Below, piece after piece: positions 1-64,000 of a DNA stretch of 64,000 bases. The DNA is from Tubulanus polymorphus. Its lineage: Eukaryota > Animalia > Nemertea. The translations under genes and the position numbers were made by a program. A model generated the notes under the pieces. That model saw nothing but the letters and a program-made list of their open reading frames with translations. It was not told where the DNA came from and did not search any database. The stretch is from contig NC_134031.1 in the NCBI RefSeq assembly GCF_964204645.1, positions 6,572,001-6,636,000 of the forward strand, in the 5' to 3' direction. Each line of letters starts with the position of its first letter. The stretch's first letter is position 1.

Positions 1-338
1 TTCATGTTGGGCTCAGGGTGATCTAATACAGAAAAGAAGACGGTATTTATCTAATAGATCCAGATCCCGTAAAATATCCACTTATAACAACGACAACATT
101 AATTTGCTTACATGTGGTTTCATACAAACACTGATAAAGATTACCTTTCTCTTTACGTAAGATTATTGCGATGATATTAGTTCATTCAGGAAAGTGTTGA
201 TATCGCAATCCTTCGGTAGTTAGTTAACGTTTACCATTGTTTTATTACTAGGGAAACTTTTCTTGGCCAGAGACTAGAGCAACACTGTTACTAAGGTTAC
301 TCGAGGCATTGTTGTATCTGTTGTATCATGTCCCCTTG

Positions 339-402
339 GTCCAGTTCCATTTGTGAGTTAACTCTGAGTTGAATTTTAACTCATAACCCGGTGGAACTGG
401 GT
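339..402. mobile_element. Short MITE (GGNCCCAGTTCCAC termini), dispersed family
   Basis: Termini ggtccagttcca...tggaactgggtc around gagttaactctgagtt; related copies at ~10886-11002 and ~35540-35648. Confidence 0.6.
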
Positions 403-3400
403 CTTGAAAGCTTTCTGGCTAGTTGCCACGGGTTTTGGTGACCCCTCCCATCCGATTTGGAGCGGGTGACGAGAACATGCACAGCGGATTTTCCCTCGCA
501 TCTGTGGTTGAAGTGAGTGACTAGTGAGTGACTGCAGGTTATCGGTCAACCGCTTCTGATCCCTCAAAGCCGTGGCACGGACGAATGGCCAGGACAGATA
601 TATTGCTTTCGGGTGAACCGCTTCGTAGAAGAACCCATTAGAACTGAGAACTTACGTACACAATATTCTGTTTCTCGTACCAAACGATAAGCGTTGAGTA
701 ATCTCTCAGCAGACGAAAAAGCTTTTTTGCAGCTGAATCATGCAATGTTTATGTAGGCTGTGTTACGTATATGATTTATGTTCTTAATCTTGCTCGGTTT
801 TCAGTGTAGTCAGTCACTACATCGACCGAAATATTAATAAAGAGAGCTATTTAATTTTTCTAATCAAATCGATTTGTGATAAAGAGGGAAACTGCCGAAT
901 GACATTAACGGGAATATCGTTAATTAACCAGATATTCTAATCACTCTTATCGTAATCCCGCAAAACGAATAAATCAGTAGTCTGGAGATGATACACTGGT
1001 GTCAAGAATGGGGGCATGTTCTCGCAGTTATGAAGTCAGAATAATGTCTAAAAACTTGAAATCAACTTTTGGACTCAAATTCGACCCCGAAATTACTGAT
1101 TCGTGCGACGAACGCGTGCACGAATATATCAACTTCCGCGCACCGGGCTTCGTCCGTCCAAGCAGACGAAATGTATATGTACGCCTGATCCGTTGGATAA
1201 ACCGGAATCAAGAGCTGTTAGTTAATTACCTAGAAAGGTGATTTACCCATCTAAACGCAGCTTGGTGTAAACGAGAGTTTTATGCCCGCTGAGAACATCA
1301 AATAGTTCATCAACGCGTCAGCCTTAATTCCGCGCAGTATTCCCTCACAACTCAGCGAGTAGACATTATCCCCCCTGTCCGATATCGTACCGTCTAGGTG
1401 AAATCATACTATCTTCGACAATGATTGATAGGGCGGTCTAATTTTCCAAGACCACGAAAGCGTGAGAGGCTAACTTGGTTAACCGAGAAAGTAAATCGAA
1501 GACATTTACTTTTTTCTGTCGGTGGTAATGGCATGGTTTTTTGTTGGCGAGTTTTCGAGAAGGCGATCAAATATACGTAGGAATTGCCGAAAACGTTTTC
1601 TGACGGCGGTCGCTGGTCACTTAGCCTGAGCAAAATCCGATCAATTTCGGTATAGCACGTGAATTCCGCTGTGTATATATCAATATGATATTGTGAGATG
1701 TCAGGATGAAGAATAGATGAAATCACGATTTGGTGATTTGCAGTTTCGCCTTCAAGGCACAGAGCTCGCGTCGCGCTACGGTTAGGAACACACTCTGAAC
1801 ACACACACAAGCTACTTACTCCTACACTCTCTCTTCTACACGTAGTACAAGTGACATCTCCGCGCTACAATCACCAAACTCGTGGATTATAGAATTAAGT
1901 CAGTTTTACCGCGAACGCGGATTAATCAGATTACATATATGGTAGGTAATATGTTTTTGAATTGACCGATATACCCGACGAGTAGTAGTTTGAAATATTT
2001 TGCCAAATGAAATGAACCAACATGTCAAAAAAATATTCCTTTTGTTTTATACTGACTAATAATGGCATTTTGATGGGAAAACTTAAGACGTAATAATTTA
2101 CAGGACGCAACAGCGTTAAATGTTAAAACGTCGATGTGTGTCATCTATCTGAAGATGGTCGACGCGGGAGGTCGGTTAGTATCGAGTACGTATCAACCAT
2201 CTTATCGGAGACTAAGCATCACTTTCGTTGACTGCGCATAGGTTTCTACAAACACAGTCGGCGGAAAATAGTTTATTAAACCATTTTACAGTTGTATAGT
2301 CGCCATTTCGTTAGGATACTTTTGTCCTATATTGTTGGGTCATTTTTTCTCCTTTTTAAAAACTATTTGCGACGCATGTTTTATCGTATTCCATCGATCC
2401 ATAGATAGATTTTGACAATTTCAGTATCATTTAAAGCAGGTGTGAATCTCTAGTTTTCAGTTATGTTAAATTTATTTTGGTTTATTAGAATGGGCAAGAT
2501 TCTGTTTTGAACTATAGTCGCACCAGCACATAATTCTAGCTTCTAGTGACCACGAATCAGTTCTAACTTGGACTTATCGGGGTTACGAACAAACGTAAAA
2601 GCGTTAACACAATAAACATCATTTTCAAATGAAAAAATAAATGTATTCAAAACGAACGTTTTCGGGAAGATTTCCCCTTATCAGGTATGTAAAAGTGACT
2701 GCAAATGGATAACACACAGATATAGATACAAAACTTTGGTAATTTCGCATGGTTATTGTATATTCTAAGCTCATCCATTCCAAAAGATGGCTGGTTTTTA
2801 TCTGCGGAATGGTGACGCTTTGAAATCATGTTTGCCGACGATTGATTGCAATCTGAGGATTCGAAAGCAAACGAAGTTCGGTAGACAAGCGAAATCCATT
2901 TCTTGCGTCACGTGAGTTCTATAAGCAGCGATGAATTCGAGAAACTGTATTGATAAATCGAGGCGTTATTAATTTCTTTGAAGTTTCGCAAGTATCGATT
3001 GTAATGCATCGTTCATAAGGCTTTAATTTGATTAAATTTTCATACGTATATACACGTCTTCGATTATTCGATATATTGCCCGCACGCAAATCGACACGTA
3101 TCTTAAGAAATTTATTTACAAAACGTAAATCAATTTCATCGTCTGCGGTATTGAACTAGATCATGAAGATTCAGGAATCGGTTCCAATAATGTGGGTTTG
3201 ATGATTTGACTGTCGGTTTAATCAAGATAAACTGATTTTGTCATATATGACTTACTGTATAGAGCTGGATCATTTTTGCTTAGTGATACCGGATTGACAA
3301 TCTCGATTTCTGGATCACCGCACCGCAAGAGTATGATTCTTATGACTTTGATCACGAACTATACTCTTGATTTCAACTCTGGTAAGAATTAACGACCTTC

Positions 3401-5996
3401 AAACTATGGTAGAGGAGGTTGACCGATACCGGACCGACGTGATAGTCAACGAACATATCCACTCGAATTGTCATCTGGCCACTCGTTGTGCAGAAATCCA
3501 GGATTCTATTTTACATACGGTGCTACATAGCCAACCCCGGGGGAAATCTCGAATCCGACGGTATTCTGCCATTGCCATCATGAATACCCGATGGTTAAGT
3601 TTTAAAGATACCCTCTATAAAACCAGCCCGCGTGTACCGGTAGTCGAAGGCTGGATTCGATACTGTTTAAATGGATTCAGCTCGCGCGATGACCCGCCAG
3701 TATTGTGCATCAGAATCGTACCGAATATCGATTACTGATATTTCATATCTGTCGACCATGTCTGATTAAATTGACCTACGTGTGTCTATCGTTGTTGATA
3801 CTGAGTAATGATTATTTACTGCCCGTGATGCTCACACAAAATCCAAAATTATTTAAATTGATATCGACAACCATTTCCATTTCATTCGTACATAGCCTAC
3901 TGGTCGAGATGTAATCTATTTTTGCTAATAAACTACCGAATGTATTGAAACGATGATATGAATTGATTTTACAAGTAAGTACAGAAGCACAGTAAGATTG
4001 GTACAATGACGTCATACTAATCCAAAGGTCCCAACATGATTATATTGTTCAAAATGTGGTCCTGAGTTGCACAGTCATGGTAAACCCAAAAGTGGTTTTT
4101 AATCATAAGACTGGTCTTAAGTTGTTAGATATGCTATGGAACTAAGATGGTCTTAGATTGATCTTAAATCTAAGACATGACTGTGCAACTGGTGGCAGGA
4201 AAGGAACTCTAGAGCAAGTTCAACAGTTCCGATTTAAAATGTGTTTATTTCCAATGTTTCAACCCTGGCGAAATGTAGCCAAGGTATAAAGGATAGTCAT
4301 TAATCACCAACTGTAGAACTAAGATGGTCTTAGATTGGTCTTAAATCTAAGACATGACTGTGCATGAATGTGGCAGGAAAGGTTATCTGGAGCTAGTTCC
4401 ACAGAAAATGTGGAACTCGGAACTGTTCCGAGTTAAAATGAGTTTTTTACAATGTTTCAACCCTGATGTCATACCAAGAACTAAAATGGTCGTCAATAAT
4501 CAACAATTAATTATGAAATTTGTTTATTCATCAACGCACTAGGTACTTGGGGGAAAATCATTACATGTGCCATTTGCACATATTTGAAGGCAGTCACTAT
4601 TTCGAGATAAAAAGTCAGTGTTATCCAGTTCCAGAGCCGATAACTAAGTCGAAAACGACTTGAATATCTAGAATTCATGATATTCGTTAGTGGGCCAAAT
4701 TGATAAACAGCATGGCGAGTCTAGAGTACCGAGTATGGACCTATGCTTTGTACAACAACGCCTACATGTACCGGACAAATCCCTAGTGGTACATATAGCA
4801 GTATATAAAAGCCTATTAATTCGCCTCTCTTGATGATTGTAAGATCTCCGGCAATTAGCCTATTTATCATATATAAGATACACGTACATATGGATGAAAA
4901 AAGCGTTACACTTTTTAAATGCATTCAAGACTCATTTGTATTATATACACATAAGATTAGGTTTTCAGCTAGTGTAGATATTGCATGCTTTCAACTTTAA
5001 TACAGTTGATCACAAACGACCGCGCATTATTTCGGAACTCGGTCCAAAGTAAAGTTCAACCTGTTCGGGACCACAGCAAATCAGATTTAATCTATTTGAA
5101 CGACGGATCCCGAATTCACGAAATTAGCTGGAACCGATCTTCTAGTTTCTATCGAGCCTTCAAACGTTTCGAAAACAACTCGTCGATTTCTGTGCCGCGA
5201 GAAAAAGCTTATCTGCTGTAATTATGAAAGATAGTCCTGGCGACCATTAGTTTCAGTCCGATGAGACCTAACCATATCTAATACCATTTCCTGTATCAGT
5301 ATTGATTCGGTAATGTCGGTCAGGAGCCGGAGACATTTTTCGTAATTTGGCTGATTTTATGCGGCGCATGATTTTGCGATGGCCACCGGTCTCCGCTAGC
5401 CATCCGTATCATTACAACCTAATGGCCTCACATGCGCATTATCAGTAATTCCAGAATTATTGCCGTTAAGTTCACGCTTGAATTCAGTTTCGCGCGTCCC
5501 GAGCAATTACGGCCTATAACGTTATAACGCCAGAATTAACGTTCAGTCATTAGACTTGGATGTTTAATTGAGGATAAAATCCTGTATAGAATGTACTACG
5601 TAAAATTCATATGGGTTTTTGTTAGAGTCTATATGTGTATTCGTTTACTCCCTGTGAAACGGGTAGTCGGTCAAGGCTGTGGATTTGATTATTTTCCAAA
5701 CAGCGAGTTTACTCCGAGTAGATGGGCTTTTAAGTGAATTTCCAGGACTGATATTTCTTTGGTTTTTCGATGAACCGTGTTCCGCGTTTCGTAGTTAGAC
5801 GCACATTCAGCCACGTCGAAACAAGCCAAAAAGCTCTTCTGTTTCGTGTTTAGGGTTCATGTCTTGCTGTGCGCGCTCGTCCTAAGGTTCTTAAGTCCTC
5901 GGTTTTCGATACAATAGAACGTAAGCATGACAATGAATTGTCAAACGTAAATCGAAACCTCGGCCACCGGCCAAGGCTACCCAAAACGAAGTCGTT

Positions 5997-8370
5997 AGAA
6001 ACACCAGGTTGGATTATCGTCGTGCAAAAAGAACATACTCATCTTTACCCTCACGTAATAATCACTACATAATGAACCGTGCGTTCCGTAAATACAAAAA
6101 CGCCATTCACAAATGGAATAGTGATAGGAAGACGGTTTTCAACGAGAAAATACGTTCACTGTCAAAATCTGACCCTCACAACTTCTGGAACTATTTCAAG
6201 AAGAACCACAATAACACGTGTAATGTCTCAAGCGCTGATTTTCTAAATCACTTTAAATCTATGAACGAGCGTCCTGTGCTTGATGGAAGTGAACCACGGC
6301 TTCATAACGTCGAAGACTTTAACGGCAATAACTATGACCAAACCCCTTTAAATCAACCTATTAACGGGGATGAAATATTAAAGAGTATAAATAAATTAAA
6401 AAACTTTAAGGCATGTGGTACGGACAAAATCCCTAACGAGTTCTTAAAATCGGCCGAGGAGAGTTTACTACCAACACTTATGTGTCTTTTTAACAATGTC
6501 CTTGATACAGGTAATATCCCCGAATCATGGTTAAACGGAATGATTATACCTATTTTCAAACAAAAGGGTAGTGCTGATGACCCAAGTAACTATAGGGGCG
6601 TGACTTTGTTGAGCAATGTAGGCAAACTTTTTACTAGTGTCATCAACAACCGGCTAACTAATTACCTAGAGACGAACAATATACTACTGGAAAATCAAGC
6701 AGGTTTCAGACAAAAACACGGCATTCTGGACCATATATACTCCCTTAAGTCACTTGTGGATATGTTTTTGAATAGTAATCGCAAGCTTTACTGCATTTTT
6801 GTAGATTACAAACGTGCCTTTGATAGCATATGGAGAAAGGCTCTGTGGCATAAGATGATCAATAGTGGTGTTACGGGCAAAGTTCTAAATGTAATATGTA
6901 GCATGTACCAGGGCATCAAGTCATGTGTATTTTCTAATGATAGTAAAACAGATGCCTTTGAAAGTTTTATGGGTGTCAGACAGGGAGAAAATTTGTCCCC
7001 TGTGCTCTTTTCAATATTTTTAAATGATCTGGAAGGCTATTTAGATGCTCAAAATTGTCCCTCCCTAAATCTGCGCATGCGTAATGATGCATGGGTCAAA
7101 TTGATGATCCTTATGTACGCAGACGATACAGTACTTATGAGCGAGAGTCCACAGGGTCTTCAGAAATTGATTGACAACCTGCATGTTTATTGCAAAGATT
7201 GGAAGTTACAAATAAATTGCGAAAAAACAAAAGTAATGATATTCTCGAAACGAAGACTCCGAAACCCTCCGGAGTTTAATATAAACGGTCGAGTGTTGGA
7301 GTTAGTATATAACTATAAGTATTTGGGTATACTATTCTCCCATACCGGGTCTTTTGCTCAGTGCCGAAAAGCGTTAGCAAACCAAGCACAGCGGGCTATG
7401 TTCTCTGTTTTAAAAAAGGTTAGCGAATATTCACTCGACGTTGATGTTAGTTTAAAGTTATATGATAGCATGGTATTACCAATTCTATTATTTGGTTGTG
7501 AAATTTGGGGTTACGAAAATCTCCGAGTTCTTGAGTGCGTGCAGCTGAAATTTTTTAAATATTTACTCAAGTTAAAGAAATCTACTAATAGCTCATTTGT
7601 CTATGGAGAACTGGGTCATTTTCCTCTCGAAGTTTACGTACAGCTTAGAATTGTAAATTTTTGGGCAAAATTAATAACTGATGATAAATTATCGTCAAAG
7701 GTTTACAGTTGTGTTTATAATAGCTATATTGATGGTCAAGCTAACTCTTGGATGGATTCTGTGAAGAACATTTTGCTCCGAAATGGGCTCGGATATATTT
7801 GGGAAAATCAAAATATTCCAAACGTGAATTACTTGAGTCTGATTCTTAAACAGAGATTGCAGGATCAGTTTATGCAAGTCTGGCATGCAAAACTTACTGA
7901 TTCCACTATGGCTGTTACGTATTTAACAATCAAATGCCGTTTCGAAATGGAAAAGTATCTAACTGAATTAACCCCTAGGGACCGGTTAACTTTATGTAGA
8001 TTTAGATGCTCAGCTCACAGGCTACCGGTGGAAGTTGGGCGGTGGCGTGGAATTGCCCGTGCCAATAGGCTGTGCCAAAAGTGTGATTTAGTGGCGGTGG
8101 GGGATGAATATCACTTTTTACTCGTCTGCCCGTACTTCCAGGAATCCAGAGCTAGATATATCCCGGAGCGTTATTGGAGATTCCCCAATAACGTAAAGTT
8201 GTATGATTTGTTTAACTCAAATTGCCAAACTCTTAAAAAATTGGCGTTGTATATACGCAAATGTTTAATACATTTCTAATGTTAAATGTTGCAATGTCTA
8301 TTGTAAATTAATTTTGTGCTCTGTGCAATTGTATAATTGTGGAGTAAATAAACTTAACTTAACTTAATAA
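5997..8370 (+). mobile_element. 5'-truncated non-LTR retrotransposon (LINE)
   Basis: Uninterrupted RT ORF followed by a short 3' UTR, AATAAA and an (AACTT)n tail at ~8347-8370; no endonuclease domain upstream. Confidence 0.9.
6009..8279 (+). CDS. LINE ORF2 (reverse transcriptase plus C-terminal CCHC-like domain), N-terminally truncated
   Basis: Motifs KACGTDKI, NYRGVTLL, QAGFR, FVDYKRAFD, GVRQGENLSP, MYADD, YKYLG and C-terminal CQKC...DEYHFLLVC; the start is TTG and probably not a real initiation site. Confidence 0.9.
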   Translation: MDYRRAKRTYSSLPSRNNHYIMNRAFRKYKNAIHKWNSDRKTVFNEKIRSLSKSDPHNFWNYFKKNHNNTCNVSSADFLNHFKSMNERPVLDGSEPRLHNVEDFNGNNYDQTPLNQPINGDEILKSINKLKNFKACGTDKIPNEFLKSAEESLLPTLMCLFNNVLDTGNIPESWLNGMIIPIFKQKGSADDPSNYRGVTLLSNVGKLFTSVINNRLTNYLETNNILLENQAGFRQKHGILDHIYSLKSLVDMFLNSNRKLYCIFVDYKRAFDSIWRKALWHKMINSGVTGKVLNVICSMYQGIKSCVFSNDSKTDAFESFMGVRQGENLSPVLFSIFLNDLEGYLDAQNCPSLNLRMRNDAWVKLMILMYADDTVLMSESPQGLQKLIDNLHVYCKDWKLQINCEKTKVMIFSKRRLRNPPEFNINGRVLELVYNYKYLGILFSHTGSFAQCRKALANQAQRAMFSVLKKVSEYSLDVDVSLKLYDSMVLPILLFGCEIWGYENLRVLECVQLKFFKYLLKLKKSTNSSFVYGELGHFPLEVYVQLRIVNFWAKLITDDKLSSKVYSCVYNSYIDGQANSWMDSVKNILLRNGLGYIWENQNIPNVNYLSLILKQRLQDQFMQVWHAKLTDSTMAVTYLTIKCRFEMEKYLTELTPRDRLTLCRFRCSAHRLPVEVGRWRGIARANRLCQKCDLVAVGDEYHFLLVCPYFQESRARYIPERYWRFPNNVKLYDLFNSNCQTLKKLALYIRKCLIHF

Positions 8371-8749
8371 ACTCTATTTGAAAACCTGTCCAGGGATACA
8401 TGCCCACGACATCACAACACGCCATTGGGCGTCACTCATAATAAATCATATGTACATAATTGTAAATGAAAATAGATGGTCAACAAAAAAAAAATGACAC
8501 AAAAAGAGGAAAAAGAAACAATATAGTATTCTTTATAAAGTTAGAAATACGTGTACTCTCAAGTGAGACAAGTCCTAAATTTCACGATCTTCAGAAAAGT
8601 CGGTCGATTAGGATTTATAGTGAATGCCTAGTGAAAAGTATTTCAAGTTTAAATCTACAATGTCATTTCTAATTCGTGGGCTATCGTGGAGTTTACAATG
8701 AAAATGATATAGTTTCGGCAGTGTACCCAGAAAGTTAAGTGATAACAAT

Positions 8750-8985
8750 AAGAACCTATATCGAAATCTTCATTGTGATTAGATGATTATTTACACGTTT
8801 CACGTTTCGATCTATTTCGACTCCTTTCAAGGAATGAATAGATACGAACGTATTTATACTATGTATAAGTCTGTATCGATTCATTTCTTGAAAATGACCC
8901 GAAGAATAGAGTCGTGATCGGTTGAAACGTGAAACGTGTAAATAACATCATATAATCATGATAAAGATTTTGATAGTTGCGTTCT
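8750..8985. repeat. Degenerate palindromic repeat, probably a Penelope-derived inverted terminus
   Basis: Arms aagaac...tatttacacgtttcacgtttc and gaaacgtgaaacgtgtaaata...gttctt are reverse complements. Confidence 0.5.
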
Positions 8986-9944
8986 TACAACTGTTTAGAA
9001 TAAAATCAATTTCGTCGCCAATAACTTTGCGGCGAGGACAGACACCGTTGAGCGATGCCAAGTCTCCTTCCTATTCAACTATCTGGTTATGACAAGACGT
9101 TCACATTTTCGGTATTCCAGATTTCGACGAGTGGCCTTTAAAAAGAAAATAAATATATGGTTCTAGCTCAAATTTAGATTCGATAATTCCATAAAGTTGC
9201 GTTATCGGCTGCATAACCTCGATACCCAGCATAGTCACCTGACTGAAGTATGGAAGATTGCAAATACGTTATACGTTATATGTTGAATACCCAGTACGTC
9301 GTGGGTCTACGGCCCAGTCAAACTGCAAAACGGGAAAAAGTTGTCCGTCTTGATTTTCAATCTAGTATCTTGTAAAAGTTATCAATCTTATGATATGCAG
9401 AAAAAATAGTTTTATTTTTCATTTTTTCCCTTCATTTGAATAAAATTCATCACAATTTTCTCACCCCATATCCTACTGTTCTTCCGAGGTTTTATGTGGA
9501 TAGTAGTCAAATAATAATATATAACTTATATTCATTCTTTCCCTTCGTCCTTCCACTTTTTTCTTGAAAAAAATCTGTACTTTAAGTAATTTCAAAAATG
9601 GCCTCAGCGCGCTCTGAAGCTCATTCCGATTTTAAAATTTCCTGATGATAATTTCTTGTATTTCTGCAAGTTCTTATTTCGCAGAAAAAAATATACAGCT
9701 ATATACGCTATGAATATGTCTGTTACGAGACGGTGTTTATGGTATCGAAAGTCGTCGTGTAAAACCTGGATTAATTGAATTTGCATTTCAATCGTATGTA
9801 TTCTGTCAGAACGAATTCCAGAGGGGAAATCGCGTCAGAATATCTCTCTCGCGTGGTATGGCTGTCGAATCAATCTTTCGATTCCAGCCCTTAAAATCGC
9901 AAATCGAATATCTCCTAATAACAGATATCTTAAGGTAGCGAATA

Positions 9945-10177
9945 TTCGTAGAGTAGCCGTGTTAACCAGGTTTAAAATAAGTAACGAGACGAGTAGTACT
10001 GTATAGGTTAACTATTTATTTGACGCAAGCGCTTTCGTTTCTAATGAACAGAAGCTTCATCAGATGAATCTATGAAGCTTCTGATTCACCTGATGAAGCT
10101 TCTATTCATTAGAAGTGAAAGCTCGTGCGTCAAATAAATAGTTAACCTATACAGTACTACCCGTCTCGTTACTTATA
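9945..10177. mobile_element. Penelope-like element remnant (tail-to-tail inverted terminal repeats)
   Basis: ~95-bp inverted arms (ataagtaacgagacg.../...cgtctcgttacttat) containing a hammerhead core; a shorter copy lies at ~20283-20455. Confidence 0.7.
10087..10127 (+). ncRNA. Minimal type I hammerhead ribozyme motif
   Basis: CAC-CTGATGA-a-gcttct(attcatt)agaagt-GAAA-GC-TC-GTG: conserved core, stem II, stem I CAC/GTG, palindromic AGCT at stem III. Confidence 0.65.
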
Positions 10178-11551
10178 AGGTAGCGAGTAATCTATTCTGG
10201 TCCATTTTGGTTTATGGAAATATTGGTCCTTTGGGTTAATCTTAATTTTCGGTTGTTAAATTCTATTTCAAGAACCGATACCTTGTTTCTTATTTCTGCT
10301 GAGCTCAAAAGTTGACCGGCCGGCCGCCTACCTACCCTGTACATTAATTTTCTTTATATCATGATCAAGTTAACAACAACAGACCAGGCAGATACAGAGA
10401 TGAACTGATTACAAATATCATTGTGGTTTACAAAAATGATCCGGCCGATTAGGAGAAACATTATAAAATGCCTCATTTCTATAGCCTAATATATGTTTTG
10501 ACGACTGGTTTTGTTCGATTTTTAACTAAGTTTCAAAATGCATCATATTACAGATGGATCGCTGCATCTTTCTTCAATTCAGTTCAGAATTCGTCGTTTG
10601 ACGAATATCGCTTTTCTTGCCAAGGTCTTCCCACATCGACGATGTGTCAACGAAATTCGAATTCTAGAAGAAGAGAGCTACTTAGATTCTAAAACCGTAT
10701 ATCTTAATGTAACGGCATTTTGATATTTCTTGAGTCTATTCGTTTGACTAATGATACCTAGGAACAAAGTTAAAAACTCATTGTATTCAAATTTAAAAAA
10801 ATTAGAAACGATATTCATTTATCAAATTGAAAATCATAAGTTCAGATGATAGTCTCTAGAAAGAGTCCGAAACGTTCAATCTTCCGGACCCTGTTCCACA
10901 GTGTTGTGAGTTGATATTCGACTCTGCGTTAACTCATCATTGAATATGAACTAAATATCAACTCAGAGTTAACTCTAACTCACAACTGCGGAACTGGGTC
11001 CCGAATATCAATCTTATCGTATATCTATTCCCCACGTTTAGGTACGTCTATTCTACTATTCTTAAGATTCTAAAGATTTGAACGGTGCGAATCTTCCAGC
11101 TACAGTGTAGGCAGTACTGTTTGTGCCCAGCAGCGACGGCGCTGATCTGTAGTTCGGCTCTTCGTCGATCGACGCTACACTCATGTAATTCGAGTAATGA
11201 AATTATAGTAACTATCCCTTAATGGAGTCTCATTGTCAGCTCGCATTTGTCCAGAATTACTTACACATAACGTTAGCAATACCTCCCATCTATCTTTATT
11301 TTGCGATCGTATCTGTTATCCGACAGCCCCAACTTCTGAACTTTTCGTGTAGGACATTTCTACCGCCAAGACAAAGATTGTGATAGATTGTATTTCGTGT
11401 ATTCGCACATAAACCAACTTTTGGACATATATATATTCGAGTGTAAAATGCAAAAAAATACAATATGAATATTGTTATTTTCGAAATTCGCTGTAAACCC
11501 AAGTCCGGTAATCACGCAAGTCCGATTTTAACATTGATGGCACAGTGGTGG

Positions 11552-11808
11552 CAGGGGCCGATCCAGGAATATTTGAAGGGCAAGGCCAAGAAAAAAAGAT
11601 TTTCGAATAGAGTACCCGTGTTATAGGTTGTTCCACCATCGGCGTTAGAATATTTTTCTGAAGAAATAGATCCGAAAATATACAATTTCCAAAAAGATGA
11701 GTTTTAAATTTGCAGGTTCTGGCTAGACCTCGGTCTTGGTGAAAAGGGGTAACCTCAGAAGAAAGGCAGGGGTCCCGAACCCCGCGACCATCCCCTAAAT
11801 CCGCCCCT
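11552..11808. mobile_element. hAT-like MITE (CAGGGG termini)
   Basis: caggggccgatccagga...cctaaatccgcccctg; related copy at ~26013-26283. Confidence 0.5.
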
Positions 11809-13019
11809 GGGTGGGTCATTGGAAGTTCATATGAGAGTTCCATATCATTGTAAAATAGTTCAATATATGTACAATATGTACGTACATATGATATACGTAG
11901 GCCTATAGCATTTGGCTTGAAACTATCACCGCGTATATCATGTTTCTATTTGCACGAATAGCGTTAGAAAATTAATTACGACCTGTTCACGGCACAATGT
12001 TGAAATTAAACTTATTTCGAGTTCTGTTCTTTTTCTATTGGGATTCCCGAGTGACGGTTTCCGTAAATGAACTGTTGAATGTACCTCACATATGCGCCAC
12101 GGCTTTTGCAAAGATTTTTCAACATCAGACGCAGTCGGGAAATTGATTGCACGTTAGGGGCGAGTCGAACGTGGTTTGTAGTCGGTTGCGCTGTTGGTTG
12201 AGATGAATAATGATTCGATGTTTATAGATACGAACGCGCTCTGTACTGTTATAGATACCGGCGGTGATTTCATTTTTAAAATATATTTTTGTGCGAGTGT
12301 TCGTTTGGAGATAACACTGATCAAACGCACCCGGGCCATCGATTCGGTCAAAAACATTTCACCGCTATTCCCACGGGCGATTCGCTTGAAAAGAAACCCT
12401 CTTCGAATATCTTCGAATTCGACCAGATTTTAGTCGAAAGTGGGAATGTAAAATGTCATTCGCCATATCATTCGCGGGGTGTACGGTAAAATTGACTGAT
12501 ACCTTATTCCCAAATGATTGAAATGAATAGTGTAGATAAAATTGTATACATCCTGTGCATGGAATACATTCTATTTCAACAAACAAAGTATTTACATATA
12601 ATTCATATGTTAGTGTACGTATATGGACTTGTTGAAATAAGAAAACTAACTTGAAAGTTAACCGACGCCTTGGAAAATAACCCATATTACTTGATACTGT
12701 CGACTATAAATGATATGATATAAATATCATTTAATATGAAGGATCAAAAAAGTTATTTTCGGTTTGAATATATCGATAATCGAATTGAATTGACCGGTAA
12801 CCAGACTGGTCACGAATATATCAATAATTAAATCGACCGGCAACCAGTCTAGAACCAATTTATTGATGACGTAGGTCACATTCCCTCAAAAATAATTATC
12901 AAAAGTTATTAAAAGTAAAATGAGAGATATAAAATGTCAGTAATCCCCTCAAAAATTATTATCAAAATTCACGTAAGACAAGAGATATAAGATGTATTTG
13001 ATTCAGTAAATATGGTGGC

Positions 13020-13494
13020 TATGGTGGCTGATAAGGGCCATAGCGTAAAATTCCTGGTATGTAAATGAGGGGGCCAGAACGCCAGAACGCCAAAACGAAA
13101 AAAAACGTCCAATTTTTCTGAACGTTCGTTTTGGCGCGCCAAAACAAAGAATATTTCGTTTTGGTGCCCCCGCCAAAACAACGAAAAACGTCCAATTTTC
13201 TCTGAAAGTTCGTTTTGGCGCGCCAAAATAAAGAATATTTTAGATTATTTTGGCGCAGTTATTTCCGCATTCAACCACAGTAAAATTATTTTTCAATTTG
13301 GCGCGTTGATCCTGTGTGTAATTTGCATAAATTTGCATATATAGAATTATTTTACGTGGTTGAAAGTTCGTTTTGACGGGGGCGCCAAAATGAAAGTTCG
13401 TTCTTATTGCGCAATAAAACGACTTTTAAAGCGTTTGCGAAAAGAATTTGTAACGTCTGTGATTTTCTCTTACATGGCCGATTCAGCCACCATA
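13020..13494. mobile_element. MITE with TATGGTGGCTGA termini, nested in an older dispersed repeat
   Basis: tatggtggctgataagggcca...tggccgattcagccaccata; related full element at ~28694-28965 and single ends near 51700 and 63070. Confidence 0.6.
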
Positions 13495-16351
13495 AGTAAA
13501 CGCCTAAAGTTACAATTGTAATTGTTATTTCGAAACGCCTATATTGATGACGTAGTGCACATCAGCTCACACAGAGCTCCTCAAATAACGCATACTAGGT
13601 ATCAATGTATATAAACATTATTGTACGGCGTCAAAAAGCTGTGTTCGTCGCAAGAGATATATTGATACGCATTTCGTATGAACAATAATTTTTTATGATT
13701 TAAGAAGTCAGTGGTATAGACCTTACGCACGCACGGGACGACGACGGATTCAGTCAAATTGCATTACACAATCCACTTGGAAATCAACGTTAAAACTTTA
13801 CATCATGAAATCCTCTCAATTTGTCTTAAAAGCATTGATTCGACAAGATCTTCGATCGGTCGCCGTTTCTGTATGCGCAAAAATCAAATGAGCAATTTGC
13901 AATTCAAAAGGATGTCGCTTACGTTAGTGTAAGTCGTCGAGTGTATGGGAGTGGAGGTATTTGAGTTTGTCTTCAAAAGATTCGGTAAACCAGTCGCCCG
14001 GCATCACCGCAAGCTGCATTCGCGTATATCTAATTACACCGAGCCGTTCTCAAATTATACCGTACTCTTACCCGGAATTTCCGAAGAATTCGCGCGCAAA
14101 TTATTATCTAATCATCCGAAAATAACAATAGGGCCTATACATAAAGGGGTGCATCAAAACTGGGTGTGAAAAATTTGACCATCCATGCGTGCGTCCTACG
14201 AATTGAACCTCACAGTGCCTTGGGCGCGTCCGAATTCATGAACATGTTTTTCTCGCATGCAAGGGCGTGAAAAACTACCAGAACCATCGACGAGTTTTGA
14301 TGTCTGTCAAAATTGATTCATTTTATACCGCCGGTTTTATTCAACGGATATTAATTAATTAGTCTGAAAGCGGTCTCTCGTTAATCTAAACGAATGTATA
14401 TATCGATCGAAACTATTTGACTTCGATACATTCTCGACGACCGGGGGGATGTTTTTCATTTTACGGCTGAACAACGGATTGATATCAATTTTTATCCTAC
14501 AGCGGTAATCATTCATACAAATGATCGCGCATTGATCTTTGATCATTGCCAACTGCATGATCTCGTACGGAAAAAGCTCGATAGAACGTTGAGTGCTCTT
14601 TCGCTATGTTCCCACAACAACACCTATATAAGCATATAAGCATGTTAATCAAGCTCGGTATTTTGATAGATTTTTCGAGTGCAACAAAGAGGACTCTTTG
14701 CCTTGAAATACGAGGGAGGACCCGGGTTCCCAAATAACGCGCCACCAAATAAACAACATACGATCACTTGACTACGATATATGCATCGATAAACAGTGAC
14801 CAATGAAAAGCCGTGGATCATCATCATTTGAGTATTCAAAGCTTTCAGAATAGTTGCGGGAATGACAGAACGATTTAGTGAACCTAATCAAATTACTAAT
14901 TTATCAATTGATCAGTGACAAAACTTTCCTAAGATTTAACAAACGGTTGACCTTATCCTGAATATCATGAGAAGTATTTAGCTGTCCCGATGAAAGGAAC
15001 TTGAATTTGAATAGTCTGTGTTAAATTTATGTTCATGCTTTTTAGTACATATGTTGCGTGTCGCGCAGTACGATCTCGACGGTACAGGTTGTGTAGGTAA
15101 TATTAAACTCAGACATATCATATTTGCCAACAACGCGAACTAACATATTTCTTTCATATCGAATACTGAGGTGCGGCATCACACTGGCGCGCTGTGTTAT
15201 TGACACGCTGCGTAATATAAAACGCCTTCGATTCGCGGTAACTTGAAATCAGATTCAAAAACGACAACGCTTTTTCAAGTGTTTGAAAACATCAACGGTT
15301 TTCCGTCGCAGCGCATATAAAGTGACATTAATATTGATGACAATGGGGTGGTGAAAATGAAACCTCACGCAAAAAAGTCGAGATCAAAACCATATGTACG
15401 TTCGAAGAGCCAACCAAAAAGCAAAAAATAATTTACCTCAATATCTGTATATGTGAAGGACCGCACAGAAGGTTACAGCATGTCTCTATTTTTGTGGATG
15501 TTGGGTAAAGGTCACACTTCTCGATTAAAGTTTTTTTTTGTGCCAGTCGTTATTAGAGAATCTGACATAAAGAAAACGACTTTCATATCCGAGATTATCC
15601 GAGTATTAGATATTCGGCGAGCTCTTTCTTGCAGATTTATCTGAAAGATTGAATTCTTTTTCGAGTAAAACTAAAAAGTGATTTTCTATAAGTATTTTTT
15701 TTTCAGGCGCATCTCTTACAATTCAATTCAAACTGAAAGTTTATTGCTCAACAATCGACATTTGCTAAGAGCGGATAAATACGATAAGGAAAAAAAAACA
15801 ATACAAGAAAATGGCATGCTCAAGTATACATAATACGACAGCAATGAACATCATTATTATGTTCCGATTAAGTTACTTAACACACCTATAGAGCACGCAG
15901 CAAGACATGATCCGAAACACGGAACAGAAGAGCTTTGTCTGGCTTTTCTATGGCTGTGTGCGTTTTGCCGAAACAAGAAACACGGTTTATCGAAGCGTTG
16001 TTGGTTTCGTAAAACACTAAACACTAGTTTCGCTGTCCGTGGTCAAAGAAGTTAAGCAAGAAACACCAGCTGCGCGTAAGTAACTGATGAAAATCACCGC
16101 CATTTCAATGACATGTGATATACGTCTTTTCTCATTGCTAGCGGTATTGTGGGCTTTTTGGTTTCTATGTTTCGCTGTGAACTATAGCGTGCTAACTTAA
16201 CATCGAAACGCATAAACGCAAATCTATGTTTCTGGGCTTTTGTGCACTATAGGCTTTAAATAATGAGTGAACGTGATCTTGCATAATCGAAAGGGGTTTC
16301 CACGGACAATTCAATTTTCCGTTTAAAGTAATTAAAGTAATTAATTATTGA

Positions 16352-16538
16352 TAATAATAATAATAATAATAATTATTATAATAATAATAATTATTATAAT
16401 AATTTATTTCTTATATAGCGCGTAACTAAGATAATAATCAAAGCCGCTGTACAAAGGGTTAATACATTTACATAAAATCAAGAACTTAAAAAGCATATGA
16501 TAAAACAGCAGGAGCAAAGACACAGTAAAATAGCTTAA
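16352..16538 (-). repeat. 3' UTR and (ATT)n tail of the L2-like LINE also present at 56890-57460
   Basis: Near-identical reverse complement of ~57168-57310. Confidence 0.8.
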
Positions 16539-17204
16539 ATTAATCGATTTTATTGTCCAAACTATTTTTTCCATGCGTCTTCGAGACTACGCACTTAAGT
16601 AAATATATCATTCCCATTTGCTTTTTCTGTTGACGTTCTCACATAGTTAGATAGCAAGTGTTAGCGTTTTTTTCTAACAGCTGGAATTTTTCCTTCGCTT
16701 TGTCGGATTTTTGATTAGTTTTCGAGACGCAGTGTTAATTACGGTGGAAGAAGAATTCGATGTTACACGGACGGAAATCAGAGGAAATTAACAGACATTC
16801 GAAGCAGTTATTTGGTCGCTGTTAGATCCTTCCCGGCAGCAGCGTTTTTTGCATGCCTATACTGGAAATACAAAATAAAAACTGCAATTGATTTGAAATT
16901 AATTTCGATCTCTATTCGCGTAGAAAAAGTATGGAGTAAGATAAATTCTTGTTCAGGATTTAATGGGCATTCGTCAAATATATGATGACTCCGACTCCAA
17001 ACGAGCCCTTGGCCCGACCAAAACGTCAGACCGGTCCTAGCCAGATTTTAGCACGGGTCAAATTTTTGCGTACGAAAATGCAACTGGTTCCGGAAGTAAG
17101 ATAAGATTTAAAAAAACCCACTATGTACAAATTAAAAATCGAATTTTGAAATCGAGAATTTATTTATTAAAATCGAGAACAAGCAACATTCTAAAATGTA
17201 GAAT

Positions 17205-17246
17205 ACACGACGTTTCGATCTCAACCTAGAGATCATCGTCAGGTGT
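17205..17246 (-). ncRNA. Minimal type I hammerhead ribozyme motif (Penelope-type)
   Basis: Minus strand ACAC-CTGACGA-t-gatctc(taggtt)gagatc-GAAA-CG-TC-GTGT: intact core, perfect stem II, stem I ACAC/GTGT, GUC cleavage triplet. Confidence 0.7.
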
Positions 17247-19140
17247 GAGATTATGACGAAAAACTGAGGGCATATATACAGAGGCGAATAGATTAATATT
17301 TCCTGATGGTAATGGTTCCGAAAGGGACTCTTCGCTTCGTTTAAGCATTGTTTAGTATCGCGTAGGTCGTTAACGAGCGAACGCGCTCTCAAGCACGGGC
17401 CAAATTTGACTCGGGCCTGATCCGAGCCAACTGTTTGATGTAAATCGCCGCTTTAGTTTCTGCTTGAAGTTGGAATTGAGTCTATTAAACAACCTGGAAT
17501 TACAGATTGACAGAACGGCTCTTAGAGTACATATCATATCGATATTCAAACGCTTCAGGTGCTCTCCCGTTACAGGTGTAAAACGCCGCGTGAAAAATGC
17601 CCGTTTTGCTCCGTAACGCAAGTTACTCGTGTTCGGTTTCAGAACATACATCGATGAATGTTTGCTGCCGCATTCACTCGCAGATTTACTGCGTGATAAA
17701 CATTTTATTTATGAGCTTATCGCGCGATATATGTACGGATCGAGCGAGAGCGCGGGGGTGAAATATCCGTGAGTTGAAACATACTCCCACTGTTGTATCG
17801 GCCACCGCAATTACGAGCGGCAACCAACTCAACTTTAGTAGGGGATACTCCTCTATAATTAAAAAGTAAGTGTGAATTTTGATTATTCATTTTACCAGAC
17901 CATCGAACAGTTTACATTGGAGCGTTGCTTTAATAGACCATTGTATCGTGCAAGGATTCATTTTGACGCCATAAAAACCGTTACGCTAATTTCTATATAC
18001 GTTGATACTTAGTATGGGTTGTCTAAAGGGTTCCGTGTGAGAGTCGATGTGAGAGACGATTTTTGAGGATGTGCACTGCGTCATCAATATATCGGAGCTA
18101 GACTGGTTGCCGGTCAATTCTATTAAATCGATATATTCAAATCCAAAAAAAAACTTAATCGATCCTAGATATCATATAATTTGTATCATATCATTTATTG
18201 TCGACAAAATGAAGCAATATATGCAGTGTTATTTTCAAGGCATCAGTAAACCCCCAAGTTGGTTTTCAAATTCAAAGATAAATGCTACGGGAATCATTAT
18301 CAATAGGGAGTGATTCTTGACTATTTGTAGAACTATATATAACGCTGATCTTGATTCGAACCGAATTTATTTCATTTTCGATCGATACGAAGCCGTGCGT
18401 CCGTGTAGAAAAGCAGCCTAATACTGTCCGTCGTATGCATTTCTATAACGCTCATTTCTTCTGCTATAAAACTACACTCTTCTGAAACACACGGGGTTAT
18501 GAATGACCTGCCAGATAGAGTCATCCGCAAATATCTTTGACACAATCAAGATTAATAAGCTTATTCGTATTTATGCATCCTATTTATGTATCCGCGAATA
18601 TCGTCAGTAGGCACGCATTGTTCGCTTTTTACCGCTTTTTACCATATTGCAATATGTAACATGTTGGGAACTCTTTGATGTAGCAAAAATCTTCGCATTA
18701 CTTGCCAGTAATCGAAATGCATATCGAAATGCACATTAGAAATAAAGAATGGGTAATGTTTTAGACTGACAAGGAAACTAAACTTGGAAGTTTATAGAAA
18801 AGTAACACATGCATTGCCTGGCATTATCGACACTGAATGGTATAACTCAATATTAAGGAGCAATAAAATTCGTTGGAATTTGGATACATCGACAGTTGAA
18901 TTGGATTGACCGGCAACCAGTCTAACCCCAAAATTGATGACGTATGGCACATCCACTCAAAACACATTATTGAAATGACATATAAAAACTTATTGAATAG
19001 AAAATATGCCTACAATATGAAATATTACAAAATGAACGCCAAAATTCACAACCGACATTTTGAAACGCCGATATTGATGACGTAGTGCACATCGACTCAT
19101 AAAGAACACCTTAGATATATTACGCACGCTAGGTATCAAT

Positions 19141-19472
19141 CATCCTCACTCGGCAGGGATTCGAACCTGATTTCATCGCTACACTCAGTCACGGCACGAA
19201 CCCCTGCCACAGTAGACCGGTTGCGCACGAAAATGCGCAGCTTTGCCGCGCGAAAACTTGCGGCAACAATCAGATTGCTTGTTGTATAATCGCTGAGGCA
19301 AATTTCACAGAAGAACTGCGAATGGGAAAACCCGGGCTGAAATAAAACGGGATATCTGATTGGCTCATAATGACATCATCTAACTGCGCACGCGATCTAG
19401 TGTGGCAGGGTTTCTTTCGTACCATGCCATCAGATTCGAATCCGGGGTTCGAATCCCTGCCGGGGGAGGATG
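19141..19472. mobile_element. Non-autonomous TIR element with 9-bp TSD (Mutator-like)
   Basis: TIRs catcct..cggcagggattcgaacc / ggttcgaatccctgccg..aggatg; flanks ggtatcaat (19132-19140) and gatatcaat (19473-19481); the empty site is visible in a paralogous repeat at ~13598-13606. Confidence 0.75.
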
Positions 19473-21657
19473 GATATCAATGCATATGAACATCACTATG
19501 ACGGTTTTTTAAGGGCGTAAAATATGAAAACTTGCAGTCAGATGAGCATCTGAAGTTATGAATGTAAGTCGATCCAGTTGAACAGATCTAATCTAGATCA
19601 TCGTAAACGATTGATTCGAATCAACATAATTATAACGAAATAACAACATTCTGTCAAATCGTATGCGTAAATCTGTGCTCGCGAGTTCATTGATACGAGA
19701 CTTTGTCGTACGTCACGTGTATGAGTAGCGAACCGCATTCCATTACGATAATTGCGAGCGTAATACAGGACGTAATAGAGTACGAAGTGGAGACAGGAGA
19801 CGAACAGTTCGAGTCCGAATCAATGAGACATATAATATACTGTTTTATCGGTTAATGCCCGTATAGAAATAGTAGGTGAACCAGTGCGAATATCGTCGTA
19901 AAATATCACGTCGATGTAAGGATAGCTCGGGGTGGTGTAATTTATCATTGAGTAACGCGACAAGTGCATTGCACTGTGTACGCGTTACAAATTGACTTTC
20001 GTGTTATATACACGTACGTATTTACATAATCAAATTCCACCAGTTCCCGAGAAAGTCTACTTGATTTCTTGATTAATTATTCATTTTATCGAATCTAGAT
20101 ATTGACCTTCTTCGGCGTACTAGTTCTCTGATTTTCCACCGAACACGCATGTTGTCTTTTATCTAATCGTCTAATCAATGAACATATTTCCAAAAAAAAT
20201 AGATAGAGATGCATTTGTCTTCTATACAAATCGAATGCTTACACAACAATCGGGCGATCCACAAAAACCTCTTAAAATCCAAAGATTCGTAGAGTAGCCG
20301 TGTTAGCCGGGTATAGAATGAATAACGAGACAAATAGTACTAAAGGTTAACTATATTTATTGTACGCACGAGCTTTCGCTTCTATACATTAGTAGCGAAA
20401 AGCTCGTTCGTCAAATAAATAGTTAACCTATAGAGTACATGTAGTCTCATTATCTATCAACATCCAAAGCAAACCCGACGCCTCTGCTTCGCAATAGACA
20501 TCTACATGTGTTTTAGTATGCTTTTGAGAGATTTGCGAATGACGTTGCGTTCGAACGAACTAACTTCGTGCGAATGGACAATAAAGCGTATATTTGAAGG
20601 CATTGTAGACTACCCCTCGAGGCTCGGGCGGTGTGGTGGCCCTCTTAAAGGACAACCTCTCACTCTCCAATCATAACAAATTCATCAGTATTATTTAGGC
20701 GGGTGCCGGTTCCGGAGCGGAGGAAAATTAAGACCGTTTTGTCTGATTTCTGATGATTCACGGGTGATCGGGTGCGTCTCGACGAACGGCGGATGATAAT
20801 TCTGCGGCAAACAGACGACTGTTGCAGGAAGCGCCGCGGCAATCATCGAGTTGCAGCTCCCAATCAAACATCATAGCCACATCATTTTAAGCTTTGAGTG
20901 TCGCCGCGATTGACTCGCTCGGCATTGTGTGATCGATCTTAATAAAAGTATTGACGCCTTCGAAATTGAGTTTGCCAGTGAATGCTTTCGTTTTATGCGT
21001 AATAAAGGAATTTTGTTGCCAGAACATCTTTATTGTAAACCCAATTATTCTCTGGCTGTCCTCGGTGATTTATTTCGGTAGGGGTACAACAAATACCGCA
21101 TCTATACGCAGCCGGGGTACTTTTGTGTGCAGCAATAACCAGTGGCATTGTGGCTTTTCACCAGTTCTGTGTACGTACTACTGTGACAACATGCAATGAA
21201 ATTATTCGCCGGCAACATTTGTCAATAATGCGTAGCGAGCTAATTCAGAATGGTACGCGTCTCGCGCACATGAAGTGATAACCCGATCAGCTCTTGGTAG
21301 AGGCGCTGATTAATTAGCCGAAATATTTACGCTGTACAAATTAAGTAAAAATCAATGACGCGAATGTCGCTCGGAAAGACACGGCATTCGAAACGCGATA
21401 TGTCTGCGGAAAAACAAAAAAAAATTTAACGAAACCAATATTCCGAAAATGTTTCGACAATGTATCACATTATTTCAGTCATTTTGATGCTACATTGATC
21501 ACAGACAGCAACCGACTTGCGTAATCGGTTACTTGTATAAGTACTGATTTGGTGTAACTGATATATAGAATATATCATTTTTAGTATTTATAGAAGGGAG
21601 TATTGTTCCATAAGATGAGGGCTCAGGACATATGACCTGATCAATCAAGGTCCTGTG

Positions 21658-21805
<148 letters not shown>

Positions 21806-24800
21806 TTCAATCCTGGTTGCTCGCTTTAGCGGCCTTTTAGGCTTTGCTTGGCCCTCATAGAAAATCATACATATACATTTATAACTGGTCATGGTCAGTA
21901 GTGATAATGATAATAATGCCTAGCCTCCTGGCTTTTGTTCTTAGGTTTTAGGTGTCAGCTAATAAGTTATTATTTCGTCACCAACAATCCCTAGTTTCTC
22001 GTTTCTGAGCTTGGAATTTGTATCATTATCATAAAAGTTTTCTACTTTATGAATGGAGAAATTTTTGCCGAGTGAAACGATCCATTTCTGTTGTAAGCTT
22101 CGGTTAACATTAATCAAAAATCCAGTCGTCTTATGAGCGCTCGCAAAACGTAATTTCAGAATAGAAATGACATTATCACAGTTCTTCCCCGGTAACTGTC
22201 TCCTAGAAACAGTGACCACAGTGCGAGTGTAAAAGATGCAACGGAAATTCTTGAAACCGTCGACGTCAAAAAGAATCCAGTATTATATCTGTCGGGCATT
22301 ACGTCGTTGCTAAAGCAATTTCCCCATTATGTCTAAGAGCAACAATAAATGAGTGGTCTAAAAACCGCACGAATGGCTACTGGAAATCGGCATAGAAAGC
22401 CCGTACAAAAAATAGCCGGCTACAACCGGCGTGTGATCTGCGCGGACGTGACAAATTATTGATGATATCAATATGAAGGAAAGGAAGTCTGTTGGCTTTC
22501 AGCGGCGTTGACTGTATGTCCCTCCGACTAGATCAATCAATCGGTAGGTATCTCCGAGACAGGTGATGATAACGCAGCAGAGACCGTGTTACAAATTGAA
22601 CACGTCCTGCAGAGTCGATTATCACACGCACAGTACTATACCGCTACTAAATTTGCTATTTTGCTATTCCGCGGCCAGATTTTCAACACCGCCTACCTCC
22701 TCCCTCTCGATTGACCTCCAGCGATGGTAACATCGATCGATTTCACCGTTTACTGTTTTACTCTGTTTCGATAGAATGCTTCCGAGGCTTTGGCAGGGAC
22801 ATCCGATCTCGGAATTCTTTTTTAACCGTCCAATCATTCAAAGACTTCGAACAACCTTTCTTAGTTTTCGATTTCTGAGGATTCCGAGGCATCGAGAAAC
22901 GCGTCCTGCTGATTCGATTATCACACTCGCAATACTCTGTTCTAATCGAGATACCGCTACCAAAACTGTTTGCTATTCCGCGGCAAAATTTCAATACCGC
23001 CCATCGCCTCCCTCTTGATTGACCTCCAGTGATGGTAACATTGATTGATTTCACCGTTCACTTTTTCACTCGGTTTCGATCGAACGCTTTCTTTGTTGAT
23101 ACATGTTTTGTGTCACAATTCAATTATCTAATATCATCGAAAGTCGTCTAATGCTTTCACAAGTTCCGAGCATCTTTTGTTCCTTCAAGGTCTCGTGTTA
23201 TAAGATAGCTTCGATTGAACGCTTTCGTTTTCGCTTGGCTTTGTAAGGGATATCCGATCTCGAGATCTTTTTTTTGAACCGAACAATCGTTCAAAGACTT
23301 TGAACGACCTTTCGTATTTTCTGAAAATTCCGAGGCGTCGAGTAAGTTTTGCGAGGAGTGAAATTAGACGATTTAAAAAAAAAATGTCGAGTAGACGATC
23401 AGCGGCAATCCCTGGAAGGTAACAATAAGAGTACACGTGATAAATGTGCGTAATGTTCCGTCTATTTTCAGCTTGTAGATCGTAATGAGAGAAGTGTCGG
23501 TGATTATCTGTAGTAAATACAATCGGAATCTCACGTTCCCGGAGCTGTTAATGGCTATTTAAATCGTCAACGAAGAGAAAGTTGCTCGGGTGAAAGTCTC
23601 CATGTATAGGTAGGTGAAATATTCGCTAGTCACGGGCGGATCATTCATAAATTGGCATTGTGCGTGCGAATTATCTTACGTTTCGGGGTAGTATAGGCCA
23701 TTTTATATATAGAGCAAGTAATCTGCAAGCACCCGTAAATTTCCTACATGTGTTAGGTTGGAAGATCTTCGGTTGATGGCAATTTCCAATGTGGGGTTAC
23801 TAGTCACAGGTATAGAGCCAGGAACGAAGCGTAAGAGTCGAATATATGCGTGTTGTAGAGATTTAATGAGTCGTCGATGATAAATGATAAAATGAGAATT
23901 TAGCATAATCGGGGGTTAGTTTATATTTGGTTAGTAACAAGAAACATGATGTGACATATATAATCTGATTAATCGTGGTTGATACGTTGAATGTAACGAT
24001 TGAGAGAATTGGGAAGAACCGATTAAGAATTACGGGCACTCACCGGGATCGAAGCCGGGTCTTGTACGTAGAAAGCAAGCGTGCTAACCTGTACACCAAA
24101 AGAACTACAGGGGTCGTCCACTTGGCCAGTGGTTACACAGCTTGTCCTATAATATATGTAAAACATGTATTATAAAAGTAGTATTTGAATTTGAGTGGAA
24201 GCCAGTGATGGATGAGCTGAGGCCATATTCACGCAGTACGCACCTGCAAGCCCACGTGACACGTATGTCTGACTGTAAAGTTCGAAGCACCCGTAACTCA
24301 CTTGTCACGTAAGATTTACGGTCGAACTTACGCGCAAACTTACGGGTGAACTTTACGTGCAAACACACGGGTTTTTTCGCAAATACCACGTAGATAGTCT
24401 ATGTAAATCTGCACGTAAGTTCTTCCGTGAATCTTACGTAACAAATTACGGGTGCTTCGTGAATACGGTCTGAAAGAGTGAAAGAGAGGGCGACCGAGGT
24501 GACGAAGACCTTGGCAGAAGAGACGTGAGTAGCATAGATAGAAAAGTGAGAGAACGGACCGACTGAGAGTGGACAGGGGGAAAGGGATATAGTGTCTTGC
24601 AGCTAAAGAACCTGGAAATCCTAATTATGTTCCTACGTTAGGAAAAAATCAAAGAGAAGAATCATTGCTTTTTGATCGTTAGTTGTTCGCGGGATCGCGT
24701 TGATGCGATCACTACGGAATTACATGTTACGAAAGAGGAGATAGTACCGTGTAAATCGATCGATCCCTATCGATAAATAAGACACCAGCAACAGTCATCG

Positions 24801-25485
24801 CTAACTATGGTTAGAGAATAGCACGTAAGCGTATTGCGAGTATAATGCGGGAAGATATATGAAAGATTTTACCCTAAACGTCAGTCGACACATGTTTTGC
24901 GTCTCAAAGATCTTTATATGCTATCAAAAGTCATTTGCTCTATGCTTTTAAATTCTGAGCATCTTTTGTTCCTTTAAGGTTTCGCCTTGAAAGAAGGCTT
25001 CGATGAAATATCTCGTGCTTTACGGAAAAAAGGGATTACATTTCTTTCATGTACGTGGTTTACATGTACGTTGTATACGAGACATCCTTTCATTTAACAG
25101 TATAATCGTCACCTTCATGCGAAAATTAAAACTAATCACTTAAACTTTTGTCACAGAATAAAATATACGAATTTTCACCTCGTTTTTACCGAACTCAAAA
25201 CTGGTACCCTTTCAGTGCGTCTACACCGTTTTTTGGCGATGACTATATCGTATCACGGTGTATTGATGTTATTAGTATATAATTAGCTATTATTTCGAAA
25301 GATGGCAGCACCTGACAAACAGTGAGATATTGGTAACTTTTATACCAATTAACTGCACTACATAGCGGACCACCGCGGTTGACTTTTTAGAATTTTCAAA
25401 TCATCTCCAGCAATTTTAGTCAGCACTGAAAGGATACTATATATAAGTTGTAAAAGTACGTTTGTTTTACGTTTCAGTGTTTGAG

Positions 25486-28410
25486 ATGGGGAACTCAACG
25501 TGGACCACCCCGATTCCACAGAGCCCATGGAAAGTGATATTCCTTTCTCCTATCATCGTGCTGTCGATAATTGCTCAGTTGATGCTGTTTTGTGTGGTCA
25601 GATCTAAGTCAACGTTACGTCACATGTCTTACTACTATCTACTATCGCTGGGTGCCCTGCACAGTACAATGGCTGTTATTGCGGCCCCGCTGGAAGTATT
25701 CATGGAATTTACAGGTTAGTACCGTATGTACTTTACGACTGATAAGAAGTAATCGATCTGGAATGATTCATTCGACGTTGAACAAATTATGGTCAACCTT
25801 TCGCACCAGGTTCGAATTTTACGATTCAAATGTCTAAATGTATACACCTTCAATATGGCTGCTTCCCCGATCATTTAGATTTTAAGACAACGAACTAATT
25901 AGATCTGTTCACAGCTGTATTTTCTGGAAGTAAGTAGGCAAATTAATGTCAACGGGCTTTAGAAGGCAGCCATATTTTCATCGAAGGTGTCCATAGAGTT
26001 ATATTTCTGTATACAGGGGTGAATCCAGAGGTTGCGTGCGCACCCCTCCCCCCCCCCAAAAAAAAATTCCGAGTCCGCTTTTTCGGGTCCCAATCCGTCC
26101 AAATTGCTATAACGAGATAATGAGATCAGATGTACTGAAAAGTCACTGACATATATATGTCTAGATTTTCGAAATTTTCTGGGGACAGGTTTCGCACCTT
26201 CGTGTACGCACAGCGTCGGCAATGAAGTATAGTGTTGCCCTTATTTTCTGCACCCCCTTGAAGAAATCCTCGATCCGCCCCTGTAGTTATGAAAAACTGT
26301 TGTTAATGTCAAGGTAATGGTTTAAAAGGGGAAGTTGAAACGATACATATAGAAAAGAAACTTTCGACTAATGTCTTAGGGTGCGACGAAACTATGCGTT
26401 AGCTTACGTTCGATCGTGTGGGTTTGTAATGTTTGCCGAGCAGATATGTCGCATGTACCAAAATATCTAATTCGTTAGAAAGGTCAAGTTTGATTTGATC
26501 AAAACATGTTATTTCAAAGGAAAGATTCATCTCCAAACAAATGAATTTGACATTTTACGTAGAAATGTTTCTACTCCGGGTTAAAAGTTTATAAATCAGA
26601 AGTAGGATTATATTCAAAATATAAGCCCTACGTAGATCCTTACAGCTTTTTGAGCATTCTTCCTCCTTAATGAGCAAGGAATTTGATTTGTTGATAATAT
26701 GTCAACATGTTGACATTTTTTGAAATTTTTTGATAATATCAAGGTAATGGTTGGGAAGTTGAAAAGAATAAACTCTCACATAATACAGGGACTATTTTAT
26801 TTCATCCCCTACTATTAATAAATCGGGAACCGTTTTTAAACATTAACTCCAATAGACAAAAACCTAATAAATCTGGCTTATTTCATAAAGAAGGCAAGCC
26901 CACTTTTGTCTTAAGCAAACGCCACGCTTCAACTGTAACAGTAGCGTCCAAGAGGTAAAAGGTTAAATTTAGAGTGCCTAACTCTATATACGTATGTTTG
27001 TGTATAATTTGCCCATCTATGTATGTATTCACAAATGACTTGTAATTTTGTAAATCTTTTCCTGTGCTCTAAGCAAATGTCTTTTCGTTGAGGAGCAAAA
27101 TAAACTAAACTAAACTAAACTCAACTCAACTAATACGTATAATATGTATAAGATGCGTTGTTTGAGCATTTTACCTCATTAATAACGCATTTCATTTCAC
27201 TTAACTTTCGGCGATAACATATATATGTTTATATTCCAAGGCTTTTCTCTTATTTTTTTTTTCAGGTGAGATCGAACCTTACGAATCGACGTGCAGTATA
27301 TGGGTGACCTTGGATACGTTTTTCTGTAATAACATCTTTCTTCATCTTCTCGGTGCTAGTCTAGACGCGATGCTGAAAACCCACAATCCGTTCAAATACA
27401 GTCACCCGCGTCCGCGCGGAACGACCTTACTGAAACTCGGGGCTCCGTGGACCATTTCGATAGTTCAATCGACAGCCATGTTCGCCATCAGTCAGCCCAA
27501 ATCCGGCGTATTGGAAGGATACGTTTGTTTTCTGAACGATTCTAACTTTCAAGTTTTGCGGTTTCTACTGGCGTTCCTTTGTCCGTTATTAACCGGATTT
27601 ACGATATACTTGATCAGCGTTTTAGAATTGAGTCGCCATCGGTCGAAAACGTATCTAGAAGATTTCGATAAAACCAGCGAAATAAGAGGACTATTCCGGA
27701 GTCCGTCGAGCGAGTCTTTGAACACGATGGAGACGAGAAGTCCCGATTTCGAATCTCCGACGCAACAAAATAGCGGGTTGATCAATTACAGCGAACGGAT
27801 TTTCACCATGAAAAAAGGACTGGAAATGTACGGCGAAACCATGGCCGACGACGACGACATTCCGTGCGATTGCAAAAGACGTAAAAAGCGCCACATCAAA
27901 GGCGAGCTTCAAGAAGACGGCGCTGACGTCATAGTCGAGTTGACGGCGTACCACGAGTGTCATTGCCCGAACTTCCGGTCCAGGTTCACCGGTCCGCACA
28001 GTACAACACAATCTACATACATCGGACTATCGGACATCGATAGTACCGGGTCCAATCTTCCAGCGCCCCCTAGCGAAGATCAACTGAACTCGTTAGCGAG
28101 CGAATTCCCCCCGAAATCAATCCGTCATCGCCAGATCTATCTCAGACGATTGTTACATTCAGAGGAGAAACTGACTAAAATATTGGCAGTTTTATACACC
28201 GTGAATTTATCACTGTGGGCCCCGTATATCATCGGGCATCTATTGCGGTCCACGTGTCCGACGTGCGCTTACATCATGAACAACTCGTTGTTTCGTAATT
28301 TCAAATGGGCCGCATACTTTTCGTGCATCTTCAATCCGTTTATTTATATGGTAGTAAATCGTGATATAAGACGCGGTTATGTGGACCTGCTGCGGGGACG
28401 ATGTCACTAG
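25486..28410 (+). CDS. Class A GPCR, biogenic-amine (5-HT2-like) receptor-related; exons 25486-25714 and 27266-28410, 457 aa
   Basis: Phase-1 GT-AG intron (ACAG|gttagt ... ttttcag|GTGAG) joins TM1-2 to TM3-7 in frame; CSIWVTLDTFFC (TM3 Cys and Asp3.32), ECL2 Cys, long ICL3, LWAP, NPFIY. Confidence 0.85.
26780..27132 (+). mobile_element. Degraded 3' end of a LINE related to the 5997-8370 element, inside the GPCR intron
   Basis: Residual ...SPTINK...NLAYFIKK coding remnant, a tgtgctct...ggag hairpin-like 3' UTR similar to 8316-8345, and an (AAACT)n tail. Confidence 0.6.
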
Positions 28411-29675
28411 CACCACACTCTCTCCTCTTCAGTAACGCTTGTAACCGATAATTTATTCACAGACATGACAATTATGGCTGTTATACCCACTCGATGGTCA
28501 TACGTTCTCGCAAATCCTAAGAGATTTATCTGAATATTTTGTTTCGGTCCGCGTGTCGTCGAAAAATGACCTCCAGATTCTGTCCACTTGCAGCAACTCG
28601 ACAGCGAGACGACGGATATTTTGGCATAAAACTTATAAGTGAAAAAAACAATACGTATGAAATGATGAAAATTGAATGCAATAATGTTTATACTGTGGTG
28701 GCTGATAAGGGCCACATGCATTAAATTTTACGTGACCTCGATTATACGTAGAAAAAAGCGGAACGAAACTTATAGAGCAAAAAGAAAACTTCGGTTTCGC
28801 TAGGGCGCAAAAACGAACCTTTCGTTTTTGCGTGGAAGCAAAAACGAAAAATCATGGAGCATTACGAATCTTTTCATTTTTGCTTTTTAAGTTTCGTTTT
28901 GCAACATTTTTTCTATATTCGAGATCATATGAAAAGTAATGCATGTGCCTCTTATCAGCCATCACAATGTTTCCCATTTTTTGGTTCCCAAATGATTTTA
29001 TTCGGTGTATTAGAATTGAAATACTGATTGTAATCATTAAAACTGTGTTTGAATAGAATAAACGAAAACTGAGAAAAATGCTCGCATCATTGTAAATAGT
29101 GGAATATTTTAGAATAAAATGGAACATGAACGAAATAGTGATTTTTTGCAGTGGGTTTCTAGAAGAGCGAGGAATTAAATGATTGGGTGCATCATCGCCG
29201 AATGTATCATCACCAGTGACCAAACGGAGGTGTCAAAGAAGAACGGCTGGTGCCAAGAGACCATAGCGGCTACGACTACGGTGAAAGCGGCGGGGCCAGG
29301 ACTTCCGTCTTAAAACGAATGTTTAGGCTAAAAAGATTGATATATATACTTCATATCTCATTTCTGTTTTAGCTTAAAAGTCATGTAGCCGACTGCCTAT
29401 CTACCCTGTACATTACAACTATACTTTTTTGAAATCATGGTCGAGCTAACCATACAGACCCGGTAGCAGTTTGGTTCTACCTCGGCATATACAGGATGAA
29501 TAAAGGATGACCACAATACCCCGTGTTTTCTCTCGTGGAACTTTCCCAGTCAGTTCTTATGAATGGCAGTAGGAAAGAAAAGACGGGAGAGTTGTTATCT
29601 TGACAGACCCGAATAGTTAGATAGCCCAGTTAATATTCCGACTTATAGCAAAATACGCTTTAAAGGAATTTCAAG

Positions 29676-30537
29676 GGTCGTCTTTAGTTCCAAGACGAGT
29701 TTGTCGATGACGTCATATATAAATAATAACATAACCACGTGCGTCCTGGTACGCGCTCTTTTCTGTTAGAGATAGAGCGGTTGGTAATGTCTATTTTAAC
29801 TTGACTTGAGAGAGCGCCAAACGGTGGCCTAGCTCAGTCGGGCTTGATAGTAAATACCTGATAAAAGTCTTATCAGGACTAGAAAGGACTGGTAGTTGAC
29901 CTCAAACATCGTTTTTAATCCATTTCTTAATGTATTGAAGGATTGCAAAAGACATGGCGGTCTGAATCAAACTCTACTGAGAAGGCTTAATCAAGAAGAA
30001 AAATGAAGAATGTTTTGTTTCGTGTTTTATGTTTTTTTTTTCTGGAATCTCTAATGATAAGTTATCTGTTGGTTCATAATACTGAAAGAGGACAGGGTTT
30101 CGAATTGATATTTTCCTAAGCATATTCGAAGCTAAGGCCCAGTTTCACATATCATACTAAATTTAAGACGAAATGAAGAACTTTGAACTATTCTATCTAT
30201 GAGTTGGGCTGTGTTGAATAGGTATCTAAAAACTAGAAATGGTTATTTGATTTTATCATTATAAGTCTTGCAAGAAAATAAACATTACTACTTCTACGTA
30301 AGTAAATAATTCATTTTGTTTACTTACATACTAGTGGATATTCGTTTTTGAATAATGTTGAACAAAGATCCGGTCAAGATCATAACGGAGGAAAAGATTG
30401 CGGCAATTTGTTTATGATTATACAATTCGGCGCACAGAATTGGTTGAATAAAGTCTTTGTATTTAAATTTGTTCCTCACGCACGTGGTTATGTTATTATT
30501 TATTTATGACGTCATCGACAAACTCATCTTGACGACC
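29676..30537. mobile_element. Non-autonomous Mutator-like TIR element
   Basis: ~60-bp TIRs (ggtcgtc..caaga.gagtttgtcgatgacgtcat...) and a perfect 9-bp TSD aatttcaag at 29667-29675 and 30538-30546. Confidence 0.8.
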
Positions 30538-32236
30538 AATTTCAAGTAGTAAAGTTCTGATCACAGGCATTAGAAACCATAGAAAACAAGCAAAATAAAC
30601 CCATTTCCATGTGTTTTCCAGAGTTTATCAAATCGACTGGGGAGGGGGAGGGAAATCGGTTCCCAGCATTTTCCAGAATTGTGGTCACCCCGATTTTATC
30701 TGCGTGCGTGTTTTTCTAACACAGTTCACATGTCTGACAGTCGTTTTAAATTCGGTCACGATGTGCATCTTAATCTTAATACATATATACAGTCGTTTTC
30801 AGACGGGACGCGTGAGTCTCGATCAGGGACAGCTATATCACGCTTCTCAAAAATAAACTTGCGTTTAGACGATAAAATTACTAATAACAATCCATTTTTT
30901 ATTTTCAAAGAAAAACAGTATTTTACATATATCGCACCGGTATCTATCCACGAGCCAACCGTTAACCCAATTAAATCTACCTCTAAACACACGATAAATT
31001 CGAAAATAAACTGGCGAGCTCGTGTATGAGTTACGAATTACATCAAGGGGTCGCTACTTATACACTCAAAAACACCAGACCATGGGCGAACTTCGGTTTT
31101 CGTAGCAAGTCGACTAGTGGTCAGAACTAATAACAAGCGCACTGTAGTACGGTCGTCGGTGTCGGCCATCTATAGGAACTGGGCCCGAACTACAGCTCAA
31201 TCGCGTGGCCGACCATTTCCGGACCATTGTTCCAACTGACATAGATTTAATAATTTATTTATAATAATCTATAATCACGACTCTGAAATGACGAGCCAAC
31301 CCCTCTAGATTATTCTAGCTTCATCATCGTCATCTACTCAACGCGAGCTCTTGATTTCATGGCGAAACCTAATAAGTGGTTAATACGGCTATCAACCTGC
31401 CATCTGTACACCCCCTCTGACATTCACCATTCTCCCAAAAATGCTCGACCAGGCGTCACCACCCCCTGTGGCTGGCAGTATTACCCCCCCCCCCCCGGAC
31501 ATTTTTCTTTGTCACAACAAAAAAGGTTGTCGTGATCGTTAACCATCAATTTTAGATGGACATTCAAGATTTGTGAAAAATGCGTTCGACCAGACTTCGC
31601 AATTTAAAAGGCGATATGGCAGGTACAAACAACAGATTGACAGCTGCATTAATTTGATGTTAGATTGACGTTAATCTCTGTGACCTGGTGAGACCTAATA
31701 ATTAATTGGCTAACGACGCAAATTACAGTAGGAAGTTAGAACAGATACAGACACTAAAAATTTTAAATATTTCTCACATATTTACATATTATTTACTACG
31801 TTACCGGTAAATATTTTTCGAACACGAACACAGTTTTTCAAACCGGATTTTTTTCTATCTTCCTAAAATCTCTAAGATTCTTCTCGTACCCGACAATAAC
31901 TGCTATCTACGACATATTTGCAACGCATTGCATTTTAACATCTTTATTCGAACCGAAAATCTTTTATTTCAGCCTTTCTTAGTTGAGCGGGACCGTTCAA
32001 ATCTAAACTTGCCAGGCGTTGATTGCCTCACGCCGACACAAACCCTGGCTGCAGACCTTTCATTGGTCTATTACACTGCTCAAAATGTACGCCAACCAGT
32101 CTATATATCTAGCCAATCAAATGCGTTGTTACAACAGGGTTCCAACGGGTCCTTAAATACCCTCGAATTAAGGAAGTCAAGATCTAAGGGGTTAAATACC
32201 CCAAAATTCTAAGCTTCCCCTCCAAATCCCCCTTAA

Positions 32237-32519
32237 CCCTTTCAGCGCTGACTAATCAATACCCTATAGTGCTGGAGATAATTTGAAATTTTTAGAAATT
32301 CCACCCTAGTGTGTTGAATAACGGGAATACCACTATAGTGCGTCTACACCATGGCGCAGTGTATCGTTAGTTACTAGTATTTCAGTATGTTTGACAGGTG
32401 CTGCCATTTTTCTTCAAGAGAGATAATTACTAATTACATCAATACACCGCAGTGTGGTGTACTCGCAAAATCCATCACCGATTCATACACCGCACTGCGG
32501 TGTAGACGCACTGAAAGGG
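32237..32519. mobile_element. piggyBac-type MITE
   Basis: TTAA flanks and CCCTTTCAG...CTGAAAGGG termini; nested in a larger TIR element (~32002-32760). Confidence 0.8.
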
Positions 32520-34181
32520 TTAAATACTGAAAATTGCCTCCGTAGATTTTTTTCCAACTGTTTTCCTCCATATACAATGTATGATGAAGCGAATCTGCTG
32601 GTGAAATAAAATGCAGCTGATTGGTGTAATACATAGAGCGGCAACCTATCTGCCGAGGAAATCTTGGTCTGTGTAATTGACCAACCAAGTGCCCGCGGTC
32701 AAGGTTAGCGTCAACGCCAGCTTCGGCGAGAGGCAATCAAATCCTGGCAAGCGAAGATGATCTGAAACGAGCTTGCGAATCTACTTCAAAATGTATATTT
32801 TTTTCATCATATTGACTTCACATCGTACGTATACTTTCAACCGAGACCAGAGGTTTAGTTTATCTATGTAGACTAGGGAGGAGGAGACCAAAAAATAAAA
32901 TTGTGCTAAAAGAGCAGATAACTGGCTGTCAGTACCAATAGAAGTGCCGACGTGAAAGATAAATTTGATCCAAGAAAGCAGTTTACCATGGCTGGATCAA
33001 GACAGGAACACATGTAGCACGTGCTCCCATACCGAATCTCTTGCGACTTTTTGAAAATATGACGCCAATTTTTTCAGGGCACTTTTTCCACCCACAACTA
33101 ATTAAGACAGCATTCTGCAGCACAAGAATCGGGTTACTCTTTAATGTCCCTCAAATGCCTAGAAATTCTATGAAAATGCACTGGAATTTCTAAATTTTCC
33201 AGACTCAGCACGCGTGGCCATTTGCCCTTTTTACCTGTAAGTATATCATATATGTCCTTTTCATTTCTTTGTGCTCCTTTCAAGGTCTGCCCCTAGATCC
33301 ACACCCTTGCAAAAAGGAAGGAGTCTTCTGTAAAACTAAAATTCAGCTGAGACGATCAATTCTTGAATAGGGGATGCGCGATATCACACATAAAGCATAT
33401 CAATGCTTATACCTGTAATATAAGTGTTACGACGATGATATCAATCTGCTGTCCGTGGACACCCTCTTAGAATATCAACCTTACAACAAGCGATCATCGA
33501 GACCAGCCTCGTTCCTGTCTGGATCCAAGGCATTTTTATTTTTTAAGGGAATGCTGCAGTTTCTATTTTACCTGACCACACGTAACGATGCATGGAAAAT
33601 GAGATCATCCAGACTTAACCGTTCGAATAGCGATTTTAAGTGAATATCCAAGGGGGCCGGTACAGGCAGCAGATTGATCAATACGCAGTGTATTAGTTTG
33701 AATTATTCACTATGAAAGGCTATTAACCGGTACGAATACATTATCTCATCTAAAGACTCAAAGCATTAACGCAATCATTGATTTGATCCGACAACACAGG
33801 AGAGTATGGTTTTCATAGACAAGCGTCTGCCTACGATTCGGTCGAAGAAAAGATCCACGAAGTAAAACTGCGTAAGAAACTTCCCCGGATGTTTCCACTC
33901 AATTCTACGAGCAATGTTTCGAAAACTGGTCACAGAAAAACATCACTCCTCTCTTAGGTTGTTCTTCGTAATCGTAGAAATTCATAATTTCTTACAAAAG
34001 AGATTTTTGAAAACGTTGTTTGAGCACACATTGTTGTTTCCTAATTTCAATCAGCATCCTCCAGTGGTTGTTAGGTTGTTTCCAAATTTTGTTCATCATC
34101 ATCCTCACTTGTTGTTGTTGGGTTGTTTCCTAATTTTGTTCATCATCATCATCCTCATTTGTTGTTGTTGTTGCTATAATT

Positions 34182-36435
34182 CTAGAATTCAGGGAGATAC
34201 GATCCTCGTTTTTTCATTAGTAAACTTTGAAAGTCGCTGATACTCGGACGTGGAATGAATCCGATCAGCAACGCTAACTTCGCCGCCAATCCCGTTTTAT
34301 TTTTCACCTCGGCGATGTCTTCGTCGGGTACGACCTGCGAATGAGAAGACCAGAAGAATGACAATCCGATTGCATTTTAACCTACTCGAAATATCCTGGT
34401 ATTTGGTCGATATCCGGTATATTTCCATTGAGGTCTGAAATTTAATGATTCAAGACATGAAGAAATCTTAGAACGAACATGATTTGCATGAATCCCCGGA
34501 TCTGATGATCTCACCCACTATTCACCCGCAAACATCAAATATGAGCACTTTTGGTTTAACCCTTTCCGTACCGACTAATAAATATCCTATAGTGCTGGAG
34601 AAAATTTGGGAAAATTCCACCCTAGTGTGTTGAATAACGGGAAAAGCACTATAATACCTCTACACCGCGGCGCGGTGTATCATCAGTTACTAATATTTCA
34701 CTATGTTTGACAGGTGCTGCCATCTTTCAAGTGATAATTACTAATTACTAATTAAATCAATACACCGCAGGGCGGTGTACTAGCAAAATCTATCACCGAT
34801 TTATACACCGCACTGCGGTGTAGACGCACTGTAAAGGTTAAGACGAAAGTTTCACAGTTGATTCATTGTTTAACAAGATTCGTATTAACGAGGTCCCACT
34901 GTAGAACTATAATACTGGATGACATTATCACGTTGTATTTTCAGGTCCCTTTAACTTCATTGTAACAATTTTCTGTACTAGTACTAGTAACGACTCTTTC
35001 GCTTACCCTATCAACTCTGTGCTTATAAATGAAGCCATCTTTATTAACGTGGAGAATGGAATAGCCGTCGATCCACCTGAAAATCAGCCTACACAAATTA
35101 ATCAACCGAGCGTATCTCAACCAAGTGAATCTGACAAAAGTACACATGCCTGCTCCTAATACTCAGAACTGGAGTATTTAACTGAAGTTTATTTGGATAA
35201 ACTTTTCTCAACTTGTTGAAATATCAAAAGTCCCAATGCTACTGAGTTCTGCGATCCTCAACTCAGTATCCATCCCAATGCTTCCGAGTTCCCTGATTCT
35301 CAACTCGGTGAAATACAGTTACTAGAAGACCCCGCCCAATAACCGGTCAAATCGGATGTTTGTTGAAATATCTTTATACTATTAACGAAATACATAAAAT
35401 CCAACTCGGATATAACTCAAGGCGGCCACATTTCTACAGTTCCAAAAGGTCCAACTTGTGAGGAGTCTACTGCATGCAGTCCCAACGCTACCGAGAACCC
35501 TGGGGTTTTCATGAATTTAACTCAGAACTGTGGAGCTGGGTCCAATTCCAGAGTTCTGAGTTAAGAAATAACTCTGCGTTAACTCATCGAAAATGAACTA
35601 ACTTTAACTCAAAGTTAACTCAAACTCACAACTGTGGAACTGGGCCCAGTCTATAAAAACGGGCCCTGATTCTCAATTCAGTCTCTAGTCAGCTAATTCA
35701 AATATACACAGTCCCAATGCTAACGAGAGAGGTGGAATCACACTTTATATACATTCCTGCGTTGATGACTTACACCGATTCATTTTTTATCGTTTTCTTG
35801 TAAACGCCGGGCATGAATTTCCAGAATTTGAACGCTTCGAGTTGCGGTAGACCGTGAATTCGCCAGCTAATTCGAACAGTACCGTCTTCTATATGAGTCG
35901 AAGCGCCGATGACTTGCACTCCTGCCTGAGCGTAGTTCAGATGAATCATCAATTTCATCTTGTTCAACTGCCAAACGTACGCGTTTATACCCCTGAAAAT
36001 ACCAAACATTCTATTATTGTTTACACCATTACGCAGGTGTCGCACAACACATGCCGCGATTTAGCTGCGGCCAAATTGGGATGGATCAGGCCCGAGTCAA
36101 ATTTGGCCGGTGCCTAATAAGAATGCATGTTCAGACACTCCTCGATACTAAACACTGCTGTGAGAAAGTGAAGTGAGTCGCTTCTGGAACCAGTTGCAAT
36201 TCACACATGACCCGTGCTAAAATTTGGAGGAAGCGAACATAATGTAGGATGTGAACCTTAAGTGTGTATCTCGTAGTTCCAGTTTTAGCCATCATTGCCA
36301 CTAAACACAAGTTATCTCATAGCAGATCCTTCATATTATTCACTGTTTGAGCAATGTTTGGGATAAAGACTAATAAGCCATCTTCAGGCATACTGTAATA
36401 GTCCTTTGTCTAATAGTCTTAAGCCAAACCTTTCT

Positions 36436-36474
<39 letters not shown>

Positions 36475-39400
36475 TCTTCTATTCAAGAATTCTCTTTTTG
36501 GCAGACTCCAAAATTCGGCCATTAAATGCTGACAATTTTGGCTTTATTGCGTTACTTCGCTTTGAATTTACTTCGGTTCCGTGTCACGTGGGACTTACTT
36601 GAATATATCGTTCTTTCCGAAATAATTATTTTCGAAGACAACGTCCAAGGTGTAAATCCTATAATCGTGAGTGGTTTTTAAAAGTTTCGGGATCTGAAAC
36701 GAAAACCATTGTATTATATAGCAGGCCGTATACCTAGTTTTTCAGTCCACCTATTCATGTATTTTACATACAATGCACGCGTTAAATTTGAATCAGCCAT
36801 TCTTTTCCAAATACTTTAAGCATTATAGAACGCAATTACACCGCCTCTACCGGGGTGGCCTCTTTTTTTAAATTACTTTTTCCCTTAAAATTTCGTGACA
36901 TGCACATTGTTTTCCCTGACTTGTTCTGCTAAGAATGCAATCAATTAATACAGTGAAATGCATAAGACAAAGACGGAAACTGTTTGATCATAACAATCTC
37001 AACATATTTCCCCGATTTCAATCTTTCCTTTTACAAAATTCCCTGACTTTTATAAAGAAAAGAAATATCCCCGACTTTTCCACCTGAAAAGCGCCCTACT
37101 ACCTGGTAAATCATATTGTCTTTAACAAGGTTGAGCTGGTCCTGATTCGGGGCGTCTTTTTCCGCCGACTTCGACGATGGCCATCTCGATTCCGTAGCGT
37201 ACCATACATTTCTCCGGCGATAATCGTCGGGCGCGGACGAGAAAAACGTCGTCGTCGTCATCGAGCCGACGTCGTGACGAATAACGGTGACCGGAAATCG
37301 CTCGCGAACCGACGTCGAAACGTTTCCGACGGATCCGAAATCATCGCCGCCGAACGAAGCGTTTGAACTCGAATGATCACAGATATTATCGCCGCCTGAC
37401 GCGAAATCGTCTCTACGAATGAAACCGACCGAAATATCGTCGTTCGTATAGTTATACGGTTTGATTATCGATTCTAAAACGTTTTGATCGAGCAACGATG
37501 GCAAGACGGGTATTCGGTCGGGGTTGTCATCGGCAACGGTGGGCAAGGAAGAAGACCAGTCCAATAGTTGCAACGCGGCTACGCTCTGCAGCATTGGTTG
37601 ATTCCCATCGAACAGTTTTTGGCGTTCGGTTTTTCGAACGGCCGAAATAAGTTCTTCGCTTCCGTGAATATTTTGAATATTTGTCTGCGCCGCATCCTAA
37701 CAATATAAAAGCATTAGAATTGTTAGAGTGCAGTTTAGGTGGACAGGACTTAACAACCTAATGTGGTGCTAGTGCTACCCAGAGTGTACCATTTACGGTG
37801 CAGCTTAGAATTAACTTAACGTAACTTAACTTTAGCTTAGAATTAACTTAACTTGAAGCACACCGTCCACGCGATTGGAAGACATTTAATTACAACGATG
37901 TACGGTACACGTTTAATTTCATTTCAAAACGCCAATCAATAAGAGTCCTGCAGCCTGAATGCGGGGTCAGGACTAAAGGCGGGGTAGGCCTTGTAGATCG
38001 GATATTCTCATGGCCTACCATTAAGGTAAAGCCAGCTCATTTTTCCTCTAGAAACCTATTTACCATGAATGAGAGGACTTTGTGGTGAAAATGTTTGAGC
38101 GATGATCTCCTGATTGAAAACTGATGAGGGATATAAAGCCTAGCCTGCATCGACACTGCGATTGGAGAGAACTAGTTGCCGAGTAGTTTTCGCCGTATGA
38201 GAGCAACTGGCTGGATACAATCAGTTGCTCGAACGTGCCGATGTGAGCTAGCTTACGACTGGTTAGCGTCCATCTATCTCCAGTTCCAGCCAGTTGCCCA
38301 TGTTCTACTTTTGAGCAACTAGTATCAGTTACTGTCTTACGATGTGGGCGCTCCATAATCAAAAACACATGGTTGCAACTGACTAAAACAAAGCAATTTG
38401 TCACCTGACTCGAGATGCCTTCCGAGAATATTTGCTAGATAACACATCTCGGTTGCTGTCGATGTGTGCGCTATGGACCTAGCGACCGGCATGAGCCAGG
38501 CAGTTGCTGGTTTTCATTAGATTTTCGATGTGAGCGGGGTACTCGCTCACTAGCAACTAGTTGTCTCCAGTCGATGTATGCTTAGCTTAAGAGAGATACT
38601 AAAGATCTCTTTCCAAAGTATAGGCCTTTCAATGTAGGAGCCTGAGTCTATACCGGCCATGGTATTTAAAACAACAGGCCATCTACTGTCTGTCACACAT
38701 GCTCTTCGTGCAACATTTCCATCCGCAGTTTCTTTAATAATCAGTTGATCTGAGTATAGGCTATTATGCTTCAGTTCTTTCAGTAAGGATTCTTTATTCA
38801 GAAATAAACTATGAATTCACATAAACTTGTTAAATGTTTTCAGCCATCATTGTTTACTTAGAATACACTTGTGTAATGCTGAAAAACGGCTTTTTCAATG
38901 ATGCCTTTTGTGCAATCCTTCAAAACAGTGTTGAATGGATTAAAAAACGATGTTTCAGTTTAACTGCCAGGTACGTCCTTTCTGGTCCTATAAAGACTCA
39001 CATCAGGTGTGTACCACCAAAATTGACTGAACTAGGCTACCCGATGTGCTCTCAAGTCAAGTTGAGACATTGACTTGAGGATCTATGCACGATCAACGAA
39101 GTGGCTTCCGGAGGCTATTCGTACGCACCCGTACAGATTACTCTGCGGGTGAGGCTATATCTAGTTAAAACATTCGGCCAACTGTCAGCGAGCTTGGAGG
39201 TCGAGTGGTATGACGCTGCGCTAGTAAATTACTGGCCCGGGTTCGAGTCTCGCTCGATCCGCTCTATTTTTCTCTAACTCTCTTCTCCACACTTTTTCGA
39301 ATTTTTCTAAGTCGTGCACCTCTGTGCGCATGCGCGGCGTAAATCAGTCAATCAGCGACGGTTATAAGCGTACAGTTCCTAGTTCCGTGCGAATAGCCTC

Positions 39401-39909
39401 CAGAGTAATCCGCACGGGTCCGTACGAGGCCGAGTAGCCACAGCGCACAATCAATTCTGACCTCTTGCCAAAATGACCACAAAACGTAAAACGGCCATCA
39501 TGTACCTGATCTACCAAATCTTTCTTATGATGATGGGCTCACAGGGGCTCGTCACGATAGCTGGGGGTCAAAAATCAAAGATTTGACCCAATATCCTAGG
39601 TACCACCTATAAAAAAAGACACTTTTTTATAGGTGAAATCTTTGATTTTTTACCCCCAGCTATCGATATGCGCCCCTGTGGATGGGCAATAGGGGTAAAC
39701 TATACATATCAAACTTCAAGACGATCAATTGATGATTGAAGTGTTCCAGCATGATTTCAATGACGAAAATAAAGCGTTGATTTGAATTGAGTGAATTAAA
39801 ATCGACTTACGTCTCGATGTCGGCATTTCGATTGCGTCGCAGAATATCTCACGCTGCAAAAGTGAATCTTCAACGCGTTCGGTTTGAAATATCGAAGGGC
39901 TAGCGTCAT
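34182..39909 (-). CDS. C6orf136: C6orf136-like (DUF2358-type) protein; exons 39811-39909, 37103-37696, 36599-36693, 35774-35992, 35007-35076, 34182-34334; ~409 aa
   Basis: All five introns are GT-AG with compatible phases (0,0,2,2,0); conserved blocks HDYRIYTLDVVFEN, EDGTVRISWRIHGLP and [27 protein letters not shown] recognised from memory of this family. Confidence 0.8.
34560..34837. mobile_element. piggyBac-type MITE, second copy (intronic)
   Basis: TTAA flanks; highly similar to 32237-32519; a partial inverted third copy lies at ~25207-25340. Confidence 0.75.
39195..39258 (+). repeat. tRNA-derived SINE head or tRNA pseudogene
   Basis: A-box-like ggtcgagtggta and B-box ggttcgagtct with tRNA spacing, but poor anticodon and acceptor stems; similar heads at ~24033-24105 (-) and ~46390-46430 (+). 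Confidence 0.45.
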
Positions 39910-41515
39910 GTTGAAGGCGAAATCGGACTTGTAGAATAAATTTTGAACATGCTTCGATCAGATTTCCGCGTTACTTCCTGATATGTAACGACGAAAAACC
40001 GACACGGCAATTCCAATGTTTAGGGGCCATCTCAACAAGTTACAGTCGAACCTCGTTAAATACCGCGATGAATGGAAAGAGATTTCTTCAAACGCACACT
40101 GGCAAACTATCCATTTTGTGAAAAAAATCATTACAATCTAGAACAAGGCTCTGGCCGCATCAACACTAAGAATCTATTTCAAAAACTCACTAATGGGTCT
40201 AGTTAGTTACCTAATCGTTGGTGGTAAGCTTTTTATATTCGGATGGGCTTATACCAATGGTTTGTGAAAATATCCGATCGTGAAACTAAACCACAGTCAG
40301 GTTACTGACTATAGAATGATCATTCTCTCAAAAGCTTTGTAAGAAGTCCCCGGCTGCTGCATCCCCTATCAAAATCTCCTCTTCAGGAATTAGCACACAT
40401 ACACGTGGTGTTTTTTTATTTCACTAATAAATTTTCTCTTGGCAGAATAAAGTTCATCACCTGAATTTACAGCTCATTAGACCTGGTTCAAAGTTCACCT
40501 CGAACATAGATCCTCCTCACACGCAGCCTAACGATTCTGCAAACAAGTGAGACGAAAGCTGTGAGCTTCAATCTGAAACAGATCTTTTGAAACAGCTGTG
40601 AACAATAGATACTTAGGAATTCACTGAAGATTTGCAAATGATGGACATTGCTTTAGATCCTCGAAACAACACGCGCCCCGAAGAATTTTGGTTTCGGAGA
40701 AAGGTAACTAAAAGGGCACAAGTGCGCCATAAAAAAATAATTGCTTCCGCCTAAACCATGTGAATGCAGGATCCGATCTAAGGAATGAAAACCACAAGCA
40801 TAGTGAAATTTCACATTTAATATGCATTTAATCTGAAATTTCACTTGCCATTCAAAAATTGACTTGCCCTATATACAGACAGAGTCCAACTGTCAGCACG
40901 AACACCTATTATTGTATCCATTGGGAAAAAAGCTTTGAGATATAAATATATATGCACTAGCCCGGCAGGATAATGAAATTCAATTCAATATTTATTCCAG
41001 CATCAACATTTAAAAAAACATTGTTTGCAACTGATACAGTTTCGGTAAAATCATGTATATACATAATAGGAAATAAACAAGCAATAAAATGAGGCATAAT
41101 TAACACTAATTACAGATGAAGAAAAACATAATTGAAAATATAAAAAACATTAATCGAATGATCACCTACTTGTTCCGGGCAATCAGACATGTGCTTAGAT
41201 CAGACCCTGGAACGAAAATACATTCCCCAAAATTAAAAAAGGCAATATGAGGCACTCTCCTTTGTTCTAAAGGGTGCATTTCTATTTAAAAAAAAAAATT
41301 TTTATGTTATAAGTTTGCTTGAAAAGGGCAAATCTTGCCAAAATCTTTAAAAGGCACGAGCAAATTGAATATGAAATAATTGCGTGGGTCTTCGCCTTTT
41401 TTAAGTTGATGCCCTTTTCATTTCACTGGCAGTCGTAGAATGGCCCTGGATCCGCCCCTGCGGTTTCACAAGTATGCGATTAATTCATCAATTTAAGATA
41501 AGGGCAACGCCATGG

Positions 41516-42841
41516 TTGGTTCGGCAAACATAATCCTCTTGTCTCTGACAAAAATAACTTACATATGGATTTTAATTTCTAGATTTCAAGAGTTAAACCT
41601 ATTTGTGAAACTGGACCCTGGTATGCGAGGGTTTTAATAAGTCTTTCTATGGAATGCGAAGGTTTTGATTCACCCAGCGCCGCTCGGGTTCAGTAGCTAT
41701 AATCGATCTAATCTAAATGGCTCACAAAATGTTGCAGCCTCAGTGCCCTATCCTCGCTTGCCAGAGGTCCGGTATCGCTCCCGATCTTGCTTCAACAATT
41801 GGCTTTCCCTTCCCTGACGTTGAAGATGGGCCGTTCGTTCGTTCGTTCGTTCGTTCGTTCGTTCGTTCGTTCGTTCGTTCGTTCGTTCGTTCGTTCGTTC
41901 GTTCGTTCGTTCGTTCGTTCGTTCGTTCGTTCGTTCGTTCGTTCGTTCGTTCGTTCGTTCGTTCGTTCGTTCGTTCGTTCGTTCGTTCGTTCGTTCGTTC
42001 GTTCGTTCGTTCGTTCGTTCGTTCGTTCGTTCGTTCGTTCGTTCGTTCGTTCGTTCGTTCGTTCGTTCGTTCGTTCGTTCGTTCGTTCGTTCGTTCGTTC
42101 GTTCGTTCGTTCGTTCGTTCGTTCGTTCGTTCGTTCGTTCGTTCGTTCGTTCGTTCGTTCGTTCGTTCGTTCGTTCGTTCGTTCGTTCGTTCGTTCGTTC
42201 GTTCGTTCGTTCGTTCGTTCGTTCGTTCGTTCGTTCGTTCGTTCGTTCGTTCGTTCGTTCGTTCGTTCGTTCGTTCGTTCGTTCGTTCGTTCGTTCGTGG
42301 TGTTTTTTTTGGTTCGGCAAACATAATCCTCTTGTCTCTGACAAAAATAACTTACATATGGATTTTAATTTCTAGATTTCAAGAGTTAAACCTATTTGTG
42401 AAACTGGACCCTGGTATGCGAGGGTTTTAATAAGTCTTTCTATGGAATGCGAAGGTTTTGATTCACCCAGCGCCGCTCGGGTTCAGTAGCTATAATCGAT
42501 CTAATCTAAATTGCTCACAAAATGTTGCAGCCTTAGTGCCCTATCCTCGCTTGCCAGAGGTCCGGTATCGCTCCCGATCTTGCTTCAACAATTGGCCTGC
42601 CCTTCCCTGACGTTGAAGATGGGCCGTTCGTTCGTTCGTACGTTCGTTCGTTCGTTCGTTCGTTCGTTCGTTCGTTCGTTAGTTCGATCGTTCGTTCGTT
42701 CGTTCGTTCGTTCGTTCGTTCGTTCGTTCGTTCGTTCGTTCGTTCGTTCGTTCGTTCGTTCGTTCGTTCGTTCGTTCGTTCGTTCGTTCGTTCGTTCGTT
42801 CGTTCGTTCGTTCGTTCGTTCGTTCGTTCGTTCGTTCGTTC
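41516..42841 (+). repeat. Tandem duplication of a ~315-bp unit, each copy followed by a (CGTT)n microsatellite
   Basis: 41516-41831 matches 42310-42624; pure tetranucleotide arrays at 41832-42297 and 42625-42841. Confidence 0.95.
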
Positions 42842-43816
42842 ATCAGCCCAAAAACTGGCCCGATCAGAGTGAAGGTAGAGAGCAAGGGACACTTTGAAGA
42901 CGCTTGATGTATTTCTTTGATGTTTCATTGGCATACATGTATGTATCGAAGCTTAATTCGGCTGAAAATAGTATGTCTAAGATCCGGTGTTTTGCAACAC
43001 TAGACATAGTTATTTGTTTAATTATGGGTTATTTTGACCAATTATCATCAAATAGTTTTCGTGCTGGAATTCGTTATTCAACGTTTTGGGATATTTGTCT
43101 CTATTTGAGCTAAGAAAAAGTACACATTACCGATGCTTTACTGGAGAGGCTTATCCAAGGACAGTGCAACTCCAGCGGATGAGCTTGTTGTTGAAAAACA
43201 TTATATTTTGAGTCAACGAGTTGCAATTATTGCAGCTAAATGTTCTTTCCAATTCTCAAACAATATTTCTTTTCATACAATATTTCTTATATTGTTCATT
43301 TAGGAAGCTTTGATTTTATTGTAATTTGACTACTAATAAATATTCGAAAAAAATACTTCAATTAACTCGGTTCTTCTTTGAAATAAGGATTCCTATTTCC
43401 ATGAAGTTCTCGGCGGAAAACACCCGACACGTATGTCTTATAGATATCAACGCTAATGAATTAGTCAAGATTTCAGTGCATTTAAAGGCACTGAAAAGAG
43501 TAATATTAAAGAAGTCACTCAGAAAAAAAAATTGACGTTGAGGGAAAATCCCACAATAAATGAATTGATCTGAAAAGTTTATTCAAATAACCGAAAAATT
43601 TCGCGTGGTTGCTACCACCCTTCTTCATCCTAAAATGACTTTCCAAATGAGTACACAGTATGTATGTATATAAATATATATGTTTCTAATAAATATTTCT
43701 AACATATTATGATGCTCAACTGATTCAAAAATTGACGTTCTTTTTCAGAAGGGCACTGGAAAATTCCATAGAGAGTTCGTACTTTTTGTGCTCCCGAGTT
43801 CAATGTTCGTCTTAAT

Positions 43817-44785
43817 TCATTCGCACTTAACCGTATCATCGATAGGGGCATCTCGCGATCCTACCGAATACCTCCATATACTTAAATTCCTACTGCCCAC
43901 TTTTAGCGTCTCCGTCATAATTCCCGCTCGACAAGTGCGCGTGACGAACGCAATGTGATCGTGAAGAATTGCACAATCTACGTCCGTAACATTTTCGAAT
44001 TTCCAAGTTCTATGAGACCGATGTAGAGAAGTGCATTTCTTGTTAACGTCACCGTATCGATCGATCATAACCTTTTTCCACTGGCGAGGGGCTGGCAACA
44101 TAAATTCCATAAATGGCACCCTAATAAGCGGGAAGATTTCGTCATAGCCTCGTCTAATCCACGGTAGGTAAGTCGAATCTTGCATGTAGGTTCCATTGTG
44201 CGAATAAGGCCACATATCAACAAAAGGCCATCTCGATTCTTTAAGGGATATCTTCCACGGACGTCTGTCGGGCTGTTTGAGAAACATACCGGCTACCTGA
44301 GGATCCTGTTCTGCGAATATCTTCCGAATTTTTTCCAGATCAGTCACCGCTACCTGCACGTCGAAATCGTCATCCCACGGAATAGGGCCGTGGTGACGAT
44401 ACGCGCCGATGAGAGTTCCCGAAAAAATGAAATAGCTTACGTTCAATCTTCGCATCAAAGCGTCGAATTGTCTTATGAGCAACTTGTACCTAGATTTCTC
44501 TTCGGCTGAAAACTTCGCAAGAACGAATTTCTCGAAGATAACACTTGACAGATTAGCCACAACGCCCACGTTACCGGTCTTATTATCATTAGTGAATTCG
44601 AAGTAACTATTTACCAAATTGTTCGCATTTTCCGCTAGGTGGATCTTCTTAGATTCGTCGAAACTTTCGCTCTGTCGCCGAAACACAGAACAGGTATCTA
44701 GATTCCGAATGTTTCCACTTTGGAATGTTAATAAGACCAAAAAGATCAACACGCCTAGCAAGCACCAGTATTTCAGCGAAGCCAT
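43817..44785 (-). CDS. LicD/fukutin-family phosphotransferase, type II membrane protein, single coding exon (322 aa from ATG 44785)
   Basis: SGTLIGAYRHHGPIPWDDDFDV LicD signature, WPFVDMW, YG...C; N-terminal hydrophobic anchor WCLLGVLIFLVLLTF. Confidence 0.88.
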   Translation of the reverse strand: MASLKYWCLLGVLIFLVLLTFQSGNIRNLDTCSVFRRQSESFDESKKIHLAENANNLVNSYFEFTNDNKTGNVGVVANLSSVIFEKFVLAKFSAEEKSRYKLLIRQFDALMRRLNVSYFIFSGTLIGAYRHHGPIPWDDDFDVQVAVTDLEKIRKIFAEQDPQVAGMFLKQPDRRPWKISLKESRWPFVDMWPYSHNGTYMQDSTYLPWIRRGYDEIFPLIRVPFMEFMLPAPRQWKKVMIDRYGDVNKKCTSLHRSHRTWKFENVTDVDCAILHDHIAFVTRTCRAGIMTETLKVGSRNLSIWRYSVGSRDAPIDDTVKCE

Positions 44786-47129
44786 GCCGTTGAGTGCGCG
44801 GTCCACTTACGAATATGCAATTTGTAGTATTGATTATTTTATGTTTTTTTAACTAATTGCGCGCATACAACAGCTGCATATTGGAATGTATAAAACAACT
44901 GCTCAAAAACATGGTGGCACGCACAATATCTATCCAAGCGCCAGTTCAATGAGTCAATTAATATTCCTTTTTTTAAAGATCATATTTTCATCGCCGTAAA
45001 AAAGCGTTACAATATATTGTATTTAAACATCGATGCGGTGTACTGTGCGATTCGATGCATACGTCATCAATATTGGTTTTTAAATATCACAATAACAATT
45101 TAGAATTTTGTGACTCTTACTTTCTATTTGATGAATTGATTAATTTGTGATCTGTGTTATTTGTTCAAGGCATCAATAAACTTTCAAGATTGTACCATCC
45201 TCGCTTGCCAGAATTTGACGGCTTCCAGTCCGTATCGAGCCAGTCAGACACGTTGTTTTGCACCGGCAGATTCGCTACGCATTAGACTGATTGCCGGTCT
45301 CTACCTTCGGGTCAACTTCGGTTTTCGTAGCTAGTCGACTAGTGGTGGTCGGAACTAATAACCGAACACACTAACGTATTTCACAGTGTTTCGGCCATCT
45401 TGAACCTAGGTCCGAACTGTAGCGACCGTGCTTCGTGGTCGACCATTTCCGGACGATAGTTCCGACTAACGGACATTCGGTTTCGTTTAGCTTGACTATA
45501 ATCGACTAACTCCGATAACGAAGGTGGCCCGACTGCGAATGCAGGTGGCGCAGAATTAGACAGGCGACCAGTCTAGCTACGCATCTGAGTGGTTGGTATA
45601 TAGACTGGTGGCCACTTAGCGGCAACCTGTCCGCCCAAGACATCATGGGCAATGTATTAGACCAATGAAGGGTTTGCAGACAGGGTTTGTGTTTGGCGCG
45701 AGCTTCGGTGGGCGGAAATCAAACCCTGGCAATCGAGGTCGGATTATAACTGCTTATTCGATATCTGATTTAACGACCAGAGTTTTTGTTCTCATCCGGT
45801 TGTCGATTCGGATTTCAAACTCAACGGCGCAACCTATTACATTTTACTAGAGAACAAATCATACGGTGTTACCACGAACAGCAAACGAACGTAACAATAA
45901 GGGATCAAAGCGATCGAGCAAAAAAAATTAACAGATTCTATTGAACTTTGGTAATTGAATCTATAAACAACTGCTTGTCAATTATAAAATAGCTGGTACA
46001 CGTGTTCTATAGTTGTATGAAGTATTTATTCCTCAGCGAAACAGATGTACTGCTAATTTGGTATTTCACCATATTGCAGGTTCGCACTGATGAATTATTT
46101 CTTAAACTAGCAAAATACAGTTTACCGTTGGAATCCATAGATAGTGCTGGGGCCATTATTTTTACCGGTATTTCAGGATACACTGTATGATGTTTGTTGT
46201 TTTATGAACAGTCGAACCTCGTAATAGTACGATGCCCGAGAAAATGGAAAATCCGAATTTCGTATTAACCATTTGACAAAAAAAGATTCCATAATTACCT
46301 CAAGTCAAGAGATACACACCATAGACAAGTTTATTGCATGTAGGAGAGATGGTTTTCATTAAAATCTTATTTTAGTTTTGTTAATATGGGGTTCGGGGAA
46401 CGGCTTAAGCGTAGTGGGTTCGAATCCCTTGACGGATGAAGAGGGACAGGGAGATGTCCTGTTGATACCACGCTAGCAATAACGAGCCGGAAGCCAATGA
46501 AATAGGTCAAACTAAGTCGGATTAGTTCTCTAAAGATTCAATTTATTCAAGATACATTTGTTGATCGGTGTTATCATTTTGATATTGATTATCATTCAAT
46601 TGCACCGTATTTACGTGGATCATTTTCTAATTTTGAATCAGATTTATTTCCGTTGTGCATATTTCATCATGGCTGATTTAAGGGTTCTGTGAAGACAATT
46701 TCACCGCCCGTCACGCCTTTGTCAAACAACTCAATCAATCGCGGAAGCCTTATATGCTCCTGAAATAGACGCGCGCGAACATTTTATTAGAAATTATTTA
46801 TTTTGTACAAATATCGCCGTCAGTTGTATACATCCCATCAATGGTCCGACTTGTCGTCGCTGTTCGGTGCAGAAGGGTTTCACGCGACGAATCAAATCAA
46901 ATATTTTCAAGGAAACCACTTCGCCTTTCAAAACTTCTTTAGTTATTCTACCATCTCTTCCTCCTGTTCGATTAAGTGCGAGGTATTCTAAGCAGTTATT
47001 AGATTTTCACGGCAGAAGTGAGATGGAGATAATTTTTATTTTCAAATGGAAAATTTAAGACCAGTCTACATAATCAAATATCTTGTACTACCTGAATCAG
47101 TTAGCAATCACAAAATCCGTGATAAGACT

Positions 47130-47338
47130 CGATGAGTAAAAAATCCCACAATATTTGAACGAATCTAAAAAGTTTATTTGAAAATTAGAAATATTTCGGG
47201 TGGTTGCAGCCATCCTTCTTCATTCTAAAATGACTGAATTTTAGACTGAAGAAGGGTGGTAGCAACCACTCGAAATATCTCTAATTTCTAAATAAATTTT
47301 TTAGATTCGTTCACATATCGTGGGATTTTTTACTCATC
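47130..47338. mobile_element. Penelope-like palindromic remnant
   Basis: ~100-bp inverted arms gatgagtaaaaaatcccac.../...gtgggattttttactcatc; a single-arm copy lies at ~43545-43640. Confidence 0.7.
47241..47284 (+). ncRNA. Minimal type I hammerhead ribozyme motif
   Basis: TTAGA-CTGAAGA-a-gggtgg(tagcaa)ccactc-GAAA-TA-TC-TCTAA: core, stem II, stem I TTAGA/TCTAA. Confidence 0.65.
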
Positions 47339-49757
47339 TTGTACCACCTGGTCCCTCGTATTTATACGAAAATGTGACAAGTTTGCAACATTCCGTGTAC
47401 GTAAAATTCATATCTATAAGCGGAATTGGGTCATATCGGAATGTAGAAGATACTATCCTTTGCTTGGTCGACATGAAATCTGTCTTTTCCGTTTTGCGAC
47501 CTTTAGATAGATAAAACACATGGTGAACGTACATTTCGGATTCGTCGTTCGATCAATTGCCTAGACATGTACGTCCAATAAACGAGATGGAACGTACGTA
47601 CAAGTATGATTTCAAGTTATTTCAGAAAATATAACAGAAAGCTTGCATATATTTTTACCAAAAAATATTTTTCAACAGTCGAGGTCTCTCCAGTTTCTAT
47701 GTAAAATATTGGCAAGATGTTTTTCTCAAAACTTACGCAAGAAGCATCGTTTCCGGTCATTGGACATAAAATCATGTTCCGGTATTGATGCTTATTTCAG
47801 GTTTGACATTTCCCACTGGGTTGACCCTCGTGCTCAATGTTTAAGACACCCTGTAAAATTGAAGATTCACCCCACACTCAAGTCTACAATTGGCTCTGTA
47901 AACAGCAGGGCGTCTCACCAACAGTAACACCAAGGCTTCGTTTATTTTGCTGCTAAGGAATGCGCCATCCGTAATCCGTAACCAAGATCTAACGATTTTT
48001 GTCTTCAATAGTATAAATCAATAGCAATTCATATGTAAGTAAGATTAGAAATTGTTACCGCTTTCAGATCTGCAAATACGTCCAGTATGATTTGGTTGGA
48101 ATATGAACCCTTAGCCTGTTAAAATTGAACTGTGGCAAGATCCACCCGGACGCGCCATCTATAGGCGTCCGTGAATATCCTATAAATGAACATATCTCTT
48201 TCAGATACCCGTTTATTATTCCAAGTATTATTCCAGGTATCAATTACGTGTATTTAATCTTTCTGTTCGTAAAAAATCTGGCAGATATTCTGCAAATTCC
48301 GACAGAGTTTTTATATGTAATTTGACTTCATTCGTGAATAGGATTTATTATAGACAACAGAGTTAAGCGTATAGCTTTATGATTTGTATTTCGAAAATAT
48401 AATTTGTAATTATTTGGTACATAATAACATTAATGTTTTTACATATTCGTTACCCTCCGTATAGTTTGATTTCAGGATTTTTTGCCGTAGGTAGATTCTT
48501 CAAAGTAACTTCGGTAAGCGCTTTCGGGAAGCTTCATTTTTCTCAACTAGATTTATAGATATTGTAATAATGTAGAAACCAAAACCACGTCGTTTAAGTT
48601 TTGATTCGAACTATCTACATGTTTGAAATAGAGCTTCAAATTCTCGTGATACGGATAAACTTACCTCGCACTCGTTCCGTGGCAAATTCAGCTCTATATG
48701 TCCACAGTATTTTGTTTACTTATTGTTTCATCCCAAAACAATTTGCCAAAATGATGATGTATAATCACTCGATTGGCTAGTAAAATATATGCAGGGTGAA
48801 ACCATTACTGGGCAATTGCTCAGGTATTTTGATTAACCTTGACGTTGGTATGAATCCACATGCCAATTGATTTTTACCCATGTGTCGTTTCCATGATTTT
48901 TTTCATGATTTCAATCATTTTTAAAGCAAGAAAACGTGCTCTCCAGCTTTACGCTAATTTCTCGACCCTCGGGGCCCAAGTCCGATATGTACGGCATTTA
49001 GAGTCTAGAGTTGCTTTTTAAGTAAAAATCGGTGTAGACACCCATGATTGCACTGCCGGTTGACAGTACCCCTTTGCTGGTAACACTGACCGAAGAACGC
49101 AGGGTAACTCTACACCCGTACTATCATGCCATATACTCGATTTTAGCACCGACTCGAACATGTTCAAAGAAACCATCTTCGCCTTTCAGAAGACTTCATC
49201 CTATACCATCATATCCTATGAGTTTATACAGTATTCAGGGATGTTTCATAGACTGGAGAGAGGCTACAGTAATAGAGGTACAGTCCGAACTGCGTTCACC
49301 TCGAATGATACCAGTCTTACCTGGTTTTTCAAATCTAAAGAAAAATTGCTCAATTATTTCGCACCATTTTGAATATAACGTCAATTGAATTGTAGACCGT
49401 GATAGTTTGAAGCGGATGTTGGAAGATACAATCTGTTGTTTCGTTTAAATTAAATCATCTTTCTTCGTCATTCACCCTACCGTAAAATTTTGACGAGAAA
49501 GTGTCACTGCTTATCAAGGTGCATATGCCTTAAGGTCGTTTGTAACTGTGATTTGAATAGGTCTGTTGACGGGGATAAGCGAAGGTTTAATGTGACTCCG
49601 AAACGAACGAGTCCTTCCTTGTCTTGACTGAAATTTGAAAAGACTTGCATGTTTTCAAGATTCCTCTTATCGGTCGGTCTCCTCTTGCCGAGTTGCGTTG
49701 GGTCATGAGATTATGATTTTCCATAGAGAAAATTGCTACGAACTCTACAGCTCTACC

Positions 49758-51949
49758 AGATATCAAGTTTTCCGCAGGTGCAAATTCGGGAGATCGATTC
49801 TGAACTACGCTTGAAACTGTTTTACGTGTATGTTCTACGCTGATCTATAATCATTTCATATATGTGCTTTATACTCATTCGAAACATCCCCACTCTACTA
49901 AGATGGTTTATACGTTCATGCATACTACTGATATCTGCTAAAATATCCGCACATCCTGGTAAAACAGAATTTATGAAAGTCTTTTATCGGTATCAAGAAG
50001 GTCCTTCATTTTGTATATGGGGTTGAATAAATATATTTTCAATAGATATACGTAGATATATACCCATCTCTACAAAAAGTAAATCCTTCTCAATGCTTTG
50101 GTTTTAATTTCCATTCTATATTTGCTCAAGTTATTTTCCCTTGCACCAATCTGATATAATAACATTCTCATGTAATCTATTTCACGAAACGGGGCCGAAA
50201 TAATTGCATACCAGCTTGTCGGAAATGCGGATTCGTAACGCTATAGACAACGAAATTAGCGCACGAATCCACCACGGTCATAAGAATGCCGATTTTTCGG
50301 AAAACCATATTAAACCTGTAATTGCTAATTTGTATTCCATTCCCTAAAAGTCGATCAATAAGAAAAATGGATTCGCAGACGATAAAAACGGATACGACTG
50401 CGATAACCATCCGCATTACGCGCTGTTCTTTCGTGCCCGATTCTCTCCGGTTGTTCAACTTTGATGACATTTTACTGCGTTTCCTCCTCTTGATGATTAA
50501 ACTAATAATCAATGCCGCATTTGTTATGCATAATGATGTGAGTGGAACCATAACAGCTATAATGTATTCAGTCCACTTAAAGATTTTCTGACTCCAATTG
50601 AATAGGAAGCGGCGGACCTTCAGACTCTTAATGAGTGGAACCCCTCTGTTTACTGAAATACTTGGTCCGTTTTCACCACATGGCTTAATGAAGATAAAGC
50701 GCCCCCTGGGAACATATTGGGGTATATACATCGTTAACGCGAAAAGATGTATGAAAATCAATATAGAATTGACGACTTTTCTTGACCAAAATATCCGGGA
50801 TTTCAGCGGAAACATAACGATCATCAACCGTTCAAAACTCAACAACATTACACACCAGTTACGAGTCAGAAGGAATATGTAATAGCCCCCGTTGGAAACC
50901 TTGATGAAAGCTTTTCCAAATGCCCAGTCGTCCATTCGAAAAACAATGTCGCCTAAAAGCCGATAAACATGAGCCGTTCTCGCAGGGTACATGATGAAAA
51001 CAAACAGCGAGTAGAGCATATCATTGATAGACACGGCTTTAATCAGATAATATGAGCGGTTTCTCATTTTGTCCAAAATGATAATAGTAAAAGCATTTGA
51101 AACTATGCTTATGATTGCTGCCGGTGCATAGAAATAGATGTAAATGTAGACGCTGAACTGATATAACGACCGGATAGGTTTCAATCGCCATTTGTCACAG
51201 TCGGTAAGTTGGATCAGGCTCGGCGTCTTATTTTGCATTTCTATCACGGCTTCGTGCGAGAGTGAACGCGGTGTCTGCATTGAAAGATCTACTCGGTATA
51301 TGGATGAAGGAGGCTGTCACCAGTGCGCGATACGAACCAATCACTATTCTAAACTTTAACATCAATCACTCCGACTAGAGCAAATTGACATCATCGCTCG
51401 TAGTTCATTCAGATCATCGAATAAATCTACATCTTTAATGATCCAAACCATTAAGCAAACTGCGAGAAGTAGGAACTTCCAATCGTAAACCATTTGACTT
51501 GCAAATTTCGGTTTATTTTATTTCGGTTTCTCGATTACCATGGCAACCTTTCGTAGATATTTCAAAGAGAATTCAAAACATATCTGGTTTTTCTCGCGCG
51601 GGAAAACCAAAATGTTTTGAATTCTCGCGCGAGAGAACCAAAAATGGGCCATTGCGAAAATTCTTTATCGTTGACGGGAGATTTCTAATACGGCCCGAAT
51701 CAGCCACCATACCTCAGGGGCTCCGTACTTGGGTTATAAACTTTATCACGTATCACCACAATGGGTAAAGAATACGGGGGAAGTGTGGACCAAGCAAAAT
51801 CTGGTAAAATGTGTCAGCCGTGGAATTCTCAATCACCTCATCAACATGCCCACTACGATATGCTCCCCGACCGAGAAACAGCTTCGAATTACTGCAGGAA
51901 TCCGGATGACGAACCTGAAGGACCCTGGTGTTATACTATGGACCCCTAT
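49758..51949. repeat. Segmental duplication copy 1 (GPCR plus kringle); paralogue at ~60457-63318
   Basis: Colinear high identity; copy 2 has an extra ~190-bp internal duplication (60484-60860) and a ~490-bp insertion (61029-61520). Confidence 0.9.
50177..51280 (-). CDS. Intronless class A GPCR, FMRFamide/peptide-receptor-like (possible chemoreceptor)
   Basis: Seven hydrophobic segments; SN (TM1), AVSIND (TM2), SFERL (TM3), VFIVCE (TM6), DSCANFVVY...FR (TM7/H8). Confidence 0.88.
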   Translation of the reverse strand: MQTPRSLSHEAVIEMQNKTPSLIQLTDCDKWRLKPIRSLYQFSVYIYIYFYAPAAIISIVSNAFTIIILDKMRNRSYYLIKAVSINDMLYSLFVFIMYPARTAHVYRLLGDIVFRMDDWAFGKAFIKVSNGGYYIFLLTRNWCVMLLSFERLMIVMFPLKSRIFWSRKVVNSILIFIHLFALTMYIPQYVPRGRFIFIKPCGENGPSISVNRGVPLIKSLKVRRFLFNWSQKIFKWTEYIIAVMVPLTSLCITNAALIISLIIKRRKRSKMSSKLNNRRESGTKEQRVMRMVIAVVSVFIVCESIFLIDRLLGNGIQISNYRFNMVFRKIGILMTVVDSCANFVVYSVTNPHFRQAGMQLFRPRFVK

Positions 51950-52121
51950 TCAAGTAGAAATTATTATTATTTTCATATTTTTCATTTTTTTACTCACTCG
52001 CCCTTTCAACCTTTTACCTGAACCCCTATTTCCCCTATTACTCTTAAAATATTCATATATATGAATAACATATAAATGAATAACTTCTAAAATCAATTTA
52101 AAAAAAAAATTTAGTATTAAA

Positions 52122-52388
52122 ATGGAAGCAAATAAGTACTACTGTTCAACATGTAGAATCAATATAAATAAATCTCAAAAAGCAAGACACAATAAAACTA
52201 AAATACATTTAGAGAATAAATTGAAATTAGAATATAAAGATGATATATTAGAAACTAAATTAGATGAATTAAAGAATGAAAAAGAAACATACAAATGTGA
52301 TACATGTAATCAATCATTCAGTGATAAAAGATATTATAAAGAACATTTAAAATCTAAAAGTCATATTAGAAATAAGAATAATGAGTGA
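52122..52388 (+). CDS. 88-aa protein with two C2H2 (H-X5-H, matrin/JAZ-like) zinc fingers, in the left TIR
   Basis: CSTC-X11-HNKTKIH and CDTC-X12-HLKSKSH; homologues at 55694-55960 and 63890-64000. Confidence 0.7.
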   Translation: MEANKYYCSTCRININKSQKARHNKTKIHLENKLKLEYKDDILETKLDELKNEKETYKCDTCNQSFSDKRYYKEHLKSKSHIRNKNNE

Positions 52389-52396
52389 AATAATAT

Positions 52397-52906
52397 AAAA
52401 AGTAACGAGTAATTAACGAGTGAAATAATTCATATTTAAAACAGTGAATATTTATATTTATGTGCGTTAAATTCTTATTTTTTAACATAAAAAGTAACGA
52501 GTAATTAACGAGTGAAATAATTCATATTTAAAACAGTGAATATTTATATTTATGTGCGTTAAATTCTTATTTTTTAACATAAAAAGTAACGAGTAATTAA
52601 CGAGTGAAATAATTCATATTTAAAACAGTGAATATTTATATTTATGTGCGTTAAATTCTTATTTTTTAACATAAAAAGTAACGAGTATTTAACGAGTGAA
52701 ATAATTCATATCTAAAACAGTGAATATTTATATTTATGTGCGTTAAATTCTTATTTTTTAACATAAAAAGTAACGAGTAATTAACGAGTAAAATAATTCA
52801 CGTTTAAAACATTGAATATTTATATTTGAATGAGTTTTAATAGAAATTTTGTTATAAAAAGTAACAAATAATTAACGAGTGAAATAATTCATATTTAAAA
52901 CAGTGA
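52397..52906 (+). repeat. 92-bp tandem array in the left TIR (about 5.5 units)
   Basis: agtaac starts recur at 52401, 52493, 52585, 52677, 52769 and 52860. Confidence 0.95.
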
Positions 52907-54009
52907 GTATCAATTTAAAGAATTTTATCATAATTTAGTGCTGTGTAAAGAATAAAAATATTCACCTGATAGATTCATAGAATTACTATAAAATTAATAT
53001 ATAGATTTGAATATAATTTATACCTTTATCAGTGTTAAAATATAAGTTATATTAGTTAAAAATATATAATATGATAAATCTGTGAAGATGTAGGGTTTAT
53101 TTCAAATAAGACCCCCCTGTGTCTTTATGTCTTTAGTACTTTTAGTACATAAGAATAAATCTTTATATCATTAGTAGTTGAAAAATAAAAATCTAAGTAC
53201 TAATAAAATAAATATTTATTCTTTATGTACTAAAAGTACTAAAACTACTAAAGACAATAAAGACATAAGGGGGTCTTATTTGAAATATTATATATCTTCA
53301 CAGATTTATGTAATTTCTCAACCACTTAATGAAGATTCAATGTATTGTTGATTATTTGGGTCATTGTTCCATAATTCAATGAATTTCTTTGCGCATAATA
53401 TGTGTTTAATACATTAATACGTATTTAATACCATTAATACGTATTTAATATGTATTTAATACATTGATACCTCAACCCCTTTTTTGGTTAACTAATATTT
53501 CATACAATATTTCATACATTTCAGCTAATTTAACAGTCTTATTCGTGATTTATTTCATTTAGTGTATGAGTATACAATGTACACAATTTAATACTTAAAC
53601 AGTTTAACAATCTAATGGATTCATTGTAATACTCTATTATTAATGATAAATGTAAATATATAATTGAATATGATTTATACTTTTCCAAATATTTATAATA
53701 AATCTGTGAGATAAATAAATATTGAAACAGAAATATATATGATAAAACTATTTATATACCTATGTACTAGACGTACGAGTAAGAATCCAATAATCCAAGA
53801 TTCTTACTTTCTTGGCAAGAATCTTACTTTCTTACTCATACGTCTAGTACATAGATATATAAATTAGTTTTTATAAAAATTATAAATATAAATTATTAAT
53901 CTAAGTATAGAAATAGTTATAATATAATCTATTTTTATATATTTCAACCAATTTAACAGTCTATTGCTTAATTTGAATTATACAGTTTATCATCTAATTC
54001 ATGAATATA

Positions 54010-54270
54010 TTAATGATTTCTCAAACTCTTTTTATTTTTATATCTTTTATTACAAATTTCACAACACTTAATATTATTCAATCTATCTGAAATATAATTT
54101 ATATTATCTTTCAATTCTGTATATCTAATTTTACAAGAATCATAAAATTCTAAAAACTGTTTTATACTATAAATTGAAAAAGAAAATAAACCTGTAAGCA
54201 TAATAATTGATTTAATATTCTGTTGATTTTTATATATTAGATGTAATAAGTTTAATATATTTTCACTCAT
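54010..54270 (-). CDS. Small ORF with a hydrophobic segment and a C-terminal C2H2 finger cut by a premature stop
   Basis: IIMLTGLFSFSIY; CEIC-X12-H*YIH, where reading through the TAA completes an H-X3-H finger. Confidence 0.5.
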   Translation of the reverse strand: MSENILNLLHLIYKNQQNIKSIIMLTGLFSFSIYSIKQFLEFYDSCKIRYTELKDNINYISDRLNNIKCCEICNKRYKNKKSLRNH

Positions 54271-54425
54271 TTTTATAGTCAAAATATATGAAATTAAAAG
54301 ATGCTGTTTTAATCCTCTAAATCAATTTCTAAATTAACTTTTTTATTCTTTTTATTTCTGTGATTGTTTCCATTTAACTCCTTTAATTTTTTACTCAATT
54401 TATTATTTTCATTCATTAAATCTTT

Positions 54426-54527
54426 TTAAATATTCTCATAGTGAAAATATAATGCAGCCAAAATTAATCCGACTGCTACAAGATAATGCTTCAAATCACT
54501 TTTCCCAGTTGGAATGAAACCATCCAT
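54426..54527 (-). CDS. 33-aa putative membrane peptide (MDGFIPTGKSDLKHYLVAVGLILAALYFHYENI)
   Basis: ATG in a TAAATG context, one hydrophobic stretch, packed co-directionally between neighbouring ORFs. Confidence 0.4.
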   Translation of the reverse strand: MDGFIPTGKSDLKHYLVAVGLILAALYFHYENI

Positions 54528-54586
54528 TTATTTAAGAAAAAAATTATTAAATTGATAAGTACTCTGAAATATCTTATTTTGAATAT

Positions 54587-55162
54587 TTAGAGTTGAATTA
54601 TTACTTTTGAGTAATGATATTTCGATTTAAGATGGTGTGATTTATTGCTTCGAGTATAATATTTTCCACAATTACATAAAACGCTTTCATTAGGATTATA
54701 TTTAGGCGCAACAATTTCATCATCTAAATTACATTGAATTCCAATATCTTTATATGATTTTTCATTTGGAATGTCAGGGATAAATCTTTTTTCTTCTACT
54801 CTGAAAAACATTACATAGCATTCTCTGAAAGGGCAGTAACGTAAGTGTATGAATAATGTTTTATGTGAATTTTCATTATTAAAAAGTGATTGCATTTCAT
54901 CTGTAATTATTAAATGTTTATCTATTCCATCAAATGTTGTGAATTTTGGAATTATTGTATTGAATAAGAATTTATCTTTATCATTCGATAACTCTATTAT
55001 CAGATAATGATTTTCAAACACTAATTCAGTAATATTTTTCACTTGAAAACGAAGACGTGCAGTTTTAATCAAATCTTTAATAGGAAGGAAATTTTTAATT
55101 GTAAAATATTTTTCTAATTCATTTAAATCGATATCTTTGAAATGTAGTATCTGTTCATTCAT
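54587..55162 (-). CDS. ~190-aa protein: beta-rich N-terminal domain (possible OB-fold) plus C-terminal CxC...H-X5-H zinc finger
   Basis: Likely ATG start MNEQILHF; CNCGKYYTRSNKSHHLKSKYH; a diverged homologue lies at 57490-58063. Confidence 0.65.
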   Translation of the reverse strand: MNEQILHFKDIDLNELEKYFTIKNFLPIKDLIKTARLRFQVKNITELVFENHYLIIELSNDKDKFLFNTIIPKFTTFDGIDKHLIITDEMQSLFNNENSHKTLFIHLRYCPFRECYVMFFRVEEKRFIPDIPNEKSYKDIGIQCNLDDEIVAPKYNPNESVLCNCGKYYTRSNKSHHLKSKYHYSKVIIQL

Positions 55163-55202
55163 ATTTATAAGTAGTTTTTTTATTAAAATTGATATTTTCA
55201 TC

Positions 55203-55685
55203 AACTCGTTAATTACTCGTTACTTTTAAACATAAAATAAGAATTTAACGCATATAAATATAAATATTCACTGTTTTAAATATGAATTATTTCACTCGTT
55301 AATTACTCGTTACTTTTTATAACAAAATTTTTATTAAAACTCATTCAAATATAAATATTCAATGTTTTAAACGTGAATTATTTCACTCGTTAATTACTCG
55401 TTACTTTTTATGTTAAAAAATAAGAATTTAACGCACATAAATATAAATATTCACTGTTTTAAATATGAATTATTTCACTCGTTAATTACTCGTTACTTTT
55501 TATGTTAAAAAATAAGAATTTAACGCACATAAATATAAATATTCACTGTTTTAAATATGAATTATTTCACTCGTTAATTACTCGTTACTTTTTATGTTAA
55601 AAAATAAGAATTTAACGCACATAAATATAAATATTCACTGTTTTAAATATGAATTATTTCACTCGTTAATTACTCGTTACTTTTT
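55203..55685 (-). repeat. 92-bp tandem array in the right TIR
   Basis: Reverse complement of the 52397-52906 unit, with a different arrangement of standard and variant units. Confidence 0.95.
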
Positions 55686-55693
55686 ATATTATT

Positions 55694-55960
55694 TCACTCA
55701 TTATTCTTATTTCTAATATGACTTTTAGATTTTAAATGTTCTTTATAATATCTTTTATCACTGAATGATTGATTACGTGTATCACATTTGTATGTTTCTT
55801 TTTCATTCTTTAATTCATCTAATTTAGTTTCTAATATATCATCTTTATATTCTAATTTCAATTTATTCTCTAAATGTGTTTTAGTTTTATTGTGTCTTGC
55901 TTTTTGAGATTTATCTATATTGATTCTACATGTTGAACAGTAGTACATATTTGCTTCCAT
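55694..55960 (-). CDS. Inverted copy of the 88-aa double zinc-finger gene (second finger has C to R)
   Basis: Four amino-acid differences from 52122-52388; CDTR replaces CDTC. Confidence 0.65.
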   Translation of the reverse strand: MEANMYYCSTCRINIDKSQKARHNKTKTHLENKLKLEYKDDILETKLDELKNEKETYKCDTRNQSFSDKRYYKEHLKSKSHIRNKNNE

Positions 55961-56519
55961 TTTAATACTATTTTTTTTTTAAATTGATTTTAGAAGTTAT
56001 TCATTTATATGTTATTCATATATATGAATATTTTAAGAGTAATAGGGGAAATAGGGGTTCAGGTTAAAGGTTGAAAGGGCGAGTGAGTAAAAAAATGAAA
56101 AATATTAAAGTAATAATAATTTCTACTTGAATTAGGAGTGCAACTCATAAAAAATGAAAAATAAATTCGAGCGTGCGAGAATTATTTTTCATTTTTTATG
56201 AGTTTCGCGAGTTGTTGGCTGATCGTTCTCACGCGGAGAATTACTGCAGGAACCCGGATAATGAACCGGAAGGACCCTGATGTTATACTGTGGATCCTGC
56301 AAAACGGTGGGAGTACTGTAACTTACCCCTCTGTATAGGTAGGTCTTACCAAATTCAACTTACACCCAATCACTATTTTTATCTCAGACTAAGTGATTAC
56401 TGCGGTCTTTGCAAACGAATTGACCAACTTGTATGCAATAATGTAATAAAGGCATACACATTTCAAAAAGCTGTCTGGAGAAAACATCGAGCACCGGATA
56501 CTTTTCTGTTGTTTCTTTT

Positions 56520-56889
56520 CTCTCTGAATGTAGTCGAACGTAATTGGTCTGACCTCGCAGCAGAAATCAGGAGGGCATCGGCAAAGTTTATCCCAATGAA
56601 AACCCTGGGAACCCGCCCCCAGCTGCCCTGGATGACCCAACACATTAGACGTCTTATACGTAAGAGCAAAAATACATAAAGAGGATCTTTATGTATTTTT
56701 GGTAAGAGGGACCGCCTTTATCGCAGGCACAGGAAAACAGGCAATAGTAAGCAACGTAAAGACTTCACCAATCTAAGACACCAAATCCAGAGACTACTTA
56801 GACAGGCAGATAATAAGTATGTCGCAAATCTCCTGAACTCAAGTGAGCAAATTCCAAGTAATCTTTCCACGAAAAACTTGTTCTCGTAC
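56520..56889 (+). mobile_element. Degraded LINE fragment (CR1/RTE-like region between endonuclease and RT)
   Basis: VERNWSDL...FIPMK...LPWMTQHIRRLIRKRDRLYRR pattern. Confidence 0.6.
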
Positions 56890-57349
56890 ATGAGTTACAT
56901 TGCTAGTCTATAAATGTCTAAATAATCTGGCACCACCATATTTGCAGTCACTTATATCCTTGCATGTACCGAGTAGGTCACTTCGTTCCAGCCAAGATAC
57001 TAGTCGTTTGAACATTCCTTTTAGCAATAAATCCAGCTGTAAGAGAGCTTTTAGTTTAGCTGCTCCAGCTCTTTGGAATGCCCTGCCTGTCTCTGTAAGG
57101 CTTAGTCCATCAGTGCAATGTTTTAAGTCAAATTTAAAAACGCACCTTTTTAAAAGGACTTGTATGTTTTAAGCTATTTTACTGTGTCTTTGCTCCTGCT
57201 GTATTATCATATGCTTTTTAAGTTCTTGATTTTATGTAAATGTATTAACCCTTTGTACAGCGCATAGATTATTATTTTAGTTACGCGCTATATGAGAAAT
57301 TAATCATTATCATTATCATTATCATTATCTATATCATTATCAATTATCA

Positions 57350-57390
<41 letters not shown>

Positions 57391-57460
57391 TATTATTATT
57401 ATTATTATTATTACTATTACTATTATTATTATCATTATTATTATTATTTTTATTAATTAA
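56890..57460 (+). mobile_element. 3' end of an L2-clade LINE with (ATT/ATC)n tail
   Basis: LVYKCLNNLAPPYL...RSLRS...RAFSLAAPALWNALP...FKSNLKTHLF followed by a 3' UTR and trinucleotide tail. Confidence 0.85.
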
Positions 57461-57467
57461 TTAATTT

Positions 57468-58382
57468 GAAATATCTTATTTTTAATATTTAGAGTTGAAT
57501 TATTATTTTTGAGTTATAATATTTTGATTTAAGATGTGTGATTTATTGCTTCGAGTATAATATTTTCCACAATTACATAACGCTTTTTCATTAGGTTCAT
57601 ATTTAGGTGTTTCGATTCTATTGTCTAAATTACATTGAATTCCTACATCTTTGAATGATTTTTCATATGGAATGTCTAGGATAAATCTTTTTTCTTGTAA
57701 TCTGAAAACATTACATAGCATTCTCTGAAAGGGCAATAACGTAAATGTAAAAATAATGTTTTATGTGAATTTTCATTATTGAAAAGTGATTGTATTTCAT
57801 CTGTAATTATTAAATGTTGATCTATTTCATCAAATGTTGTGAATTTTGGAATTTATTGTATTGAATAAGATTTTATCTTATTCATTTGATAACTCTATCA
57901 TTAGATAACAGTTTTTAAACATTAATTCCGTAATATTATTCATTTGAAAACGAAAACGTGCAGTTTTAATCAAATCTTGAATAGGAATAAAATTTTTAAT
58001 TGTAAAATATTTTTCTAATTCATGTAAATCGATATCTTTGAATTGTAGTATCTGTTCATTCATATTTATTAGTAATCTTTTTATTGAAATTGATATTTTC
58101 TTCAACTCGTTAATTACTCGTTACTTTTTAATTGACAATTTATTTTACATATTTCTAATTCGAAATCTATATCAATAATGTTCATTTATATGGTATTCAT
58201 ATAAATCTCACACTTTACTCACACTTTTATTCGAAATCTATGAAATTCATATAAATATTGTTCATTTATATAAAATTATTAGAGTAATAGGGTAAGTGTT
58301 TTTTTTTCAGATTAAAGGTTGAAAGGGAGAGTAGGCTCGACCTTTCGACCTTTGATCTGAAAAAAACACTTACCCTATCACT
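57468..58382 (-). mobile_element. Second, partial and diverged member of the AT-rich element family, ending in a fold-back hairpin
   Basis: Frameshifted homologue of the 54587-55162 ORF, a single ctcgttaattactcgttactttt motif, a terminus similar to 55995-56080, and a hairpin 58283-58326/58341-58382. Confidence 0.8.
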
Positions 58383-58739
58383 GCTGTCTGAAAATAATTT
58401 TAAGTTTAAAATAGGATGGAGAGTGCATTGATAGAATCTACGCGGAGAGAAAGTCTGTTATATTTCTATCAGAATTCAACATTCCGTTTAGTAGCTGTTA
58501 GTTGTCGAATCCAAGAGAAGATGAATTTTATGTGATGAAAAAAAGTGGAAAATATGTAAATAATAATAATAATCAACAGAATTACAAGAGGGTTTTCGAC
58601 GAAAGTCAGAAAACCCTAGATACAGAATCCTAATATCATCGCCGAGCGATCTCGGCAATTTTCAATCTAAGTCCCTTAATTTAAGCATAATCATGCAATT
58701 CGTTGGTTGAATGGAGGGGCGTTTCAAATGAACGTACAG

Positions 58740-59200
58740 GTGGTGTGGTCAAATTTTTAACAACAAATGCCTTACCCGGATTTGGAGTTTTGGCAATGTT
58801 TTTAGAAAGGGAACGTGGGAAGCACTCCTCTAGCTGTAATGACCCTTCCTCCAGTTTGAGGACATCAATCAGCATGTCATAAACATGGTCGTCATAGACA
58901 CTCTCGAAAATTGGTTTTGCGATCCACTCTTGTTTTGCTTGGTGTACTCGACTTTGTACCTCAATTCTCCCTTCGCACCGGAATATTTTTTTGAATCCAA
59001 AACGGTTGCATGTCCTCTGTTGGTATTTGCATTATGGGTCATTACAGCTAGAGCAGTCCTTGCCTCCATTCCCTCTATTTTGTAATGAAGTCGTTTTGGT
59101 CTATACTGTAAAACAGTGCCATGAAATACCTCCAGCCCACCAGTATGACAAAATTCAGTTAGTTTTTCTAGATCTTTGTCAATTCTTTGTCCCGTAAAAT
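58740..59200 (-). pseudogene. C-terminal fragment of a DNA transposase (Kolobok/Mutator-like)
   Basis: CHTGGLEVFHGTVLQYRPKRLHY...MEARTALAVMTHN motif recalled from invertebrate DNA transposases; superfamily uncertain. Confidence 0.55.
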
Positions 59201-59244
59201 CAACACACCAATTTATGCGTTTCTGCATTTCTGCGTTTTGAAGA

Positions 59245-60430
59245 AACCGCTAACTCGATACAATGATTTTCGGGAGATTTAAATGAATCATCAAACTCCC
59301 TATGAAACCACTGTTTCTGCGTAACTATGTGGGCTCTGTAGCCACACAATCCACCAACAATAATCTATCCGCTGAAGGTACACTATTTTCCGATGTGCAG
59401 AATACGAATTCTGTACCACCTTCGACGGCTTTAACTTTATCCTTAGTTCTCTTCCGACAATCTGGGAATTTGTGTGTCGGGCTTCTACATAATTTACACC
59501 ATTTTCGCGCACTACTATTCGAGTCACTCTTCTGGCCACAATATTTTGCAATATGGCTAGTGTTCTGACACCTGAAGCAAACACGGAACTCTGGTCACGG
59601 TTTCTATCTAACACCGGATTGCGCATTTTCATAACGCTGTCTTAGCTTCACGCGAATTCTGGGTGGCTTTCGCGGTTTCTTCATAGCTTCTCAAAGCTTG
59701 TTTGAAATCGGAGAATTCTTGTGCCTTCTCGTTTTGAGTTATTACAACTACAAAGGGCTTATACGATACCGGCAACCCTTTTAATACCATTGCTATAAGC
59801 AAACTGTCAGAAATAGTCTCGTCAGCTTCCCGCAGGGCTGTAGCTGCTTTTTCAGCCCTAACGACATAGTCAGTTATTGACTATGAATTCGTTTTTACAA
59901 AGACGTAAGTTCCGTGTAAAGGGAAATAATTGTCGGTTTTCCCTTACCTTTGTAATGCTGACGTAAAATATCCATAGTCTTTTCGCCATTGTCCTTACCA
60001 TCACGGATTACTAGCGATAAGCTCTTGTCGTCTAAGTATTGTATAATCTCGGCAAATGTCTCTCTTCATTTTTATCATCGTTCACAACTTTTCCTTCAAC
60101 GACGTCTTTCAAGTTTTGTACCTCGAGATAACCCATTATCCTAATCTCCCAGAGTTCAAAATCTTTTTCTTCTCCACTGAAACAAAGTCTTGCATATCGA
60201 CCAGGCTCGGGCCTAGGCCCATAACCTGTTGAGGGTTCTGTGTTAGACGCATGAGCCTGGATCACTGATTGACTTTGATTAGCAATTTCGAGTGAGTTCG
60301 AAGGTCAAATTCGTTTGTATGCAGCTGTAGTAAAAATATGTTTGCATGCAGCTTCGGGTTACTGACAACATGCAGCAGTAATGAATCCTTAACATTGTCC
60401 GTAAAATTAACACACCAATTTCTGCTTTTC
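59245..60430 (-). mobile_element. Ty1/copia LTR retrotransposon fragment (LTR end, PBS, degraded gag and protease start)
   Basis: ...AACA|GGTTATGGGCC copia-type PBS at 60216-60226; LDDKSLSLVIRD...IISLYTELTSL gag; knuckles CFRCQNTSHIAKYC and CKLCRSPTHKFPDC; LLVDCVAT protease-like motif; frameshifts. Confidence 0.85.
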
Positions 60431-61543
60431 TGCTGACTGCATTTTGAAGAAACCGACCAGATATCGTTTTCTGCAGGTGCAATTGGGAGATAATTCTAAG
60501 CGACGCTTGAAAATGTTGTACACGTATGTTCTATTCTGATCTATAATCATTTCAAATACGTGCTCTGTAATTATCCGAAACATCACTGCAATACTGAAAT
60601 GTATTATTATTTATACCCACTACTGATATCTGCAAAAATATCCGTACAGATTGCATTCCTGGTAAAACCGAATGGGAGATAATTCCAAGCGACTCTTGAA
60701 AATGTTTTACATGTATGTTCTATTCTGATCTATAATCATTTCAAATACGTGTTCTGTAATTATCCGAAACATCACTGCAATACTAAAATGTATCATTTAT
60801 CATGCACACTACTGATATTTGCAAAACTATCCGTACAGATTGCATTCCTGGTAAAACAGAATCAAGTCTTTCATCGATATCGTGAAGGTCCTTCATTATA
60901 CGGGATTGAGTAGGTATATTTCAAATATGTAGATAGATACTCATCTCTAGAAAAAGTTAAGTATTATCAATGCATTGGTTTCAACTTCCGTTCTTTATTT
61001 GCTAAAATCATTTTCCCTTGCACCAATGGTGGAGCTTAGCGCATTCAGCGCTTGTTGGTATCGAAACTAATGATAATAATGATAATAATTCGTTTTCTAC
61101 TTGACACTTTACAAATTGAATTTAATCTCGGCGCTTTACAAAGTGTAAAAACATAAAAACCATAAGTTTAATGACACATTGAGTTATTAAGTAGGTATAA
61201 AAATATAATCGCATTTCAAATGTTCCTCTAAACAATTACTAGCATCACTTAGTAGCAGATGCTAAATTAGCCGCATCTCACTCCAATTATAAGTCTATCT
61301 GGTCAAAGAGATCGATGAGTTTTTTTAATTTGAATATGTATGCGTATTGGGGACAAAATGCGAAGAAAGTTCTTTAACTGATGGGTATTCGCGAGCTGAT
61401 ACGCGTCAGTTTGTGTCCGCTATCACTTTTCAAATATTCCTTTTGTTAGTATGTTTTGAGCTTTTATGAAGCGGGAAAAATAGCCACAGCTACGTCTGGT
61501 GGGTGTAGATGAAATGCGTGATATGATATCATTCTCCTGTAAT

Positions 61544-62647
61544 CTATTTCACGAAACGGGGCCGAAATAGTTGCATACCAGCTTGTCGGAAATGCGGATT
61601 CGTAACGCTATAGATAAAGAAATTAGCGCACGAATCCACCACGGTCATAAGAATGCCGATTTTTCGGAAAACCATATTAAACCTGTAATTGCTAATTTGT
61701 ATTCCATTCCCTAAAAGTCGATCAATAAGAAAAATGGATTCGCAGGCGATAAAAACGGACACGACTGCGATAACCATCCGCATTACGCGCTGTTCTTTCG
61801 TACCCGATTCTCTCCGGTTGTTCAACATTGATGACATTTTACTGCGTTTCCTCCTCTTAATGAGTAAATTGATAATCAATGCCGCATTTGTTATACATAA
61901 TGATGTGAGTGGAACCATAACAGCTATAATGTATTCAGTCCATTTAAAGATTTTCTGACTCCAATTGAATAGGAAGTCGCGGACCTTGCGACTCTTAATG
62001 AGTGGAACCCCTCTGTTTACTGTTATACTTGGTCCGTTTTCACCACATGGCTTAATGAAGATAAAGCGCCCCCTGGGAACATATTGGGGTATATACATCG
62101 TAGCCGCGAAAAGATGTATGAAAATCAATATAGAATTGACGACTTTTCTTGACCAAAATATCCGGGATTTCAGCGGAAACATAACGATCATCAACCGTTC
62201 AAAACTCAACAACATTACACACCAGTTACGAGTCAGAAGGAATATGTAATAGCCCCCGTTGGAAACCTTGATGAAAGCTTTTCCAAATGCCCAGTCGTCC
62301 ATTCGAAAAAGAATGTTGCCTAAAAGCCGGTAAACATGGGCCGTTCTCGCAGGGTACATGATGAAAACAAACAGCGAGTAGAGCATATCGTTGATAGACA
62401 CGGCTTTAATCAGGTAATATGAGCGGTTTCTCATTTTGTCCAAAATGATAATAGTGAAAGCATTTGAAACTATGCTTATGATTGCTGCCGGTGCATAGAA
62501 ACAGATGTAAATGTAGACGCTGAACTGATATAACCATTGGATAGGTTTCAATCGCCATTTGTCACAGTCGGTAAGTTGGATCAGGCTCGTCGTCGTATTT
62601 TGCATTTCTATTACGGCTTCGTGCGAGAGTGAACGCGGTGTCTGCAT
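61544..62647 (-). CDS. Intronless class A peptide-receptor-like GPCR, paralogue of 50177-51280
   Basis: 367 aa with 17 substitutions relative to the first copy; intact ORF. Confidence 0.88.
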   Translation of the reverse strand: MQTPRSLSHEAVIEMQNTTTSLIQLTDCDKWRLKPIQWLYQFSVYIYICFYAPAAIISIVSNAFTIIILDKMRNRSYYLIKAVSINDMLYSLFVFIMYPARTAHVYRLLGNILFRMDDWAFGKAFIKVSNGGYYIFLLTRNWCVMLLSFERLMIVMFPLKSRIFWSRKVVNSILIFIHLFAATMYIPQYVPRGRFIFIKPCGENGPSITVNRGVPLIKSRKVRDFLFNWSQKIFKWTEYIIAVMVPLTSLCITNAALIINLLIKRRKRSKMSSMLNNRRESGTKEQRVMRMVIAVVSVFIACESIFLIDRLLGNGIQISNYRFNMVFRKIGILMTVVDSCANFFIYSVTNPHFRQAGMQLFRPRFVK

Positions 62648-63129
62648 TGAAAGATCTACTCGGTATATGGATGAAGGTGGCTGTCACCAGTGCGCGGTAC
62701 GAACCAATCACTATTCTAAACTTAAACATCAATCACTCCGACTAGAGTAAATTGACATCATCGCTCATAGTTCATTCAGATCATCGAATAAATCTGCATC
62801 TTTAATGATCCAAACCATTAAGCAAACTGCGAGAAGTAGGAACTTCCAATCGTAAACCATTTGACTGTTGCAAATTTCGGTTTATTTTATTTCGGTTTCT
62901 CGATTACCATGGCAACCGTTCGTAGATATTTCAAAGAGAATTCAAAACATTTCTGGTTTTTCTCGCGCGGGAAAACCAAAATGTTTTGAATTCTCGCGCG
63001 AGAGAACCTAAAATGGGCCATTGCGAAAATTCCTCGTTGAGCCATACAGGAGATTCTCATGGCCCGAATCAGCCACCATACCTCAGGGGCTCCGTACATG
63101 GGTTATATACTTAATCACGTATCACCACA

Positions 63130-63562
63130 ATGGGTAAAGAATACAGGGGAAGTTTGGACCAAGCAAAATCTGGTAAAATGTGTCAGCCGTGGAATTCTCA
63201 ATCACCTCATCAACATGCCCACTACGATATGCTCCCCGACCGAGAAACAGCTTCGAATTACTGCAGGAATCCGGATGACGAACCTGAAGGGCCCTGGTGT
63301 TATACTATGGACCCCTATACACGTTGGGAATACTGCGATATAGGATTCTGTAAAGGAATGGCTCCTGAATGTGAAACTACCCAGAAAGGTCGTGAATATC
63401 AAGGCTTAGCGAATACAACTCGAAGCGGTTTGAAATGTCAGCGTTAGGACAGACAAACACCGCATAATCACACGAACTTCGAGTTGTTGGCCGATCGTTC
63501 TCACGCGGAGAATTACTTCAGGAACCCGGATAATGAACCGGAAGGACCCTGATGTTATACTG
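63130..63562 (+). pseudogene. Kringle pseudo-exon copy 2 (one complete and one truncated kringle)
   Basis: GKEYRG...NYCRNPD...GPWCYTMDPYTRWEYC, then GREYQG...CQR* (TAG 63445) and GP* (TGA 63550); breaks off into AT-rich DNA. Confidence 0.85.
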
Positions 63563-63565
63563 TGA

Positions 63566-63853
63566 GTAATTGTATATATATATATTAAATTTAAAAAGTT
63601 AAATGAAATAACATTACATACGAAATATTTAATTACAAATATTGAAACAATTACTAATAGATATGGCAATGAATTAGTGATTTACTTAGAATATGAAGGG
63701 TTAAAAGGAAATAAACATAAATTCAGAACATATTTACCAGATAGATTTCATAGATTATCTAGTGAAGATATTGAAGAATTATGTTCTGGTGATTTCTATT
63801 TCATATACAAAGGTAAGAATGAAAAAGGATGTCATGATATAGATTTTGATTAA
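63566..63853 (+). CDS. 95-codon open frame without in-frame ATG, putative small OB-fold-like protein
   Basis: ...IKFKKLNEITLHTKYLITNIETITNRYGNELVIYLEYEGLKGNKHKFRTYLPDRFHRLSSEDIEELCSGDFYFIYKGKNEKGCHDIDFD*; stop-free in very AT-rich DNA; absent from the ORF track. Confidence 0.55.
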   Translation, partial: VIVYIYIKFKKLNEITLHTKYLITNIETITNRYGNELVIYLEYEGLKGNKHKFRTYLPDRFHRLSSEDIEELCSGDFYFIYKGKNEKGCHDIDFD

Positions 63854-63889
63854 TACAAAATCAATTTAAATAAAAAATTTGATATTAAA

Positions 63890-64000
63890 ATGGAAGCAAA
63901 TAAGAAGTACTACTGTCCAACATGTAAAATCAATATAGATAAATCTCAAAAAGCAAGACATAATAATACTAAATCTCACTTAGAGAATAAATTGAAATTA
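63890..64000 (+). CDS. Partial zinc-finger gene (MEANKKYYCPTCKINIDKSQKARHNNTKSHLENKLKL...)
   Basis: Diverged homologue of 52122-52388, truncated by the window end. Confidence 0.7.
   Translation, partial: MEANKKYYCPTCKINIDKSQKARHNNTKSHLENKLKL

Follow-up and report, generated by a model that had tools for sequence, protein, structure and literature searches.

The prevailing view of Polinton-type DNA polymerases (PolBs) is that a terminal protein primes them and that an integrase which leaves a 5–8 bp duplication accompanies them. At the telomeres of poxviruses, asfarviruses and parvoviruses, terminal hairpins with imperfect pairing occur together with tandem arrays and genes duplicated in inverted repeats. 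Copy-back defective viral genomes are short, helper-dependent molecules, and the kalilo linear plasmid reportedly has a hairpin derivative. To our knowledge, hairpin ends are not expected in protein-primed replicons. Polintons/Mavericks of the pPolB2 class are equivalent to the adintoviruses with a Beta PolB (Jeong et al., 10.1101/2023.08.22.554363; Starrett et al., PMC8502044).

The window analysed here is the 64,000 nt of Tubulanus polymorphus NC_134031.1 (GCF_964204645.1) from 6,572,001 to 6,636,000, forward strand; all coordinates are window-based and are collected in Table 1. The 4.26 kb insert, element 1, is far AT-richer than its flanks (GC 0.383 and 0.397). Its inverted arms (51939–52880 and 55204–56142) were aligned over 944 nt with 94.7% identity, and mismatches outside the arrays occupy 10 of 442 columns. 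The 92 bp array unit includes a motif of which element 2 has a single copy, upstream of its ORF B; no match to the array motif was obtained in viral contigs, and Rfam gave none. The core ORFs (204, 33, 35 and 86 aa) are tightly packed and all lie on the minus strand. The base composition, the long TIRs with their arrays, the co-oriented core and two related members nearby had been described in the first-pass annotation and were all recovered. No Pfam match to an rve integrase or a capsid module was found in the element 1 ORFs scanned, the largest of which has 204 residues, and no NS1, VP capsid or helicase was found among its ORFs.

Table 1. Features of the element 1 locus in window coordinates.
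Feature	Position	Strand	Remarks
Host kringle-coding sequence, left flank	51761–51949	+	Left of insertion
Element 1, whole insert	51950–56207	.	4,258 bp, GC 0.213
Left inverted arm	51950–52910	+	Subterminal segment, PolB fragment, 92 bp array
Subterminal noncoding segment	51950–52088	+	Homologous to left end of contig L001
ORF A	52122–52388	+	Codons 1–88 of a Beta/pPolB2 DNA polymerase, with two zinc fingers; truncated where array begins
92 bp tandem array, left	52391–52910	+	5.7 copies
Internal imperfect palindrome 1	53074–53309	.	z = −19
Internal imperfect palindrome 2	53744–53871	.	z = −10.8
ORF D	54010–54270	−	86 aa; hydrophobic stretch and C2H2-like finger ending at in-frame stop
33 aa membrane-peptide ORF and 35 aa basic ORF	54309–54527	−	One frame, in-frame stop between
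ORF B	54587–55201	−	204 aa, intact; C-terminal zinc finger common to small unnamed proteins
92 bp tandem array, right	55204–55691	−	5.3 copies
ORF A'	55694–55960	−	Second copy of PolB fragment
Terminal imperfect hairpin, right end	56140–56208	.	z = −7.5, 0/200 shuffles
Second host kringle repeat	56208–56330	+	Right of insertion
Element 2	57458–58380	−	Hairpin end (58287–58378) joined directly to decayed ORF B copy
Paralogous empty site	63319–63479	+	Equivalent of the 161 bp replaced by element 1
Element 3	63565–64000	+	Runs off window; SSB-like gene, then PolB start
SSB-like gene of element 3	63566–63853	+	OB-fold, 5'-truncated
PolB start of element 3	63890–	+	

The arm ORFs had been annotated as a double zinc-finger gene, in an element described as free of PolB motifs. 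Neither statement holds. ORF A is 65.6% identical to residues 1–93 of a 1,365-residue PolB on metagenome contig L001 (hhalign probability 99.4), and the nucleotide sequences match at the PolB start with 76% identity over 314 nt; an independent zinc-finger gene was thus ruled out in favour of an N-terminal PolB fragment. Against Pfam and PHROGs, ORFs A and D gave generic zinc-finger matches only. ORFs A and A' differ by four nonsynonymous and no synonymous codons, and codons 1–88 are all that element 1 retains of a protein-primed PolB. On sequence grounds, element 1 is a descendant of a Polinton-type PolB element. The N-terminal part of a Beta PolB of Polinton/adintovirus type, found in each arm, names the helper lineage.

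Among the core ORFs, a 204-codon frame such as ORF B is expected by chance about 5 × 10−7 times in element 1. Residues 1–172 had no homologues among 63 candidates (restricted to lengths of 112–357), the C-terminal finger was matched in 12 proteins and viral contigs yielded no homologue of ORF B. The best Atlas match (0.89) serves as a lead only, and the structure model (pLDDT 33) is too low in confidence to judge the previously suggested beta-rich domain. Comparison of ORF B copies gave 37 nonsynonymous and 14 synonymous codons, with no sign of purifying selection.

Element 2 is 89.8% identical to element 1 over 676 nt, and the same end segment precedes the PolB start in element 1 and ORF B in element 2. 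Element 3 shares its SSB–PolB order with L001 (75% identity over 419 nt). For the SSB-like protein, Foldseek gave no match at E ≤ 0.001, the best VIA-align hits were OB-fold proteins with weak scores (Z of 5.4–5.0) and a search of viral contigs found nothing.

L001 is the one close relative that was read (5.9 kb, with its right end lost in repeats) and encodes an SSB-like gene, PolB and HNH in that order. Its protein contains PolB motifs together with a DHDH...HNxCN domain that looks intact. It also has a CFLW motif, conserved in L001 and its relatives, that may represent an OTU-like domain, judging from the motif and published descriptions; no profile match for such a domain was obtained. Among homologues of the L001 PolB, some bear the name DNA-directed DNA polymerase or contain PF03175, for which the L001 PolB itself gave no match. 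A PDB sequence search with the C-terminal half of PolB returned no significant match, and a single-sequence PolB query of viral contigs found nothing. In the tree, the L001 PolB is placed with Beta PolBs from contigs that bear integrase and capsid, in a clade separate from its integrase-bearing relatives (SH-aLRT 99); the 20 clade members with contig data lie on contigs of 4.5–10.8 kb. No integrase adjoining PolB, hexon or rve-chromo was found in the 5.9 kb of L001, a contig that may be incomplete. The left end of L001 starts with a 16 bp inverted repeat (z = −3.2, 0/200 shuffles), whose significance is lost in a longer window (9/200). The subterminal sequence is common to L001 and element 1 (score 55, 0/500 shuffles) and the element 2 end matches L001 weakly (15/500); the right end of L001 showed no likeness to element 1. 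A two-motif end pattern was found at 120 loci, which we regard as chance matches because none has a tblastn match to PolB or to the element ORFs.

Two of the two ends visible in full within the window are hairpins. That of element 2 (z = −15) contains T–G pairs and is therefore no perfect fold-back. The left end of element 1 is cut inside the arm, within the terminal palindrome, and does not fold (z = +0.5), so the hairpin end of the first-pass annotation stands for the right side only. Element 1 also contains two internal imperfect palindromes, absent from that annotation. As regards covalently closed ends, the observation consists of palindromic ends in the sequence and in reads of many family copies; the palindromes could be head-to-head junctions between integrated copies.

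Family sequence is present in four sequencing runs, and the reads contain many family copies and further internal deletions. In X5, 527 reads return to the arm from 56208–56212, 163 change strand at 56135–56159, 144 connect 53390/53392 with 55847, which represents a further deletion form, and 485 depart from the window sequence at 52384, the end of the PolB frame. Relative to the flanks, family DNA in one run is 10–24 times above that in the raw-read run. The inner array bins lie at or below flank depth, and the element ends and PolB start are approximately 22-fold higher. On this profile, the 4.26 kb architecture is unlike an amplified mini-replicon; of the mini linear replicon suggested earlier, the dependence on a helper, the origin from a linear DNA replicon with hairpin-type ends and the absence of a transposase are upheld.

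At the insertion site, in a kringle gene, 161 bp of target are lost, with no target-site duplication of 4–11 bp, and the sequences on either side run collinear with the empty paralogue. Contigs of X1 and X3 bridge the site without the insert. Among the read and contig pieces listed none crosses either junction; the evidence for the insertion is therefore the assembly together with the collinear empty paralogue. A cut-and-paste TIR transposon (foldback/MULE) was rejected on the missing duplication and on ends homologous to a viral PolB contig; a Helitron was likewise rejected.

Element 1 is probably a deletion derivative of copy-back type, itself non-autonomous, that stems from a Beta-PolB linear replicon, likely hairpin-ended, and was likely captured at a double-strand break in a kringle gene. 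The PolB start in both arms and the hairpin at one end make it a likely defective copy-back offshoot. It was likely patched into a chromosome break and not inserted by an integrase, and its parent was possibly an undescribed hairpin-ended linear virus or plasmid. A helper with SSB, PolB and HNH, as on L001, would replicate linear molecules from the ends inward by strand displacement. Template switching would yield a short molecule with one end region on both sides of a gene cassette; elsewhere, this cassette (ORF B, membrane peptide and ORF D) immediately follows a hairpin end. Such molecules would require only their ends in cis, and host end-joining would paste one into the chromosome, the left hairpin and target being trimmed. 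An endonuclease VII-like domain inside PolB, or the neighbouring HNH protein, is predicted to resolve palindromic junctions, producing hairpin ends.

A conventional Polinton or adintovirus derivative, either decayed or non-autonomous, whose 15–20 kb helper has integrase and capsid and whose hairpins and target deletion arose by later rearrangement, is an unlikely but serious competitor. Its PolB class is that of element 1, an rve integrase was found in 11 of 21 more distant Beta-PolB loci and a double jelly-roll capsid in three (hand-picked ORFs), and long TIRs are typical of Polintons. The target loss without duplication, the hairpin and palindromic ends, the separate L001 clade on contigs of 4.5–10.75 kb and the lack of an integrase beside PolB on L001 all argue against it. 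We give distinctly less weight to an integrated segment of a multipartite virus resembling Drosophila Vesanto virus, with shared terminal repeats, SSB–PolB–HNH on one segment and ORF B-type cargo on others. The single end segment before different genes agrees with this, as do the 4.3 kb insert and the 6–7 kb PolB contigs when set beside the 3.3–5.8 kb TIR-bounded segments given for Vesanto. However, PolB truncated in both arms is a defect and not a segment design, the inner array depth does not exceed that of the flanks, no NS1, capsid or helicase was found, and bidna-like viruses use Alpha PolBs, whereas the L001 PolB groups with Beta PolBs.

We consider it very improbable that the locus is an artefact of the assembly or that a foldback transposon of the host picked up viral fragments. 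The uncrossed junctions would fit, and library preparation can generate palindromes, but the arms differ, the hairpins are imperfect, the flanks are collinear with the empty paralogue, the ends are homologous to L001 and the family occurs in four runs; an assembly chimera was rejected.

For the copy-back derivative preferred here, we tentatively suggest, as a rather doubtful extension, that the helper is an undescribed small (6–11 kb), integrase-free, possibly capsid-free or segmented linear replicon of invertebrates with a Polinton-type PolB, SSB, a junction-resolving nuclease and hairpin ends, which would replicate free in some individuals (run X1), yield copy-back defective genomes and enter the germ line via DNA breaks. 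Such a replicon would be for animals what linear plasmids are for fungi, and would connect protein-primed with rolling-hairpin replication. The family combines hairpin ends with numerous deletion forms and a lack of duplication at the one checkable site, and its PolB clade is separate and known from short contigs only. Should the helper lack an integrase and live free in cells, animals would possess a plasmid-like linear replicon; the run with a 10–24-fold excess would then allow a direct test for the free Polinton-type intermediate, so far unobserved. Were the helper an ordinary adintovirus, element 1 would still be a clear case, of modest interest, of copy-back defective genomes fixed in the germ line.

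Compared with known systems, element 1 resembles poxvirus, asfarvirus and parvovirus ends in structure, with no sequence link and a polymerase lineage of Polinton type. Like transpovirons, it is a capsid-less, helper-dependent linear TIR element, but transpovirons encode a Tlr1-like SF1 helicase (PMC11161782), none was found in element 1 or L001, and this identity was rejected. With Drosophila Vesanto virus and bidnaviruses (PMC8363768), it shares 3–6 kb TIR-bounded units, common termini and a PolB-bearing unit; their Alpha PolB, NS1 and capsid were not found here. The pPolB2 Polintons are matched by L001 in a Beta PolB that has an inserted HNH/endonuclease VII-like domain and a putative OTU-like one, and by element 1 in its long TIRs (within 100–1,500 bp) and in occurring as decayed endogenized copies in animals. 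Unlike those 13–25 kb elements, it measures 4.3 kb with only 88 PolB codons, bears its PolB start in both arms, has hairpin ends and lacks integrase, capsid, ATPase, protease and a 5–8 bp target-site duplication. From the deletion derivatives of pPolB linear plasmids it differs in being integrated in an animal nuclear genome and in its Beta-PolB lineage, but it shares with them and with copy-back genomes a short, helper-dependent form, duplicated ends, a hairpin and origin from a pPolB replicon.

The 88-codon ORF in each arm of element 1, the AT-rich insert in a kringle gene, is a truncated polymerase, because the left-arm copy (ORF A) corresponds to residues 1–93 of the PolB encoded by metagenome contig L001 (65.6% identity, probability 99.4) and because element 3, a related fragment nearby, has the SSB–PolB order of L001 (75% over 419 nt). 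The first-pass annotation had listed no PolB motif and had described a double zinc-finger gene, a description that is now superseded. ORF A and its right-arm copy differ by four nonsynonymous and no synonymous codons. L001 was the single contig retrieved in a scan over 18 of 64 parts, using an alignment of the two relatives returned by a search with the small protein of element 3. On weak evidence, its 128-aa protein is likely to be an OB-fold single-strand binding protein: the nearest named Atlas cluster is Phi29_Phage_SSB (0.85; name on 44% of cluster members), and comparison with Pf3 SSB gave a Z of 5.0. The 256-aa protein matches endonuclease VII/HNH families (E 5e-12). The 1,365-aa protein contains the PolB motifs DANNLY, KLLNNAFFGK and YFDTDS, an exonuclease motif, an endonuclease VII-like insert and a CFLW motif that we take to be OTU-like. 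Its 45 homologues include animal proteins named DNA-directed DNA polymerase. As these classes are outlined in their sources, it matches both the pPolB2 class that carries an inserted HNH domain (Jeong et al., 10.1101/2023.08.22.554363) and Beta PolB (Starrett et al., PMC8502044).

The overall architecture was annotated correctly from the start: an AT-rich element of about 4.26 kb (flanking GC 0.383 and 0.397), inverted repeats of about 950 bp with 92-bp arrays (944 nt, 94.7% identity; 5.7 and 5.3 array copies) and small co-oriented core ORFs. Outside the arrays the arms differ at 10 of 442 columns. The 204-codon frame has a chance expectation of ~5e-7; the 33- and 35-aa ORFs form one frame with a stop between them, and the stop of the 86-aa ORF falls within its zinc finger. 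The annotated hairpin was recovered at the right end (z −7.5, 0/200 shuffles), but the left end gave none in the folding test, and two long, imperfect core palindromes (z −19 and −10.8, respectively) had been missed. These are unlike the terminal hairpin by BLAST and are possible origins or relic ends.

Features of the window and of contig L001
Feature	Position	Size	Remarks
Element 1	51950-56207	4,258 bp	GC 0.213
Element 1 core ORFs		204, 33, 35, 86 aa	minus strand
Core palindromes	53074-53309; 53744-53871
Element 2	57458-58380		hairpin joined directly to decayed copy of the 204-aa ORF (ORF B)
Element 3	63565-64000		encodes small protein
L001		5,888 nt	GC 22.6%; three long ORFs (128, 1,365, 256 aa)
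Host duplication	50152-51955; 61519-63324		96% identity
Rhodopsin-family GPCR genes	50177-51280; 61544-62647		two, intact, intronless, in the 96% identical duplication; each divergent from a kringle gene
LicD-family ORF	43817-44785	322 aa	intronless; Pfam E 2e-16
Duplicated unit	41516-42048; 42309-42841		98.7% identical; long CGTT microsatellites
Decayed repeat 3' end	56330-57455		presumably LINE-like (by eye); then ATT microsatellite abutting element 2
Fragments	58680-60050		minus strand; 119-aa ORF without Pfam match and a remnant taken to be Copia gag-like
MITE-like palindromes	47131-47338; 51567-51626; 62936-62995		short; host DNA

Element 1 is flanked by kringle-coding DNA (Kringle Pfam match) within the host duplication, and replaces 161 bp of the paralogous empty site; this comparison revealed no target-site duplication of 4–11 bp. 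Contigs of sequencing runs X1 and X3 join 51949 directly to 56208, without the insert. The X1 contig shows no differences over 164 nt where the paralogue shows one, and therefore probably represents an empty allele or a third paralogue. Among the read and contig pieces listed, none crosses either junction of the filled site. Elements 1 and 3 (51949/51950 and 63564/63565) both lie in paralogous kringle repeats, each being missing from the other paralogue, and the same nine-base coding motif precedes them by 12 and three bases, respectively. With n = 2, the pattern may reflect a favoured cleavage site (an HNH nuclease is encoded by the helper, the full-length replicon proposed to supply functions) or a local hot spot.

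Depth was expressed as the ratio to the median depth of the flank, itself duplicated; values for the core, PolB start and ends were 3.4, 23 and 22 in X5 (raw reads), 5.7, 46 and 53 in X2, 5.3, 33 and 45 in X3, and 48, 552 and 230 in X1. Depth over the inner array bins does not exceed that of the flank, so the exact architecture of element 1 is rare. At 52384, the end of the PolB frame, 485 X5 reads depart from the window sequence, and these copies would hold more of the PolB gene; a shorter deletion form is represented by 144 reads that link 53390/53392 to 55847. Relative to the flanks, family depth in X1 over 51572-56233 is 10–24 times that in X5, a lead for free replicating molecules. Contig depths added together do not give a copy number, and the library type of X1 is unrecorded; the excess could also stem from a different lineage or from biased amplification.

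In X5, 527 reads run from 56208-56212 back into the arm and 163 change strand at 56135-56159. The terminal palindrome is therefore longer in many copies than in the window, and the reads are compatible with either free hairpin ends or chromosomal head-to-head junctions. The element 2 hairpin (z −15) contains T–G pairs. Its ORF B copy (89.8%) has three indels and a stop, and with 37 nonsynonymous against 14 synonymous codons the comparison gave no sign of selection. An inverted repeat of 16 bp opens L001 (z −3.2; 0/200 shuffles for 70 nt, 9/200 for 130 nt), and the following 80 nt align to the end of element 1 (0/500 shuffles) and more weakly to that of element 2 (15/500).

The observations are that the ends are shared, that the start of PolB is duplicated, and that there are hairpins, a loss of target sequence and many deletion forms. 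We propose that a helper encoding SSB and a Beta PolB would copy linear DNA starting at its ends, that template switching would yield a short molecule flanked on both sides by one end region, and that host repair would capture this molecule at a chromosome break; the nuclease domain is predicted to resolve palindromic junctions. Hairpin ends are unexpected, because a terminal-protein domain is described in Polinton PolBs (Krupovic et al., PMC11161782). The kalilo plasmid is reported to have a hairpin-forming deletion derivative (cited in PMC11161782), and hairpins may therefore, by analogy, be restricted to defective forms. The end of L001 itself argues, weakly, that the intact form is also hairpin-ended.

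A quick tree built from 70 PolB cores, after 14 short rows had been dropped along with 12 near-duplicates (SH-aLRT support, no bootstrap), placed P0004–P0011 and P0059 in one clade (SH-aLRT 99), whose position among other Beta PolBs is unsettled in that tree. For the 20 clade proteins that have contig data, every contig measures 4.5–10.75 kb, although metagenome contigs are often short. L001, whose right end disappears into 11-bp repeats, has neither rve integrase nor capsid in its 5,888 nt. Among 43 more distant loci (27–41% identity), 37 hand-picked ORFs from 21 were tested, giving rve integrase in 11 loci and double jelly-roll capsid in three. A segmented genome, as outlined for Vesanto virus (PMC8363768; PMC11071296), offers an alternative. 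Twenty-one Beta-PolB contigs (L024–L044) were binned in bacterial or archaeal MAGs and are likely to be misbinned eukaryotic viral DNA; L030 carries an assembly coverage label of ~170.

Non-autonomous Polintons are present in Repbase. A recent preprint (10.64898/2026.10.13.758929) outlines a strong pairing of PolBs with DDE integrases. No hairpin-ended Beta-PolB elements of animals are described in the titles and abstract openings covered, subscription papers being mostly outside them. We tentatively propose, while considering it rather unlikely, that the helper represents a novel type of linear replicon in animals. Canonical Polintons are outlined as elements of 13–25 kb with an integrase and 5–8-bp duplications; element 1 differs from them in size, integrase and duplication, and shares with Polintons descent from the same polymerase lineage.
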